64,000 nt of DNA from Candidatus Bathyarchaeia archaeon (lineage in GTDB: Archaea; Thermoproteota; Bathyarchaeia; 40CM-2-53-6). Under the pieces are notes generated by a model. That model was not told the DNA's origin and made no database searches. It saw only the letters and a list, made by a program, of their open reading frames with translations. The DNA lies in contig JBEKFP010000002.1 in assembly GCA_050013255.1 (NCBI GenBank), positions 416,001 to 480,000 of the forward strand. The letters run 5' to 3'. Below are positions 1 to 64,000 of this stretch, piece by piece (positions within the stretch are counted from its first letter, which is position 1; each line of letters opens with the position of its first letter). The position numbers and the translations under genes are program-made.

Positions 1-2
1 TC

Positions 3-1541
3 TCACCCGCCGTGGCCCAGCATATGGTGCGCGCGCGCCCAAGTGCGCCATTTTGATGCCTCATCCGTTTCATGCGCAGGGGGACGCGCGGGGTTCCCCA
101 GCCTGCACGTGGCTGCAGCTACCGCCGCGAATTTTTCTAACCTGAGTAGGTTCGAGTTCAATTGTGGTAATATGCTGTTCAGGTAGGTTGTGTCGAAGTT
201 TCCTTGGATGAAACCTTCGTCGTGCATCAATAGCTTATGCAAGGGTATTGTCGTCGGCACGCCAGCTATCTCAATCTCATCCAGCGCGACTCTCATGCGT
301 TGAATCGCCTCCTCGCGGCCTCTTCCCCGAGTGGCCAGTTTCGCAACCATTGAGTCGTAGTATTCGGGAATAGTGTAACCTGAGAATAGTGCTGAATCAA
401 CACGAACACCCGGCCCTGTAGGGGGGTGATAATGAATTACGGTGCCCGGTGAGGGAGCGAAATTTCTGGGATCCTCAGCATTTATTCGGCAATTGATTGC
501 CCACCCGTTAATGTGAATTTCATTCTGGGAGAGTTCGAGTGATGATGTGGTTGCGATCTTCAATTGTTCTTCTACGAGGTCGATGTTAGTCGTCATCTCG
601 GTTACGAGATGTTCGACTTGAAGGCGTTTGTTCACTTCGAGGAAATAGAATTCTCCGGACTTGGCAAGTAGAAACTCAACCGTCCCTGCATTTGTGTATC
701 CGGCTGCCGACAGGCCCTTCTTGGCTGCTTCATTTAGCCGCTGCCTAAGGCCTTCGCTAACTGCAACCGAAGGGGCTTCTTCAAGGAGCTTCTGGTGCCT
801 ACGCTGTATGCTGCATTCACGTTCGCCTAGACTGACGACTTTCCCATGTTTATCGCATAATGCTTGAATCTCAACGTGACGGGGGCTGGCCAGTCTTTTC
901 TCAATGTAGATGTCGCCCCTCCCGAAAGCTGAGAGTGATTCGAGTTTTGTCACCCGAAAGAATCTGCGGGTTTCGTCACTGTTTTTCGCAATCCTCATTC
1001 CCCTGCCGCCACCGCCGTAGACCGCCTTCAATATGACCGGGTATCCGATGTCCTCAGCTACCCTTACTGCCTCGTCCCCGTCGTTCACCGTTCCGTCGGA
1101 ACCAGGGATCACAGGGACCCCAGCCTGACGCATAGTCTCTCTCGCTGACAATTTGTTTCCCAGCTTTTCCAGGGCCTTGCTGGACGGGCCGATGAATGTG
1201 AGGCCGTTCTCTTCGCAAGCCTTAACGAAAGAACTTTCTTCAGACAGAAAACCGTACCCCGGGTGAACGGCATCGCAACCTGTCTTGAGAGCAGCGTGCA
1301 CAAGCTTTTCGATATTCAAGTAGCTCTCCGTAGGTGTCGCCCCCCCGAGGGCGTACCTTTCATCCGCGTAGCGCAGGGGCAGTGAATCTCGGTCTGGGTC
1401 CGAGTACGTTTGAACTGTGCGAACGCCGAGCTTGCGGCACGTTCTGATAATTCTAAGCGCGATTTCGCCCCTGTTGGCGATTAGCAATTTCAAAAGCCTG
1501 GCAACCTCACTGATTCGTGGGCTTGCAAGCTGTGGCTCCAA
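3..1541 (-). CDS. accC: Biotin carboxylase subunit of acetyl/propionyl-CoA carboxylase
   Basis: KLLIANRGEIA, HPGYGFLSE, GGGGRGMR, ERECSIQRRHQK, RLQVEH and YYDSMVAKL motifs; true start probably ~1490-1500. Confidence 0.93.
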   Translation of the reverse strand: MEPQLASPRISEVARLLKLLIANRGEIALRIIRTCRKLGVRTVQTYSDPDRDSLPLRYADERYALGGATPTESYLNIEKLVHAALKTGCDAVHPGYGFLSEESSFVKACEENGLTFIGPSSKALEKLGNKLSARETMRQAGVPVIPGSDGTVNDGDEAVRVAEDIGYPVILKAVYGGGGRGMRIAKNSDETRRFFRVTKLESLSAFGRGDIYIEKRLASPRHVEIQALCDKHGKVVSLGERECSIQRRHQKLLEEAPSVAVSEGLRQRLNEAAKKGLSAAGYTNAGTVEFLLAKSGEFYFLEVNKRLQVEHLVTEMTTNIDLVEEQLKIATTSSLELSQNEIHINGWAINCRINAEDPRNFAPSPGTVIHYHPPTGPGVRVDSALFSGYTIPEYYDSMVAKLATRGRGREEAIQRMRVALDEIEIAGVPTTIPLHKLLMHDEGFIQGNFDTTYLNSILPQLNSNLLRLEKFAAVAAATCRLGNPARPPAHETDEASKWRTWARAHHMLGHGG

Positions 1542-1556
1542 GGTTGAGTCGTGGAG

Positions 1557-3119
1557 TTAGAGGGGTGGGTTGCCGTGTTTCCTTGGTGGCTTGAGTTCGC
1601 GCTTGTTCATGGAGGCTTCCAATGCGCGTATGAGCCGAGGTCGTGTTTCTTGTGGTTCGATTACATCATCGATGTACCCGCGTTCCGCGGCCACGTATGG
1701 GTTGGCAAATCGTTCACGGTAATCCTCCACTAGCCTGTTGACCACTTGGGGATTTGCGTCTTCTGCAATTTTCTTCCTGTAGATTATTTTGATGGCGCCT
1801 TCGGGGCCCATTACGGCTATCTCAGCGGTCGGCCATGCGAAATTGAAGTCTGCCCGGATGTGCTTGCTCCCAAGGACGTCATACGCACCCCCGTATGCTT
1901 TGCGTATGATGACCGTTATTTTCGGTACAGTGGCCTCACAATAGGCGTACAACAGTTTAGCTCCGTTTTTGATGATTCCTGAGTGCTCTTGATCGATACC
2001 GGGAAGAAAGCCTGGCACGTCAACGAATGTTAGAATTGGGATGTTGAATGCGTCGCAGAATCTTATGAATCGAGCTGCCTTCATAGATGATTGGTTATCC
2101 AATGCTCCCGCGTAATGTTTAGGTTGGTTTGCGACGATGCCAACGCTCCGACCGTCCAAGCGTCCGAACCCTACGACAATGTTCCGTGCCCACTGTGCCT
2201 GCACTTCCAGAAAGGTTCCGGTATCGATGACTCTCCGAATGATCTCGTTCATGTCATATGGCCGGTCCCGATCTGATGGAACGATTGAGGCGAGTTCATG
2301 ATCCATTCTTTCCGGGTCATCGCCCATCTTTACGACGGGTGGGTCGTCGAGGTTATTCTGTGGCAGATAGGAGAGCAATGCTTTGACCGTTTGTATCGCG
2401 GCGGGTTCATCTGCGGCGAAGAAGTGGCAAACGCCTGAAAGTTGACTGTGGGCTGATGCGCCGCCTAAGGCCTCGAAGGTTACGTCTTCATTGAGCACCG
2501 ACTTGACCACATCGGGGCCAGTTACGAACATGTAACTAGTTTTGTCGACCATGACTACGAAGTCCGTAAGTGCAGGAGAATAAACTGCGCCACCAGCGCA
2601 TGGGCCCATTATTGCTGAAATTTGCGGGACGACGCCGCTTGCTTGGACGTTTCGATGGAATATTTCCGCGTAGCCTCCAAGGCTCACAACGCCTTCCTGA
2701 ATTCTTGCTCCGCCAGAATCGTTCAACCCGATTATTGGCACGCCTACCTTGATGGCGTGGTCCATGACCTTGCAAACCTTCATTGCGAATGTTTCACCCA
2801 GGGATCCCCCGAATACTGTGAAATCGTGGGCGAACACGTAGACGGTGCGGCCGTCTATCTTTCCGTGGCCTGTGACGACCCCGTCGCCTAGAACTCTACG
2901 GTCCTCCATTCCAGGTGCGACGTTCGGAGTTGTTGCGAACCGGTCGAGTTCGACGAAACTGCCCGGGTCGAGGAGAAGGTCGATTCTTTCGCGGGCCGTA
3001 AGTTTTCCCTTTGCATGCTGCTCGTCGACGCGTTCTTTTCCGCCCCCGAGGGCGGCTTTCTTCCTCAGTTCACGCAGTTGATCGATTTTTGTTTTAATTT
3101 TAGAATCGGGTTCTTTCAA
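1557..3119 (-). CDS. pccB: Acyl-CoA carboxylase carboxyltransferase subunit (PccB-like)
   Basis: [58 protein letters not shown]. Confidence 0.92.
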
Positions 3120-3201
3120 TGTTCGTCGACCAAGTTTCGGTACGGGAGTTACTATTCAGCCGGCTTATCGCTTATTAGTCTGTGGCAGAGCGTGCAGCAG
3201 T

Positions 3202-4023
3202 TCAGAAGTCGGGATACTCCACGCCGACCACGGAACTTGTTTCAACCTGACGAATGGGACCCGGAACTGTTTTGATTCGAACTCGGGTGAATGATTCGTA
3301 GCCAGCCATGATTCCGGAGATTTCTTCGCCCTGGACTTTGATTCTTACTTGTCTTCCACGTGAGCAATCTAGTTCCTGCAGCAACACCTTTGCATCGTTT
3401 AGGTTGGAGGATGCTAGTTCGTAGACGTTCTCTATTTCCAGGAGGAGCAGGGCGATTATTGCTTCCCTGTCGACGGGTGAGCCGAGAAGGTCCTCGAGTG
3501 AGGTCGCTTTTGAGCTAAGCTCAGCTAGCGTGGTTGAGTGAAAGTTGGCGTTGATTCCTACGCCTAGAAGAGCATATTCTAATCGATTCCCTTTGAATTT
3601 GGTTTCAGCTAAGACGCCTGCGAGTTTACGGCCGCCAACAAAGATGTCGTTAGGCCAACGCACGCGCGCCTTGACGCCTAGGCTGGAGTTGATGGTGTTG
3701 GCTGCAGCTAGCGCGGCGATTATGGGTAGGGCGTTCAAAGGGTCGAGTGTTAAAGGTGGGCGGAGCAGGGTCGTCAACCAAATTCCGCCCCTCGGGGAAA
3801 ACCAAGGGCGGCCCTGGCGGCCACGGCCCGCGGTCTGTTCCTCGGAGAGAACAGTGTAACCGTGGGGGGCACCAGCGTTGGCGTGTTGTGCGGCCACATC
3901 GTTCGTCGAGGTGCACTTGTCAAGAATCTCCAGCCGTCGGCCTAACTGTTTCGTTCTCAGTTTTCTAAGGACTGAGTCACGGTCAAGGTTCGGAATGGGT
4001 CTCAAGCGGCGCATTTCCCACAA
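3202..4023 (-). CDS. birA: Biotin--[acetyl-CoA-carboxylase] ligase
   Basis: STND, EEQTAGRGRQGRPWFSP, RWPND, RKLAGVL, GVGIN; no N-terminal HTH. Confidence 0.93.
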   Translation of the reverse strand: MWEMRRLRPIPNLDRDSVLRKLRTKQLGRRLEILDKCTSTNDVAAQHANAGAPHGYTVLSEEQTAGRGRQGRPWFSPRGGIWLTTLLRPPLTLDPLNALPIIAALAAANTINSSLGVKARVRWPNDIFVGGRKLAGVLAETKFKGNRLEYALLGVGINANFHSTTLAELSSKATSLEDLLGSPVDREAIIALLLLEIENVYELASSNLNDAKVLLQELDCSRGRQVRIKVQGEEISGIMAGYESFTRVRIKTVPGPIRQVETSSVVGVEYPDF

Positions 4024-4305
4024 GCCATCGTTGTTAACGGCTCCAGAGTATCACAATGAGTTCAGCAGAAGATGACTCCTCTTTTACGCTTTTGAGGGAT
4101 ATTTCCTCACCCCGCACTCGGGACATGAAGCTCCTGAACGATGCTGACATCGGTAAGGTACACGCCTATGCACATCTCCCTGAAACAGTTTGGCGTATAG
4201 GGATTAAGCGGTCGCAAAGTGGGCGTGAAGCAGCCTTCTCCAGTTCTTTCGCAAGCGTTGAATCAAGGTCCCCGCTGGCATACCGTAGATGTTCGACAGA
4301 TTTAT

Positions 4306-4324
4306 GTTATACATCACGTATAGC
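4306..4324. promoter_or_regulatory. Probable TA operator (inverted repeat GTTATAC-N5-GTATAGC) next to a TATA-like TTTATG
   Basis: Near-perfect palindrome ending 16 nt upstream of the antitoxin ATG at 4341. Confidence 0.5.
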
Positions 4325-4340
4325 GTGGTTGGGCTTGTGG

Positions 4341-4610
4341 ATGACCGTTATCCCCATCAGATTGACCCGTAAGGATGCGAGGAAACTCGACCTACTAGTC
4401 AAACTAGGCATCTATCAAAGCAGGACGGAGGCGATAAGGTCCATGGTCAACGCCAAAGCCGACGAGCAGGTGACTCAGCATCTCGCCAACGAGAAAACCC
4501 TGCGAGTCTTGAAGAGGCTCTTAGAGTATGAGGGGAAGGAGGGCAAGAACCCCTTGCGCATATTGTCGGACAAGACTGCCGTAGAGATTGTGGCCGAGGG
4601 TAGGGAGTGA
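4341..4610 (+). CDS. Ribbon-helix-helix antitoxin
   Basis: MTVIPIRL...LDLLVKLGIYQSRTEAIR RHH pattern; overlaps the PIN gene; real start is 4341 rather than the track's 4056. Confidence 0.85.
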   Translation: MTVIPIRLTRKDARKLDLLVKLGIYQSRTEAIRSMVNAKADEQVTQHLANEKTLRVLKRLLEYEGKEGKNPLRILSDKTAVEIVAEGRE

Positions 4611-5149
4611 TGGCATGCTACTTGGACACAAACGTCATAGTTACTAGATACCTTCCAGCCGACCCCAACTTCCCCGCCGTCAACACGTTCTTCAAGAAAT
4701 CCCATGAAGCGAAGTATGGCTCCGAAATATCCGTTCTTGAATTGTACTGCGTATTCTCACGTCTGATTAAAGGTGGGGCGGTCTCTGTCGTCGATTACGC
4801 CAGCGAGTTCGAAAGCCTCAATGTTGACGAGAAGGTTAGAGTTTCAGTTGAACACGCCATTCAAACGTGGCGCTTGAGAGTGACCGTGCCCGAAATATCC
4901 TTCACCAAACTGCAGATTTCCAAGCAAGCAATCCAAATGGACCATCGGCTCTTTGAGGCAATCCGGGTTTCAAGCAAGCTCGGCCTTAAGACGCTTGACA
5001 CACTCCACATAGCCTTCGCGAGTACCCTAAGAGAAATCGCAATAGACCTAGAGACTTTCATAACTCTGGATGCAGAGATAATTTCTAAGCGAGAAGATAT
5101 TGAAAGCGAATTCGGAATTCAAGTAGCCAGTCCAGCTCCCGAGGCGTGA
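4607..5149 (+). CDS. vapC: PIN-domain (VapC-like) toxin
   Basis: YLDTNVIV, LELY, LKTLDTLHIA, FITLD. Confidence 0.88.
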   Translation: MMACYLDTNVIVTRYLPADPNFPAVNTFFKKSHEAKYGSEISVLELYCVFSRLIKGGAVSVVDYASEFESLNVDEKVRVSVEHAIQTWRLRVTVPEISFTKLQISKQAIQMDHRLFEAIRVSSKLGLKTLDTLHIAFASTLREIAIDLETFITLDAEIISKREDIESEFGIQVASPAPEA

Positions 5150-5430
5150 AGCCAATGAATAAGACTACCAGAGGCGAGTGGAATTCCTTGCGCTCGGTTC
5201 TGCAGGTTAAGCGAAGCGATTGGGAGGCCTTCCTTAAGGAGTTCTCCGAATTCGCTAAGAAGTATGAACTCGTCCTTCGCAGGTTGGATTTGGCTGAGGG
5301 GAAGCGTAAGGCGCAAGACCAGAGCGTGAACCAGCAAGTGAAGACGGCTAGGAAAACCATGGGCCGGGTTCAGTCCGCGATTGAAAAACTCTGTAAGGAA
5401 ACAGAGGATGCATTACATGCCACAGGATGA
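5146..5430 (+). CDS. Small coiled-coil protein
   Basis: Heptad-rich; shares the VxRxDWExF motif with the next two genes. Confidence 0.6.
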   Translation: MKPMNKTTRGEWNSLRSVLQVKRSDWEAFLKEFSEFAKKYELVLRRLDLAEGKRKAQDQSVNQQVKTARKTMGRVQSAIEKLCKETEDALHATG

Positions 5431-5767
5431 GGAGAAACCTAAAGCCGAACTGTCAATCGCACGAGAGGACTGGGAACGCCTCGTATCCTCCCTAGAGAGA
5501 TTGATGGCACTCCAACGGAAAACCCTTCAGAGGTTGAAGGAATTGAACAGACGAAACGAAGTGCTGAGCCGGAAACTTCGAAAACCCACCTCCGCTGCTA
5601 GTCGTTCAAAACCCGCGCCGCATCACCGCATCGAGGTAACAGGTGAACTGGGGAGGGCACGCGTAGAGCCGGAGCGGGAGATAGCCGCGGCAAGGTTGAA
5701 GTGTTTATGCGGGCGTGAGCTGGCTTCTGGGGCTAAGTTCTGCGACCGGTGCGGCCGCAGCGTATGA
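5416..5767 (+). CDS. Coiled-coil protein with C-terminal zinc ribbon
   Basis: CLCG...AKFCDRCG zinc ribbon; likely start MPQDEEK. Confidence 0.7.
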
Positions 5768-5769
5768 CG

Positions 5770-6048
5770 TTACTTTGGAACTCGTTTGTCCGTTTCCCGA
5801 ATAAGCCGAGTGATGGTTTCCCGCGTTTTCCGGAGCGAATCATCCATCTGACGCGAACTAGCTCCCATGTTTGCTTCCAGAGACTCAACCTTAGCCTTGG
5901 AGGCTTCACGGTCCTCCTGTAATTGCTTGTTAACCTTCTCAAGCTCATCGATTCTCTTGACGAGTTGTTGGCACCGATCCATGAGGGATTGGTTGTCCGC
6001 GAGAAAGGCCTCGAACTCTTTTCGGTCGACTGTGATGCGTTCAGACAT
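5770..6048 (-). CDS. Small coiled-coil protein
   Basis: ITVDRKEFEAFL followed by long heptad repeats. Confidence 0.72.
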   Translation of the reverse strand: MSERITVDRKEFEAFLADNQSLMDRCQQLVKRIDELEKVNKQLQEDREASKAKVESLEANMGASSRQMDDSLRKTRETITRLIRETDKRVPK

Positions 6049-6083
6049 GAGTAAGACTTGGCCCTTGATTGCAATCGTAGTAT

Positions 6084-6470
6084 TTGAGCGATTTCGGCTG
6101 GGGATTTGCGTTTGGCCGATATTCTGAATTGAGAGGTAGAAGTTATATGTCGGGTCTACTGGTTTGCCGTACTTGTGAATATTGGATGTATGTTCTAGAA
6201 GAAAAGCCGGAGCCTAATAGAACACGGGTTGAGATACTTGCGAAGATTCTGCAGGTTGCCTCGAATAGCACGCTCAAGACGCACATCATGTACAAGGCGA
6301 ACCTGAGCCACCGCCAGCTAGAGAAGTACCTGGCTTTGCTCCAGGAAAAGGGGCTGTTGGAACAGGTTGTTTTGGAGGATGGGACGAGGTACCGTGCGAC
6401 TCCGAAGGCTTACGAGTTTCTGAAGGATTACGAACGGCTAAATAGCCATCTCATAGCGGTTGCTACTTGA
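6084..6470 (+). CDS. Winged helix-turn-helix regulator (ArnR1-like archaeal family)
   Basis: RTRVEILAKIL..KTHIMYKANLS..LEKYL..YRATPKA; real start probably ~6186. Confidence 0.85.
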   Translation: MSDFGWGFAFGRYSELRGRSYMSGLLVCRTCEYWMYVLEEKPEPNRTRVEILAKILQVASNSTLKTHIMYKANLSHRQLEKYLALLQEKGLLEQVVLEDGTRYRATPKAYEFLKDYERLNSHLIAVAT

Positions 6471-6583
6471 GAGTATGTGGATTTCATCAGCTGAACGAGG
6501 ACGGGCACGGTCGCAGTTGACAGATGTTTGTCAATAATTGTCCGGTTGATGTGCAGGAAAGTTAAGGATTAATGTTCTAGAAC

Positions 6584-6964
6584 ATGTATCCACAACATCC
6601 ATCATATCCCTGCCGACCTCATGTAAACGGAAGACGTGTGACTGAACTATTGAGCAAAGGTAAACGCCAGTACAGAGGACAGTTAGAGATCACAGCGAAC
6701 ATACTCGAAATCACCAAGCCCGGCTCGCGAAAAACCAATATAATGTACCAAGGCAACCTGAGCTTCGACCTCACCCAAAAATACCTGAAACAACTCGAAG
6801 ATATGCAGCTAATCGAAGTTAAGAAGAGCAACGGGGACAAAGTGTACACGATCACGGCGAAGGGCGAACAATTCCTCGCAGACTTCTACGAACTACAGAA
6901 ACACAGCGAAATTGCCGATAATAAGAAACGCGAGCTAAAGGGTGCGCTCGCGGCACGACCTTAG
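6584..6964 (+). CDS. Winged helix-turn-helix regulator (ArnR1-like archaeal family)
   Basis: YRGQLEITANIL..RKTNIMYQGNLS..YTITAKGEQFL. Confidence 0.87.
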   Translation: MYPQHPSYPCRPHVNGRRVTELLSKGKRQYRGQLEITANILEITKPGSRKTNIMYQGNLSFDLTQKYLKQLEDMQLIEVKKSNGDKVYTITAKGEQFLADFYELQKHSEIADNKKRELKGALAARP

Positions 6965-7035
6965 CAACGCCTAGTGCGAAGATCATTAACTTCGCCAACG
7001 GCATCACCCTCCTCACATAAATTCGGCAACGCGTC

Positions 7036-7452
7036 ATGATTACGGATGAGGTCGCAATGGCTTTGGGAGAAGTTGCGGGGGGCCCCGATGAAGTTCTGCG
7101 GTCGCTCGGATTTACCGCTGATGAGAGCCAAGCCCTAATCAAGCGGATTGAGGATCGACAGGTTGAACGCACGCGTCGAGTGTACACTAGCCTTAAGACT
7201 TCATCCAATAAACTTCGGCGAGTAAGTATCGTTTTGTGGGGTTACAGTTTCGGAGTTTGGCTCTACGTGATAGCCATGCAACTCCGCTACCCAGAATCCC
7301 CCTACTGGCCTTTCGCTGTTTGGATACCCATCCGCCTGGATTACATAGGTGAACTAGCATTCTTCCTATCTTTCATCTTCGGAATCTTCGCGATAACCTG
7401 GACCACCCGAGAGGTACGCAACATCAGACGAATCAGAGACGAAATTGCCTGA
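7036..7452 (+). CDS. Small membrane protein (WLYV-Q-P...RLD-G family)
   Basis: Two TM helices; C-terminal half homologous to 60860..61117. Confidence 0.7.
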   Translation: MITDEVAMALGEVAGGPDEVLRSLGFTADESQALIKRIEDRQVERTRRVYTSLKTSSNKLRRVSIVLWGYSFGVWLYVIAMQLRYPESPYWPFAVWIPIRLDYIGELAFFLSFIFGIFAITWTTREVRNIRRIRDEIA

Positions 7453-7460
7453 AGCCGGGG

Positions 7461-7536
7461 CGAACTACAGAAACACAGCGAAATCGCAGACAGCAAGAAA
7501 CGGGTTCTCGAAGGCGCATTAAGCAGACACAACTAA
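7461..7536 (+). pseudogene. Orphan 3' fragment of a winged-helix gene
   Basis: First 24 bp identical to 6889-6912; reads ELQKHSEIADSKKRVLEGALSRHN* versus ELQKHSEIADNKKRELKGALAARP*. Confidence 0.85.
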
Positions 7537-7661
7537 GTAGGCAGGTTCGTAGCTGGACGAGAAGGAAGGCGGATTTATCGGAGAATTCGTTTAGGATTTT
7601 TCTGGGTGCGTGAGAGGAGGCAGTTTACCGAGGCGTGCGCGCACGCTTGGAGGGACCCCCC

Positions 7662-7888
7662 AGGGGGGTGGTGCATTTTTTGGGGTCAAGAGGGGTTGAT
7701 TTTGCGGTTTTGGGAAACGGTTTTGGTTCACGCCTTGTCGGCCTTTCGAAGTGGATTTCGGGTTGTTTCCCCAAAAAAGTTGAGTCTGTAGTCTAGGTTT
7801 GAAGCCTCCTTTCCCGCTGTGCTATCTGTTGGAGCCAATTGGTTCACGTAGTCGACCAGCGTTCTTGGCACCGTTTGGCACCACCCCT
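7662..7888. mobile_element. MITE-like repeat, G-rich family, copy 1
   Basis: Ends AGGGGGGTGGTGC...GCACCACCCCT are inverted; both ends shared with 9127-9325; no TSD seen. Confidence 0.6.
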
Positions 7889-7969
7889 TGATGGGTGGAT
7901 CCACCCTAGGATGGACCGCTGCAAGCTGAGACGAAGGGCGTTACGTGGTTGTGTTAGCCTTTGCCTTCT

Positions 7970-8046
7970 GGGGGGGTGGGTGGTGTAATTTTGTGGGGAG
8001 AACATGTTACTTTATTGATGGCTTCTCAAACCGTGCAGAGCCAAGA
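7970..8046 (+). repeat. Internally deleted copy of 14062-14275
   Basis: GGGTGGTG(T/C)AATTTTGT..AACATGTTACTTT joined directly to TTGATGGCTTC.CAAA.CGTGCAGAGCCA. Confidence 0.75.
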
Positions 8047-8084
8047 CGTAAATTGCAGCACACACATACACACACAGACCGACC

Positions 8085-8318
8085 ATGGGGACCAAGAATA
8101 TAGCCGTTTCCGACGAGGCGTACCAGATGCTCAAGGCGCTCAAGAGGCCTAGTGAAAGCTTCACGGACGTTATTGAGAGAATAACCCGCGGAAGCGCGGT
8201 TCTGGACCTGGCAGGAATTGTGTCCAAAACAGAGGCCGCAAGCATCGAGAAACGCGTCAAGAACATCAGAAGGCAAAGCTCTCAACGAATCCTTAGCACG
8301 GCTGAAGGGCTGAAGTAG
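8085..8318 (+). CDS. vapB: Archaeal VapB-family antitoxin
   Basis: TKNIAVSDEAYQMLKALKRPSESFTDVIERI. Confidence 0.9.
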   Translation: MGTKNIAVSDEAYQMLKALKRPSESFTDVIERITRGSAVLDLAGIVSKTEAASIEKRVKNIRRQSSQRILSTAEGLK

Positions 8319-8320
8319 AC

Positions 8321-8713
8321 TTGCTCGCCGACACGACCTTCATAATTGATGTAATGAGGAACGATACAAGTGCGGTTCGAAAAGCTGAGGATCTATCAGG
8401 CGGTTCAGTCGCCATCATGGTAGGAACACCGACCGTTTTTGAACTGTACGTCGGAGTGGGTTTGAGTGTGAGGTCTGCTGAGGAGAGGGAAAGGGTACTT
8501 GGTATACTCAGGTCGCTTCCCCACTTATCCTTGGACGTCGCCTCGGCATCCAAAGCGGGAATGATTTACGCCCAACGTGTCAAAGAGAAAACTAAGATTG
8601 ACCCCGAAGACGCTATGCTGGCGGGTATAGCGATCCAAAACAATGAGCCTCTGCTAACTCGAAACAGAAAGGATTTCGCAGGAATACCTGAACTGAAGGT
8701 CGAAACGTACTAG
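8321..8713 (+). CDS. vapC: VapC toxin
   Basis: ADTTFIID, VFELYVG, DAMLAGIA, LLTRNRKDF. Confidence 0.92.
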   Translation: MLADTTFIIDVMRNDTSAVRKAEDLSGGSVAIMVGTPTVFELYVGVGLSVRSAEERERVLGILRSLPHLSLDVASASKAGMIYAQRVKEKTKIDPEDAMLAGIAIQNNEPLLTRNRKDFAGIPELKVETY

Positions 8714-9126
8714 GGAAAAAGAAAATCGTCAAGAAGTGGAAGCAGAGGAAACACGAAACCGGCAAACACCAAGTCCACGCGATAAAAAGGGTACGCTGAA
8801 TCATTATGGTCCAACGGATTCACTACGCCGCGTGAATGCGGATTTCAAGATAAGATCCGCATTAGAAGAATGGTTCCCGTAAAGAGTGTTGACGTCCCTC
8901 GACCACGCTCTCTCCTGCGTGAACTGAAGCGGGAAGAGAAGGGGTACCAGAAAGTAGTGAACATGGCGCAGGCGAAACACGCCAGAAAAGCCACACAAAA
9001 CAACTAACCCGCGGTGGGTGGATGCCCCCTAATGTTCGGGGGGTCACCCCTTGCCATCTTTGAGGCACCCGGTGGTAGGGTGTTATACATTCTGGGTTTA
9101 TCGCGCGCACGCTTGATAAGGGGGAT

Positions 9127-9325
9127 AGGGGGGTGGTGCATTTTTTGGCGTCAAGAGGGGCTGATTTTGGGTTTTTTTCTGCCTGAACTGAGGTGGCAAA
9201 TGGTTACACTCACTCATCGGGTGTATGCACCCCGGAAAATCGACTGGGCAATAGCTGTAATCACGTTACTAAGGAACGGTTCCCCTACTCAACCAGCACT
9301 CTTGGCACCGTTTGGCACCACCCCT
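9127..9325. mobile_element. MITE-like repeat, G-rich family, copy 2
   Basis: 26-bp right end TCTTGGCACCGTTTGGCACCACCCCT identical to 7863-7888; left ~45 bp nearly identical to copy 1. Confidence 0.6.
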
Positions 9326-9383
9326 GCGGCATTGTCCGCGACAAAGGAAGAGCTGTTCGAATCGTCGTTCAACTTAGACATAT

Positions 9384-9818
9384 TCACTTGTCTTTAAGAT
9401 CCCGCAAGTGCATCGTCGGAACTTCCTTTGAGGCTTTCTCGTAGAATGCGTCGTCAGCCGTTAGGAGGGTCGCTCCCGTCTTCTCTGAAGCCTTCACATA
9501 GACGCTATCGTAGTAAGTCACGTCGTTCTTCATTGCCCAAGTTAGTGCCCCCAAAGATTCTTGCTCATCCAATTCAACGCAGTCCAGTTTGAGCTTGATG
9601 AACTGTGAGAACTTCCGTGACGCTTCGTGAGCGTCGATCACTTGCTGCTTGACAGCCTTCCAGAGAGCGTTCCCAACCTCGTAATTCACAACCCCAGGTG
9701 CCTTCAGCTCGATCGCATCCTCGTGGAACTTCTGAAGAAGCAAATCCGCCTTTTCCGAGAGTTCCTCAAACAGCAGGAATCTTGCCGCCACGGAAGCATC
9801 TACAACATACACCCTCAA
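9384..9818 (-). CDS. vapC: VapC toxin
   Basis: VVDASVAAR, YEVGNALWK, VTYYDSVY, LLTADD. Confidence 0.92.
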   Translation of the reverse strand: MRVYVVDASVAARFLLFEELSEKADLLLQKFHEDAIELKAPGVVNYEVGNALWKAVKQQVIDAHEASRKFSQFIKLKLDCVELDEQESLGALTWAMKNDVTYYDSVYVKASEKTGATLLTADDAFYEKASKEVPTMHLRDLKDK

Positions 9819-10057
9819 CGGGTCTTCCTCGCTTCCCGAATTGTCTGATTTATGAATCCTCTTGGCGCGACATGCTTGCGCTTGCGAATGTCCTCAAGAA
9901 GTTCCTGCGCAGCTTTCTTCCGTTCCTCTCGCTCAATCCTCTCCGCAATCGATTCGCGAATATACCGAGACCAGTTGATAGTGACCTCACTCATCCTCTT
10001 TCTCAGCCTATCGTCGACCTTCACAGTAATCGTCCGCACGAATGACACTACCAGCAA
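9815..10057 (-). CDS. RHH/VapB-type antitoxin
   Basis: TITVKVDDRLRKRM..INWSRYIRESI; overlaps the vapC start. Confidence 0.85.
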   Translation of the reverse strand: MLVVSFVRTITVKVDDRLRKRMSEVTINWSRYIRESIAERIEREERKKAAQELLEDIRKRKHVAPRGFINQTIREARKTR

Positions 10058-10166
10058 GCATTACCCCAGTACACCCTAAAAGGCTTACTTTAGAACGGAT
10101 TTGAGCAAGAAACCCCACATGCTTCAGCGGTGGGATGAATTGCCATTCATGCAATACTAGAGAATC

Positions 10167-10730
10167 TTGGAGGTCATCGATTGGTTCTATCAAGTCTTCG
10201 TCTGCTACGAAGAGTTGACTCATCTGCATCGACTGAGGGATTACCGTCAGTCTCGGATTCCCATACCATCGCTTCACCTCCAGACGCGTCGGGGCTGAAC
10301 CAGAAATAAAAGCGCTGGTTGTCCAGCGCAGCCCTCCAGCCCAGCAATTCACCGGGCGAGCTTGACCATTTAGCCAGTCAGGTTTTACGTGGTCAACAAC
10401 CAGCAACCAACATCGGCCCAGTCGGCTCTTTCGGGTACCAGAAACCCACATCCCGCCGTTGCCGGGGCTTCATCAACTGACGACTACCTTTGCCTACGAT
10501 TTCGAGCATGTATAAGGTGGATAGGTGGGTGGAAGTAATCAGCAGACGACGGACAGAACCAATCGATTCAAGATTCCTGCTGGAGTACTTTCTCTTTGAC
10601 AACATGCGAACATACCAACCGGCGATTGCATAATCGCGTCAACCGCTCTGGCAAAGAAAGCCAGGATCCTCTCAGATGAGGATCTCATCACTATGAGGAG
10701 ATCAAAGGCAAATCGAATACCTGGTTCTAG
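10167..10730 (+). pseudogene. vapC: vapC pseudogene (paralogue of 11711..12103), interrupted by a MITE and internally deleted
   Basis: TTG GAG GTC ATC GAT|insert|TCA AGA TTC CTG CTG GAG TAC; 3' part matches ~11985-12120 with a ~225-bp deletion and frameshifts. Confidence 0.85.
10183..10560 (-). mobile_element. 378-bp non-coding MITE with IS6-like TIRs and putative structured-RNA interior (copy A)
   Basis: Ends GGTTCTATC.../...GACAGAACC; flanks CATCGATT (10175-82) and AATCGATT (10561-68); interior homologous to 61462-61819. Confidence 0.85.
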
Positions 10731-10894
10731 AAAGCCACTCCCGTATCCTAGCAGAAAACCATCGTAAGCCCTCTACCAGACTTGAACAAGTAACGCGCTG
10801 AGCTAAGTCCCTGTTTGAGCCGATCATCTCAAGCCGTGCAACAAAGTCGCTCTAGCTCATGGCATACGGTTCCATACCCAGAGACTCAGCCTCC

Positions 10895-11368
10895 TCAATC
10901 CGAAGACGACTCACTGATCGCTTTGCTCGAGACGAACCTTCCGTATCTTCTGGACAGTAAATCGAGCATCTGCCTGGGTGAAAGGATCCTAATTCCTTTG
11001 AATTTCTTGATGTCCAGCAGGTGATGGTCTCCGCTGACCACGAATTCGCATTTTCCATCGTAGGCTGCGTTCAGAATCGTGTTGTCTGCAGGATCCTCTT
11101 TCACGGCCTTGAACTCAGATCTTACCTCAATCATCTGAGACGTCTTCCTGAGGAGTCTCGCCAACTCTTCAACGTTGGCGAGAGTGTAGTCAAACCTGAC
11201 GAGCAGCTCATCCCTTGACATCACTCGCACAAATTCTCGGATTATTTGTTCAGAGAGAACAAGTTGCACGTCTTCAAGGGTCAGGGCGACGTCCAACACT
11301 CTTGCTGAATTCCCTGTCCTTGAAATGAAGGCGGAGACCAATACGTTTGTGTCGAGTATTACTCTCAT
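10895..11368 (-). CDS. PIN-family putative toxin
   Basis: MRVILDTNVLVSA, DPADNTILNAA, VVSGDHHLL. Confidence 0.92.
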   Translation of the reverse strand: MRVILDTNVLVSAFISRTGNSARVLDVALTLEDVQLVLSEQIIREFVRVMSRDELLVRFDYTLANVEELARLLRKTSQMIEVRSEFKAVKEDPADNTILNAAYDGKCEFVVSGDHHLLDIKKFKGIRILSPRQMLDLLSRRYGRFVSSKAISESSSD

Positions 11369-11640
11369 TCACGCGACTTTCTAACAGCGTGGATGAGCCT
11401 CTCGATTTCCTTCTCTGAGAGGCCGTGCGTCTTGGCAGAAGATCTGGCCTCAGCGAGAAGCTTCTTGAGTTTCAACTTCTCTTCGGAGAGTTGAAGCTTT
11501 CTCAGGACTATGATGTCTTCTAACCCGACGACGAGAAACTTGGTCCCTTCTTTCAATCCCATCTTTCTCCTGACTTGGGCCGGGATCACAACCTGCCCCT
11601 TTTGTGAAAGCCTGGTTAGTTCAAGAGCCATCCGATTCAC
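11365..11640 (-). CDS. AbrB/MazE-family antitoxin
   Basis: TRLSQKGQVVIPAQVRRKMGLKEG. Confidence 0.92.
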   Translation of the reverse strand: MNRMALELTRLSQKGQVVIPAQVRRKMGLKEGTKFLVVGLEDIIVLRKLQLSEEKLKLKKLLAEARSSAKTHGLSEKEIERLIHAVRKSRE

Positions 11641-11642
11641 TC

Positions 11643-11660
11643 AGTAAGATATGTCTTACT
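11643..11660. promoter_or_regulatory. Probable AbrB operator, perfect palindrome AGTAAGA-TATG-TCTTACT
   Basis: Immediately upstream of the abrB-like gene. Confidence 0.6.
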
Positions 11661-11710
11661 TCCGCTATATGTGCCTATGTCGTTCGTTCAAAGGGCTTCC
11701 CCATTTATCC

Positions 11711-12103
11711 TTGGACGTCGATTCAAGATTCCTGCTGGAGTACTTTCTCTCTGACAACCAGGAGACAAAGTCGAGGGCTTCCAAGCGGCTCAGAAGCATA
11801 GTGGAGAAGAGAACTGGCATCCTACCTACGATAGTTGTGGCCGAAATCGTGTGCTACGTCTCCGACAAACGCGGGAGGGAAGAAGCAACCCTCAGATACC
11901 TATCTCTTAAGAGAAGCGGCCTCACAATCGCCGACCTTACAGCCGAGATAGCAAGAGAAGCAGGCCTCCTGAAGAGCATACACCCGAACATACCAACCGG
12001 CGACTGCATAATCGCGTCAACCGCTCTAGCGAAAAAAGCCAAGATCCTCTCAGATGATCACCACTATGACGAGATCAAAGGCATATCAAGAACCTCGTTC
12101 TAG
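11711..12103 (+). CDS. vapC: Orphan VapC toxin with chimeric 5' end
   Basis: DSRFLLEYF, VVAEI, PTGDCIIASTA, ILSDDHHY; 11695-11720 matches 8515-8540. Confidence 0.8.
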   Translation: MDVDSRFLLEYFLSDNQETKSRASKRLRSIVEKRTGILPTIVVAEIVCYVSDKRGREEATLRYLSLKRSGLTIADLTAEIAREAGLLKSIHPNIPTGDCIIASTALAKKAKILSDDHHYDEIKGISRTSF

Positions 12104-12229
12104 ACAGCCACTGCCGTATCCGAATGGAAAGCAAGGCGAGCAGCCAGTTTTCATTGTTTCCCGGCCTTGCTGCGTTAGTGGGTGTTGAGGTTCGCCCCGC
12201 GATTGAGACAAGCCTCACTGCCGAGCCTC

Positions 12230-12706
12230 CTATTGTTCAAGAAGAAGTTCAACTGTTTGTCTGGTTGTCCTCGCCTTTGTGACTTTCCTCAGCAACTCCT
12301 TGTCTCCCGTGACCAAGATCTCGCAGTCCAGTTCGCTAAATCCTGCTAGGACGTGCACATCTTTCTTGTCCGCTAGTCTCGAGGAGTACTTTCGAAGTTG
12401 TGACCGTTTCAGGCTTTCGCTTACCCGGATACATTTACTTGTGTATGAAAGGAATGCGGCGATTTCTTCTTCGCTTAACCCGAACTCCTCTGCGTGGAGA
12501 ACCCCGTTAACCTCATCGATGACATAACGCGTCGTCACTAGTGTGCAGAGACCGGTTTTCCCTAGCCTGAGTAGGAGGGCCTCGTTTCCTTCAAAGAGGA
12601 GACCACTGACGATCGTGTTTGCGTCAACGAAAATCGTGAGCCGTCTCTTTCCAGAGTTTTGCTCGTTCTCTCTCCACAATTTCATTAACACGTGCCATTG
12701 TCGCAC
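12230..12706 (-). CDS. PIN-family putative toxin
   Basis: IFVDANTIVSGL, DKKDVHVLA, LVTGDKELL; real start uncertain (~12640-12690). Confidence 0.88.
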   Translation of the reverse strand: MRQWHVLMKLWRENEQNSGKRRLTIFVDANTIVSGLLFEGNEALLLRLGKTGLCTLVTTRYVIDEVNGVLHAEEFGLSEEEIAAFLSYTSKCIRVSESLKRSQLRKYSSRLADKKDVHVLAGFSELDCEILVTGDKELLRKVTKARTTRQTVELLLEQ

Positions 12707-12893
12707 CAGTCTTCTTAAACCTCTTACGGAGAATCCTCAAAGTCTCCTCGTCGGCCTCAAACGGTCTAAGCAAAACCACGTCGCCCACGTCGTCAAGGAC
12801 AACGAGGGACGCGCCCCGCAGGCCAAGTTTCTCCCTCATCTTCTTCGGTATGGTTATTTGTCCTGCAGAAGTTAGTTTGCTCACATAGCTCAT
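12624..12893 (-). CDS. AbrB/MazE-family antitoxin
   Basis: SKLTSAGQITIPKKMREKLGL. Confidence 0.9.
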   Translation of the reverse strand: MSYVSKLTSAGQITIPKKMREKLGLRGASLVVLDDVGDVVLLRPFEADEETLRILRKRFKKTGATMARVNEIVERERAKLWKETAHDFR

Positions 12894-12899
12894 AACTGG

Positions 12900-12931
12900 T
12901 CTAAGCCATCTAATGATTTCTTAGATATAAG
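12900..12931 (-). promoter_or_regulatory. Imperfect palindrome TCTAAG..ATC-TAAT-GAT..CTTAGA plus TATA box (TTATAT on the minus strand)
   Basis: Directly upstream of the abrB-like ATG at 12893. Confidence 0.5.
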
Positions 12932-13139
12932 AACACAGCGTCGGTATTTGCTTCTCTGGGAAGCAGGTTGAGTGGGGACCACTCTTAGTTGAATGTCGTC
13001 TTGAAAATGCTTGGCCATGACGCTGTTGAGTTTGTACTTGTCGCTAGGACCAAGATCACCGATCATTAAGGCTCGAATTGTCCATCCCATTGTAATTGTT
13101 CTCTTGAACGTCTTTTGGATGGTAATCGTCGGATATCTT

Positions 13140-13346
13140 TCTACACGCGAGAAGGTTATGCGCCACTTGAAGAAGGCTCAGTCAGCCGACAAAGTGTTCA
13201 AAGGTTTCCGAGCCTACTACAACTTCGTACGCCCACACATGGCATTAGAGAACCACACGCCAGCACAAGCCGCCGCAATCCCAATCGAACTAGGCACAAA
13301 CAGATGGCTAGACCTAATCCGACAAGCAGCAAGAAACAGAAACTAA
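13140..13346 (+). pseudogene. C-terminal remnant of an archaeal DDE (IS6-like) transposase
   Basis: REKVMRHLK..GFRAYYNFVRPHMALENHTPAQAAAI..NRWLDLI; catalytic N-terminal part absent. Confidence 0.8.
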
Positions 13347-13480
13347 CTGTTTTCTTCGCACATAACCATGTTTCGATTCGTGAAAACTAGGGGAACCCGT
13401 AAGAGCGTGACTCCTTACTTAACCTAATCAGGAAAGAAAGTTGAAATTCATCAAAGCCGAAACGAGAGGAGATGAGTTGA

Positions 13481-13696
13481 ATGCTTTCGTTACTTTATGA
13501 TTTGATTCTTCGCGTAATCATCATTATTGCTCTTACTGACGCAATCATATTTTACCTGATATCCATAAAGAGCCAGAAGATAACGAGATTCGGCTATGGC
13601 GTACTGACGTTCTTGGTCATTGTTGTTACGTTGATACCGCTCATCATTAACATTTGGTTCGTCCTATGGAGATACGGCGTACTCAATGTGCGTTAG
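13481..13696 (+). CDS. Small AT-rich membrane protein
   Basis: Two TM segments; possible cargo gene. Confidence 0.55.
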   Translation: MLSLLYDLILRVIIIIALTDAIIFYLISIKSQKITRFGYGVLTFLVIVVTLIPLIINIWFVLWRYGVLNVR

Positions 13697-13708
13697 GAGG
13701 GAAGAAAG

Positions 13709-13984
13709 TTGAAAGGATTAACGAGCAAAGAACACCTATTCCTGCGAGTACTGTCTACTGTTATTTTCATTAATGCCGTTGTTTTCTATAATGCTTCACG
13801 TTACATGCAAACTTTCGTAGCTAATTTCTTTGAAGTCATAGCGTTTACTACTGGTCTTACGCTGTTCGTTCTTACGATACAACTGTTATTCTGGTGGAAG
13901 TATCTACGAAAACCGGACAATCAGCGATTTTGGGTTTGGGATTTTTGGACTCTAATTTCTCGGAAACCAGAGAACTCGAACTAG
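13709..13984 (+). CDS. Small AT-rich membrane protein
   Basis: Two TM segments, GGAGG SD upstream. Confidence 0.6.
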   Translation: MKGLTSKEHLFLRVLSTVIFINAVVFYNASRYMQTFVANFFEVIAFTTGLTLFVLTIQLLFWWKYLRKPDNQRFWVWDFWTLISRKPENSN

Positions 13985-14188
13985 ACTGAGCTACTTTTTG
14001 GGTTCTGAACTGCCCCAGAACGCTAGAACACTACCACCCGATAACGCAACAGAGCACCTGGAGGGGGGGTGGTGCAATTTTGTTGGGTCAACATGTTACT
14101 TTGTTGCGCAAGGAAAAGGGTGGAGAGAGAAAGTATGGTGGAATCGCTAACGATAAAAAGCGCCTCAGCGTTTGTTGTGTAGATTCTA

Positions 14189-14902
14189 ATGTTGAAAGGT
14201 AAGTTTGCGATCTGGCTAATCCTCCTGCTCATCCCGTTGCTCTTGATGGCTTCGCAAAGCGTGCAGAGCCAGGAGTACACGACCACAACAACCCTGGCCA
14301 CTACCACCGTCGCGGTTGGAACCCAAACTCTCACAACCACGCAGCCTCAGACGCGACCGATCTTCTCGGCGCCCCTTACGATTCCGCCTACGCATGGAGT
14401 GTGCGGAATCTTCTTCGTGCAACCCTTCAACGCTACCGTCGGAGATGTTCTTACCGGAACTATGACCTCGGACAGTAAGGTTGACTTCTACGTGATGACC
14501 GATACGGCCTTCCAGGCCTGGAGCCACCAGGTCGTAGCCGGAGGAACCTGCACACCAGCTAGCCCCGTCCTAAGCCAACAAGGCACGACCTCATTTAATT
14601 TCACCACCACCATACCCTCCAACGGTGTCTACGAACTTGTCATAGACAACCTCTCCCACTCAACCGTGAACGGACAACTCACCGCTGCACTTACTGTTGC
14701 GGCGCCGGCCGTGGTCACGGCCACCGTATATTCAACTGTGACTCAAGAAAATATTCAAACGGTCATGCAGACCTCAACGCAAAACACTGGCAGCCCCACC
14801 TCTGGGACCATGCCTTTGATTGTCGTAGCGCTGATCGTTGTGATCCTCGCCGTTCTCATCTATGCGGCTAGAAAGAAACGACTCCACGCTGCAAGCAAGT
14901 AA
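14189..14902 (+). CDS. Secreted Thr-rich membrane-anchored protein
   Basis: Signal peptide, Thr tracts, beta-sandwich-like core (VDFYVM..GVYELVIDN), C-terminal TM plus RKKR. Confidence 0.82.
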   Translation: MLKGKFAIWLILLLIPLLLMASQSVQSQEYTTTTTLATTTVAVGTQTLTTTQPQTRPIFSAPLTIPPTHGVCGIFFVQPFNATVGDVLTGTMTSDSKVDFYVMTDTAFQAWSHQVVAGGTCTPASPVLSQQGTTSFNFTTTIPSNGVYELVIDNLSHSTVNGQLTAALTVAAPAVVTATVYSTVTQENIQTVMQTSTQNTGSPTSGTMPLIVVALIVVILAVLIYAARKKRLHAASK

Positions 14903-15038
14903 CTCCCCAAAATCTCCGTAATAGCAGGTTCTAGAGAAACGACTCTTCCCTAATCACGGTATGTCCCTAGCCGTCTAGGGAATAACTATCGATGGTCTGC
15001 CTACCGAGTAACAGATCCGATTCGATTCCAAGAACCCT

Positions 15039-15530
15039 TCATAACCTGTTGAACTGTAAGACCTGGGGATCACGTTTCATCTTGTTCCATCGGGCTATCA
15101 TACGCCTGTAGTTTGCGCCGAGTGCTCTCGGCAGCTGCCTAGTCCAGCGGAAGTTTGAAAACTCGCTACCGTCGGCTCTTGCCTGGCCTTTAAGATGCTT
15201 GGCTGCTATGCAAACAGGAAGATCGGAGCGTAAAGGGAACCTTATCGGAAAGACGCCTACCAAGAATAGATCACGGGCAGAAAGACCATACTCTGCAAGT
15301 ATCCTTCTGGCTGCAGTTTGCAGGCGTTCACCTTTGCCGATGCGGCCTCCGGGAAGAGCCCACACGTTTCTGTAGGGCGGTATTTGTCGCCATCCGAGAA
15401 GCACCCTGCCTTTGGAATCCTCAACAATGACATCTACACACGGAATTGGGATGTATCGTTTTACTTGATTCCACAGCCCGTCCGGCATCCACTCAATTGA
15501 TTTCTTTCGTCGCAAAAGAGGGGAAGACAT
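15039..15530 (-). CDS. NUDIX hydrolase (GDP-mannose mannosyl hydrolase-like)
   Basis: IPCVDVIV..VLLGWR..PYRNVWALPGGRIGKGERLQTAARRILAEYGL. Confidence 0.82.
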   Translation of the reverse strand: MSSPLLRRKKSIEWMPDGLWNQVKRYIPIPCVDVIVEDSKGRVLLGWRQIPPYRNVWALPGGRIGKGERLQTAARRILAEYGLSARDLFLVGVFPIRFPLRSDLPVCIAAKHLKGQARADGSEFSNFRWTRQLPRALGANYRRMIARWNKMKRDPQVLQFNRL

Positions 15531-15640
15531 TCGAGAGACCGCTCACTGCCCGGGGTTCGCTTACGTGTAAGCTTTTGGTCGATGTCGCGTACCTTGACAT
15601 TAGAATCAAGCCCGAAGACTCTCAATCGAAGAAGGTATAA

Positions 15641-17260
15641 TCACTGGTCAGAGACAACCATCATAGCCAGCAATTTACGCGCAAACCCTAACCGCGAGCC
15701 CAGGTACCTGGAAACCAAATCTAAGTCATCCTTTCTAACGGTTTTCAGCAAACGGAGCACAGCCAAGTACGTGATGCCTCCAAGCACAACATAGACGGGA
15801 AGCAAAAGCCTGCTGTAGAGGATCATCTGCGCGCCGAAGAGAACAACCGACATAACAATCCCTGCCACTAAACTTTTCCAGATCGCCTCAACATCAAGAC
15901 CCATCGCCTTCCTTCTATCTAGAACCAAAAGCACGAACCCAGCACTAGCCACCATTGCTAGACCCCGTGCAACTGAGGTTCCAACGATTCCCCAAATTGG
16001 TAGAAGGAAATATGCGGATGCGAGGCCGACCAAGACTGAGGCTGCCGTAGCAACCATTGACATCCGAGTTCCGGATATTGCGACTAACATAGGGGTCACC
16101 CCCACGCTAAATGCGGTTAAACCGAAGGCAAGGCACAGTATCATCAGCGGCAAAGTTCCACCAACGTAGGCTTCACCGACAAAGACGGTGAGAGCAGGCT
16201 TTGCTACGGCAAGGAGGCCAAATGTCAAAGGAACAATCGTAAGACTCGCGTAGCGTGAAGCCAACCGTGTTGCCTTCCTACCACTTTCAAATCCGTCGCC
16301 TCGGCTACTCATATTTGAGAACACGGGGAGAAGGGCATTACTTATCGAAACAGAAATCCCTGCTAAGGCAGAGAAAGCGAACAACATTGCGTTATACACG
16401 CCCAAGGCCGCGAGGGGAACAAACGCTACAAGCAAGGCGCGGTCGAACCAGCTATACCCGAAGTTGAGCACGCTCCCAATATTCAAGGGCCAAGAAAAAC
16501 CAAGCAGCTTTCTAACCGAGAAAACTCCGCTAGGCCAGCCAACGACTCGAAAGATGTACACTAAATACGCCGCGAAAGTCGCCAAATCAGATAATACCCA
16601 AGCGATCACTAAACCAACAAAATCATGCAAGAGAATAATCAGCACAATGATCAAGCACTGCCTCAACAGAACTCCGGCCACGCCTATAGTAGATGCCGCC
16701 CTGAATCTCTGCAACCCGAAGAGTGTACCGATGGCGACAGGCAATGCTCCTGCAAAAATCAAAATGTCCAAAGCTAGAAATCTGAAGAGATATGCATCCG
16801 CCCCCGCTCCGAGTAGCGCCGAAGCCAACGTAGGCGAAAGAAGAAAGACGACCACAGCTAGCGGAACCGAGAAGAATATGCTGACTCGAATGGTTTGGTA
16901 AAATATAGCAGAGATGGCCGCGTTTTGGTTGGGATGCAATTCGCCGATGAATTTTGTGGCGGCTTGTTGAAACGCCGCACCATCAAGTGCTTGGCAGAAA
17001 GCCGTTACGAGTGAGAGTACAGCGAGAATGCCCATCTGTTCAGGTGTTATTATGCGCGCTAGGATTGCGAATGCGACTACCTGAGCCACAGTTGTAATTA
17101 CGTTCTGGATGGCGAGATAAGACGCGCCGCGTGAAACAATGATGGCTGGGGTTGCACCTGGTGACCTCCACCCCAATTGCTGGCTGGCTTCCAAAACGTT
17201 GCCGCGAAAAGTCTCTATCATGCTCTGTACCAGCGCTCTACAGCGGGAATAAGCCTCCAT
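15641..17260 (-). CDS. Oligosaccharide flippase (Wzx/RfbX, MOP family)
   Basis: ~12-14 TM, ILARIITPEQMG, LLGFSWPL, DRALLV..LGVYN; start probably ~17160. Confidence 0.87.
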   Translation of the reverse strand: MEAYSRCRALVQSMIETFRGNVLEASQQLGWRSPGATPAIIVSRGASYLAIQNVITTVAQVVAFAILARIITPEQMGILAVLSLVTAFCQALDGAAFQQAATKFIGELHPNQNAAISAIFYQTIRVSIFFSVPLAVVVFLLSPTLASALLGAGADAYLFRFLALDILIFAGALPVAIGTLFGLQRFRAASTIGVAGVLLRQCLIIVLIILLHDFVGLVIAWVLSDLATFAAYLVYIFRVVGWPSGVFSVRKLLGFSWPLNIGSVLNFGYSWFDRALLVAFVPLAALGVYNAMLFAFSALAGISVSISNALLPVFSNMSSRGDGFESGRKATRLASRYASLTIVPLTFGLLAVAKPALTVFVGEAYVGGTLPLMILCLAFGLTAFSVGVTPMLVAISGTRMSMVATAASVLVGLASAYFLLPIWGIVGTSVARGLAMVASAGFVLLVLDRRKAMGLDVEAIWKSLVAGIVMSVVLFGAQMILYSRLLLPVYVVLGGITYLAVLRLLKTVRKDDLDLVSRYLGSRLGFARKLLAMMVVSDQ

Positions 17261-17625
17261 TGGCGGTAGCTGCAGAGATAAATGGTTGCGGGCAGTCCGA
17301 CCGACTGAGCTGCAACGTTGGAATCACGAATCTGCAGTTTTCTAACTGACCTTGCAATCTTACGTGAATCGTAAGGAGATTACGCCACGATAACTAAGTC
17401 GGCCAGTTGACCTTCGCGAAAAGGGACGTCGATTTCGAACAAAGCTACCCTTTGTTTTTCTTAAACGGAGGAAGGTTGGTCGGAAGCTTATATGGATAAC
17501 TAGGGCGTTTCTTCTAGCTCTTGCAATATGTCCGGAAACAACCATGGTCTTAAATGTACAGGAGTGGCATGACCGGTTAGGCCTTAATGCAGTCAGCAAA
17601 GGCTAATCCTTGAGGAACGGGCGAA

Positions 17626-20600
17626 ATGAGTAGGAAACTTGCCGCTTTAGTAGTCGTAACCATTATGCTATTTGGCGTTTTTGCCGTTAGCGCTCCGGTT
17701 CAGGCCCATTTTACACTCGGGGATTTGACTGGAACATATCGCTATCATCTGAACGATTTTGACCCGCATGTCACGGGCGTGATTGGTTACGTATGGCCGG
17801 GAGGAGGCATCAATACTTACTCGGGGCTCCCGAACGTAGCAAGCTCGGTCCTCAGCCCCGGTTATCAATCGCCCTATCCAGGCGGTAACCCGGTTGGTGC
17901 GCCGAGCAATTCTTGGTACCAGCTTGAGAGCGACGCATACGCTCCCTTCGGAGCCATACTAACAGGCTCTTCAGGCGACTTGATTTTCGCGATCAACGCG
18001 ACCGCTGGTTTTGCTGGTAGATGGGGCGGACTGGGCATCTTGATTCCCCCAGGGTTCAGTGTCCCGAACATACCGCAGGTTGTTTCAACAATAACGAACG
18101 ATTACTCAGGCATCGCCGTGCTGAGGATTGGACCGTACGACCGCTACGCGCCGGGATGGACACTAATCGAGATCCTATCCGACGCTGGAATGGATAATGT
18201 GGCGCCAGCGGCCGGACCTTATTATGATCATCAAGCGATTGATTTCACTCCTGCTGGCGAATGGTATTATGTCCGAATCAATGGAGTTCTCGCGCCCTCA
18301 GTAGCTGGAAGGTACTTCTTCAAAATCCTTCTCTACTCTGCCACACCTTCAATTTGTGGTGAAGAAGGCGTCGGATCCGGAGTACCTCTTCCACCTCTTC
18401 CAGGCGAGAGCTGCTCCGAATTTATTCCAACAGAGAACTGGCCCGTGTTGCTGGTGAAGGGTGAAGTTGATCCAGCCATCGTAACCGGAACTCTCCGGTA
18501 CGCTGGATACAACGCGTCCCTTTACGGGCTACCAATCCAGGAGGCTGGACGCGTTTATGCGAAGATGACTACGCGCCTTGACCCCTACACTGGACAGCAA
18601 CGTTCCGATCTACCAACGGTTGACGCAGTTGGATACGTGAACGCAACGGCGACCGGCCACTATGAAGTGGAAGGTTTAGCGCCGGGCATTTACGACTTGT
18701 ACGCGTCCGCGGCGGGTTACCCGCAAACTCTCTGTGCTAGCGGCATAACGATTCTGAAGGGTCAATCCCTTCACTTCGACTGCTATTTGCAACCAGGCCC
18801 AGTGATACACGGCGACGTGTTCACGAAGCACCAATTCGGTGACGAACCATGGCCCCAGACAACTTATGTTAAGGTTGAATTGTATGATGGCCCGACACTC
18901 AGTCATATACCAGATTCAAGTGCGAACCTGGTTTCTTGGTCACCATTGCCATGCGTTGCGGGAGGACAGGAACTTTACACTGGAATTTACACGGCGGGCG
19001 CTTGTGGCGACCCTAGGAATGGGGGAGCGATTGCGTTCCCGTGGCATGAATACGTTCCATCAAACGGCTACGGTTCACCGTCAGCGGCTGCCCCAAGTTA
19101 CTACCAAGTATCAACCGACGCCGCAGGCCTTCTGAATCCAAATGGGATTAAGACACAGGACCCAATGGGCGTCGGTCCCCCGCAAAACTGGTATGTTGTA
19201 GGTGGCACAACCACACCATTCCATTTCGAGTTCGGCCTGAAGGGCGAGTACGGTGCCCCAAGGGACCTGGACGGCATGGTGCCACAGGTTTATGCAACTT
19301 GGGTGAACGGGCTTACACCGGGAAGGTACTATGCGAGAGCCTGGGTCTTCAGATATGTGCAGTCCGCCCTCGACGGTTCAACCTTCCAAGAATATTCGTT
19401 TGACATAACGCCAAACGAGTGGGCTGGAGACGTCACGCTACCAATCGACCTACGTTTGAGCAGTTGGATCAACAAGACCGTATACTTCCACGACACGGCT
19501 AATACGATTGAAACGGACCCGATCGATACAGGCGCTGGATTAATGTCCGGCGTACTTGTTGACGCGAACGGCCAAGTCTGGTCATACAACCAAACCCTAC
19601 TGGGCTACAATGGTCTCTACTCGACAGGTGCCAAGTCAGGCTGGGGCAGTAATGCGTTCTTCACTCCCACAACCGTTAGGACACGGAACGATCTCGACAA
19701 GGCAAGATTGAACGCGCATGCAATTGAAAGTGGACGAGCGAACATTCAGTTCTGGGGATGGAACGATACCTGGGGAGGAGAGAATTACGGCATCCCCTCC
19801 GGCATTTACACGCCGCATGTTTACGTCCTAGGATATTTGGAGCATGGCCCAGCGGAGCAAGTTTCCGTCACACTCAGCGGCACCCCAACCAGCGTTAGCG
19901 ATCACATCTACCGAGGTACAGGCTTCAACATAACCGTCCACTCAATCGACTGGGAGCACCCAGCCGTAGAAAGGAACTGGGTATGGGGTAACCCCGTCGG
20001 TTACACTGCTACCGGCCTAGCATCGCTGGGAAGTGGACCTAGCTTCCTGGGTGATCCGCGAGCACTCATGGTTGGGGAAGAAATTGATTTGGGAATTTAC
20101 CAGAACGGCACCTTGATAGACTTTATTGGAGATGAGCCAAGTGTTCTGCAAGATACCGTGCTTACCAGCTGCCTCTTCCAGAGTCAAACAAATTCCTCTG
20201 TCCAGCTGTGCGGAGGCGGATGGGACGCTCAATCCTCCCGCCTAGGCGGACTTATGCCATACGAGGGCAACAGTAATGACGCTTACTTCGGCCAAGAGTT
20301 GACCGATGTTGGTTTCGTTGGCGGTTACACTGGAGGATCCATATACCTTTCGACACGCTCGATCCTGTTCGCGCCAGCACACTACAGCCCAACCACACTT
20401 CCCGACGGCGGAACATACCATAGCGCTGTCACGGGTTACCTGCCCCTCTACCCATCAGCCATTCCAGCGGGACAGTATGATTTGCGAGGATACACTTACG
20501 GATACGTTCAGACGAGTAAATTCACAGTGTACACGTCACCCACGCAAGTTGCCGATATCAGACTTAACCTCTTGATCGGCGTCAACGTAACCCTAGACAT

Positions 20601-21774
20601 TCTCTTCAAGAAAGAGAGCATCATCACCCCGACCGACGCCAACATGTCAGCGAGGGTGCGACTGTTCGACGACTCAGGCAACTTGGTTGCTGAATGGATG
20701 TCAAGCGAAGGCGTATACGTCCCCCACAGCGGGTTTGCGCGCGCCGCAGACGGAACCGACCAGTACCCGTTCGGCCCACTCCACCCAGCCGTACCCGTCC
20801 CGCAACCGCTTAACACTTACAATTACCTCCCCGGCAATGTAACTCTGCTTCATGTCTTGATGGCAGGCCTTCCGCAGGTACCCCCATCAGGAACCGATAG
20901 CGGAGTCATCGCACCCTTCCACCCCCAGCAGGTGTACCCCAACGACCCCATATTCGCGACAACAACCTGCGGATTCCAAATTAGCTGCTACACGAGCCCA
21001 GGCACCGCACTTGGAGTAGGCGTGCCAGGCTACTTCCCGAACACTGGTATCCTCGGCGCACCAAACTACTCGGGTGGCTGGACTGCGGAAGTTGATTTCG
21101 TAAACTGGTACTCCAACAACTCAGGCTCACCCGAGCTGCTCGACTCAGGACAGGTGGGACAAGGAGTAACGGGAGGAGCACCCTTCCCACAGTACTACCC
21201 GCCAGTCAACGGCTTACTCATGGGCGAATCATACCACGTAATCCCAGGAACCACAGCCACATCTGGCATAAGCTTCACAGAAGACAACGCCCTCAAACCG
21301 GAACTACTAGGCCACACGATGGCTCCGAACCACCTAGGACCATACTCGCAGCAAGGAGTCTGGCAAGTAGACAACGCTCACCTAAGCGGTGAGGCTAGCG
21401 GAATCTTTGAAGTCGACTTGAACGGGTTGATCTCGGGCAATGCTCTGGCGTTCACGTGGAGTAACGAGTTCCGACCTTTGAGCTGGGGCTTAGTTAACGT
21501 CGTGGGCGCGAACGGTGCGTCGTGGAACTTCTACACCTACGACGGCATCTATGAAGCGTACCTGACGCCGGGCACGTACAAGTTCACCATAAGCTCCCCA
21601 GGCTACGCCTCGCAGACCTTCTCAGTCGTGGTCTCACCAGGCCAAGCTGGGATAAGCCAGAACCTGTACCTGGAACAAAGCAACATACCCGTCCCAGAGT
21701 TCAGCGCAATCGCACTAGTCGCCTTTTCGGCACTTGCAGCGTCAGTTTACGTGCTAAGACGCAGACGAAAGTAA
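17626..21774 (+). CDS. Large PEF-CTERM cell-surface protein with carboxypeptidase-regulatory-like domains
   Basis: Signal peptide; GLAPGIYDLYASAAGY and LTPGTYKFTISSPGY motifs; ends VPEF-TM-RRRRK. Confidence 0.87.
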   Translation: MSRKLAALVVVTIMLFGVFAVSAPVQAHFTLGDLTGTYRYHLNDFDPHVTGVIGYVWPGGGINTYSGLPNVASSVLSPGYQSPYPGGNPVGAPSNSWYQLESDAYAPFGAILTGSSGDLIFAINATAGFAGRWGGLGILIPPGFSVPNIPQVVSTITNDYSGIAVLRIGPYDRYAPGWTLIEILSDAGMDNVAPAAGPYYDHQAIDFTPAGEWYYVRINGVLAPSVAGRYFFKILLYSATPSICGEEGVGSGVPLPPLPGESCSEFIPTENWPVLLVKGEVDPAIVTGTLRYAGYNASLYGLPIQEAGRVYAKMTTRLDPYTGQQRSDLPTVDAVGYVNATATGHYEVEGLAPGIYDLYASAAGYPQTLCASGITILKGQSLHFDCYLQPGPVIHGDVFTKHQFGDEPWPQTTYVKVELYDGPTLSHIPDSSANLVSWSPLPCVAGGQELYTGIYTAGACGDPRNGGAIAFPWHEYVPSNGYGSPSAAAPSYYQVSTDAAGLLNPNGIKTQDPMGVGPPQNWYVVGGTTTPFHFEFGLKGEYGAPRDLDGMVPQVYATWVNGLTPGRYYARAWVFRYVQSALDGSTFQEYSFDITPNEWAGDVTLPIDLRLSSWINKTVYFHDTANTIETDPIDTGAGLMSGVLVDANGQVWSYNQTLLGYNGLYSTGAKSGWGSNAFFTPTTVRTRNDLDKARLNAHAIESGRANIQFWGWNDTWGGENYGIPSGIYTPHVYVLGYLEHGPAEQVSVTLSGTPTSVSDHIYRGTGFNITVHSIDWEHPAVERNWVWGNPVGYTATGLASLGSGPSFLGDPRALMVGEEIDLGIYQNGTLIDFIGDEPSVLQDTVLTSCLFQSQTNSSVQLCGGGWDAQSSRLGGLMPYEGNSNDAYFGQELTDVGFVGGYTGGSIYLSTRSILFAPAHYSPTTLPDGGTYHSAVTGYLPLYPSAIPAGQYDLRGYTYGYVQTSKFTVYTSPTQVADIRLNLLIGVNVTLDILFKKESIITPTDANMSARVRLFDDSGNLVAEWMSSEGVYVPHSGFARAADGTDQYPFGPLHPAVPVPQPLNTYNYLPGNVTLLHVLMAGLPQVPPSGTDSGVIAPFHPQQVYPNDPIFATTTCGFQISCYTSPGTALGVGVPGYFPNTGILGAPNYSGGWTAEVDFVNWYSNNSGSPELLDSGQVGQGVTGGAPFPQYYPPVNGLLMGESYHVIPGTTATSGISFTEDNALKPELLGHTMAPNHLGPYSQQGVWQVDNAHLSGEASGIFEVDLNGLISGNALAFTWSNEFRPLSWGLVNVVGANGASWNFYTYDGIYEAYLTPGTYKFTISSPGYASQTFSVVVSPGQAGISQNLYLEQSNIPVPEFSAIALVAFSALAASVYVLRRRRK

Positions 21775-21775
21775 A

Positions 21776-21821
21776 GGGTCGAAGAGGCACGCGTGCCACT
21801 GGGCAGCGACCTCCTTTTTTC
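21776..21821 (+). terminator. Probable terminator (GC stem plus T tract)
   Basis: GGGTCG...CGACCT followed by a T7 run, between convergent genes. Confidence 0.45.
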
Positions 21822-21844
21822 TTGGTTCGATTTGAAACTAGATT

Positions 21845-23605
21845 TCAGCAGAAGAGCAGAGCCAGGAAGCTGCCTACGAAAACTGCACTAGGGCCCACCA
21901 GAGAAATAACCAACCAGGTTCTCCTACTCAAACCTCTTAGCAAGTGAAATCTTCGACCAACCGCGTCCACTGGTAGCCCAATGAAGAACCCTCCAATTAA
22001 CACGCCGGCCAAGAGGCTTGAGAGCAACGCCAAATCCACCAAGTAGCCTGGGATAGGAATGAGACACTGACCTTTCGACTGAGGGCCACTATTGGGGCTC
22101 ATGCTATTTGTAATCGTAAGAATGATGCTAATCGTATGGGCAACTGTACCATCGCTGCCGCGGATGACCACAAGACCAGGTCCCGGGCTAGCGCTAGGGG
22201 CGATATTGATCGCGAAGTTTGATGAAGCGTTGCCGCCGGATGGAATATGGACTGGGTTCGGGTCGAAGCCTGATAACGTCACTCCAGGAGGCAGGTCAGC
22301 AGGAGTGAACGTTACGTCCCCCGTATACCCTGAAAGTGAATTACCAGTTACTGCGAGAGGGACTGATGTTCCTTGTGCTGAAGAGAGGTATGGGGAAGAG
22401 ACGCTAAGAGCATAATCCGAATTCGTAACGGAAAGCCTCGCGATCTTATTCGCTCCAGGCTCACTTACCCATACGTTGCCAGAAGAATCGACAATCGCAT
22501 CACTGGGCAATGTGGGACCCAACACGTATTGAGCAAACGGCCCTTCTCCGGAAGGGATGATGGAATGGGTTGTAGGAGTTACTGTATGAACTGATTCGAG
22601 GGCGTGGCTTATTGTTGGCGAAAGAACAGTCGCGGTTCCCCCGGATGGCGCAGTCATAGGAGATGATGAAAAGAGTGTGCCGTTCCCAAAGTCGTTCAGA
22701 TTAGAGACGGTTCCGTTGCCCTGCAGCGATGATTGCTCTGCAATCCAAGGTTGCTGGGTGAGTGGGTTAATGCTGATCCTCCTCGGGTTTGAACCCGCAC
22801 CGGGAATGCGCCATTCTTCAATCATATTTCCGCGTAGGACTCCAACAAAGTTGTCGTTACTAGTCCCATCCGCTACACCCTGAGTATACCACGGTTGCCC
22901 ACGAGAGTCGAAAGTTATAGAACGCGCCACAGCCGAGTCATGCTTTGGCAATGGCCAGATTGTATACTGCGCTGACGCCCGATCCCACCTGACTAGCGCA
23001 GAGAAACCTGCAAACCAAACGAACCCTGAACCTGCATGCACATCATAAGCTCCCCCTCCTACTGACGCTGGAAATGAGTCCTCGTAAAACGTAACATTCC
23101 CGGCACCTGAATCATAGATGAATTCACCGTTACTGTTTCTAATTGTCTCGGTGAACCAAACTCTGGCCGTCGTCCCAGCTTGAGGTTCAATTGAAACGTA
23201 CCCGGGTTCTGTGCTGCCTGGAAGTGAATATTCGCTGAATTTCCCTGAAGCTGGCGAGAACGCGAAAATCTTGTCGGAGGAAAATTCCGTTCCCCACACC
23301 ATAGGGGTGCCGCCGACCGATGTAACTGCGACACTGTAAGGATTCGAGTCGGAAGTGGGAATCTCCCATTCCTCGAAAGAACTTGCCCGCGAATCAAAAT
23401 GAGCGATCTTATTCCCATAATACTCAACGAACCAACAGCAATTACCTGAGTGATCAAGAGCCAATCCCCATGGGCCGCTTCCAGAGGTCGGCACAGTCCA
23501 CTCAGTAAGAGAAGCCCCTTGAAGGGTTCCTTGATTCGGTGAGCTAACCTGGAGTCCCTGAAAAGTGAACATGACAATAATCACGAGTATGAAGCATGGT
23601 CGCAT
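21845..23605 (-). CDS. Secreted Vgb-like beta-propeller protein with Ig-like domain and C-terminal TMs
   Basis: Repeated EWxIP..SxP..WFxE..KI blades; start probably MRPCFIL. Confidence 0.8.
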   Translation of the reverse strand: MRPCFILVIIVMFTFQGLQVSSPNQGTLQGASLTEWTVPTSGSGPWGLALDHSGNCCWFVEYYGNKIAHFDSRASSFEEWEIPTSDSNPYSVAVTSVGGTPMVWGTEFSSDKIFAFSPASGKFSEYSLPGSTEPGYVSIEPQAGTTARVWFTETIRNSNGEFIYDSGAGNVTFYEDSFPASVGGGAYDVHAGSGFVWFAGFSALVRWDRASAQYTIWPLPKHDSAVARSITFDSRGQPWYTQGVADGTSNDNFVGVLRGNMIEEWRIPGAGSNPRRISINPLTQQPWIAEQSSLQGNGTVSNLNDFGNGTLFSSSPMTAPSGGTATVLSPTISHALESVHTVTPTTHSIIPSGEGPFAQYVLGPTLPSDAIVDSSGNVWVSEPGANKIARLSVTNSDYALSVSSPYLSSAQGTSVPLAVTGNSLSGYTGDVTFTPADLPPGVTLSGFDPNPVHIPSGGNASSNFAINIAPSASPGPGLVVIRGSDGTVAHTISIILTITNSMSPNSGPQSKGQCLIPIPGYLVDLALLSSLLAGVLIGGFFIGLPVDAVGRRFHLLRGLSRRTWLVISLVGPSAVFVGSFLALLFC

Positions 23606-23757
23606 CCCGTTAGATACGGTGAGCAAGCCCAGAACCGCCACGAGATCAACATGGATCCAGTATTTCTTCATTTCCCGACATCGGGGCAACATGCATCATT
23701 GAAGCATATATCGTCCAGAATCCGGGAGCAGCATGAATGAGCCCATGCTCAACGTTT

Positions 23758-23864
23758 CTTACCATGTTTCTTCTCGAATCACTTGTTTGGTATATGTTGT
23801 GGCGACGCAAATATCACATCCTGATTACTCGGCAATGAGTCTGAGTCATATTGATATGTTTCCG
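23758..23864 (+). pseudogene. Frameshifted remnant of the WLYV-Q-P small membrane protein family
   Basis: LTMFLLESLVW / YVVATQISHPDYSAMSLSHIDMFP versus LTMFVFGLLVWLYVITIQITHPDWLAEEFSHLNLPP. Confidence 0.65.
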
Positions 23865-24106
23865 AGTCTCATCTGATAATCGTGCCCATCTGGGTAATCA
23901 AGGAATCTTTGGATGCCAGCGGTGCTGAAATCTCCGTTCATAATTGTCAAGTATGCTGTCGATATTATATGAGATCAAAACGTGAAAAAGAAAAAATCGC
24001 CGTCAAGTCGACACTAACGCAATAGACGCTGTGATTTCATGCCCCTAATGAAGTTGGAGTTTAGAAGAAGGACAAACAGTCGAATCGGGATTGCGGTGAC
24101 ACTCAC

Positions 24107-25105
24107 ATGAGATTACTTATTACGGGTGGTATGGGTTTCATCGGCTCAAATTTCATACGGACCATACTCGCGAGCCAGAACGATGCTAACATAATTAATG
24201 TGGATAGGCTTTCATACGGCTCTAATCCCGCTAATTTGATGGGCATAGAACAGACCGGCCGGTACAGATTCGTTAAAGGAGACATCAACGATTTTGAGTT
24301 GCTCAAGGATCTGGCTAAAGATAGTGAAGCAGTCGTGAATTTTGCTGCTGAGACGCACGTAGACAGAAGCATACCTAACCCGAGTGGGTTCTACCAGTCG
24401 AATACTGCTGGCGTGGTTGCTCTTCTTGAGGTCTGCAGGTTACTTGACTTGAGGTTCTTGCAGGTTTCAACCGACGAGGTCTACGGTTCTGCTCCAGTTG
24501 AACGTGCTTTCTCCGAGGATAATAGGCTCGAGCCATCCTCCCCTTACTCGGCTTCAAAAGGAGCAGCGGAACTGTTCGTAACTGCTTGGTGCAAAACCTA
24601 CGGCTTATCAACATGCATAACGCGGTCAAGCAACAATTTCGGGTCGTACCAGTTCCCTGAGAAGTTCATACCCAAGACTATCATTCGGGCCATGCTTGGC
24701 CTCCGAGTTCCAGTATACGGATCTGGGCGGCAGATTCGGGACTGGATTTACGTCAAAGATCATTGCGAAGCACTCGAGCTGATCTTGCAAAAGGGACAAT
24801 GGGGAGAGATCTACAACATTGCTGGCGGAAACCAGTTTGAGAACCTGGAAGTCGTCGGAAGGGTCCTGGACATTCTTCATAAACCGCACGCTATCATCGA
24901 ACATGTTGAAGACCGGCCCGGCCACGATTTCAGGTACAGTCTAAACGCATCCAAGCTTGAGAAAACTCTTGGATGGAGACCTAAGCACAGCTTTGAGACT
25001 GCGCTAGCGCAAACCGTAGCGTGGTATGTTGAGAACGAGCCTTGGTGGCGTCCGCTAATCAACAACAAAATCTTGAGCCCAACGCCTTGGAAAGAGACTT
25101 GGTAG
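24107..25105 (+). CDS. rmlB: dTDP-glucose 4,6-dehydratase
   Basis: GGMGFIGSNF, FAAETHVDRSI, STDEVYG, PYSASK, DRPGHDFRY. Confidence 0.96.
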   Translation: MRLLITGGMGFIGSNFIRTILASQNDANIINVDRLSYGSNPANLMGIEQTGRYRFVKGDINDFELLKDLAKDSEAVVNFAAETHVDRSIPNPSGFYQSNTAGVVALLEVCRLLDLRFLQVSTDEVYGSAPVERAFSEDNRLEPSSPYSASKGAAELFVTAWCKTYGLSTCITRSSNNFGSYQFPEKFIPKTIIRAMLGLRVPVYGSGRQIRDWIYVKDHCEALELILQKGQWGEIYNIAGGNQFENLEVVGRVLDILHKPHAIIEHVEDRPGHDFRYSLNASKLEKTLGWRPKHSFETALAQTVAWYVENEPWWRPLINNKILSPTPWKETW

Positions 25106-25106
25106 T

Positions 25107-25994
25107 TTGAAATTTCTTATCACCGGCGCAAGCGGCTTGCTAGGAAGCAAACTTCTAACGTTTGCATGTGCCTCAGGTCATGAAGTTCACTCCATCTTCT
25201 ATGAGCATTCCATACCTGAAGCACACACGCAAAGGTTGGACATTACAGACCAGCCTGCAGTAGAGAAGACCTTCGCAGATAATTCGCCTGAAGTTGTGAT
25301 CCACGCGGCATCAATCACCGACCTCGACCTGTGCGAACAAAAACCCGAACTAGCGTACAAAGTGAATGTGGCCGCAACAGGTTTCCTGGCTGAGGCATGC
25401 CGGAAGCGAGGAAGCCATCTCATCTATGTGTCAACCGACTACGTTTTCGATGGTGAACATGGAAATTACGAAGAGCATGATGAGGTGAACCCGGTTAATG
25501 TGTACGGCAGATCCAAACTTCTGGGAGAGATAGAAGTCATGCAAAAAGCGGGGGAATTCTGCATTGCAAGGACAAGTGTCGTTTTCGGATGGGGACGCAA
25601 ACACCGCCCGAACTTTGCAACGTGGGTGTACGAGAAGCTACGGGCGGGTGAGGAAATCAACGTTGTCACGGATCAGTATGCCACGCCCACGCTAAGCAGC
25701 GACCTTGCACGAATGCTGTTGGAGGCCGCAGAGCGACGAATGAGCGGAATCTATCACCTCTCAGGATCGACACGGAGCAATAGATATGAGTTTGCAGTCC
25801 TCTTGGCTCGCAAGTTCAGGCTTGATGAGAAACTCCTGAACCAAGTCAAAAGGGAAGCGGTGCAATGGATAGCGAAAAGACCATTCGACTCTTCCCTCAG
25901 CGTAGCCAAGGCTCAGGAAGCTTTCAACAACAAACCCAGAACGCTTAACAAAGCCTTGGACGAGTTCGCCGCTGAGGCTCCTGCAGGCACCTAA
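25107..25994 (+). CDS. rmlD: dTDP-4-dehydrorhamnose reductase
   Basis: TGASGLLG, STDYVFDG, YGRSKLLGE, DQYATPT, RPFDSSL. Confidence 0.94.
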   Translation: MKFLITGASGLLGSKLLTFACASGHEVHSIFYEHSIPEAHTQRLDITDQPAVEKTFADNSPEVVIHAASITDLDLCEQKPELAYKVNVAATGFLAEACRKRGSHLIYVSTDYVFDGEHGNYEEHDEVNPVNVYGRSKLLGEIEVMQKAGEFCIARTSVVFGWGRKHRPNFATWVYEKLRAGEEINVVTDQYATPTLSSDLARMLLEAAERRMSGIYHLSGSTRSNRYEFAVLLARKFRLDEKLLNQVKREAVQWIAKRPFDSSLSVAKAQEAFNNKPRTLNKALDEFAAEAPAGT

Positions 25995-26005
25995 CTTCTA
26001 GAGAT

Positions 26006-26581
26006 TTACAAGCGCGTCTGCTTCCACACGAAGTTGTTGTCAGCATCCTTGAGGAGAGGTGCCTCTGCATCCTTCCTTGACAGTATCGGGTTTCGGATAG
26101 GCCACCCAATGCCAATATCCCGGTCGTCCCAGCGTATCCCACGATCGTGTTCGCTACTGTACTCCGCGGTGACTTTGTACTCAACCTCCGCTATGTCCGT
26201 GATTGTCAGCAAACCATGCGCAAACCCCACCGGAATCCAAATCATCCGACGATTCTCCGCTGATAGAGTCGCGGATACCCATCTGCGATACGTGGGTGAA
26301 CCCTTACGTATGTCCACGGCCACATCGTAGATTTCTCCGACAACGCACCGAACAAGCTTTCCCTGCGCATATGGTTGCTTCTGAAAGTGTAGTCCCCTCA
26401 ACACTCCCTTAGCGGTGGAATAAGAGTGATTGTCTTGAAGGAAAACTTCAGATACTCCTTGATTTGAGAACTCGCTCTTCCTGTAAGTCTCCATGAACCA
26501 GCCGCGTTCGTCATCGAGTGCCTTTGGCTCAACCGTTGCGACTTCGGGGAGGTCGTCGAATCGTTGGAACCTAAACGGCAT
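26006..26581 (-). CDS. rmlC: dTDP-4-dehydrorhamnose 3,5-epimerase
   Basis: DERGWFMETY, QDNHS, LRGLHFQ, GFAHG; start MPFRF. Confidence 0.95.
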   Translation of the reverse strand: MPFRFQRFDDLPEVATVEPKALDDERGWFMETYRKSEFSNQGVSEVFLQDNHSYSTAKGVLRGLHFQKQPYAQGKLVRCVVGEIYDVAVDIRKGSPTYRRWVSATLSAENRRMIWIPVGFAHGLLTITDIAEVEYKVTAEYSSEHDRGIRWDDRDIGIGWPIRNPILSRKDAEAPLLKDADNNFVWKQTRL

Positions 26582-26600
26582 ATGGCCACTCTCCAACTCA

Positions 26601-27470
26601 TTATCGTGGTTCGGAGGCCACTGACAGCAAGTAGGCACGGTACTCTCCGACGTAGTTCTCGGCAAGCTTTGCTACCTGCTGAGCGTCAATGTAGCCCATG
26701 CGGTATGCAACCTCCTCCAGGCAGGCAACCTTCAAACCCTGTCGGTGCTCGATTGCGGCGAAATATTGTGCTGTCTCAAGCAGTGATTCCGCGGTGCCTG
26801 TGTCAAGCCAGGCGAATCCACGACCGAACTTCAAGAACTTCAGCCTACCTCGGCGAAGATACGCTCTGTTTACGTCTGTAATTTCAAGTTCACCTCGACC
26901 GGAAGGCTTCAAGCTCGCTGCGATGTCTAGCACTTCGTTATCATAGAAATACAGTCCCGTAATCGCATAGTTGGATTTCGGATGCTTTGGCTTCTCTTCA
27001 ATCCCAATCACCAGCCCATCACGATCAAACTCAGCAACGCCGTATCTTTCAGGATCCTTCACAGCATACCCGAATATTGTTGCTCCAGTGTTCTCAGCCA
27101 GCGCCTTTTGGAGGAAGCTGGAAAGACCTTGGCCATAGAAAATGTTGTCACCCAATATTAGTGCGACTGAATCCGCTCCAACAAAGTCACGCCCGATTGG
27201 GAAGGCTTGAGCGATTCCGCCAGACGTTGGTTGCTCTGCATAGGAGAACGATAGTCCAAGTTCTCTACCGTCTCCGAGCAACCTCCTGTACAATGGGACA
27301 TCTTGAGGCGTGCTAATCAGGAGGATGTCTCGGATCCCTGAAAGCATCAGGGTGCTAAGTGGATAGTAGACCATTGGCTTATCGTAGATTGGAAGCAGAT
27401 GCTTACTAATGATACGGGTCATCGGATAAAGGCGTGTGCCAAATCCACCTGCTAGGAGGATGCCTTTCAT
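26601..27470 (-). CDS. rmlA: Glucose-1-phosphate thymidylyltransferase
   Basis: [37 protein letters not shown]. Confidence 0.96.
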
Positions 27471-28167
27471 GCGTTCAACCTACTCGGCACGTTAGATCAG
27501 ATCTTCCGCCATTCTCATGATTACCAGGAGAACAATAACATTTGCGAAGACTGTCTAAACTCACGTTTTTCATGCTCTGAACTAAAAACAATTCGAAATT
27601 GCGAAGAAGGTGCACGTAAGAATCTTCGACGTCACTTACCCCCCTTGCGAATCTGTTAGACCTTCTTTACGTTGTTGTCCCCGCGATCGTTTCATTTGGC
27701 TTAAAATCTAGTCCGAATGTGAGGGGAGCGATCGTGAAGCAAGTGAGGTTGCATATCGAACTCTTTCAAGTCGGCCAGTACCGCGGCCGCTAATTCCTGA
27801 GTACACAGGGAGAAGCACGTTACTAATCGCATTGGAAACGCCAAGAAGAACTCCAAAAGCATACAATGCGGCGTTATACCTGCCCTTCCAGTTTCCGCAG
27901 GCACTGCGTGGCCGGTCATTCGTGCGATTGCGATCATGTCGTCACCCAAATTCACCTAGCCCAACGAGCACTAATCACTGGGATATGGACCGCAGACTTC
28001 CAACTCACCTAAACCCCACATCAACAGAGAGATTTGCAGATTCATGGTATGGGATCTTGTTGCAAGATTGCGGTGCTAACACTAGGGCCCTACGCTGCCT
28101 ACGTGATAGGTAGGATAGAAAGACGATGTGAAGAGAAATCTTAGAGTTTCCATAAAGTCTCACCAGT

Positions 28168-29301
28168 TTATTGGTTGGAGTTATGATGCTTCGAACTCAG
28201 CGACAGGTACAACTGTTCCATACGGTCCGCAACCGAGTCCCAAGAATACATTCTGGTAACTCGATCCACCGCCTTAGTTCTGTATTTCTCTACGAGGCTA
28301 GGATCTGAAAGCAATTGCCGCATCTTGTCACTCAAGTCATACACGTCCTTATTCCTGAAGGATACTCCAGCATTCCCTATCGTTTCGAGGTTCTCGGGAA
28401 TGTCGCTACAGAGGACACAGTTGCCGAAACCCATCGCGGATAAGAGAGCCGGAGAAGTCCCTTCTAGTTCCGACGCTGTCACATACAGATAAGATCCTTT
28501 GAAGAGGTTCTCCACATCCTGGCCATACACGTATCCTAGAAAGCTCACATTATTTCCGGCCATTCTTCTTAGCGACTGCTCATAATCAGGGCTGTAAGGA
28601 TCTCGGCCCACAATGACCAGCTTGAATCCGAGCTGCTCACTAATTCCGTTGAACGCCAAAATCAGATAGTGGACGCCCTTTTCGGGGACCAGTCTGCCTA
28701 CGAATAGGAGAAATTTGTTTTTTTCAACTCCATACTTCTTGAGCACTTCAACGTCAGGCAATCGTCGCGAGGTATTTGCTCCGTTTGGAATGCAGAAGGT
28801 TCTGATTCTGTGCCTAGCTGAGTACCATCGTTGCACAGACAAGGAGTCTACAATAGTCACGTGTGATAAGTAAAGGGGGAGCCAAGAGGAGGCACGAAGA
28901 GCGGTGCGAACCCATTGCGGATAGCTTGCACGGTTCCATGTAAGACCGTCCAAGCCGATGATGATTTTCCTCCCAAGAATCCTAGGAAGCAACGTGAAGA
29001 TCGAGCTGTCGGTTCCAAAGTAGTGAAGAATCTCAAAATCTCGTCCTATTGCGTCGATTGTTGAAAGGGCGGACCGTAAGGGGAAGTCAAGGAATTTGTT
29101 CGAGATGCGAGGCACATTAATCAGGTTCACTCCATTGTACTTGGAGTATCTTGAGCTTGATTCGGCGCAGTAGACAGTGACCTCATGCCCTTTACTAGCC
29201 AATCTAGTGCTCACTTCTTCCACACATGTTTCGACTCCTCCGTATCGCGCTGGAATGCCCAACGTGTTCAGGTAGGCAATTTTCAGTCTCTTAGTAGACA
29301 T
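28168..29301 (-). CDS. GT4 glycosyltransferase
   Basis: GIPARYGGVET, VGRLVPEKG, SELEG..LLSAM..SDIPEN. Confidence 0.92.
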   Translation of the reverse strand: MSTKRLKIAYLNTLGIPARYGGVETCVEEVSTRLASKGHEVTVYCAESSSRYSKYNGVNLINVPRISNKFLDFPLRSALSTIDAIGRDFEILHYFGTDSSIFTLLPRILGRKIIIGLDGLTWNRASYPQWVRTALRASSWLPLYLSHVTIVDSLSVQRWYSARHRIRTFCIPNGANTSRRLPDVEVLKKYGVEKNKFLLFVGRLVPEKGVHYLILAFNGISEQLGFKLVIVGRDPYSPDYEQSLRRMAGNNVSFLGYVYGQDVENLFKGSYLYVTASELEGTSPALLSAMGFGNCVLCSDIPENLETIGNAGVSFRNKDVYDLSDKMRQLLSDPSLVEKYRTKAVDRVTRMYSWDSVADRMEQLYLSLSSKHHNSNQ

Positions 29302-29549
29302 GGCCCAGCGCGCCTATCGATTAACCGAAAGAAGACCAATATGCACGATAAGGTTTGAACCATCCATTCAACTACGCCAGGAGCCCCCCCAGAGATCCAG
29401 CATTTTCGTAACCTTGATCATCTCATCAGCTATCTTCATACTTACACCTCTGGTGCCGGATAAGATATTAGCTGTCGTGCCCAATGCAATCCCGGAGACG
29501 TGATGAAGGTACTCGTTACGAGTGCTAGTCAATGTGTGACTGATCTCAC

Positions 29550-30479
29550 TTGAAAGTGTTGATAATTGGTGGATTCGGATTCATAGGAAAACACGTCCTA
29601 GAGAATATTCCAGATACGCACATGGTTGCAGTGTTCTCGGACCCAGCATCCGCCGAACAAAATCGAACCTTCGCTAAGGAGCATCGGCTCAAAGTCATAA
29701 CGGGAGACATCACCAACCCAAACCAAATAAACGAAACCTTCCGTGCACAGAATCCTGACGTAACAATACACCTGGCCGCATTAACGGGCTTAACCAAATG
29801 CGATCAGGATCCATCTCTCGCCTTCTCCACAAACGTCTTCGGCACATACAACATCATCATGGGCTGCATTGCAGCCAAATCGAAACTAGTTTTCATTTCT
29901 TCACGTGAAGTCTACGGAGAAGGCAACCCAACAGCGCGAACAACCGAAGAAACAGAACCCAGGCCCAACAATTTATACGGCACAACAAAAATGTTAGGCG
30001 AACAATTAGTTCAGTGGGCAAAGTCGAGGTTCGGCTTGAATTACACTATTCTCAGATTGACAAACGTCTATGGACCCGGAGGAGCGCAGTATAACATTCA
30101 AGCGATGATCAAGAGCGGCATGGAGCGAGCGCTTATTCCACTGTACGGCGGAAATCAACTAATGAATTTAGTATACGTCAACGACGTCGCCACAGTAATG
30201 ATAAACTGCTTAACTAATCCACGCACAACTAACGAAATAATCAACGTTGGATTCGATGAAGACATGACAGTGGAAGCAATCGTGAAAGAACTAATATCAC
30301 AACTGCATGTGCCCGTAAAGATTCAGATGATGCCCATGCGGGCAGGCGAAACTCTCAGTTTTCGACCAGACCTACAAAAGATGACTACTGTCTTCCCAGA
30401 CCTAGCGAAAACTTCCTTCCGAGAAGGAATACGGAAAACAATCTCAGAATATCATAACGGCACTCCCAAGAAGAATTAG
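29550..30479 (+). CDS. NAD-dependent epimerase/dehydratase
   Basis: GGFGFIG, SSREVYG, YGTTK, NVYGPG. Confidence 0.9.
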   Translation: MKVLIIGGFGFIGKHVLENIPDTHMVAVFSDPASAEQNRTFAKEHRLKVITGDITNPNQINETFRAQNPDVTIHLAALTGLTKCDQDPSLAFSTNVFGTYNIIMGCIAAKSKLVFISSREVYGEGNPTARTTEETEPRPNNLYGTTKMLGEQLVQWAKSRFGLNYTILRLTNVYGPGGAQYNIQAMIKSGMERALIPLYGGNQLMNLVYVNDVATVMINCLTNPRTTNEIINVGFDEDMTVEAIVKELISQLHVPVKIQMMPMRAGETLSFRPDLQKMTTVFPDLAKTSFREGIRKTISEYHNGTPKKN

Positions 30480-30557
30480 CAACGAGATCCCGTGTGTAAC
30501 TAGGATTCTGGATATTGCGTTGCAGATGCTTTAAGACATGCTCATCGGTCTACGTTC

Positions 30558-30923
30558 ATGGAACGTGAGTGGAGGTTACTGCGATGCGTGACCGGAGTGA
30601 GCATCGCGATGGGATTACTTGTTGTCCTGAACCAACTCCGGATTCCCTTCTACCCATACTACCCACGCGTGACGCACACCGTGCTCCTATCAGACTCTTA
30701 CGACCTCTACTTCCTCTTGGCTGCAAGCGTTTGCGTCCCATGGACACTATTCTTGCTGCGAAAGTTACCGAAATCTGAGTTGGCTGGCAGTCTAGCTGTG
30801 TGGGCAGCTGGTGCGTGCCTGGCAAGTTTAGGCATACCCTATGGTGCTCCAATCCTTTACGCGGCAGTAATCTTCACTGCGCTACTGAACGTGATAGTCG
30901 TGGCTGTTTCTATTCGTTCTTGA
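30558..30923 (+). pseudogene. Truncated paralogue of membrane protein 57048..59033
   Basis: RCVTGVSIAMGLLVVLNQLRIPFYPYYP versus RCISGVSLGIGLLVLLNSLKIPFYLYYP; only 121 of ~660 aa. Confidence 0.75.
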
Positions 30924-31099
30924 GCTGCCTTGAGTCAAAGATATGTTCGGTGAAGTGATCAAGGCGAAGTCTGGCGTCGATGGTGTGAGTCTAGCAATTT
31001 TGGTTATCGCCGGTTCACATATCTAAATACTTCCCGAATCGATGATCGCATCACGGAAGCGTTGCCCCAATTGCATATTCTGTATACCATCATTCCAGA

Positions 31100-31738
31100 T
31101 CATTGTGTAACTGGCTTGGGTTCGGCGTTTGTCATGTTGAACCAAACCTGCAACCAAGCTGTTCGGTTTTCGCCATCCGAGTTCCAGCCAAACCCCCATG
31201 CATTACTATCCGTTTGCCACGTCCAAAGTTCAATGATTAATCGGAAATTGTATCCATTTGTTGCCATCCAATCTGAAATCTGATATGTTTCATTGTTGAT
31301 CTCCAAATTTAGAATACGAGTGGATCCGCCTGCCAAAGTTGCATTCGATATGCTCCAAACGAACGGCATTTCCCATGTCTCGTTGTTCTGTAGGAATTTG
31401 GCAAAATCAGTAACAGTAGGTGCGGGCGATTCTAACCCTTTATCATCGGGTGGCTTAATGGTCATGTTACTGATCTTGATGCGAAGTGAGACAAGTTGCA
31501 CTGTGCCCATGTTGTCGGTGACACCAAGATACCACGTGACGGGTTCATCGATTCCTAGGTCAGGATCATTCCTCGGGTAATAGCGAGTGGCGGTGTGATT
31601 TGCGCCGAGGATGTAGATTTGGAAGAATTGTTCGCTTGGACGTGGTGTAGTACCGACATACACCATAAGTTCGCACACGATGAGTAGAATGATGAACACC
31701 GCGATCAGTGTTCGTCGATCTTGTGAAGTGGACTTCAT
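31100..31738 (-). CDS. DUF1616 C-terminal-type protein (TM plus extracellular domain)
   Basis: EQFFQIYILG..A.RYYP; NFRLIIELW; WLQVWFN. Confidence 0.75.
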   Translation of the reverse strand: MKSTSQDRRTLIAVFIILLIVCELMVYVGTTPRPSEQFFQIYILGANHTATRYYPRNDPDLGIDEPVTWYLGVTDNMGTVQLVSLRIKISNMTIKPPDDKGLESPAPTVTDFAKFLQNNETWEMPFVWSISNATLAGGSTRILNLEINNETYQISDWMATNGYNFRLIIELWTWQTDSNAWGFGWNSDGENRTAWLQVWFNMTNAEPKPVTQ

Positions 31739-32220
31739 TTGAGACTTAGCCTCATCTGAGACGTCCGTCTGATACGATACTTCTTACGGAGTGATATTAT
31801 GAATGCAAAGACAACGGTTCCGAGAAAGGCCGCTATTGCTCCGCTTACATAGGTTAGGGGTTTGTTCATGAAAGTGCGTTGGGAGGCGAGGGTGGTAAGG
31901 TCGATCGCTTGGTTCTGCACGGTCTTTAGAGTCTGATCCACTTGCGCAAGGAGCTCAGCCTGTTGCTCTGCTTCATTAGGTGCGTTTAATTTGAGAGCTT
32001 CACGGTCCTGCTCGAGCGCTGTGTTAAGACTGGCTACCAGCACTGAAATTTCTCTGGACGTGGCACCCGCGGATTCTGCTCTGTGCACTGCAATGATGGT
32101 TTGGCCGAAGCCAGGCTGTAGAGTCTCAATGTTTTGAGATTTCACTGGTCCGAGTGGCAAAATGGCCAAAATGGCTAGAATTGCGAGTATGGCAATGGTG
32201 GGAAACTTGTTGTGACTCAT
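31735..32220 (-). CDS. Secreted helical protein with C-terminal TM
   Basis: Signal peptide, AESAG..LVASLNTAL; paralogue of 41336..41845. Confidence 0.7.
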   Translation of the reverse strand: MSHNKFPTIAILAILAILAILPLGPVKSQNIETLQPGFGQTIIAVHRAESAGATSREISVLVASLNTALEQDREALKLNAPNEAEQQAELLAQVDQTLKTVQNQAIDLTTLASQRTFMNKPLTYVSGAIAAFLGTVVFAFIISLRKKYRIRRTSQMRLSLK

Positions 32221-32448
32221 TGTGGGTTCATTCATGTAGAGGTTCAAATAGAATATAGTGATAACGGTGGAAGCGTGATTAGAACCCAATAAGGTAGGCT
32301 CTGATTCTGACTGAAATCGGAATAGACGAAAGAGGATTGGAATATATTGAAGAAAATGGTGCAATGAGGGTTCAAATTTTGTACGTCCGTTGTCAAGAAT
32401 CGAATTCACTCCATACTCGATAATCCGGCTATATCGAGTGCGACCAAC

Positions 32449-33741
32449 TTAGCAACTTAGCAAGTAATTTTCGAATCCTTCCGCAATTATGTTCCAATTA
32501 AATCTTCGTTCGACGATGCATCTGCCCTGAGCCCCCCACTGCTTCATCATCTTCCTGTTGTCGTGTAAGGAGCTTATCGCTTTGGCGAACTCTTTTGGAT
32601 CTGCGTCCTTGACGTACGTCCCGCACTTGTTCTCACCAACAATCCATCGATTGCATGGAATGTCAGTAATGATTACCGGTTTTTCCATGGCAAGGTACTC
32701 GAGAAGATTGAGTGGGCATTGGTGGATCCAGTCCTGGTGGTTGGGCAATGGGACCAAGCCAACGTCAGCCATAGCAATATACTGAGGCACTTGATTGTAA
32801 TGAACGGGATCATGAAGGACCACCCTACCTTGAAGGCTTCTCTCGTCTACAAGGCGTCTTATTGTTGACAGCGCTGGTCCTGATCCCAAAATGAAAAAAA
32901 CGACATCATCGTACTTGTCTCTATCGAGTACTTCAAGGGATCTTGCCACCTCAATGAGGCCTCTGTTGCGTGATACTGCGCCGTGATACAAGAGTACAAA
33001 TGCGTTATCCAAGCCCTGCTTGCGTCTTAGCAACGCGCCTTCAGCAGCGTATTTGGCAGGATCGAATTGGGTTGACACGCCGTTTACCCAGAATCCAATC
33101 TCATCGGGATCCATTTGGAAACTCTTCGCAATATCATCTCTCATTAAGCTTGTAACTGCAGTTATCCCATCAAACATTCTCTTGGCGATGAGAACAGAAA
33201 TCCTGAAGAAAAGATTCTTCACAGCCATCTGCCACCCGTAGACCTCTATAGGTATCGATCTGATATCCAAGATCACCTTGACATTCAAGCACCTCGATAA
33301 CACAGGTTTCCAGAGAAAAGCAAGGATCCAAGGGCCTGGATCAGTTACTATGAAACGCGGTTTCTTGACGAGAACGTAGATTGGCAAGAATAGGAACATG
33401 ATTACTGAGAAGAAGATTAAGTGAAATGGCGGTGCGAACCTGAGAGGAATACAGCAGACTTTCAGGTCGTCTGTAGAATAATGTTCCTTTGAACGGACAG
33501 CACAAAGTTCAACATCAAAACCACGATTGGCTAGATGCCTTAGCATCTCGATGGCACATGTTCTGTGAAAATGCCTGTCCAATACCAGTTCGCTAATCCA
33601 GACCAAACTCTTGCCATTAATTGCTTTACGTCGCGTTTCAGAACTATTCGGTTGGCGGTTCGAGCCACGACTGAAATTCGGGTCTGGTGATGCTGTCGCA
33701 TGCGCAGGCTGCTCGATGCTCCTCTTCAGTGCGGCTTCCAT
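32449..33741 (-). CDS. GT4 glycosyltransferase
   Basis: YHGAVSRNRGL, ADVGLVP, PLNLLEYLAMEKPVI. Confidence 0.9.
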   Translation of the reverse strand: MEAALKRSIEQPAHATASPDPNFSRGSNRQPNSSETRRKAINGKSLVWISELVLDRHFHRTCAIEMLRHLANRGFDVELCAVRSKEHYSTDDLKVCCIPLRFAPPFHLIFFSVIMFLFLPIYVLVKKPRFIVTDPGPWILAFLWKPVLSRCLNVKVILDIRSIPIEVYGWQMAVKNLFFRISVLIAKRMFDGITAVTSLMRDDIAKSFQMDPDEIGFWVNGVSTQFDPAKYAAEGALLRRKQGLDNAFVLLYHGAVSRNRGLIEVARSLEVLDRDKYDDVVFFILGSGPALSTIRRLVDERSLQGRVVLHDPVHYNQVPQYIAMADVGLVPLPNHQDWIHQCPLNLLEYLAMEKPVIITDIPCNRWIVGENKCGTYVKDADPKEFAKAISSLHDNRKMMKQWGAQGRCIVERRFNWNIIAEGFENYLLSC

Positions 33742-34212
33742 TCAGTACCCCTTCCAGAAGTCAACTCGGCTCTTCGTTGTGCTTCTGGTTATTCAAGCGT
33801 TTGGCTCTGCATTTGCTGCATCCTAGCTTTCTCTAAGCTTTCTTCCCTTAAGTGTTCCCAATAGCTCTCGAAGCCCTTCTGTCGCAGCTTCTCCCATAGT
33901 CGCTACTCGAGATCAATTCGAGCACCTTCGTCCTAGGCAAATCTACCGGTGTGTTCCCTGTATTCCTTCTCCAGTCTTCTTACTAATGGCACGTGACGCG
34001 CCTCCGATAATCACGAACTCTTTGGTTCGTGTTTGATCAAGCATAGGAATAGTAATTGCACAACAAGTTAGCAATGACTAACTTCGCGAATAAGAATGAA
34101 GGCATGCTCTATCCGCTAATTGGATCCCTGTTTCTTGCATCAAGAGTCTGTCTGCGGACCCTGAAGGCCTATTATAGATGTTGGAGAACATTCGACGCTG
34201 AGGACTGTTCGA

Positions 34213-35364
34213 ATGCCGATTCGAATTTTCTGGTGCCAGCCAGTGGGCGTTATGGATTACCGTTTGCCTTTTTTCGAGAAGGCGCAAAGAGCTTTCGACA
34301 TAACGTTCCTATTCCATCAAAGAGGACCAGTGAATCACAAACTAAATTGCACCTATTCTAGCAGCATTAGCCGCATTATTGATAATGCATTATTGATAAA
34401 GATGATCGGCCTTTCAGTCCTGGGGCCAGCCGATTTTCAATCTATGTACTCCTCGATACAGCGCTGTAATGTCTTTGTTAGTTCATTTGTTTGGAACTCC
34501 TACACACTCGTAGGCCTCGTTCTTTGCAAGCTCTTTCGCAAAAAAGTGATTGTTTGGGAGGAGATGCACGTAGTTCCTCCGGGTCTCAGATTTGGCATTC
34601 AACACGCTCTAATTCGGATGGCGCTTAAGCATATAGATGCTTTCTTCGTCTGCGGAGAATCGCAGAATCATTTTCTTATATCCAACGGAGTAGCTCCCAA
34701 GAAACTTTTCGTAACTAATGAATATCCGGGCCATGTCTATTCGGACGTGCAACCACGCCCCGTCGCTCTTCCCTTTAATGCTCACGAAAAGGTAATTCTC
34801 TATCTAGGAAGACTGGTGGAAGCCAAAGGTGTAGAGTACCTTATCAAAGCTTTCAGCCTCGTGGAAAAGCAATGTAACGATGCTACTCTCGTGATTGTTG
34901 GTGACGGTCCCCTGCGAAAAGATTTGGAAAATCTAGCAAGACAACTGGGACTGCGTAGGATCCATTTTACTGGGTACGTCGGAGACGTTCACGTGAAATC
35001 CTACCTTTTTGGAAGAAGTTGTATGGTGATTGTCCCCTCCATAATCACTGAGAAGCCAAAGGAAGGGGGATCGCGTGAAGCCGGATCGATGGTTGCGCTT
35101 GAGGCACTATCAGCAGGGAAGCCGGTCATTAGCACCGATGCGGTTCCTCACTGCTTGGCTTTCATAAAAGATGGGATAAATGGTTACAGGGTACCGCAGA
35201 GAAATGTTGATGCCTTAGCTGACAAGATAATGCGCCTCTTGGATGTGCCAATAATGCCAACACAAGTTCTATCGACCTTCCGCGAAATTAAGGGACATGA
35301 CTATCAAGTTGAACAGCTACAAGAAGCAGTATCTTACGTGATACGCGAGAAAACGAATACGTGA
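34213..35364 (+). CDS. GT4 glycosyltransferase
   Basis: YLGRLVEAKGV, VGDGPL, EAGSMVALEALSAGKPVI. Confidence 0.9.
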   Translation: MPIRIFWCQPVGVMDYRLPFFEKAQRAFDITFLFHQRGPVNHKLNCTYSSSISRIIDNALLIKMIGLSVLGPADFQSMYSSIQRCNVFVSSFVWNSYTLVGLVLCKLFRKKVIVWEEMHVVPPGLRFGIQHALIRMALKHIDAFFVCGESQNHFLISNGVAPKKLFVTNEYPGHVYSDVQPRPVALPFNAHEKVILYLGRLVEAKGVEYLIKAFSLVEKQCNDATLVIVGDGPLRKDLENLARQLGLRRIHFTGYVGDVHVKSYLFGRSCMVIVPSIITEKPKEGGSREAGSMVALEALSAGKPVISTDAVPHCLAFIKDGINGYRVPQRNVDALADKIMRLLDVPIMPTQVLSTFREIKGHDYQVEQLQEAVSYVIREKTNT

Positions 35365-35830
35365 TTCACGTTGCCGAATGCCTCAGATAACCGAGGCATC
35401 TTAATCATAATTCTCGCTAGAGATTTAGAACGCACGCATCTTTATCAAAGCATCAAGCTCAGTTGACTCCTTCCTGTAGATATAATGCTCGTCGAATTCA
35501 CTGGACTTTAACACTCATCCTTGTCACGTTTTCTACTAGAGTATCAATTGCCCTAACGCTCCAACCTCGTATTTCACAAGCCAAGGTTCCTGACCCCGAA
35601 TCACATTTCTGATATACACAGTAACCGCGGGAGACTTAGATTCTTCCCATTACGCCCATTCGCCGCCGATCCGACTTCTTCCGGTGCTCAGATAACTCTC
35701 GAAGCCCACCTATCGGTTTCTGGTAGTCCATATTGTCAGTGTACAGCAGCTGAACGGTGCGCTTGACATTCCGTGCAAACGATCACGCACCTCATGATGT
35801 CATCACGGTCAAAGTATGACGAGCCTTGTC

Positions 35831-37417
35831 TCATATTGCCGCGTATATGACTCCGTCCCCGTAATTGAATATAATATTGTATCTCGATGTTAGTTTAGTT
35901 TTCGCAGCAAGGTACGTGCTTCCTGCAAAGGCAGGCGTTGCTGTTGGCGCAAGAACGTAGTCCATTGAACTCGGATCAATCTCGTCGAAGGTGAAAAAAA
36001 CTCTCATCGACGCGTTGCCATTGTCGGATAGACCAAAGAACCCCCTCACGATGAAGGGTGTAAAGATTCTTAGTGGATTACGCGCGCCCGCCTCCAATTC
36101 TATATTAGTGGATAGGAACGTAGCGGCCTGCGCGTCCTCCTGAGGCTGATACAGTGAAGAATAATAATTCATGTGCATAACACAGAAAATTGACGAAATT
36201 GAAAGGAAAAGAAGCAAGCCACCACGTAATTTGCGCGTGTGCAGTAATTCGGGGAAATGGCCACTCCCTATCGCGGCTACCACTGCTGCCAATTGTAGTG
36301 CTCTCGTGCCAAGAAGGCTGACCGCTGCACCCACGCCGAAAGCCAAGGTGCTCGCGGATATGAGTGCGACATCTTGAGGAAGAGCCCTACGCTTTCCTAT
36401 TAAATGAGCGAGCCCAAAGCCAGAAAGAGCCGTCACACTTAGCACTGAAAGTCTCGCGAACGTTAGATAGGGCGACGTACCGTACCCCGTTATCCTTATT
36501 CCATATTGAGAAAAGCCAAGCATCAACTGGATCGAGTAGATTGTACCCAGAATTAGTCCAAAAAGAGCAGAAAACGTGACGAGCATACTCCCTACCAGTC
36601 CCAATGTCATTGCGAAGATCCCTATGATCAGGTAGCGTCGATTCTGGAAGGCTCTAGCGAATAGGTAGACAGCATAATAGGCCAGCATGAATGGATGCGA
36701 GATTGCCGTCGCCACCACAAGCGTCAGTACCGCTACTGTTCCAGCCAAACTTTTTCCACACGAATAATCAACATAGAGCAACATCATTACAAAGACCCAC
36801 GCAAGGGTCTGCGGTGCAAATTGATAGTTTACAAAGAAAAATCCGATAATCGAAAAAGCGACAACACTCCAAAATCCGTCAAGTCCGTGTCTTGTTGCTA
36901 TGAAGAAAACCATCGATACCATAACTAACCCGGTGCCGAGATAGAAGACCGACACAGTGATATTCAGCGGCAAGGTGGTTATTTCGCTTAACATGCGGAT
37001 CAAGAGGAAGAAACCTGGCCAAGGGTAGACCCCCAAGGCTTGTGGATTCGTGAAACCACCAGACAAGTAAGCGGGCGCGAGGTTTAGGAAGAATGTGTCG
37101 GAACCAGGAACGTAGTAGTAGAAATAGCTCAAGGAATTTATGAGCATAAAGAAACCAACTCCGGCGCCCCACTTAACCGGCACAGAGTGAGATGTGGTAG
37201 CTATCCGCCAAAACGAAATCACGAAAATAAGATACGAAACCCAATACGTCCAATAGACGGAACTCAGAAAAGGCAGATTCGTTGATTCCTGATGCAGCGG
37301 ATAACTCTTGGCCCAGGCTAGCAGCAGTAGCACAATCGCGGTTAGCAGAATAGACGTCCAGACATATGCCGACGCCCTAGAGCCGAGGGTCAGACGCCTC
37401 AATGGGTACTTCTCCAA
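35831..37417 (-). CDS. Multi-pass membrane protein (possible glycan polymerase or GT-C-like)
   Basis: ~12 TM; PGSD, YPWP, QFAPQ, SHPF, RALQ motifs shared with 42507..44120. Confidence 0.7.
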   Translation of the reverse strand: MEKYPLRRLTLGSRASAYVWTSILLTAIVLLLLAWAKSYPLHQESTNLPFLSSVYWTYWVSYLIFVISFWRIATTSHSVPVKWGAGVGFFMLINSLSYFYYYVPGSDTFFLNLAPAYLSGGFTNPQALGVYPWPGFFLLIRMLSEITTLPLNITVSVFYLGTGLVMVSMVFFIATRHGLDGFWSVVAFSIIGFFFVNYQFAPQTLAWVFVMMLLYVDYSCGKSLAGTVAVLTLVVATAISHPFMLAYYAVYLFARAFQNRRYLIIGIFAMTLGLVGSMLVTFSALFGLILGTIYSIQLMLGFSQYGIRITGYGTSPYLTFARLSVLSVTALSGFGLAHLIGKRRALPQDVALISASTLAFGVGAAVSLLGTRALQLAAVVAAIGSGHFPELLHTRKLRGGLLLFLSISSIFCVMHMNYYSSLYQPQEDAQAATFLSTNIELEAGARNPLRIFTPFIVRGFFGLSDNGNASMRVFFTFDEIDPSSMDYVLAPTATPAFAGSTYLAAKTKLTSRYNIIFNYGDGVIYAAI

Positions 37418-37670
37418 TTCTCTCTGACAAGCGTTCTAGCGGACGAGACAAACACCGAAGAAACGCTGTCCCAGAGGACGAAATGTTTCAGCATACAATG
37501 TCCGCCGCTATCTCATCAGACTGTACGGTGGAGGATCTTATTTACCCGCGTCGGTAAATAAGAACTGTGCGTCCGGAATCGAACTCAGAACCATTCGGTA
37601 TCGCATCAATAATGGTCTCTATTTCCTTCTGGGACGCAAATTTTCGGGTGAAGAGGAAACCGCTGATTTC

Positions 37671-38198
37671 CTAGTTGGGCTGATGTGTGAGACTGGATAC
37701 CTCTCTGTACTGCCTTACTACTCCCACTCCAGCTAGTCCGAGTGTGAACGTGGTCAGTGAGATTACGATCGGCGTAAGTCTGACCCCCCAAGGCGTATAG
37801 TTCAATAGTAGACCAACCAGCGGGACCAGTGCCAAGCTTAGCCCAATGCTCAGCGCGAAACGCTCGATCGCATGTAGCTCGCGAAATCGCGGAAACAACG
37901 CCTCAACTGTCACGTAACCCGGCAGGAATAGAACAAACACGGAACCCAAGGCCCATCGCACTGCCACCAGCGGAAGCTCGCTTGGGAGCGTGGAAATCGC
38001 GAGCACCGTTATCAGCGATGTCGCCACTGACGCGTAGAACCAAACGTTCCTTTCCCAAAGTCCAAGATACTCCCTCAGAGACCTCACTTCTGGCGGGGCA
38101 TCTTCAACGTCAATCTGACCCTGCTTGGCGAGACGCCACACAAGATCCGTGATCTCAGTGTCAGTTACCGTTGACTTCTTCGCTCTAAGCGCATCCAA
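37671..38198 (-). CDS. DUF1616 N-terminal-type membrane protein with wHTH-like N-terminus
   Basis: RWALGSVFVLFLPGY..ERFALSIGLSLALVPLVGLLLNYTPWG; frame stays open and homologous to ~38270. Confidence 0.85.
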   Translation of the reverse strand: MDALRAKKSTVTDTEITDLVWRLAKQGQIDVEDAPPEVRSLREYLGLWERNVWFYASVATSLITVLAISTLPSELPLVAVRWALGSVFVLFLPGYVTVEALFPRFRELHAIERFALSIGLSLALVPLVGLLLNYTPWGVRLTPIVISLTTFTLGLAGVGVVRQYREVSSLTHQPN

Positions 38199-38741
38199 TA
38201 ATGCTGGGACGGTCGTTGTGCCGTTCTTCCTCAGATAGTCAAGCGCCTGATCATCTAGGCTTTCCGTCTTAGTACAGCTCCACTCTTCCCCGAACCGTGC
38301 TACCGAAGGTCGGGGATGATGTGTGGGATGAAGAAACTGTAATTGGGAGAGACATTATGAGAATGATGGCGAGTGGTATTGCGTAATGACGAGAACGTCT
38401 GGAAATGAACTCAAGTATCGATCCTTGTTGCAAACTCGTTTCGTCCTATGAGGTTTCACTCATTCTATAGCAGACTATATTTCGATTTCGAGGGCAGGCA
38501 GTTTGTCAGCGGCGCGCATCTTACACCACTAACCAAGGGGAAGTTCTCGTAGTGACGAAGTGATCGCTATGCTCAAATGCTGTGTTATGTGTGAAGACGC
38601 CTTGGTGAGGTTCAAGCTTATCAGCTGTAGATAGAAAACTGATTAGTGTTCTATGTATCTGTTGTTGTGAATTACGCGTGACACGACACTTAACAATCTC
38701 AGGTGCAACTTTTGGAGTCGATGAGATTTTTCATGGTGCGT

Positions 38742-38843
38742 GCGCTCGCTGGACTGATGCTCCTGCTTCTTTCATCTCAGGCTTTCGCGGTAGGTACGAT
38801 TGCCATTTTGATGAAACGGTCGGAGATTAGAATCGAATGTTAG
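38742..38843 (+). pseudogene. Remnant of the C-terminus of a GT2 paralogue
   Basis: ALAGLMLLLLSSQAFAVGTIAILMKRSEIRI versus ALLAAVLLFGAGQALTVGSLSLLIKRAEARI (53830..54798). Confidence 0.65.
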
Positions 38844-38966
38844 GGACTATGAGGAGAACAAAGGGGACCAAGGAGAATTCGAGAGTTAATCTACACATCA
38901 GGAGAACGAATAGTTGAAGCGAACATTTATGTCATTCGTCAAGTAACATCGAGTGGTTATTGCGGG

Positions 38967-40007
38967 TTGGCTGAGATTAATTGCGAGATATGTGGTGTTC
39001 ATCCGGCGATTAAGGGCAGTACTGTATGCCAAGAATGTTCTGAGCGGTACGTAAATCTTCTACGTTCGGCAAGGCATAGAACGCGCAATATGCTTGCTCG
39101 CATGGAGAGGGCACCCGATATATCGTCTGTTGTCGAGCCGAAAGCAGAACCTGAGAAACAGAATATTCAAACGGTGCAAGAGTCCTCTGTCACACCTGAA
39201 CCTCTATCACAACGCGGTCTCACTGGTGGTCAAGTCCAATCTGAATTGCCGAGAAAGCGGACGCAATCCTCGCTAATAGGTTACCTCCTACTTGTAATCG
39301 GACTGTTGGCTCTGACTGCTTCAGTCTTACTGACCTCAACGATTTTGGTTTTTGTCGGTCTCGGAGTGACATTGTGGGGGGCACTCGTATTCTTTGTTCA
39401 ACCCCAAAAATACGTCAAGTCAGACTTGATGAATGCAACCGCAGCGTCTTCGTTGAAAACAATTGATAAGATGATGTTGGGGCTGGGTTATCGAGAGAAG
39501 GGTGTGTACGTTCCGTCCGAGCAAGACAAGGCGGTTGTGTTCGTTCCTTCTGAACCGTTTTCCAATATTCCCAAGAGCTCGGCGATTAATGATGTGACGT
39601 TTCTAGAGGATCCGCGGGGTCTGCTGGTTGTTCCACCTGGTCTAGCGCTCGCGAGCCTGATCGAGAAGAAAATTGGTTTTAATTTGAAGAATTGCGGAGT
39701 GGAGAGACTCGTTCGAGCTCTTCCTAAGGTGCTAGTAGAGGATCTGGAGATTGTTCGAGACGTTGAAGTTGAAGTAAAAGGCAACAAGATCGATTTCAAG
39801 CTCGTTGACTCTATTTATGCCGATTTTTGTCGAGAAGTTCGTGATACGAGTAGGCGATGTGGGCTGGGCTGTCCTATGTGCAGCGCATTAGCATGTATTC
39901 TCGCGGTCGCTTCAGGGAAACCCGTCGTTTTCGAGGAGGACAGGCTTGCTGCTGATAAGAGAACGACAATTTCCTCTTATGAATTGATTGATCGCACAAG
40001 GTTATAG
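38967..40007 (+). CDS. Zn-finger, 2-TM, Cys-rich (V4R-like) protein
   Basis: CEIC..CQEC; PPGLAL; FC..RRCGLGCPMCSALAC. Confidence 0.75.
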   Translation: MAEINCEICGVHPAIKGSTVCQECSERYVNLLRSARHRTRNMLARMERAPDISSVVEPKAEPEKQNIQTVQESSVTPEPLSQRGLTGGQVQSELPRKRTQSSLIGYLLLVIGLLALTASVLLTSTILVFVGLGVTLWGALVFFVQPQKYVKSDLMNATAASSLKTIDKMMLGLGYREKGVYVPSEQDKAVVFVPSEPFSNIPKSSAINDVTFLEDPRGLLVVPPGLALASLIEKKIGFNLKNCGVERLVRALPKVLVEDLEIVRDVEVEVKGNKIDFKLVDSIYADFCREVRDTSRRCGLGCPMCSALACILAVASGKPVVFEEDRLAADKRTTISSYELIDRTRL

Positions 40008-41318
40008 ATGCGGTTCAATATGCATGCTGACCGCGTCACGAGCCGCCTGCTGATCGTTGTACTAGTACTATTGATGATGGAACTTGCGAATGTTTCTCGA
40101 GTCAGCGCCGCTTCTAATGTCGCCATTATTATTTATGATCATGGAGTGACAGAACAACTAACCTGGACAAAAAATGGTAATTTTGTAGCTAATAATACCT
40201 CGAGTTTCACACAAGATGATCGTGTCGTCTTCGCATATGTTACGGCGGCAGTATCCAGTGCAAACCTCACGTGGGTGTGGTCCAATCCGGAAGGGCAATC
40301 GTTCAAGAATGATACTCAACAAGTCCGTTGCGACGTCTCACCATGTACCTTCATATCCTATTTACCGCTAGCACATACTAGCGCAGCTCTGCAACCCGGG
40401 CTGTGGACAGTGAGTCTGCAGGCAGGAGGAGCCATACTCTATTCAGACCACTTTTCTGTCACTCCAGTTGTGACTCAGGATAATTATTGGGAGTTTGATA
40501 TCCTGCAATCGGCACCTCCGCGAGTGCGTGGAGAATTAATGGTCGTGATTCATCCCAATAATGGGACTTGGAGTTCTTACGTTGTGCGCTTATGGTATGC
40601 TGCCAACGTAACTGCCCATGAATATGCCTCACATCGCCAACTTAATGTCACGACACTCCAGGACACTTTTATAGTTGATCTGGGGGCTCCGCGTCATGAT
40701 GGCTACACATTTGTATTGAGTTTTGACGTTTTGTACTCGTTGGTGAGCTTAGGTGGGTGGGATACAGGCAATTTTGCGTTCACCTGGCAGGAGTCCTCTT
40801 GGGGAACGTTCAATGATGGCTATCATTTCATTCCAGGTTCATTTAGCGTGACTCTTCCGCAGGGTGGAGGTATCATTGATACGGTGGGTATCAATGCAAT
40901 CGTTCTTAACCAGAGCGTGCGAGCAGGTTCAAAGCCCACTGTAGTTTTCACGACGACGCTTCCGCCTGGTCTACGATTCGGCTGGACTGTAATCTATAGA
41001 GATTATACGTATGTAAATTCCCATCGACCAAACTCAACCTCGGGAAACCCTGTTACCGGCTTGAGTATGGTGTTATCCCAACAGATTCCTGTAATTCCGT
41101 TATCGCTGGGTAGTTTGAGCCTATGGGCTGCAGCAATGGCAGTAATACTTGTGACCACGTCTGAATTCTTATCACCTCTCTATTCGAGGACTGGTATGGT
41201 GACGCTTAATCGTCGGCGTCTGCGCATCGCTGCTTTGTTTCTTGTTGCCGTATTCTTAGGTAGTGTTGTTTATCAGGTAATTCTACTTCAATCAATCGTT
41301 GCTCAGGTTAGTCGTTGA
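40008..41318 (+). CDS. Secreted beta-rich protein with C-terminal TM hairpin
   Basis: Signal peptide, many sequons, SEFLSPLY..RRRLR between two TMs. Confidence 0.75.
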   Translation: MRFNMHADRVTSRLLIVVLVLLMMELANVSRVSAASNVAIIIYDHGVTEQLTWTKNGNFVANNTSSFTQDDRVVFAYVTAAVSSANLTWVWSNPEGQSFKNDTQQVRCDVSPCTFISYLPLAHTSAALQPGLWTVSLQAGGAILYSDHFSVTPVVTQDNYWEFDILQSAPPRVRGELMVVIHPNNGTWSSYVVRLWYAANVTAHEYASHRQLNVTTLQDTFIVDLGAPRHDGYTFVLSFDVLYSLVSLGGWDTGNFAFTWQESSWGTFNDGYHFIPGSFSVTLPQGGGIIDTVGINAIVLNQSVRAGSKPTVVFTTTLPPGLRFGWTVIYRDYTYVNSHRPNSTSGNPVTGLSMVLSQQIPVIPLSLGSLSLWAAAMAVILVTTSEFLSPLYSRTGMVTLNRRRLRIAALFLVAVFLGSVVYQVILLQSIVAQVSR

Positions 41319-41335
41319 AATAAGGGCGGAATTAG

Positions 41336-41845
41336 ATGAACCGTACGAAACCTAAGAAATTCTCGGTGCTGAATGTGGAGACTCTGATTATAGCTCTCTC
41401 AGTTATCACTCTAACTAGTATGGCTGCGCCTCTTGCGAACTCCCAGGAAACGAATACCCTCGATAGTCTCACGTTTCAGGCATTTAGTCAGGTGGCTAAC
41501 GTTTACGCTCTTGGGGGCCAAGCGCCAGCGTTAGTTGACGAACTCAACAAGGCGCTGAGCCTCCTTCAAGAATCAAGAGTTTCACAGTCGAGTGGAAATG
41601 TGACGCAGGCAACGGCTTTGGAGAGTGAAGCGAGGTCACTTATCTCGGACGTATTGGCGCGCGCACCATCCGCGGCGCATCAAGCGTCGGTTGAGTCATC
41701 CAACAAGATTATCTATACTGTTGCAACGATCCCAATCATCGTCGCTATATCGACGATTTGCTTCTACGCAGTGCTCCGCTCTTGGAGTCGGTATGAAAGA
41801 GCTAAGCTTTTCGAGTTGAGGATTGTTGAGAAGGAGAACGCGTAA
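41336..41845 (+). CDS. Secreted helical protein with C-terminal TM
   Basis: ALGG..LVDELNKAL; paralogue of 31735..32220. Confidence 0.75.
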   Translation: MNRTKPKKFSVLNVETLIIALSVITLTSMAAPLANSQETNTLDSLTFQAFSQVANVYALGGQAPALVDELNKALSLLQESRVSQSSGNVTQATALESEARSLISDVLARAPSAAHQASVESSNKIIYTVATIPIIVAISTICFYAVLRSWSRYERAKLFELRIVEKENA

Positions 41846-42458
41846 TTCTACCTATGTCATTGTTTTTGCGATACTTGCCACAGTGATTGTGTCAAGTGGA
41901 GCGTACGTAATGCTGAACGCTCCTCCGCCTGAAAGATTCTTCGCAATGTGGATCTTGGGATCAAATGGTTTGGCAGAACATTACTATCCCAACGATAATC
42001 CGAACATTACTGTTAACGAACCAGTCAACTGGACTCTTAACGTATACAATCATATGCCTTCCCTTGAATATGTGGTTGTGAGAGTGAAACTTCTGAACTC
42101 CACAATGGCAAGCCCAAATGAAACAACGGGCACCCCTAGCCCCTCTTCTTCCTTAATTGAGTTCACGCATGTTCTAATCTCAAATCAAACCTGGTCATTT
42201 CCATTCAACTGGGTAATGACGAATGTCATAACGGAAGCCCGTAACATTACAGCCGTGAATGAGCTATCGATCAACCAAGCTAGTTTTAAGGGCGATTTGG
42301 CTGAAACAAAGTTAGGAGTTAATTTCAGATTCGTATTCGAACTATGGTTCTACGACCAGAATGTTGACCAGCTTTCCTTCGCATGGAATGTTGCGAACAC
42401 TAGAGAGTCTGTATGGACTCAGCTCTGGTTCAACGCCTTAGCAGTTTCAACGGCGTGA
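41823..42458 (+). CDS. DUF1616 C-terminal-type protein
   Basis: ERFFAMWILGSNGLAEHYYP, VYNHM, NFRFVFELW, WTQLWFN. Confidence 0.8.
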   Translation: MLRRRTRNSTYVIVFAILATVIVSSGAYVMLNAPPPERFFAMWILGSNGLAEHYYPNDNPNITVNEPVNWTLNVYNHMPSLEYVVVRVKLLNSTMASPNETTGTPSPSSSLIEFTHVLISNQTWSFPFNWVMTNVITEARNITAVNELSINQASFKGDLAETKLGVNFRFVFELWFYDQNVDQLSFAWNVANTRESVWTQLWFNALAVSTA

Positions 42459-42506
42459 GCACCGATCTAGTCGTGCAGGCTGAGGATTGGCTGTTCATAT
42501 CCGATA

Positions 42507-44120
42507 CTACGGAGGCAATGCTGTAGCATTTGGATTGAGCAGAACTGTTACGTGTCCGTTCGAGTAAATTCTTGAGAATCCCACCGTGTTTCCCTCCATT
42601 TGCGATAATTCGCTATTTGACAGTCCTGCTATGTTGACTAGATCTTTCTCAAATTCGGGGCTCATGAAGATAATCTTGAACCATGCAGCACCTTTCAGTA
42701 ATCGAGGTGAAGCATACTCATCGATAAAGTGTGTATTCGTATTCGACTTGGAATCCAACCACTGATATACACGGTTCCGAAGCAGCATGGTGTAATTTTC
42801 ACCATTTGGATCCGCTTGGAAGGTGGAGATGAAGATGACATCGGCTGCATGCTGTTCTCTAAAGGACATGTATGATTCCACGTTGTAAGTTCTATGGAGT
42901 AAGGCCACTGGGAAAATTGCTAGCGCCAGGAGAAAATACACAAGCAGGAATTTGCGTGCCGTGGCACTTACTAACACCGATCTCAGGGCATGGGTGGTCG
43001 GGATGAAGAGTATCTGGAGGGCCCTCCAGCCTATCACTCCGACAATGGCATAGACTACAGAGGAGACTTGCACCGAAATATCAATGACACGTAACTTGTA
43101 GTGTTTCAAGCAGTAATAAGTCACAAAACCTAGAAGTGCCCACATCGAAATCGTAGTAAAAAGCGAAACCGCTCTACCGAGCGCGTCAATCGAAGATACC
43201 GGTCCGGCTAGTGTCAACCTGCCCTGTAACATGTACTCGAGATACAGCTGCGAATACTGGATAATTGCCATCGAAATCATTACCGGTGTTTCGAAGACAA
43301 CGTACACTGCGTATAGCAGTAAGAAGATCAGTGCCAAATTCAAGTACCATCGGTCCTTAATGCTCGCTATAAGTGCGGTAAATACAACAAAAACAGGAAG
43401 GAAGGCGTGCGTGAACATTAATGCTCCGTAGACTATGAGCGTTGCGATCCGAGACTGCACTCCCTTGCCGGTCATAAAGACGAGGCAAATTATCAGAAGC
43501 GTGAGGGCGAACGATTGAGCAGAGAACTGCCATGGCATGTAAGGATTGGCAGCGATAGCATATGCCACGATCGATAGAAAGTCTCTCACTGGGCTGTTCT
43601 GACTTGAGTACAAAAAGAGTCCACCTACAAAAGCTACGTTCCAAGTGAGAAATAGGATGGTACAAACCATCGAGATCGGAACATCGAGAACTCGTGACGC
43701 AATTGTTCCAAGAATAAAAAGCAGGGGCCATTGATAGTAAAGATTCCACACTCCGTTAGACGCATAGTTCTCAGTGAGTCCGCGGAAGAAATTCGCATCC
43801 GGTCCGAACGGGAACGTGAAGAAAAAAGTGATCGAATACGTGCAGATGAAGAAAACGATCCCACAGACGAAGCGCTCCCACATATGTTTGGAGTTGCTAG
43901 CGATCAGGAAGATTGCAATATTTGCGATTGAGAGACCAATCCAATAGAATGGGCTAATTGAATCATAGAGATAATTCGCTCGTGACTCTACGGCCACAGG
44001 AAAATTCCTGAACCACGCTACGCTGATCAAGAACAGGCCGATTGGAAGGAGAGCATAACCAATCCTAGAGCGCGCCCGACTCCATTCTTGATTGTTAGGT
44101 CGCACTCTATTACCACACAA
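42507..44120 (-). CDS. Multi-pass membrane protein, paralogue of 35831..37417
   Basis: FGPD, YQWP, QFSAQ, THAF, RALQ, IYSNG. Confidence 0.7.
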   Translation of the reverse strand: MCGNRVRPNNQEWSRARSRIGYALLPIGLFLISVAWFRNFPVAVESRANYLYDSISPFYWIGLSIANIAIFLIASNSKHMWERFVCGIVFFICTYSITFFFTFPFGPDANFFRGLTENYASNGVWNLYYQWPLLFILGTIASRVLDVPISMVCTILFLTWNVAFVGGLFLYSSQNSPVRDFLSIVAYAIAANPYMPWQFSAQSFALTLLIICLVFMTGKGVQSRIATLIVYGALMFTHAFLPVFVVFTALIASIKDRWYLNLALIFLLLYAVYVVFETPVMISMAIIQYSQLYLEYMLQGRLTLAGPVSSIDALGRAVSLFTTISMWALLGFVTYYCLKHYKLRVIDISVQVSSVVYAIVGVIGWRALQILFIPTTHALRSVLVSATARKFLLVYFLLALAIFPVALLHRTYNVESYMSFREQHAADVIFISTFQADPNGENYTMLLRNRVYQWLDSKSNTNTHFIDEYASPRLLKGAAWFKIIFMSPEFEKDLVNIAGLSNSELSQMEGNTVGFSRIYSNGHVTVLLNPNATALPP

Positions 44121-44236
44121 GCAATGGTAGCATTTACTCTACAGGAAAGACATTCTGTTATGGCTATGATTCTTGATAGCCTTTGTCCTGAAGGTATTTG
44201 ATCATATCCAACCACTGTGTGTTTCATTACTCAATG

Positions 44237-45010
44237 CTAGAACTTCGTTTCATATCGTTTCATGAAGTGATTTGCTGTCGCTTGCTCGATGCCAATTGTC
44301 CACGACCTCCCAGAACTACCTCCTATTGCCAGTAGTGGCGCGATTAGCGGTAGAAACATGTAGAACGCCCGTACAGTAGGTGGTGGCTTCGCAAACTTCA
44401 ATGCTTGGTATACGCCGAGCATTGTTCTTGCCTTATACACTCGTTCCTCTGCGGGTGAACGTGTTCTGGAAGTCATTACGTAGGCCTCCGGGCAGAATTT
44501 CACGCGATAGCCCAACTCGAGTGCCCTAAACATAAGATATGTGTCTTCAGCTGTACATGGTGGGATTGGGACTAAGTGATTGAAGACTCGTCTATTGATT
44601 AGAATCAGTTCACCGCTGGCGGCCACGGGAAGTCTACGCCTCACATGATCGAGTATCTTGTAGAATTCTCTCTGAGGGCCCTCTACGACCTTCACTCCAC
44701 AGTATGTTAGATCAGCTTCACGGGAACGCAAGAGAGCTTTGTCAAGCGAGTAAATACTTGTGTCGACATCATTGAGCACAATTAGTTGGGCGTTTGAAGG
44801 TACGAACTTACTTCCAAAGTTTATCGCATCCCATTTTCCAACTGCCTTTCGGTATCGTACCCTAGGATGGTTCACTCTCTCGCCACAAATAACCAAGAAT
44901 CTGGAAACCCCTAGAGCTGCAAGTTCGTCAAGCTTGTCGCGTAAGTGGGTTCGATCTCTTGCTAGGACTAAGAAGAAAGGCGGTATACGTGCAAAGAGGT
45001 TTGTGTGCAC
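44237..45010 (-). CDS. GT2-like glycosyltransferase
   Basis: GKWDAIN, NDVD, ASGEL, AEDTY. Confidence 0.75.
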   Translation of the reverse strand: MHTNLFARIPPFFLVLARDRTHLRDKLDELAALGVSRFLVICGERVNHPRVRYRKAVGKWDAINFGSKFVPSNAQLIVLNDVDTSIYSLDKALLRSREADLTYCGVKVVEGPQREFYKILDHVRRRLPVAASGELILINRRVFNHLVPIPPCTAEDTYLMFRALELGYRVKFCPEAYVMTSRTRSPAEERVYKARTMLGVYQALKFAKPPPTVRAFYMFLPLIAPLLAIGGSSGRSWTIGIEQATANHFMKRYETKF

Positions 45011-45190
45011 TTTAAGTCCTCTCAGACCGAGCAGTCAAAGCTTCGCCAGATAATCGAAAGCTGAAATGAACTAGGACTAATTACTTTAGCTGTTTGATGC
45101 CACCCCATGATATCTTGAACAGATTAGCAAGCCGTAGAACTGCTTAGGGCGCTTAAGACAAACGGGATCTCGCAATCACCAAGGCGACTA

Positions 45191-45949
45191 TTATGGAGGA
45201 GAGTCGGTCTTGACCACAATTACTACCTCAGGTGAAATCTGCATCTTTCGGAACTTAGAGGGACGGTAGGGGGAGATACCACGGCCTGGTTTTGTGATAT
45301 CGCCCATGCCACATTCATCGACCAATTGTTTGACAAATCCAACCATACCATAACTGTGGTTCGGAGAGTAGGGCTTAGCAACGTAACAAAACAAGGTGTA
45401 GAGTTTACGGAGACTGCGCTTACCTCCCTCTAGCCGCCAAATTCGCTCCACTATGCTGTTATCCGTCTTCGGGATTTTTGGATCAAAAAATCTTCCATCT
45501 GGCCAGGACTGCCAGTATCCTGTACCCCAGTCTTCGATAGCATATATTCCTCCAGGCTTCAAATGATTGTTAAAGAGATGCCAGAAGGCGATCCGTGTAG
45601 GATCAGCCAGATGAGAAGCGTCGTCGACAATCACATCGAAACCGTGAGGAGCCATTTCGAGAGAAATGCGGTCAAGAAGCGCGGTGTCTTGCTGCAGACC
45701 GCGGTAAATGTGAGTTCTGCCAGTCGAGTCGTGAATGTCGACGGGATTGGCATCTAATCCCACGATATGGCCGTTTTGAAAATAGTCTCGCCAAAGTAAC
45801 AGCGAGCCCCCCTTGAAAACACCAAGCTCAAAGAGCGTGATCTCCTTATCTTTGAAAGGCGCGAAGTACTCTTCGTAGACCTTGAGATATTTCACACTCT
45901 TGTCCGTCTGGTAGCCGGTCATATCCGAAAGCCTGACCATCGGATTCAC
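45191..45949 (-). CDS. Class I SAM methyltransferase (MycE-like sugar O-methyltransferase)
   Basis: ELGVFKGGSLLLWRDYF, FDVIVDDASH, LKPGGIYAIED. Confidence 0.82.
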   Translation of the reverse strand: MNPMVRLSDMTGYQTDKSVKYLKVYEEYFAPFKDKEITLFELGVFKGGSLLLWRDYFQNGHIVGLDANPVDIHDSTGRTHIYRGLQQDTALLDRISLEMAPHGFDVIVDDASHLADPTRIAFWHLFNNHLKPGGIYAIEDWGTGYWQSWPDGRFFDPKIPKTDNSIVERIWRLEGGKRSLRKLYTLFCYVAKPYSPNHSYGMVGFVKQLVDECGMGDITKPGRGISPYRPSKFRKMQISPEVVIVVKTDSPP

Positions 45950-46101
45950 CAGCTGACTAGTATGCTTGCTAGAATCGCGTCACGAAATCTGATCATGATA
46001 ATTGTGAACTTCCTGTCTCAAATCTACTTGGAAGTGATTTATATGTCGTCCCTAATTGTGCATCTGCCTCGCGGATGGAGAATTAGAGGCATGATTGAGT
46101 C

Positions 46102-47349
46102 ATGTGCCATCAACCTCTTCGAATATTGGTGGTGAAATATGCGGTTGTCGGGCTAACAGATCTATCCCGTGAAAGTACGACCTTCAAGCCACTCGCGGCC
46201 TTGGCGAGACTAGGACATCAAGTGACATTTCTGGCAGCAGTACCACACAAATCAGCAGGACGGCGAGAAGTGTCCGGTCTGAAGTTAGAGCTCATTCGAA
46301 TTCCTAAGGAATCTCCCGTCTTTTCTTTGATCTTTTTCGAAATTGCCGCATTGTGGCGCGTCCTCAGAGCAATCTCACACTCAGACGTAATCATTCTTGA
46401 TTACAACTCCGTGCCGTTGCTTTTCCCAGTCCTTTTTCTTCGGCGTTTGTTCAGCCGTAATCCAATATTGCTGCTTCACATTGAGACTAACGTGGTAGTT
46501 GAAGAAAATGCATTACGCAATATGGCGGTTTCTTTCCATGACGCTCTCTCAATGAAACTGGCATCGGTGCTTTTTGACAAAATATTCTTTTCTTCGCCCA
46601 TGTTGGCAGAGCTCTATCGTAATACGTATCGACTATCGGGCAGTAAGATCGCTGTGTGGCCCAACGTTGTCGAGTCAGAGTTTGCTGGTTTTGTAGATGA
46701 AAAGAGAGTTGAACTCCTGCGCAAAGAGCTTGGATTGGCGGGCCGATTGAGCGTATTGTATCATGGATGGCTTTCAAAGGGAAGAGGAATAATTGAACTT
46801 GTTGAGGCGTTTAGACTTCTAAAAGAAGAGTCTGCCATGGCAGTCTTAGTTCTCTTAGGATACGGACCTCAGAAAGAGGCCATCTCTAAGTACGTGCGTG
46901 AGAACAGTTTAGGTGAAATTGTGAAACTTCGAGGACCAGTTGCCAATACGGAGGTTCCAAACTACATCGCAGCTTGCGACGTAGGTATAGTCCCTCTTCC
47001 GGATAATATATGGTGGCGCTATCAATGCCCGATAAAGGTGCTTGAGCTATTGTCGATGAACAAGCCGTTGATCGTTTCTGACTTGCCCGCTCACAGATGG
47101 ATAATCGGTAACCAACCGGTGGCGATTTTCCTTAAAGGAACAGACCCACGTTCGATAGCTGACGGAATATGTGAATTCGCTAATTCAAGAAGCGACTTTG
47201 ATCATGAGGCAGGAAGAATGATCGTAGAAGAGAGGTTCACGCCCGAGAAAGTTGCTAGCTATATTGAATCTGAAATCGTATCTCTAATTTCGATGCCCAC
47301 GAAGATGATTATTGATCAGAAGATCAATTCTCACAAGCCATTGGGTTGA
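46102..47349 (+). CDS. GT4 glycosyltransferase (paralogue of 32449..33741)
   Basis: YHGWLSKGRGI, CDVGIVPLP, QCPIKVLELLSMNKP. Confidence 0.9.
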   Translation: MCHQPLRILVVKYAVVGLTDLSRESTTFKPLAALARLGHQVTFLAAVPHKSAGRREVSGLKLELIRIPKESPVFSLIFFEIAALWRVLRAISHSDVIILDYNSVPLLFPVLFLRRLFSRNPILLLHIETNVVVEENALRNMAVSFHDALSMKLASVLFDKIFFSSPMLAELYRNTYRLSGSKIAVWPNVVESEFAGFVDEKRVELLRKELGLAGRLSVLYHGWLSKGRGIIELVEAFRLLKEESAMAVLVLLGYGPQKEAISKYVRENSLGEIVKLRGPVANTEVPNYIAACDVGIVPLPDNIWWRYQCPIKVLELLSMNKPLIVSDLPAHRWIIGNQPVAIFLKGTDPRSIADGICEFANSRSDFDHEAGRMIVEERFTPEKVASYIESEIVSLISMPTKMIIDQKINSHKPLG

Positions 47350-47358
47350 GTAGATGTT

Positions 47359-48297
47359 ATGTCTTGGCCCCTAGTTTCCGTTGTGATACCGACGCAGAGT
47401 CGAGAACGGCAGACTCTGCTGTGTAGGGCAATTAATGGTGTGTTCGGTCAGGACTATCCTGGACCGATCGAGTGCTTAGTAGTATTTGATCGAAGCAAGC
47501 CGGTGGTTCCTTCAGTGGAGACAAAGGATGGCCGATTTCTCCGAATATTGACTAATGTACGTGCTGCTGGTCCTAGTGGTACAAGAAACACGGGAGCTAT
47601 GGCTGCAAGGGGAGAGTTTCTTGCTTTTTGCGATGACGACGACGAATGGTTAGAGAGAAAGTTACGCCTTCAAATAGATGCCCTAGCGAATCACGTTGCC
47701 GTAGTAGCCACATGCGGGATATATGTTTGCTACGAGGGTCACGCAATAGCTCGGTTGCCTCCTAATCGAACTCTCACTTTCAGAGATTTTCTTCGATCGC
47801 GTTACACGGAGGTGCATCCGAGCACTCTTACGATGAGGAGACAAACGTTTTTCGAATACGTCGGCCCACTTGACGAGAATGATGCTCTCAAATCCGGCTA
47901 CTGCGCCGACTACGAGTGGATATTGCGGGCTTCACGTCGGTGCAGGTTTGTCACTGTTAGAAAGCCCTTGGTACGAATAAATTGGCATCCAGGAGCTTGG
48001 TCGATGATGCAGAAAGCAGCACGATGGGAGATCACCATCGCTGCATTGTCATATCTCATAGAAAAGTACCCAGAGTTTCAACAAGAACCGCGGGGATTTG
48101 CGCGTATCTGCGGACAAATCGCTTTTGCATACGCTGCACTGGGAAAGAGAGCGCAATCTCGACAATGGACAGCAAAATGCCTATCCATAAATCCTCTGGA
48201 CATTCGGGCGTTCTTGGCTATTCTTGCCAATTCTGGTTTGATGCGTTGGGAGACAATTGTTCGATTCATCAACATGTTGGGGAGGGGAATCACCTAA
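47359..48297 (+). CDS. GT2 glycosyltransferase
   Basis: VSVVIPT, RNTGAMAARGEFLAFCDDDDEW. Confidence 0.92.
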   Translation: MSWPLVSVVIPTQSRERQTLLCRAINGVFGQDYPGPIECLVVFDRSKPVVPSVETKDGRFLRILTNVRAAGPSGTRNTGAMAARGEFLAFCDDDDEWLERKLRLQIDALANHVAVVATCGIYVCYEGHAIARLPPNRTLTFRDFLRSRYTEVHPSTLTMRRQTFFEYVGPLDENDALKSGYCADYEWILRASRRCRFVTVRKPLVRINWHPGAWSMMQKAARWEITIAALSYLIEKYPEFQQEPRGFARICGQIAFAYAALGKRAQSRQWTAKCLSINPLDIRAFLAILANSGLMRWETIVRFINMLGRGIT

Positions 48298-48492
48298 CAT
48301 CGTCCGGCGCTGTGCCGAGTGAGCTCTATCACGATTTCGACAAGAAACTGGAGAGATAGTTTGCTCTGGGTCTCTGTAACGGGACGCTCACGAAACGCGC
48401 AACAACGATTGTCGTACCGCTCGGAAATCAGGAGGTGGTAAGCAGCGAGTAGGAAGGTGATCCTTGAGCGTCTCTGCATTGTCATCTGCATT

Positions 48493-49818
48493 TTATGGGG
48501 TTGGAATCGAAGATCTGCCTACTCCGAATGTTGGAATAGTGAGGTGTTTTCCGGATAGAATGTTTCTGCCATCAACTATCGCTTTGAGGCTGCCCACTCG
48601 TTCGTATTGAAAATTCTCGAATTGAGGATGGTTGGTTGCTATGACGATGATGTCGCAGGATTCACGGGTAGGATCAAACGGTGTCATTCCCAGGCGTTCT
48701 ATTTCTTCATTTGAGAACAGTGGGTCATAGACTCTGATATTCTTGATACCTTCCCTCTCGAGAATCTGGTTAAATGTGATTGCGGGGCTGTCCCTGCAAT
48801 CCTTTACCCCACCTTTGTAGGATAGGCCGAAGATGGTTACGCGTGTCTCCACGGTGTCTTTCCTGATGTAAGCGCATGCTTCTTTCATCAGGCCGTAGAC
48901 AAAATATGGCATCCTCTCGTTGGAGAGCATAGCATTCCACAGCGTGTTGAAAGGGGTTCCTGACTCTTCACCCGCAGAAATAAGATAATACGGATCCTTT
49001 GGAATACAAGGTCCCCCGACGCCTATTCCAGGGTAATGTGGATGAAAGCTCCATTTCGTTGCGGCCGCACCTATGACTTCAAGCACGTCAATTCCAGTGG
49101 AGTCACAGAAACGTGCGAATTCATTCGCGAGCCCGAGATTTAGTGCACGATAGGAGTTCTCAAGCATCTTAGTTGCCTCAGCTGCCTCTAGAGAGGAGAC
49201 GAGGACCAGCTGCTTCACGAAATGTGAGTAGAGCTGACGAGCGAGTTCGGTTGAGTTCTGATCTATCCCCCCTATGACTTTCGGTATTTCCGACATAGCC
49301 AAGCTTGTGTTGCCAGGGTCTATGCGTTCAGGGGAGGCTACGAGAGCAAAATCACGACCGGGGACCAAGTGCGATTTTCTTTCTAGGATTCGCCCGATAA
49401 TATTTCTAGTCATGCCTGGGGCGACTGTGCTTTCGTTCACAACTATGTCTCCCTCGTTGATGGATTGTCCTATTAGCGAAGATGCTTCTTTGATCATGGC
49501 CAAATCTGGTCGTCTGTCTACGAACATTGGAGTAGGCACGCAGACTATCTTCACACGTGAATTTGCCACGACCCCTGTATCTTGGGAGGCCTGTAAAGAG
49601 CCTGAGTCTACCAGTGACTTGATTTCCGAATGTGAGATTGCAACTAAGTGTTCGAGAGGGTTTCTTCCAGCCTTCACGGCATCGACCTTTTCAGCAGATG
49701 TGTCAAATCCGAGGACGTGGAATCCACCTTGGGCTGCTCCGCAGGCAAGAGACAACCCTACGTATCCGAGGCCTATGATGCACACCCTGTCTTCGAGGTC
49801 AACGTCTTTCATTTTCAT
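48493..49818 (-). CDS. Nucleotide-sugar (UDP-HexNAc) dehydrogenase
   Basis: GLGYVG, CVPTP, ESTV.PG, SPERIDPG, KMLEN, GGPCIPKDP. Confidence 0.92.
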   Translation of the reverse strand: MKMKDVDLEDRVCIIGLGYVGLSLACGAAQGGFHVLGFDTSAEKVDAVKAGRNPLEHLVAISHSEIKSLVDSGSLQASQDTGVVANSRVKIVCVPTPMFVDRRPDLAMIKEASSLIGQSINEGDIVVNESTVAPGMTRNIIGRILERKSHLVPGRDFALVASPERIDPGNTSLAMSEIPKVIGGIDQNSTELARQLYSHFVKQLVLVSSLEAAEATKMLENSYRALNLGLANEFARFCDSTGIDVLEVIGAAATKWSFHPHYPGIGVGGPCIPKDPYYLISAGEESGTPFNTLWNAMLSNERMPYFVYGLMKEACAYIRKDTVETRVTIFGLSYKGGVKDCRDSPAITFNQILEREGIKNIRVYDPLFSNEEIERLGMTPFDPTRESCDIIVIATNHPQFENFQYERVGSLKAIVDGRNILSGKHLTIPTFGVGRSSIPTP

Positions 49819-49836
49819 TGGGAATTCATCTCTGTC

Positions 49837-50877
49837 CTACCGAGTCTGCATCCAATTGATTGTTGCGGCTATTCCTTCGCGCATCGGTGTCTGTGGTTTA
49901 TAGCCCAGTTGTTGAGCCTTGTTTATGTCCGCGAGTCGGTTGAAGATTTCGATTTCTCTGGGACGATTCGATTTGTCGAAATTCTTGAGCACTATACTCG
50001 ACTTAGAGTTTGATAATTTCAGTATGAGGTCCGCGAGTTCAGATGCTTTTGTAGGTACACCGGTTCCCACGTTAAATACTTGATTTTTCGCCCGACTTAC
50101 TTGTGTTGCTGTCAAGGTAAGTCTAACTGCGTCTTTCACAAACGTGAAGTCTCGGACTTGATTTCCGTCTCCATAAATCTCTAACGGAGCTCCTTGTAAG
50201 GCAGCACGAACGAATCGTGGTATAACAAATCGGTCGTCTTGTCTTGGTCCATAGACGTTGAAGTATCTGAGGATAACGTATTCGATTCCGTATGCACGTC
50301 GGTAGGCTTCGCAATATCTCTCTCCGGCTAGCTTCGCGACGCCATAAGTCGACTTAGGAGATGTCCTGTCGGTTTCAGCTATAGGAAGCGATGATGGTTC
50401 TCCGTAGACTTCTGAAGATGAGCCGTAGATGACCATCTTTACGTCGTTCTTTCTCATCCCCTCTAGGATGTTTCGAGTTCCCATGATCTCCACTTCAAGA
50501 GTGTCAATAGGATGTTGATATGCATACTCGACACCTAACACCGCAGCCAGATGATACACAACGTCTACAGACTTAGTGGCGTCGAGCACGTTCTGTGGAT
50601 CACATACGTCACCCTCGATGAGTTCGAACTGATTTCCTGGTGTTTTTGGCTGCTTGTTGGAGAAGTTGTCGAGTACGCTCACTTTGTTGCCTTCCGAAAC
50701 TAGCTCTTCCACCAGGTGGGATCCTATGAATCCAGCTCCTCCGGTCACAAGAACTGACGTGGTTAAGTTGCTCTCCTGATACGGGTTACGTGTAGATGGC
50801 GCATGGTCTGGCTTATTACTGTCGTGTCGCGTCGTTGCATACGGAATGTCAAGGTGACTGTTGACGATAAATACCAC
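49837..50877 (-). CDS. UDP-glucose 4-epimerase-like SDR
   Basis: TGGAGFIGSH, SSSEVYG, YGVAK, RYFNVYGPRQ; real start probably ~50770. Confidence 0.9.
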   Translation of the reverse strand: MVFIVNSHLDIPYATTRHDSNKPDHAPSTRNPYQESNLTTSVLVTGGAGFIGSHLVEELVSEGNKVSVLDNFSNKQPKTPGNQFELIEGDVCDPQNVLDATKSVDVVYHLAAVLGVEYAYQHPIDTLEVEIMGTRNILEGMRKNDVKMVIYGSSSEVYGEPSSLPIAETDRTSPKSTYGVAKLAGERYCEAYRRAYGIEYVILRYFNVYGPRQDDRFVIPRFVRAALQGAPLEIYGDGNQVRDFTFVKDAVRLTLTATQVSRAKNQVFNVGTGVPTKASELADLILKLSNSKSSIVLKNFDKSNRPREIEIFNRLADINKAQQLGYKPQTPMREGIAATINWMQTR

Positions 50878-50907
50878 ATCATCAACAGCCTATTGCAGTT
50901 GTGCTGA

Positions 50908-51297
50908 ATGCAGAAACTGTACTCCAAGTCGCATTTGACGAAGATCGGTCATGACCGCAGAGGCCTAATCTTCAGAGCATCGCTCGTCGACAGGGAGTAC
51001 TCGTTCGTCGAAATGCGCGAGACGAGCCTGCGTGGAGGACATTACCATAGCCGTGAAACTTTCCATCTAGTAGTGCAAGGAAGGATTCGTTTCGAGCTTA
51101 TGGACCCTATCTTGAGGAGAAAACGGCAAGTAACTGCTGGTCCAATGGATATTGTACGTGTCAGGGCTGGAGTGGCACATCTCTTAATAGCCTTGGAAGA
51201 CTCAATATTCATCGAACCCCTAGCTGGACATGGCACAACAGTAAATTTCAACCCACAGCGGGCGCGAGTTGTTCACTTCATAAGGTCATCTGAGTGA
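50908..51297 (+). CDS. Cupin (sugar epimerase/isomerase-like)
   Basis: DRRG, RGGHYH..E, GVAH..ALEDS. Confidence 0.75.
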   Translation: MQKLYSKSHLTKIGHDRRGLIFRASLVDREYSFVEMRETSLRGGHYHSRETFHLVVQGRIRFELMDPILRRKRQVTAGPMDIVRVRAGVAHLLIALEDSIFIEPLAGHGTTVNFNPQRARVVHFIRSSE

Positions 51298-51349
51298 TTT
51301 GTAGGGAAACGGTACCTTCTCGTCAGCCAAGAAATGCTGTTACTTTTCG

Positions 51350-52249
51350 TCAGCTAGAAAATGCCGCTACTTTAGCCCAATTAGCTTGCCAAATCCCTTG
51401 CGGGTCGATTAGGTAAAAGAGTACGTTTGCGTCTTGTTGTGCTCCGTAATTCAGCCAACTGTCGAAATTAGAGTAACAGTCGAAACTTGAAGAAGTGTTC
51501 TCCCAATTTGACATCATGAGCCAAGTGATTGCTGGCTTTCCATATTGGGCCGCAAGCTGTGCGTTATAGTTAATCATTGATTGATGATTGTAGTCGTCTT
51601 CGGCCATGAACACTCGAAGATCACTCCCAAATAATGCGTAGTCAGTTGACAAAGCGGAACTGGCCCACTCATCTATTATGATTCCAATATGTGAGTTACT
51701 TTGCTCCGCCGTAATGACAAAACTTTGCAGTTGACTTTGCGACCAAGCCCCGCTTGAGATCGGTTCATCATTTATGATGAAATCAGGATTCATACTAAGT
51801 GCTTCAGGCAGGCCGTTCAGGGTTACTGAATAATTGTTTCTTCCTAGGAACACAAAAGTTTTGAGACCATAGGATCGTGCTGTTGCCAACCAGTTTGATA
51901 ATTGTCGAAGATTATTGCTGTTTTCCCAATATCCGTCTGTCCCCACGATTGTGAAGTGAGCAGCAACTAATTGACTAAACGAAGGTGGAAAACTTGGTCC
52001 AGTTAATATGGATTGACTACTGATGAACAATCCTTTAGCAAATACTGAACGGGCAGAGGAGAAGTAAGCAGTAGATGTTGAGGTTTGAGTTATTATGTTT
52101 GTTAGCGTAGATGTCTGGGATATCGTGGAGGTAATAAGTTGAGGAACTCCACCGGTCCATTGAATTCTTACACTAGAAAGCTGCTGATGAATTACTACTA
52201 CGCTCACTATGAGAATTATGAGTACGATTACTGTAGATTGACTTACCAA
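51350..52249 (-). CDS. N-terminally anchored secreted protein, AT-rich
   Basis: TM, Thr/Ser linker, ARSYGLKTFV..IINDEP. Confidence 0.7.
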   Translation of the reverse strand: MVSQSTVIVLIILIVSVVVIHQQLSSVRIQWTGGVPQLITSTISQTSTLTNIITQTSTSTAYFSSARSVFAKGLFISSQSILTGPSFPPSFSQLVAAHFTIVGTDGYWENSNNLRQLSNWLATARSYGLKTFVFLGRNNYSVTLNGLPEALSMNPDFIINDEPISSGAWSQSQLQSFVITAEQSNSHIGIIIDEWASSALSTDYALFGSDLRVFMAEDDYNHQSMINYNAQLAAQYGKPAITWLMMSNWENTSSSFDCYSNFDSWLNYGAQQDANVLFYLIDPQGIWQANWAKVAAFSS

Positions 52250-52555
52250 ATTAGCTTCACCTGTATGAATCTTGCCTCTTCCGATAACCTTGAGCGCTTT
52301 CGTTCTGAATCATAGTTAACCACTTGTTCTCTCCAGCGATTCTCATTAGCGGCTTCAGCTAGCGCACGTGGTTTTCCGGTAGCTATCGTATTTATACTTA
52401 CAAAAAGTTAGCCGTTACTGTGGACGAGTTCTGGGCGCATCGTCTACTGTGGCTCACGAAGATGTATTGTTACCATTTGTCTGGTCCTTCCGTATCCTAT
52501 CACATTAAGTCATTATAAGCAAGTTAACTCCCTACGAGAAAACGGCAGTTTCCAC

Positions 52556-53167
52556 TTGCAGACACAGTCAGATTCGCATCGGTCTCCAAGAGAAGCGATT
52601 GAGCACATTTTGAAATCGAGACATCCTGCGACAGTACAACAACTTGCTGAGATGGCGATGGCAGAAACTGACATTCGTGAAGAAGAAGTGGTTCAAATTG
52701 TCAAGGAGATGGAAACTGAAGGATCGTTGATGCTCCAAGAGCCGTTGCGCGATATTACGTCTACTTGGGACTATCTTCGTACCCCCATTCTCTCCTTGTG
52801 GTTCTGGACTGCGTTGGGCGCAACGGTTCTTACAACTAGTGTTGTTCTCTTTGTTCCTGACTTTTTTCCGATCGTAGTCATACGATGGTTGTCGGGGTCG
52901 ATTCTTCTATTTTTCTTGCCTGGATACGCCCTTCTACACCTTCTATTTCCAGGGAGAAAAGAGAAGAGTTCACTTGAGCGATTTGTCCTGAGTATAGGTC
53001 TGAGCCTTGCTATCATTCCATTAATCGGCTTGATTCTCACCTACACTCCCTGGAGCCTCAGCTCCGTCCCGGTCGTGTTGTGTATCGCAGCATTCTCGAT
53101 CGGCGTCTTGGCTGGGGCGGTCATAAGAAAATGGTTGCATATCCGCAATCGGCGATCGCTTGTCTAA
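52556..53167 (+). CDS. DUF1616 N-terminal-type membrane protein with wHTH-like N-terminus
   Basis: RWLSGSILLFFLPGY..LERFVLSIGLSLAIIPLIGLILTYTPW. Confidence 0.85.
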   Translation: MQTQSDSHRSPREAIEHILKSRHPATVQQLAEMAMAETDIREEEVVQIVKEMETEGSLMLQEPLRDITSTWDYLRTPILSLWFWTALGATVLTTSVVLFVPDFFPIVVIRWLSGSILLFFLPGYALLHLLFPGRKEKSSLERFVLSIGLSLAIIPLIGLILTYTPWSLSSVPVVLCIAAFSIGVLAGAVIRKWLHIRNRRSLV

Positions 53168-53269
53168 TACAATTGCCTTTTCGGAGAACTCAAGATCTTC
53201 AAACCTCAACCTGACGCCGCAGTCCCTCGACGCTGACCAGCGATAGTAGTATGTACAGTCGTCAGACTG

Positions 53270-53632
53270 GACATTCGGACCCGCCTGAGGGGCATGAAAA
53301 GATCGGGCATGTGAGCAGTATGTGAGGGAATCGAATCGACGTTCTTGTCCTTGACTAGTCTTCTTACAAACTTGAGACAGGCGTATAAAGGGGAGCATTG
53401 TAAAAGAAAGTGTCTGAAGCCGGGCTAATCAAATCAACATGAATATCGTCCGGGAAAAAGTCAGCGAAATCGTAGTCAGCTGTTCTTGCGTTCTCTTGCC
53501 TATCCTTTCTCTTGATGGAGCAAGCACGAGAACCTCCACACTTCGCGGAAGGTGTCGAATCAATTCCACAATATAGGTTCCAACGCCCCCCCAAACTGGG
53601 AGAAATTCGGGTGCAAGCATACAGAGTTTCAT
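53270..53632 (-). pseudogene. Frameshifted GT4 5' remnant
   Basis: MKLCMLAPEFLPVWGGVGTYIVELIRHLP, continuing in other frames (..SHTAHMPD). Confidence 0.75.
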
Positions 53633-53829
53633 AAATTGAAATCAGCACACGACTCGACGGTGCGTGAGATTGAGACTAGAAGCGTCAGGGGGTCATGTTC
53701 TAGGTGTGGAAGCCACATTTGTGGAATGGAAGCAATCTAAGCCCTCTAAGCGTCCAGACTGCTCAAGTTTTCTGTACGGAACGGCCATAAACCCTATAGC
53801 GTAAATCGTAAGGGTTGATGTGAGGAAAT

Positions 53830-54798
53830 TTGCTCGAAACGGAGCCTCCAATAAATCGTCCAGCAAGAGACCGTGTAATCTCGAGATTACTTTCATCAAG
53901 ACCGGTTGCGAAGGACGACGTTACCGTGGTAGTGCCCGTTCTCAACGAGGAAAAGGCCATAGGAATGGTCCTAGATGAATTGACCAGTAGTGGATACCCG
54001 CACATTTTAGTCGTCGACGGATATTCAAAAGACAACACCGTTCAGATAGCGAAAAGCAAAGGCGTGAATGTCGTTCAACAACACGGGATGGGTAAGACAG
54101 GGGCTATCAAGACTGCGATAGATCTCGTCCCAACACCTTACATGCTAGCAATGGACGGCGATTATACATACGCCGCCTCCGACATCCAAAAATTCCTTGA
54201 CCATGCCCATAACTACGACGAAATAGTGGGCGTCCGTGGAAGAGAAAACATTAGTCGACTTCACAGAATAGGAAACCGCATTATTTCGAAATCTTTCAAT
54301 CTGATGTTTGATACCGCACTATCCGACGTTTGCTCGGGCATGTATTTGTTAAGAACCGAGTCTGCAAAAGAGCTTGACTTGCATAGCGGCGGCTTTAACG
54401 TGGACGTGGAAATTATTGCTCAGACAGCGTTGCGTGGGGAGGTTACAGAGGTACCGATAGAATATCGCGCTAGATTGGGGGAACCGAAGTTATCAACTTG
54501 GAGGAACGGTATTCAAATCATCTATTCGGTCCTGATCTGGACTAGGATTTATAACCCGGTCTTCATTTTTTCGGTGATTGCTGCCTTCGCATTCGTACCC
54601 GGTCTGACGATTTTGATTTGGGCGGGGTTGACGTGGTTGCTGCGAGGGGTGTTCCATAGTGGTTGGGCTCTGCTTGCAGCGGTTCTGTTGTTCGGCGCCG
54701 GCCAAGCCCTCACGGTTGGATCGCTCTCACTCCTCATCAAACGTGCGGAAGCCAGAATCACAAAACGGCTTAAACAGGCCGGGTCGTTCCGTTATTGA
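53830..54798 (+). CDS. GT2 polyprenol-phosphate glycosyltransferase (DPM synthase-like)
   Basis: VPVLNEE, VVDGYSKDNT, MDGDYTY, DVCSG, two C-terminal TMs. Confidence 0.9.
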   Translation: MLETEPPINRPARDRVISRLLSSRPVAKDDVTVVVPVLNEEKAIGMVLDELTSSGYPHILVVDGYSKDNTVQIAKSKGVNVVQQHGMGKTGAIKTAIDLVPTPYMLAMDGDYTYAASDIQKFLDHAHNYDEIVGVRGRENISRLHRIGNRIISKSFNLMFDTALSDVCSGMYLLRTESAKELDLHSGGFNVDVEIIAQTALRGEVTEVPIEYRARLGEPKLSTWRNGIQIIYSVLIWTRIYNPVFIFSVIAAFAFVPGLTILIWAGLTWLLRGVFHSGWALLAAVLLFGAGQALTVGSLSLLIKRAEARITKRLKQAGSFRY

Positions 54799-54994
54799 AC
54801 TAAACAACCACATGGTAAAACGACCTATCAAATCGGGGAACTTCGCCACGATGGTACCTTCGCTTCTGTAGTTCTACCTAGGCATAATCATGTCGATCAG
54901 AGAAAGACCTAGCGCGCTTTGTTCTCAACACTTAAGTCGTAGTCGACGTTTGTCTTCGCGTCTTGAGTTAGCTGAAGCATTTCTTCTTGATATT

Positions 54995-56002
54995 TTATTT
55001 TATTATTTCATTTAATATTTCTTGATATTTCAGGTTTGCAACGGTAGTTAACTTCCTCTCCGAAACTGATCTGCTGATGGCTTCGAGAGTTTCGAGGGTT
55101 CGAGGTCCCGTAAGGTCGATGGCGCAGTCTCCGCGTACGACCCGGTCTGCAAAGTTCTCGATTTGAGACATCATGGCGTTGCTGGGAGTGAGTGGAATCT
55201 GGAAGCTCGCATCTCTTGAGTGCTGGACTAGCAGTTGGCGCAGGCAGTCGACTTTCAAAGATCCCTCGGAACCTACGATTGTGACTTCCCTAACGTTGCG
55301 TGGATGTAGCCAACTGAGTTCGATGTGAGCAAAGATGTTGTCGCGATATTCAGCTAAAATGTAGGCGACATCGTTGTGTGCGCTGGAGTTTCTGTAAGCT
55401 CTTCCAACACCGCTCACGTCCTTGGGCCATGCGCCGAGAAGTAGATTGAGAATATCGAGTGGGTCCTGCCCTAGGTCGAAAGTTACATCCTCGTCCGGAA
55501 ACGAATTTTGGTCTGTCCAATGGACTTTGACGTAGTAGAGTTTCCCCAGCTCTCCGCCGTTAAGCATTTCATTTGCAACCTGCAGCGCCCTGTTAAATCT
55601 AATAGGGTGGCTGATTTCAATCAACAGGCCCCTTTCTTTTGCAAGGTCCACTAGATGATAGGATTCATGTGAGCTTAATGTCATTGGCTTCTCTACTAGA
55701 ACATTCTTGCCCGCCCCTAGCGCCATCTCCGCCAGCTCATAGTGCGATTCGGTCGGTGTAGCTATATGGACAATTGCGATGTCAGGGCTGTCCAGTATAT
55801 CATGAACGTCTTGTGTCAGCATCTCCTGCTTAATGGAAGACGTTTCTTTGGTTATGAGCAAGGCTCCTAATGCTGCGATAGAGCCATCGCATATCTTGAG
55901 TAGACTGACCTTTCCTCTTTGCTGAGCAGCAAGGTATTCAGCTGCAAGTTCCCTTCCCAATTGACCTGCTCCGACGATTGCTGCGCCAATTGGGTCACTC
56001 AA
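54995..56002 (-). CDS. Gfo/Idh/MocA oxidoreductase
   Basis: GAGQLG, IATPTESH, VLVEKPM, ELSWLHP. Confidence 0.88.
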   Translation of the reverse strand: MSDPIGAAIVGAGQLGRELAAEYLAAQQRGKVSLLKICDGSIAALGALLITKETSSIKQEMLTQDVHDILDSPDIAIVHIATPTESHYELAEMALGAGKNVLVEKPMTLSSHESYHLVDLAKERGLLIEISHPIRFNRALQVANEMLNGGELGKLYYVKVHWTDQNSFPDEDVTFDLGQDPLDILNLLLGAWPKDVSGVGRAYRNSSAHNDVAYILAEYRDNIFAHIELSWLHPRNVREVTIVGSEGSLKVDCLRQLLVQHSRDASFQIPLTPSNAMMSQIENFADRVVRGDCAIDLTGPRTLETLEAISRSVSERKLTTVANLKYQEILNEIIK

Positions 56003-56344
56003 AGCCTATCACTAATCGAGTCCGGCGAAACAAAATTAGCGGAAGCTGGAGCGAACGTCGCTTCGGTTTCCGCAATCATTATTTTCGCGATTCAAGAAAT
56101 CAGTCGTCAGGATTCCATATAAGGCTTGAGGAACTTCATTCCACCACTCTGAGTGACACGGTCGAACTCCCTGCAACATTCTATCTCTGCAGATACTGCC
56201 TATGAAAGGGTTAAGCAGTTCCTGTGAAATAACGCAGGTACAATCTGTCGTCCCTGAAGTCGGACGTTGACATACCTAGAAGTTATCCAGAGACTCTGGC
56301 TTATGAAATTCGAAACACATACCTGAACGACGCTAGAATCCGAG

Positions 56345-56998
56345 TCAGGTGAATCGCGTCGGATACACCACTAAGCCTACGGCTGCAACTAAGAGAACAA
56401 TCAAACTCAGAACGACTAGTAAGATGGGAGACTGCTGCTTAGGTTCCGTCGTGGTAACAGCCTGCTTTGTTAACTGAGTCGACTCAGGTGATTGTGCTCC
56501 CATAGGACTTTGAGTTGGAATTGGATTTGTGGTGCCTGACGCCTGACTTGAACTTGATGTGCTCGAAGCTGGGGAGACGTAAGTGCCGATCGAGGTATCG
56601 ACGCTCGGGAAGATTCTTCCGTTGTCATCGGCCAGGTCGCCTGCTGTAACGTATATGGTGATGGTTCCGGTGAGAGATGGTGGTGTGAACGTGTAAGTGT
56701 ATGTTCCAGGAGCAGTCTGCTTCAATGTCGAGGTAACGTCCACGCATCCTGTGGTTCCACACACGTTCAGCGTTATATGATTGGAGGCTAGCACGACTGG
56801 TGCTCCATCCGCGTAAAGCACGTTCAAGACACCAGAGTAAAGGCTAGGTGACGCTAGAGCAGGAGCGCCTGTGGTTCCAAGGATTGGCGTGGCTATTGGA
56901 TAGCCTGCGCCGAAGACCGAGACTATCGGCAGGGCTAAAAGTACGAGCACAGCTATGGCGGTTAGCTTCAGAGCCTGCATTAATATCACGTAACACAC
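56345..56998 (-). CDS. Secreted Ser/Thr-rich membrane-anchored protein
   Basis: Signal peptide, Ig-like core, S/T linker, C-terminal TM. Confidence 0.78.
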   Translation of the reverse strand: MCYVILMQALKLTAIAVLVLLALPIVSVFGAGYPIATPILGTTGAPALASPSLYSGVLNVLYADGAPVVLASNHITLNVCGTTGCVDVTSTLKQTAPGTYTYTFTPPSLTGTITIYVTAGDLADDNGRIFPSVDTSIGTYVSPASSTSSSSQASGTTNPIPTQSPMGAQSPESTQLTKQAVTTTEPKQQSPILLVVLSLIVLLVAAVGLVVYPTRFT

Positions 56999-57047
56999 CT
57001 CGCTTTTGGTATATATAGCATATGGTGGCTTGATACAGAACAGGGGC

Positions 57048-59033
57048 CTACTGTGCTCCCACTGGCCCGAAAAGGCTGTGCGGGTCCAGTAGTAAGGGGT
57101 AAAGGCTGCGGAAGGCGGCGTTAACCAAGAGAAGGATCAGAATCACCGCAAGAAAGCTTCGTGCCGTCCGATACCTCGGAAACCTGAATTCAACCACTAT
57201 GACCGCAACAACGACGGCTGTTAAGATTGCTAACCTAACAAGTGGGTCATCGAACAGGAACAGGCCAGCGCTGGCCGCAATCAACGCCAAAGAGGTGAGG
57301 TGTGATTTCAGAGGCCATTTCTCTCCTAAGCTATGGATTTGCCACCGCTTCGAAATTTCTAGGCATTTCTCTAAGCCTAAGGCAAGGAGGATTGGGAGCG
57401 GTGAAACGTACAGCATTCGCCAGAGGCCCGTCTCGCTCAACCCGGGGTTGGTGGGGTTGTAATTGGTTGGGGCAACGAGGATTGACCCAATAAACCAAGT
57501 AACGATCCAGGCCACCACATAGTTTCTTGCCCCTCCTTGCCTTCCAGAAAGGCTGTAGACGCCGACTAGGCAGAGGAGGAGGAGGAGGGGCGGAATGAAA
57601 GGGGTCCAATTCACGAATAGCTCCTGCATTGCACCCCCGAACGTCAGCAGGCTACCTGGCTGGAAAAATGGCGAGGCGTACAGGCCGAGAGTATTCATCA
57701 AATCATACCTTAAGTTCGGAAGAACCCCGTAAGCTCCTGCACCCACTGGTAGAGCAATGATGAGCGCTGCCAGTGCTCCATGTACTGGCCGATCCTTCCA
57801 TGGAGTGCGCCAGGAAACGAGGATTGTTATCAGCAGCGTCGTGAAAAAGATTCCCCAAGTCCAAGGATGAATTACCAAAATAGCGAACGAGATCAACCCT
57901 TCGACAACGAATGTTATCACACTCCAAACCCCGCTTCGAAAGTAAAGTGAGAGAAAGAGCATCCATAGCAAGTAGGCAACCCAGTTGGCTTGAATTCCCG
58001 CGTAGATCCCAAGCGTCGTTGGCAACCAAAGCAACGTGCATACTGCTGAAAGGATTGCAAGTTCATGGTTCCACCCTCCCTTAAGGATCGCCAGGAAGAC
58101 CGTTGAGGCTGTTGCGATGGCGAGGATTAGTGGAGCATATTTCACGATTGAGAAAGCACTCATGCGCGTTGCGAGTTCTATGAGGTAAAGGAATCCAACG
58201 TACAATCCGTGTGTGTACGACGTAGCGAACGCCTGGTAAGGTGTGAGGCCGGCCAGAGCGTTGAGCGGGTTCAGGTATATCCAGTAGGAATCGACGCCAA
58301 CAATCCATCCCTGCCCCGCCAGGTACGAGTAGAAGAATGTGATTATGGCTAGAATTGCGAATAGGTCCAACGATGCAGCCAGCAGTCTAATTTTCGGCTT
58401 GGTCTTAGCTGTTGGTTCATATCGAATAACTAGTGGTTTGCGACGAAAACGTATTGTTAGGGCTATCCAGGAGAAGAGAAGCAGAAGCATTAGGCCAATG
58501 GCTAATGGAAAAAGCGAAAAGGTGAGGTTCAGTTCAAGCTCCTGAGATAGCATCCCCACCTGTGCGTGTGGGTTGAGCGCGGCACCGACCCAATAGTACA
58601 GGGGCGACGACTCTATGAGAACGAAAATGCTCAGTGCAGGAACTAAGACATCACCTACTGCAAGTCCGCGCAGCTCAGACTTTGAAACGCTCGAAATGAC
58701 GCCGAAGGCAACGGTCGCGTAGAGAATCACGACCGCATACCTTACGCCAAGAACCGTGAGGGTTAAGGCAGCAGCCCACATTGTGAGAATCCCGAATAAT
58801 CCTGACCGGGACAATTTTGATTTATTGAGTACGAGTGTGCACGGAACGGATACGCTCGATGCAAGGAAGAAGTAGAGGTCGTAGGTGGCTGAAGTTAGAA
58901 TCGTTTGCGTTACGTGCGGGTAGTATAGGTAGAATGGAATTTTAAGTGAATTCAAGAGTACGAGTAGCCCTATCCCCAGGCTCACTCCGCTGATGCAACG
59001 CGATAGCTTCGCAGCGAACTCCATGTCCCGCAT
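57048..59033 (-). CDS. Large multi-pass membrane protein (GT-C-like)
   Basis: >15 TM; VGVDSYWIY, IHPWTW, WRMLY. Confidence 0.72.
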   Translation of the reverse strand: MRDMEFAAKLSRCISGVSLGIGLLVLLNSLKIPFYLYYPHVTQTILTSATYDLYFFLASSVSVPCTLVLNKSKLSRSGLFGILTMWAAALTLTVLGVRYAVVILYATVAFGVISSVSKSELRGLAVGDVLVPALSIFVLIESSPLYYWVGAALNPHAQVGMLSQELELNLTFSLFPLAIGLMLLLLFSWIALTIRFRRKPLVIRYEPTAKTKPKIRLLAASLDLFAILAIITFFYSYLAGQGWIVGVDSYWIYLNPLNALAGLTPYQAFATSYTHGLYVGFLYLIELATRMSAFSIVKYAPLILAIATASTVFLAILKGGWNHELAILSAVCTLLWLPTTLGIYAGIQANWVAYLLWMLFLSLYFRSGVWSVITFVVEGLISFAILVIHPWTWGIFFTTLLITILVSWRTPWKDRPVHGALAALIIALPVGAGAYGVLPNLRYDLMNTLGLYASPFFQPGSLLTFGGAMQELFVNWTPFIPPLLLLLCLVGVYSLSGRQGGARNYVVAWIVTWFIGSILVAPTNYNPTNPGLSETGLWRMLYVSPLPILLALGLEKCLEISKRWQIHSLGEKWPLKSHLTSLALIAASAGLFLFDDPLVRLAILTAVVVAVIVVEFRFPRYRTARSFLAVILILLLVNAAFRSLYPLLLDPHSLFGPVGAQ

Positions 59034-59307
59034 GTCCCGTTCGTGGGTTTTGTTTGCTTAAAGTATGCTGTTCTCGTGGATCGCATGGCGTTGGAGGCCT
59101 GGGTTTTCCATTCCTGCTGGCTTCGGCTTGACCGCAGGTCTTTTATGCCTGAACCACCATTGTACGTTTTATGGCACATCAGCGTACCCAGATGCTTCTC
59201 GCCCTCATTCATTCATCTCAACAATCCTCATCGTTATCGGCGTGTATCGGAGCATCAACTGGCGACGCGACAGGTAGAAGTGGCTGAGGGAAATCCCAGG
59301 GCTTTTC

Positions 59308-60084
59308 CTACTTTCTTCGCCTTATAATCATGAGCGCAACCATCGTGCAGATTGTTGCGATCATTCCATAGTAGCTTTGGAATTCAGGCACCGGGGTTTG
59401 TGGTTGTGCTGGGCTGAGGAAGGTTCTGGCGTCAACCCTTTGATTTTGAACGTCGCTTGGAAGTGTGACGAAGGCTGGTGCACTTCCCGAAGCCAGTACG
59501 TGCACCGCGTACAGGTCTAGGGTTGAGAACATTGGCGGGTCCAAGGCCCGGGCTGGAGTGGCCATCGGGTCCATTATATCCGAACTGTCAAGTATGCTTC
59601 CTAAACCGAGAACTCGTCCCAGCTCATGGATAGCCAGCCAAAAGGCGTACTGCCGTGCCGTTAGGTTGCCTGCCTGCGCCGCATTGAAGACGTTCGGGTC
59701 GAGGTATGTTTGAGTCGATTTAACTGACGTTCGCGAACCGGGTTCGAAATTGTAATTTGTCCACCCAACCGCAATTCCCGCATAGGCCTTCGGCATGTCG
59801 TAGCTAACCTTGGCCGTCGCGGACCCGTCATTCGCTTCAACAAACGTGTATGTTGGGCCTGCTGAACTCTGCCATACCTGAGCCAGATTCCACGCAACCG
59901 TCGCGTTCACCACAACATCGTGCGCCCAGGCTGGGGACGTGGGGATTGAGATTTTGATTACAAGGGACGAAAACCTTCCGTTAATAGGAATCGATGGCTG
60001 GGTCGATGCGTGCACGGGAACCGCGAAGATTGTAATGAGTAGGGCGAGGGCAATGATGCAAGCCGAGTACCGTGTCCTAGGCAA
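59308..60084 (-). CDS. PEF-CTERM protein with degenerate matrixin-like zincin domain
   Basis: AIHELGRVLGLGS..DIMDP; ends VPEF-TM-RRRK. Confidence 0.78.
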   Translation of the reverse strand: MPRTRYSACIIALALLITIFAVPVHASTQPSIPINGRFSSLVIKISIPTSPAWAHDVVVNATVAWNLAQVWQSSAGPTYTFVEANDGSATAKVSYDMPKAYAGIAVGWTNYNFEPGSRTSVKSTQTYLDPNVFNAAQAGNLTARQYAFWLAIHELGRVLGLGSILDSSDIMDPMATPARALDPPMFSTLDLYAVHVLASGSAPAFVTLPSDVQNQRVDARTFLSPAQPQTPVPEFQSYYGMIATICTMVALMIIRRRK

Positions 60085-60233
60085 GTATTATCTAGAGAAT
60101 ATAGGCTAATTTTCTAGAAATCATCGATGTAACTGCACATAGAACAGAGTGGTGACAGTTATAGAACAATTTAAGATATTCCACATCACGCGTAGGGGTC
60201 AGACGCTCATCTAACGGCCGCAAAAGGGCTACG

Positions 60234-60686
60234 TTAGCTTCCTAGAATTCGTCTCAAAGCACCAAGCCGAACCGGTGTTTCCTTTTCTGCAAGTTTCATG
60301 GCCCCCTTGTCAATTTCGAGGGCGAACCATTGCTTTTCGTGGCAGGTTGCGCATTCAACCTCATTGGGGCCGCTTAAGGTTAGGTTTCTGTGCCCGCAGG
60401 CCCGGCAGGCAACTCTCGTAGCTATTCGGACGCGGCCGTTCGGCGTTGGAGATTCTGTGTCGCTAATCGAGCGCAGCGCGCTTACGATTTCAACTGGGGA
60501 GACTGCGCCTGGTTTCCGTCTGATCTCCATGCCAGGGTATTGTCTGACTTCCACGAACTCCCAGCGAACTAGGAAATCGACGGCCCGTTTCAGCGTTCCC
60601 TCATCCAAGCCTGAAGTCTCCTTTAGTGCCTCAGGGGTTTCCCATTCCAGTTCGGGAATCGCTGACCAAACAGTCTCGAGGAACAA
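60234..60686 (-). CDS. wHTH plus zinc-ribbon protein
   Basis: DFLVRWEFVE; CRAC...CATC. Confidence 0.7.
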   Translation of the reverse strand: MFLETVWSAIPELEWETPEALKETSGLDEGTLKRAVDFLVRWEFVEVRQYPGMEIRRKPGAVSPVEIVSALRSISDTESPTPNGRVRIATRVACRACGHRNLTLSGPNEVECATCHEKQWFALEIDKGAMKLAEKETPVRLGALRRILGS

Positions 60687-60859
60687 TATCTTGCCAACTC
60701 AAACGCGTGTTAACCCGGGAGGGCAGGTAAACCAAGTGTCACCAACGGTCGTCGACCTCAGTCACATACAACGCTATAGAACATTGCACGAAATCTTCTA
60801 TGATGCGATTTGCAACCCAACTCGACTCAAAAGGCCTAAGGGTATGCTCAGTTTTCTAA

Positions 60860-61117
60860 ATGCGCAGATGCGTCTTGGCGCGTACTCGTATGCTGCTCCG
60901 TCCCGTGGCATTGACGATGTTCGTTTTCGGCCTGCTAGTCTGGCTGTACGTTATCACCATACAGATCACGCATCCGGATTGGCTTGCCGAGGAATTTTCT
61001 CACCTCAACCTTCCACCCCTGAACTGGCGGTTAGACGAAGTGGGCATCATAGCCTTCGCAGTCGCCGCGGTCGGCTTCTTCATCTGGCAACTTGAACAAA
61101 ACTCAACTCACAAGTGA
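60860..61117 (+). CDS. Small membrane protein (WLYV-Q-P...RLD-G family)
   Basis: Two TMs; homologous to 7036..7452. Confidence 0.7.
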   Translation: MRRCVLARTRMLLRPVALTMFVFGLLVWLYVITIQITHPDWLAEEFSHLNLPPLNWRLDEVGIIAFAVAAVGFFIWQLEQNSTHK

Positions 61118-61242
61118 AAATGCCGTTCAACACGAAGTAACATAGTTTGCTGGCCTTCTTCTGGACAGTGATATTCCCGGGGTCGAATAGACATATTCAG
61201 TGCAGAGAGAGCGGACATGAGCTTTTTGTTGAGTATCCTAGG

Positions 61243-61876
61243 CTAATGGTAAGCACGTTGTCTGAACTCGACTAGGAGGACGCTAATTCGTTTCGCTTCC
61301 CAGTCTACTTCATATTCTATGCGAATGTCTCCAATTCGGATTCGATAGAGGTCTTTCAGTCCGCGCAACTTCTTTACGTCGTATTCTGGTACGGGAGCTG
61401 GATTCTGCTTAAGCACCTCGAAGGCAATAACAATCCTCTCAACCTAGTGTTTGGGAATGTGGGTTCTGTTAACTTGTCGGCTCATTGCGTTCAGTGACCT
61501 CTCATGCCTAAAGGTGAGAAGTGTGGTAAGCAGTCTCGTCATCAGTTGATGAAAACGGCTCATTAAGCGATATGTGGGTTTCATAACCCGAAAGCTGAGC
61601 GGTTCGATGTTGGGTAATAGGTTGCTTTGACCAAGCGTAAAACCCTGACTAGGCGAAATGGTCTAGCTGGCCTGGTGAATGCTAGGCGAGAGCCGTGAGG
61701 TTCGCGGCCGTCGCGTCTGCAATTGAAGCGATGGTACAGGAATCCGTGACTGACGGTAATCTTGAAAGTCGATGCAGACGAGTTAACTCAAACGCATGTG
61801 CCGAAGAGCTAACAGAACCGGAATGTGCCTTAGCGACTTTCTTGCACGGTTTGAGATTATCAGCTCAAACTGGGAC
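61243..61876 (-). pseudogene. relE: RelE/ParE toxin pseudogene interrupted by a MITE
   Basis: With the insert removed: SQFELIISNRARKSLRHIPKH*VERIVIAFEVLKQNP..DVKKLRGLKDLYRIRIGDIRIEY..RAYH*. Confidence 0.88.
61462..61819 (+). mobile_element. 358-bp non-coding MITE with IS6-like TIRs and putative structured-RNA interior (copy B)
   Basis: TIRs GGTTCTGTTAACTTGTCGGCTCAT / GGTTCTGTTAGCTCTTCGGCACAT; perfect TSD GGAATGTG (61454-61, 61820-27). Confidence 0.92.
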
Positions 61877-62080
61877 TTACACGCCTAATTCTTTTCGCAG
61901 TTGAGTGAGCGTTACATAATGGCCCCTCTCAATCTCCCGCCGACTTTTCCTTATTCGCCTTCTTATCGACGGGGTTGGCACCTCTTCGGGCAGGAGTTGG
62001 GCCCGCAGGCGAAGAAGTTCAATTTTCACATCGTCCAATCTCGTAATGACTCTCCGAATCTCCGTTTGCGTGATGGCCAT
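61877..62080 (-). CDS. RelB-like antitoxin
   Basis: LLRLRAQLLPEEVPT..EIERGHYVTLTQLRKELGV directly upstream of the relE pseudogene. Confidence 0.8.
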   Translation of the reverse strand: MAITQTEIRRVITRLDDVKIELLRLRAQLLPEEVPTPSIRRRIRKSRREIERGHYVTLTQLRKELGV

Positions 62081-62175
62081 CGGTCTAAGCCCAACATAAC
62101 AGAATACCGGTGCGACTAATAATTGCATCTTGGCTCTCGCAAGTTGAAGGACTCAAAGGCAGCAATCATCAAGGC

Positions 62176-62240
62176 TTTTACGAGTTACAGAAACACGCCG
62201 AGATTGTTGATGACAAGAAACGCAACCTTCAACGCGCACC
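62176..62240 (+). pseudogene. Second orphan 3' fragment of a winged-helix gene
   Basis: FYELQKHAEIVDDKKRNL versus FYELQKHSEIADNKKREL. Confidence 0.75.
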
Positions 62241-62247
62241 AAGAATA

Positions 62248-62582
62248 GTTGCTCAATAACCCGCTAACACGACAGGGCGTCCATTTATGAGGCGTACCTG
62301 ACGTCGGGGGTTTACCACATTGTACGCGGTAAAGGCAGTTACCGCGGCCCCATAAACCCCCAAGGCGGTGAGTGAAACTAACGGAATCAAGGTTAGCTGA
62401 TCAAACGAACCATACAGGAATGACTCGAGGCTCGCAAGAAACCCTAGCCATGAGTCAAATCATTGAACCCTGCTGGGCTCGTCTTACGAGCTAGCCTAAA
62501 GTGAAACCCCCCAGACTAAGGGTCACCGCGCGATTATGCCCCCCTGAGCAGCCCGGGTTCCACAAAGCCAGACCGGAGCAAC
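62248..62582 (+). ncRNA. Candidate structured RNA (nested stems)
   Basis: At least 7 nested complementary pairs, no ORF; strand uncertain. Confidence 0.5.
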
Positions 62583-62628
62583 AACCAGTTAAGCAGGACC
62601 AGTGTAATATTCTGAGGAGTGTATCTGG

Positions 62629-62832
62629 ATGAAGGGGCGACGGTTGTTTGTGGCCATCGACTTCTCAAAGTATAGAGGCAGATATGTCGCCCTAGTTAGA
62701 AGAGAGATTGTTGCTAGTGGTAGGGACGCGGAAAAAGTTTGGTTGGAAGCCAAGAAGAAATATCCGCAGGCCCAACCTGAATTACTTAAAGTTTCGAAAG
62801 GCGAAACGCTCGTGCTTATCGTATGCGGATAA
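62629..62832 (+). CDS. DUF5678-like protein
   Basis: KYRGRYVALV..IVASGRDAEKVWLEAKKKYP. Confidence 0.82.
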   Translation: MKGRRLFVAIDFSKYRGRYVALVRREIVASGRDAEKVWLEAKKKYPQAQPELLKVSKGETLVLIVCG

Positions 62833-63221
62833 GCTTCCCTTACTTGAAAGAACAGTCGCGCATTTTCGGAGTAGTCACCCGCCCCATCGCGAGAGTGATC
62901 CTACAGCGAAAGTATCCGCAATGGATGTATGTCGACTCGGGGGCAGATATCTCACTGATCCCTCTGTCTGTTGGCCGACTGATTGGGCTGACTCGAACAA
63001 GAGAAGACAGGCTCCAGAGAATATTCGGAGTCAGTCAATCTTCCGTTTCAATAATCGTGAAGAAGGTATCAATGCGTATTGGGTCGTCAGAATTCAACGC
63101 TAGAGTCGCTTGGAGCCAGGTCGAAGAGGTCCCTCTGCTTCTGGGCAGAATGGACGTGTTTCCCAGATTCAGTGTGATATTCAAAGAAAGAAATCAATTA
63201 ACCACCTTTTCAACGAGCTAG
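62823..63221 (+). CDS. Retropepsin-like aspartyl protease
   Basis: RPIA, YVDSGADISLIP, LLGRMDVF. Confidence 0.88.
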   Translation: MRISFPYLKEQSRIFGVVTRPIARVILQRKYPQWMYVDSGADISLIPLSVGRLIGLTRTREDRLQRIFGVSQSSVSIIVKKVSMRIGSSEFNARVAWSQVEEVPLLLGRMDVFPRFSVIFKERNQLTTFSTS

Positions 63222-63227
63222 ACCCAG

Positions 63228-63476
63228 TCAGTGCGAATCCCTCATCTTGTCTAGGAGGCGTTTCATCTCCCCAGGGCTGGAGCACTCGGATCCGCTACCG
63301 GCTAAGTCGACTGTGCTTGGTTTGGGTTTCAGGAGTATGCCTGAACCTGAGTTGATTACTTCCAGTCGCGTACCCTCCCTGACCAAATACTTCTTCCTCA
63401 CTCTGACGGGGATAGTTACTCGTCCCTTTCTGGTAACGAGTACTTCTTCGTTGGTTCTGTTAACTTGTCGGCGCAT
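63228..63476 (-). CDS. AbrB/MazE-family antitoxin (orphan; N-terminus supplied by a MITE end)
   Basis: VTRKGRVTIPVRVRKKY; original ATG at 63510-63512. Confidence 0.85.
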   Translation of the reverse strand: MRRQVNRTNEEVLVTRKGRVTIPVRVRKKYLVREGTRLEVINSGSGILLKPKPSTVDLAGSGSECSSPGEMKRLLDKMRDSH

Positions 63477-63501
63477 GTTGACTCACCGGTTTCGTTAACT
63501 C
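63453..63501 (+). mobile_element. 49-bp remnant of the IS6-like MITE (copy C)
   Basis: First 20 bp identical to the copy B left end; flanked by TCTTCGTT (63445-52, 63502-09). Confidence 0.8.
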
Positions 63502-63730
63502 TCTTCGTTCATGGCACAAGGCACTACCAATGGAAGGGCAGTACATAGGGGGTTGCGGGGCGATAAGTAACATGGTTTACTTCAAAACAGGGGAGGCCGC
63601 CATCGTACGCAGCAACTGCAGTTAGAAGTTAACCGTCCCGTGTTGGTCCTCCCCCTGAAATTTTCGAAACTGCGAGCGCTAGAATGTACGCATCATTCTC
63701 GATAGGTACAGTCTAAATTTGCATGCACCA

Positions 63731-63983
63731 TCATTCATAGACAGCTCGCCTGTGGCCCACGGTGAGCAGAATCACCTTGTCGTCTGAAACTAAGTAAATT
63801 ACACGGTAACGGCCGATCCTGAGGGAATACTTTCCTTCCCATTGGCCCCTGAGAAGTTTTCCCGCGTGCGGATTTTCCTCAAGCACATGTACTTCGGAGA
63901 ATTCTGATTTGTGTTTGTCGATCTAGGTCTTTGAGTCTACGCCCGAAGCGTGGAGCGAACTCAAGCCTGAACTTGGCCTTCAA
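63731..63983 (-). pseudogene. relE: Frameshifted RelE/ParE toxin
   Basis: MKAKFRLEFAPRFGRRLKDLDRQTQIRILR / EVHVLEENPHAGKLLRGQWEGKYSLRIGRYRVIY..VGHRRAVYE*. Confidence 0.85.
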
Positions 63984-64000
63984 GACCAAGCTCCTTTACA

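Follow-up and report, generated by a model that had tools for sequence, protein, structure and literature searches.

Why should an insertion that encodes no protein keep a conserved interior, and what does that interior do? The question is raised by a 358-bp insert at 61462-61819 (plus strand) of the 64,000-nt stretch of a Candidatus Bathyarchaeia archaeon genome that we analyzed (the window; contig JBEKFP010000002.1, positions 416,001-480,000). A sequence-only reading had described this insert, here called copy A, as a miniature element that lacks a transposase, is bounded by IS6-type ends with 8-bp duplications and carries a structured RNA of an unrecognized family. The description of the element itself is supported. 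Direct reading of the sequence confirmed the 358-bp length, the 24-nt ends (GGTTCTGTTAAC at 61462 and TAACAGAACC at 61819; identical at 20 of 24 positions) and the perfect 8-bp target-site duplication, GGAATGTG, at 61454-61461 on the left and 61820-61827 on the right. The left terminal inverted repeat (TIR; GGTTCTGTTAACTTGTCGGCTCAT..., ~24-33 nt, 61462-61494, plus strand) shares 19 of 20 positions with the TIR of L071, a relative's element that carries a DDE transposase, and comparison of the ends of copy A placed the right TIR at 61787-61819 (plus strand). Termini of the GGTTCTGT type are typical of the IS6 family, and copy A combines such termini with 8-bp duplications. It also has the properties of a miniature inverted-repeat element (MITE): a size below 600 bp with TIRs and a target duplication, as in its sister copies, no transposase gene or retained ORF, at least six copies in the genome, several of them diverged, and DDE elements with near-identical ends in the same genome.

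The nearest sister in the window, copy B, is a 378-bp element of another sub-lineage at 10183-10560 (minus strand) with an extended hairpin at one helix; full-length alignment to copy A gave 65% identity (E 7e-31), and its duplication agrees at seven of eight positions (AATCGATT / AATCGATG, that is, AATCGAT(T/G)). The conserved blocks follow one another in this alignment in the order that had been listed for the two copies, and no reading frame is kept in the mini copies, as had been claimed. The search for further copies that had been proposed found them elsewhere in the genome and in related genomes. Among the gene-less copies of this genome (at least six) are those at C1:668604-668959 (86% identical; duplication AAAGCAAT) and C1:262180-262529 (duplication CTTAATGC), a 5'-truncated copy at C3:219767-220037 and a copy holding a nested insert at C2:82803-83527 (duplication GGGCTAGG), and at 63453-63476 of the window (plus strand) an isolated left TIR is all that remains of a further member (24-nt match, 96%). 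TIRs and exact 8-bp duplications at distinct sites were identified in this genome for four full mini copies, the nested copy and the two tnpB elements described below, and in relatives for about 18 further insertions. The family is present in 23 of 401 genomes of the class, and in 19 of 58 in the host's own family. One insertion is orthologous across three species, with a core that is 87-96% identical and thus conserved to the same extent as the flanking DNA.

We evaluated the structure of the interior by counting pairs on a MAFFT alignment of 20 mini copies. Over 68 pairs, 95.2% of the paired cells could pair, compared with 27-39% in slid controls; double compensatory changes were identified at 32 of the 68 pairs, none of 500 shuffles attained any of the pairing measures, and the scaffold fold had a z-score of -3.1. 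The conserved interior is a genuinely structured RNA, and the covariation supports the proposal that the cargo is an RNA of ~280 nt under structural selection, for which a covariation test in a larger alignment had been suggested. The compensatory pairs quoted from copies A and B alone (GCCCGG/CTGGGC vs GCCTGG/CTAGGC, GGGT/ACCC and CGTCTGCA/TGCAGACG) are borne out on the 20 copies; the AGTTGA/TCAACT helix that had been proposed to close the structure does not hold up, having C-A at one position in 10 of them. G-U pairs are frequent on one strand only, occurring at several pairs in 15-19 of 20 copies.

Two tertiary or terminal features stand out from the nested helices. In copy A the pseudoknot 5' strand UCAGUU (61542-61547, plus strand) has as its partner the hairpin loop GACUGA (61748-61753), and across the family the strand (AUCAGU/UCAGUU) and this loop are paired in 89-100% of copies, mostly by conservation, with covariation in one copy (L033) that has CUGGU/ACCAG with both sides changed. 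The terminal hairpin (61782-61813, plus strand) pairs GUUAACUC (61782-61789) with GAGCUAAC (61806-61813, right TIR positions 7-14). Across copies its GAGUYAAS strand pairs with the right TIR and tracks six TIR variants (GTTAAC, GTCAAG, GTCAGG, GTTACC, GATGAA and GATTAG), one pair being U-A in 10 and C-G in 10 of the 20 copies with zero mismatches, and the hairpin stops 6 nt short of the element end. An alternative suggested by RNAalifold, in which a 5' GUYG pairs with the TIR, was weaker, with one pair broken in 6 of 20 copies. The stretch between the scaffold and the TIR tip varies among copies and is absent or very short in four of them (c3, c4, L019 and L020); it belongs to the inner TIR, and its counterpart is found in the copy's own left TIR.

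The source of this RNA became apparent from its homology. The mini interior aligns, in the same orientation, with a segment of longer elements that comprises the final ~250 nt of tnpB and the right end. Such longer copies with the same TIRs had been put forward as something to look for, and two were found, at C1:854026-855281 and C2:62149-63427, each ~1.25 kb with mini-type ends, an 8-bp duplication and an intact gene for the nuclease TnpB (C1:854101-855252 in the first). Their proteins (at least 383 aa) match PF07282 with 77-86 bits (cut-off 26.3) and NCBIfam guided_TnpB with 127 bits (cut-off 100), and contain the TnpB motifs GIDRN, IVMEQL, CxxC..CxxC and DRDVNAARNI. Of the conserved blocks, ATGTGGGT corresponds to the CxxC zinc-finger codons, GTAAAACC..GAC to the VDRDVNA codons (RuvC-III) and TGAAGCGATGGTA to the VEAMV codons of tnpB. 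The sequence-only reading had named translation of its blocks into a known protein as grounds for refutation, and translate they do; the RNA reading survives because the scaffold of the guide RNA in TnpB systems overlaps the 3' end of the coding sequence, and the claim of novelty does not. An unrecognized RNA it is not, the blocks being the tnpB 3' end, and of the functions that had been offered a guide RNA stands, while nothing points to a ribozyme and no ribozyme family was matched.

The full-length elements keep the 3' helices, with covariation (for example, CGCGCUUCCA/UGGAAGCG vs CGCGUCUGCA/UGCAGACG), and identity at synonymous codons climbs from 0.36-0.46 to 0.59-0.83 over the last ~110 codons of tnpB, which indicates an overlapping RNA. 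In copy A the scaffold, delimited by homology to the tnpB 3' end, covariation and fold, extends for ~282 nt from GUCAUCAGU to the element end (61538-61819, plus strand). It overlaps the tnpB 3' end, has the same sense as tnpB, reaches the right end and folds into multiple helices with a pseudoknot, all as in a TnpB omega-RNA (reRNA), and the conserved RNA is, judged from its sequence, very probably the guide-RNA scaffold of TnpB. A search of the whole window against Rfam 15 at the gathering threshold returned no family, and a permissive search of the element gave chance-level matches only (mir-84, 15 bits; rne5, 13.5 bits). The omega-RNA assignment is thus founded on position and homology rather than on a curated model; as Rfam covers few omega-RNA clades, the missing match affects only how easily the RNA can be named. 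The 5' half of the mini RNA has diverged from the coding version. Its helix 3 (8 bp, six pairs doubly changed) has a sequence that is confined to the mini lineage and absent from the coding versions, which implies that selection acted after tnpB was lost. The pseudoknot loop also differs in tnpB-linked copies, for which no convincing partner was found by eye; with this difference and the diverged 5' half, compatibility with the resident TnpBs is not guaranteed.

The genome also encodes a plausible source of mobility. Two full-length DDE genes, probably of the IS6 family (C1:183284-184531 and C2:560136-561365), reside in elements separate from tnpB; they match Pfam DDE_Tnp_IS240 with 59.8 bits (cut-off 27), and their best NCBIfam match is transpos_IS6 (NF033587), at 114.8 bits against a curated cut-off of 125. 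The transposase has 416 aa with an N-terminal SWIM/zinc region and lies inside ~3.1-kb elements with passenger genes. The TIR of one of these elements is identical to a mini-element TIR (the left TIR of L025) at ~22 of 25 positions by our own count; no matching duplication was found for the second (C2:559197-562269). Elements that carry the DDE gene share these ends and lack the mini RNA interior, and none of the 30 DDE loci examined combines a DDE gene with tnpB or the RNA. The left end has no matching inner repeat.

Two features of the left side bear on transcription and targeting. A TATA-like box, CCTAAAGG (61507-61514, plus strand), lies ~28 nt upstream of the scaffold start and is common to the full-length elements, where it is 5' of tnpB; the region from -30 to -27 is 84-95% A/T in 19 copies, and the spacing from left end to core, at which all mini copies share one deletion junction, is constant at 76-83 nt. 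On this sequence evidence the box is a putative promoter of the scaffold RNA. Outside the element, 24 of 25 independent insertions have T at -2 and R at -1 relative to the left duplication, compared with a mirrored T-R on the right side in 10 of 25 (Fisher p ~2e-4) and T-R on 2 of 12 sides of DDE-carrying elements (a control of six elements). The motif is short (2-3 nt), and in one insertion (L052) it lies on the opposite side instead. It fits a TnpB target-adjacent motif (TAM) on the empty site, and in copy A the candidate TAM would be the TTG that abuts the left duplication on its 5' side (61451-61453, plus strand).

A 184-nt RNA-library contig matches 61565-61748 with one mismatch, the flanks being uncovered, and a contig from a sister copy crosses the right end into the flank. 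Because the contigs of the core in the libraries concerned (X19 and X20) are blind to starts, ends and strand, and DNA carry-over is possible, they give a weak hint that the RNA of copy A is expressed. The guide would be drawn from the DNA just beyond the right end. Given read-through of that end, and by inference from TnpB architecture (PMC10691335), the predicted guide segment of copy A is GGAATGTGCCTTAGCGACTT (61820-61839, plus strand), which comprises the duplication and adjoining flank.

We consider it likely that copy A arose by internal deletion from a 1.25-kb tnpB element, is non-autonomous, has retained the ends, the box and the omega-RNA scaffold, and works as a guide with TnpB supplied in trans. 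From these comparisons we infer a sequence of steps from promoter and guide position to trans loading by TnpB, cleavage and homing. The two retained TIRs would allow mobilization, with 8-bp duplications, by an IS6-family DDE transposase encoded elsewhere. The left-end box, which would drive tnpB in the parent, would now lie ~28 nt upstream of an RNA that starts at GUCAUCAGU and contains the complete scaffold that normally overlaps the tnpB 3' end, with about a dozen helices and the pseudoknot. Its 3' part would form the hairpin built with the right TIR and then run into the flank, so that duplication and flanking bases serve as guide. Acting in trans, TnpB encoded by the two full-length elements would take up this RNA and cut chromosomes with an empty site (T-R motif, 8 bp and right flank), and repair from the occupied copy would retain or spread the insertion. 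At the occupied site the guide match follows ...ACC instead of T-R, which would protect this site from cutting. If the family transposes replicatively, as IS6 elements do, no unoccupied donor site is left behind, and homing would then bring a benefit only through chromosome copies or cells that still have an empty allele. For copy A, no joint of 61461 to 61820, as expected of such an allele, was listed in two peat DNA runs; its absence does not follow from this.

More tentatively, and with somewhat less than even confidence, we propose that TnpB homing has been grafted onto a replicative IS6-type DDE family, the gene-less copies being self-promoted mobile guide cassettes with the right TIR as last scaffold stem and T-R as TAM. 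If true, the presence of T-R at 24 of 25 insertions and not around DDE-only elements would mean that only insertions amenable to homing by the nuclease persist, and the flank motif would record, at the level of populations, an RNA-guided drive on a DDE transposon.

The same observations could be read without a working guide. Copy A may be an inert deletion derivative that kept the tnpB 3' end by chance, its conservation inherited and now functionless. That the conserved blocks coincide with tnpB codons suits such a relic, as do the compensatory differences between sub-lineages, some of which could predate the loss of tnpB, the most degraded mini copies (L027 and L033) and the mini-bearing genomes in which no close TnpB was found (G218 and G295, both incomplete). 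We nevertheless regard it as unlikely, since all mini copies share one deletion junction and keep the distance to the TATA-like box, pairing is kept though the frame is lost, the orthologous copy of three species is as conserved as adjoining DNA, and the doubly changed 5' helix without counterpart in coding versions points to compensation within the gene-less lineage. An RNA that merely descends from tnpB sequence and acts independently of TnpB, as a ribozyme, regulatory or antisense RNA, would account for the diverged 5' half with its stronger helix, the lack of an Rfam match, the large size and the pseudoknot. Such an RNA is very improbable here: an antisense regulator would not have the same sense as tnpB, no ribozyme family was matched, tnpB-linked copies have the entire 3' half in common with it, down to the hairpin formed with the TIR, and a motif on the left flank only suits the geometry of TnpB targeting.

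Two further readings concern the interior and the right end. Many transposons have subterminal repeats, and the terminal hairpin contains TIR positions 7-12 and covaries with the TIR variant, so interior and hairpin might be transposase-binding sites or hairpins at the DNA level. We give this as little credence as a TnpB-independent RNA, because G-U pairs are frequent on one strand only, ~250 nt of nested helices with a pseudoknot far exceed the needs of a binding site, DDE-carrying elements with the same ends do without this interior and the left end has no matching inner repeat. Slightly less probable still is an RNA that stops at or before the right end and carries a fixed guide, in place of the flank, within the stretch between scaffold and TIR tip, with element ends as one conceivable target. 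The stretch does vary among copies and the terminal hairpin could form a 3' boundary; the stretch is, however, inner TIR that matches the left TIR of its own copy and is missing or very short in four copies, the RNA-library contig passes through the element end, and the flank motif is explained solely by a flank-derived guide. A trans-acting guide drawn from the flank remains our preferred reading.

These results show that TnpB and its guide RNA are not bound to IS200/IS605 or IS607 chemistry; in Bathyarchaeia, IS6-type TIR transposons carry them and are also where they decay. Free of coding constraint, the mini copies serve as natural experiments and outline the RNA retained for this TnpB clade (~280 nt, with a pseudoknot and a terminal stem derived from the TIR). 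Both this outline and the short TAM that the copies suggest would be useful for testing compact archaeal TnpBs. The asymmetric flank motif makes the idea that homing keeps transposons testable for a replicative DDE transposon.

The RNA is not a new class: nuclease-less guide-RNA elements, gene-less IS200/IS605 derivatives and DDE-linked TnpBs have been published. Stand-alone omega-RNAs act in trans, and the ends of elements with DDE-associated TnpBs are inverted (PMC10691335); it is common for PATEs to encode an omega-RNA (Meers et al., PMC10055086). As far as they are described in these sources, stand-alone OMEGA RNAs (Altae-Tran 2021, via PMC10691335) and PATE-like IS200/IS605 derivatives resemble copy A as mobilized, protein-less elements composed of ends and a TnpB scaffold, with TnpB and transposase expected in trans from sister elements. 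Those published elements have asymmetric IS200/IS605 ends, no target duplication, a Y1 (or serine) TnpA and single-strand excision, whereas the family of copy A has 24-33-nt TIRs, 8-bp duplications, a DDE transposase that is probably of IS6 type and a last RNA hairpin formed from the TIR. The TIRs and 8-bp duplications rule out copy A as an IS200/IS605 PATE; it would be PATE-like in its working only. In the DDE-1 to DDE-6 TnpB branches (Altae-Tran et al. 2023, PMC10691335), TnpB likewise lies inside the inverted repeats of a DDE transposon, with the tnpB 3' end <250 bp from the transposon end, and tnpB elements without a transposase have the same ends as those with one; the one family named in the main text of that paper is IS630 (branch DDE-6), and neither IS6-type ends nor 8-bp duplications are described there, nor are derivatives reduced to the omega-RNA or a flank motif. 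No paper that connects TnpB with IS6 proper came up in our literature search.

The IS6-type TnpB elements may be a prokaryotic counterpart of Fanzor in eukaryotic TIR transposons, where an RNA-guided nuclease of the TnpB family also resides in a cut-and-paste or DDE-type element with a guide RNA that overlaps its 3' end and the TIR. The host here is archaeal and the protein a typical DRDxN TnpB of ~380-400 aa. The termini and the 8-bp duplications are those of the IS6 family (IS26, IS257/IS431 and the archaeal IS6 clades), and the DDE transposase matches DDE_Tnp_IS240 and, just under the cut-off, transpos_IS6. Classical IS6 elements are ~0.8 kb and carry a transposase alone, whereas the sister elements described here bear tnpB or just its RNA.

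Read directly from the sequence, copy A, the 358-bp gene-less element at window 61462-61819, opens with GGTTCTGTTAAC (61462) and closes with TAACAGAACC (61819). Its 24-nt terminal inverted repeats (TIRs) are identical at 20 positions and it is flanked on both sides by the target-site duplication GGAATGTG, just as the sequence-only reading had described. The sister element at 10183-10560 on the minus strand (copy B; duplication AATCGAT(T/G)) aligns with it over the full length, as that reading had also claimed, at 65% identity (E 7e-31). The window occupies positions 416001-480000 of contig C2 in a three-contig, 2.46-Mb genome of 50% G+C, in which we found two more intact mini elements, each between perfect 8-bp duplications (C1:668604-668959, AAAGCAAT; C1:262180-262529, CTTAATGC), a 5'-truncated copy on C3, a copy with a nested insert (C2:82803-83527, duplication GGGCTAGG), and a lone end at window 63453. 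Of 401 genomes sampled from the class, 23 contain related copies; 19 of these 23 belong to the same family, which is represented by 58 genomes. The nested insert (~375 bp, in locus L015 1001-1725) sits within an RNA loop and carries on the opposite strand a 109-aa ORF whose CxxC...H...CxxC motifs are suggestive of an HNH-type nuclease; a Pfam search with this ORF returned no match. Contigs from two peat metagenomes (DNA runs X16 and X3) join window 61511 to 61635, skipping 123 nt, and represent a shorter variant lacking the 5' part of the RNA, which probably belongs to another organism.

The interior of the mini element is a structured RNA under selection. For 20 gene-less copies, 5 of this genome and 15 of relatives, the 3'-most 300 nt were aligned and folded with RNAalifold, which yielded 62 pairs, 29 of them with compensatory changes. 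Two features spotted by eye were added: a pseudoknot between 5' AUCAGU and the GACUGA loop of a 3' hairpin, and a terminal hairpin in which GAGUYAAS pairs with bases 7-12 of the right TIR (the element's 3' end in RNA orientation). In this structure 95.2% of cells are paired, 32 of 68 pairs are changed on both sides, and the covariation score is 0.32; the corresponding values for controls with the 3' partners slid by 1-3 columns are 27-39%, 11-17, and 0.04-0.08, and none of 500 shuffles equalled the structure on any measure. At one pair of the terminal hairpin the copies split evenly between U-A (10) and C-G (10), with zero mismatches, and in tnpB-linked copies the hairpin tracks the further TIR variants GATGAA and GATTAG. 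Copy A folded on its own shows a moderate gain in stability over its shuffles (z -3.1). The closing helix AGTTGA/TCAACT proposed from copies A and B was rejected, as its pairing is not conserved in the 20-copy alignment.

Two ~1.25-kb elements of the genome share the ends of the mini elements and encode TnpB, an RNA-guided nuclease (C1:854026-855281, duplication CGAAC[G/A]AG; C2:62149-63427, duplication CAGGATCT). Each protein has at least 383 aa and matches Pfam PF07282 (Cas12f1-like TNB; 77 and 86 bits, cut-off 26.3); the NCBIfam guided_TnpB model is matched at 127 bits (cut-off 100), relatives of solved structure include TnpB/Cas12f, and RuvC and zinc-finger motifs are present (GIDRN, IVMEQL, CxxC..CxxC, DRDVNAARNI). 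A MAFFT alignment identifies the final ~250 nt of tnpB, together with the right end, as the homologue of the mini-element interior. Three of the conserved blocks listed in the sequence-only reading fall on tnpB codons: ATGTGGGTTTC holds zinc-finger codons (SICG), GTAAAACC..GAC corresponds to VDRDVNA, and TGAAGCGATGGTA to VEAMV. The tnpB reading frame is lost in every mini copy. A mobile element with a conserved structured RNA stands, and the proposal of a new RNA class gives way to homology with a tnpB 3' end. The omega-RNA, the guide-RNA scaffold of TnpB systems, is encoded at just that end (PMC10691335), and the conserved RNA is very probably a guide RNA.

The full-length elements retain the same 3' helices with covariation. 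Synonymous-codon identity, 0.36-0.46 over most of tnpB, rises to 0.59-0.83 in its last ~110 codons, the trace of a functional RNA that overlaps the gene. Among the tnpB elements of L014, L028, L030, L031, L036, L044, and L045, the frame in most full-length cases enters the right TIR and stops at the TAA inside GTTAAC, 7 nt short of the element boundary; one and the same TIR therefore acts as site for the transposase, as coding sequence, and as stem of the RNA. Several observations indicate that structural selection continued once tnpB was lost. All mini copies have one junction in common, with the G conserved in GUCAUCAG at a distance of 76-83 nt from their left end. Also common to them is an 8-bp helix, GCCNAGUC/GACUNGGC, of a sequence absent from the coding versions; 6 of its 8 pairs show double changes, and the gene-less lineage therefore diversified under structural constraint. 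Three species-level genomes of a sister genus share one orthologous insertion (duplication TGTCGCAT), its core being 87-96% identical and the flanking DNA a similar 81-94%.

Two full-length DDE transposase genes lie at C1:183284-184531 and C2:560136-561365, in addition to fragments elsewhere in the genome. The C1 protein has 416 aa and includes SWIM and zinc regions; against Pfam DDE_Tnp_IS240 it scores 59.8 bits (cut-off 27), and its top NCBIfam model is transpos_IS6 at 114.8 bits, slightly below the cut-off of 125. Both IS6-type genes sit in ~3.1-kb elements with GGTTCTGT ends (C1:182371-185509, L013 1001-4139; C2:559197-562269), which also hold several passenger ORFs for membrane-like proteins, whereas classical IS6 elements are far smaller. 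No matching duplication flanks the C2 element, in keeping with what recombination between copies would produce; the element's left TIR, GGTCCTGTTACTTCTTCGGTTGACC, is identical at ~22 of 25 positions (manual count) to that of a mini sub-lineage (L025 left). A relative's DDE element (L071) has 24/24 TIRs, a perfect 8-bp duplication, and ends that agree with copy A's at 19 of 20 positions. Neither tnpB nor the RNA was found in any of 30 DDE loci examined, so that transposase, nuclease, and guide RNA ride separate elements with common ends. TnpB occurs in 28 of the 58 family genomes and the IS6-type transposase in 21. Sister genus g2 has TnpB homologues in 12/22 genomes (up to 16 matches each), but the transposase is rare there (2/22) and common in the window's own genus (14/22); the g2 mini copies include an old orthologous insertion, which suggests that the family is now immobile in g2. 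Ends of the GGTTCTG type seem to mobilise varied cargo: two further elements with such ends and 8-bp duplications carry a 127-aa ORF (C1:681796-682240, 443 bp) or small membrane-like ORFs (C1:1228749-1230407, 1.66 kb), without tnpB, RNA, or transposase.

An A/T box (CCTAAAGG, TTTTAATT, CTTATACA, and similar) lies within the left end, and positions -30 to -27 before the conserved G are 84-95% A/T in 19 copies. The same box stands ~25 nt upstream of the tnpB start codon in full-length elements. The spacing fits an archaeal TATA box, and from the sequence and placement of the box we infer a promoter. Since the box precedes both tnpB and the scaffold, the deletion appears to have fused the putative parental promoter directly to the scaffold, whose RNA it would now drive. 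The scaffold's final hairpin ends 6 nt short of the element end, and a transcript reading through the right end would present the duplication and flank as guide; other TnpB elements take their guide from DNA beyond the right end (PMC10691335).

Among 25 independent insertions tabulated in RNA orientation, the left-duplication flank has T at -2 and A/G at -1 in 24, T or A at -3 in 23, and G at -4 in none, and 10 of the 25 right sides show the mirrored motif (Fisher p about 2e-4). In an empty site this T-R motif would lie directly 5' of the guide-matched sequence, the position of the TAM that TnpB needs beside its target; in an occupied site the match would instead be preceded by ...ACC. The geometry is that of the homing model demonstrated for IS605-family TnpB (PMC10055086, PMC10690162), here on a DDE transposon. 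The motif may stem from TnpB-dependent survival of insertions, from the target preference of a particular transposase, or from both; it is present on only 2 of 12 sides of DDE-carrying elements with perfect duplications, a small sample (n=6).

The DNA runs containing the stretch are peat and wetland metagenomes. They show 10- to 40-fold depth spikes at the left TIR and 3' core, so the element family is abundant in these peat communities, and include left ends running on into tnpB (loose end AAAAGATGAAAGTTGAGGCTAAGTTATGCG). Two RNA libraries hold element parts: in one, a 184-nt contig equals 61565-61748 with one mismatch, 340 nt on each side being uncovered; in the other, a sister-copy contig crosses the right end into a different flank. 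These are only a hint of expression, because contigs show neither strand, ends, nor level and DNA carry-over is possible.

Copy A is inserted in the remnant of a ParE/RelE-type toxin gene (61243-61461 and 61828-62128, minus strand) downstream of its antitoxin gene. The remnant's C-terminal piece (57 aa) matches PF05016, and the toxin frame is continuous across the reconstructed empty site. An in-frame TAG lies two codons from the duplication and a start codon is not evident; the gene therefore decayed independently of the insertion. The solitary left TIR (63453-63476) overlaps an ORF at 63228-63476 (minus strand), an 82-aa MazE/AbrB-type antitoxin gene (PF04014, 37 bits), and provides its first 8 codons, MRRQVNRT, reading outward; the left TIR of copy A has the same outward-reading ATG (MSRQVNRT...).

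The mini element would function in the same way as the IS200/IS605 stand-alone omega-RNAs and elements of the PATE-like kind (PMC10691335, PMC10055086), and its TIRs, 8-bp duplications, and IS6-type DDE partner place it outside that family. TnpB branches associated with DDE transposases have been reported to carry inverted ends, which are also found on solo TnpBs (PMC10691335); the only DDE family named in the main text of that paper is IS630, and a full-text literature search found no paper tying IS6 proper to TnpB. What extends the published outline is the TIR-derived terminal stem, the fusion of putative promoter to scaffold, and the asymmetric T-R flank motif.
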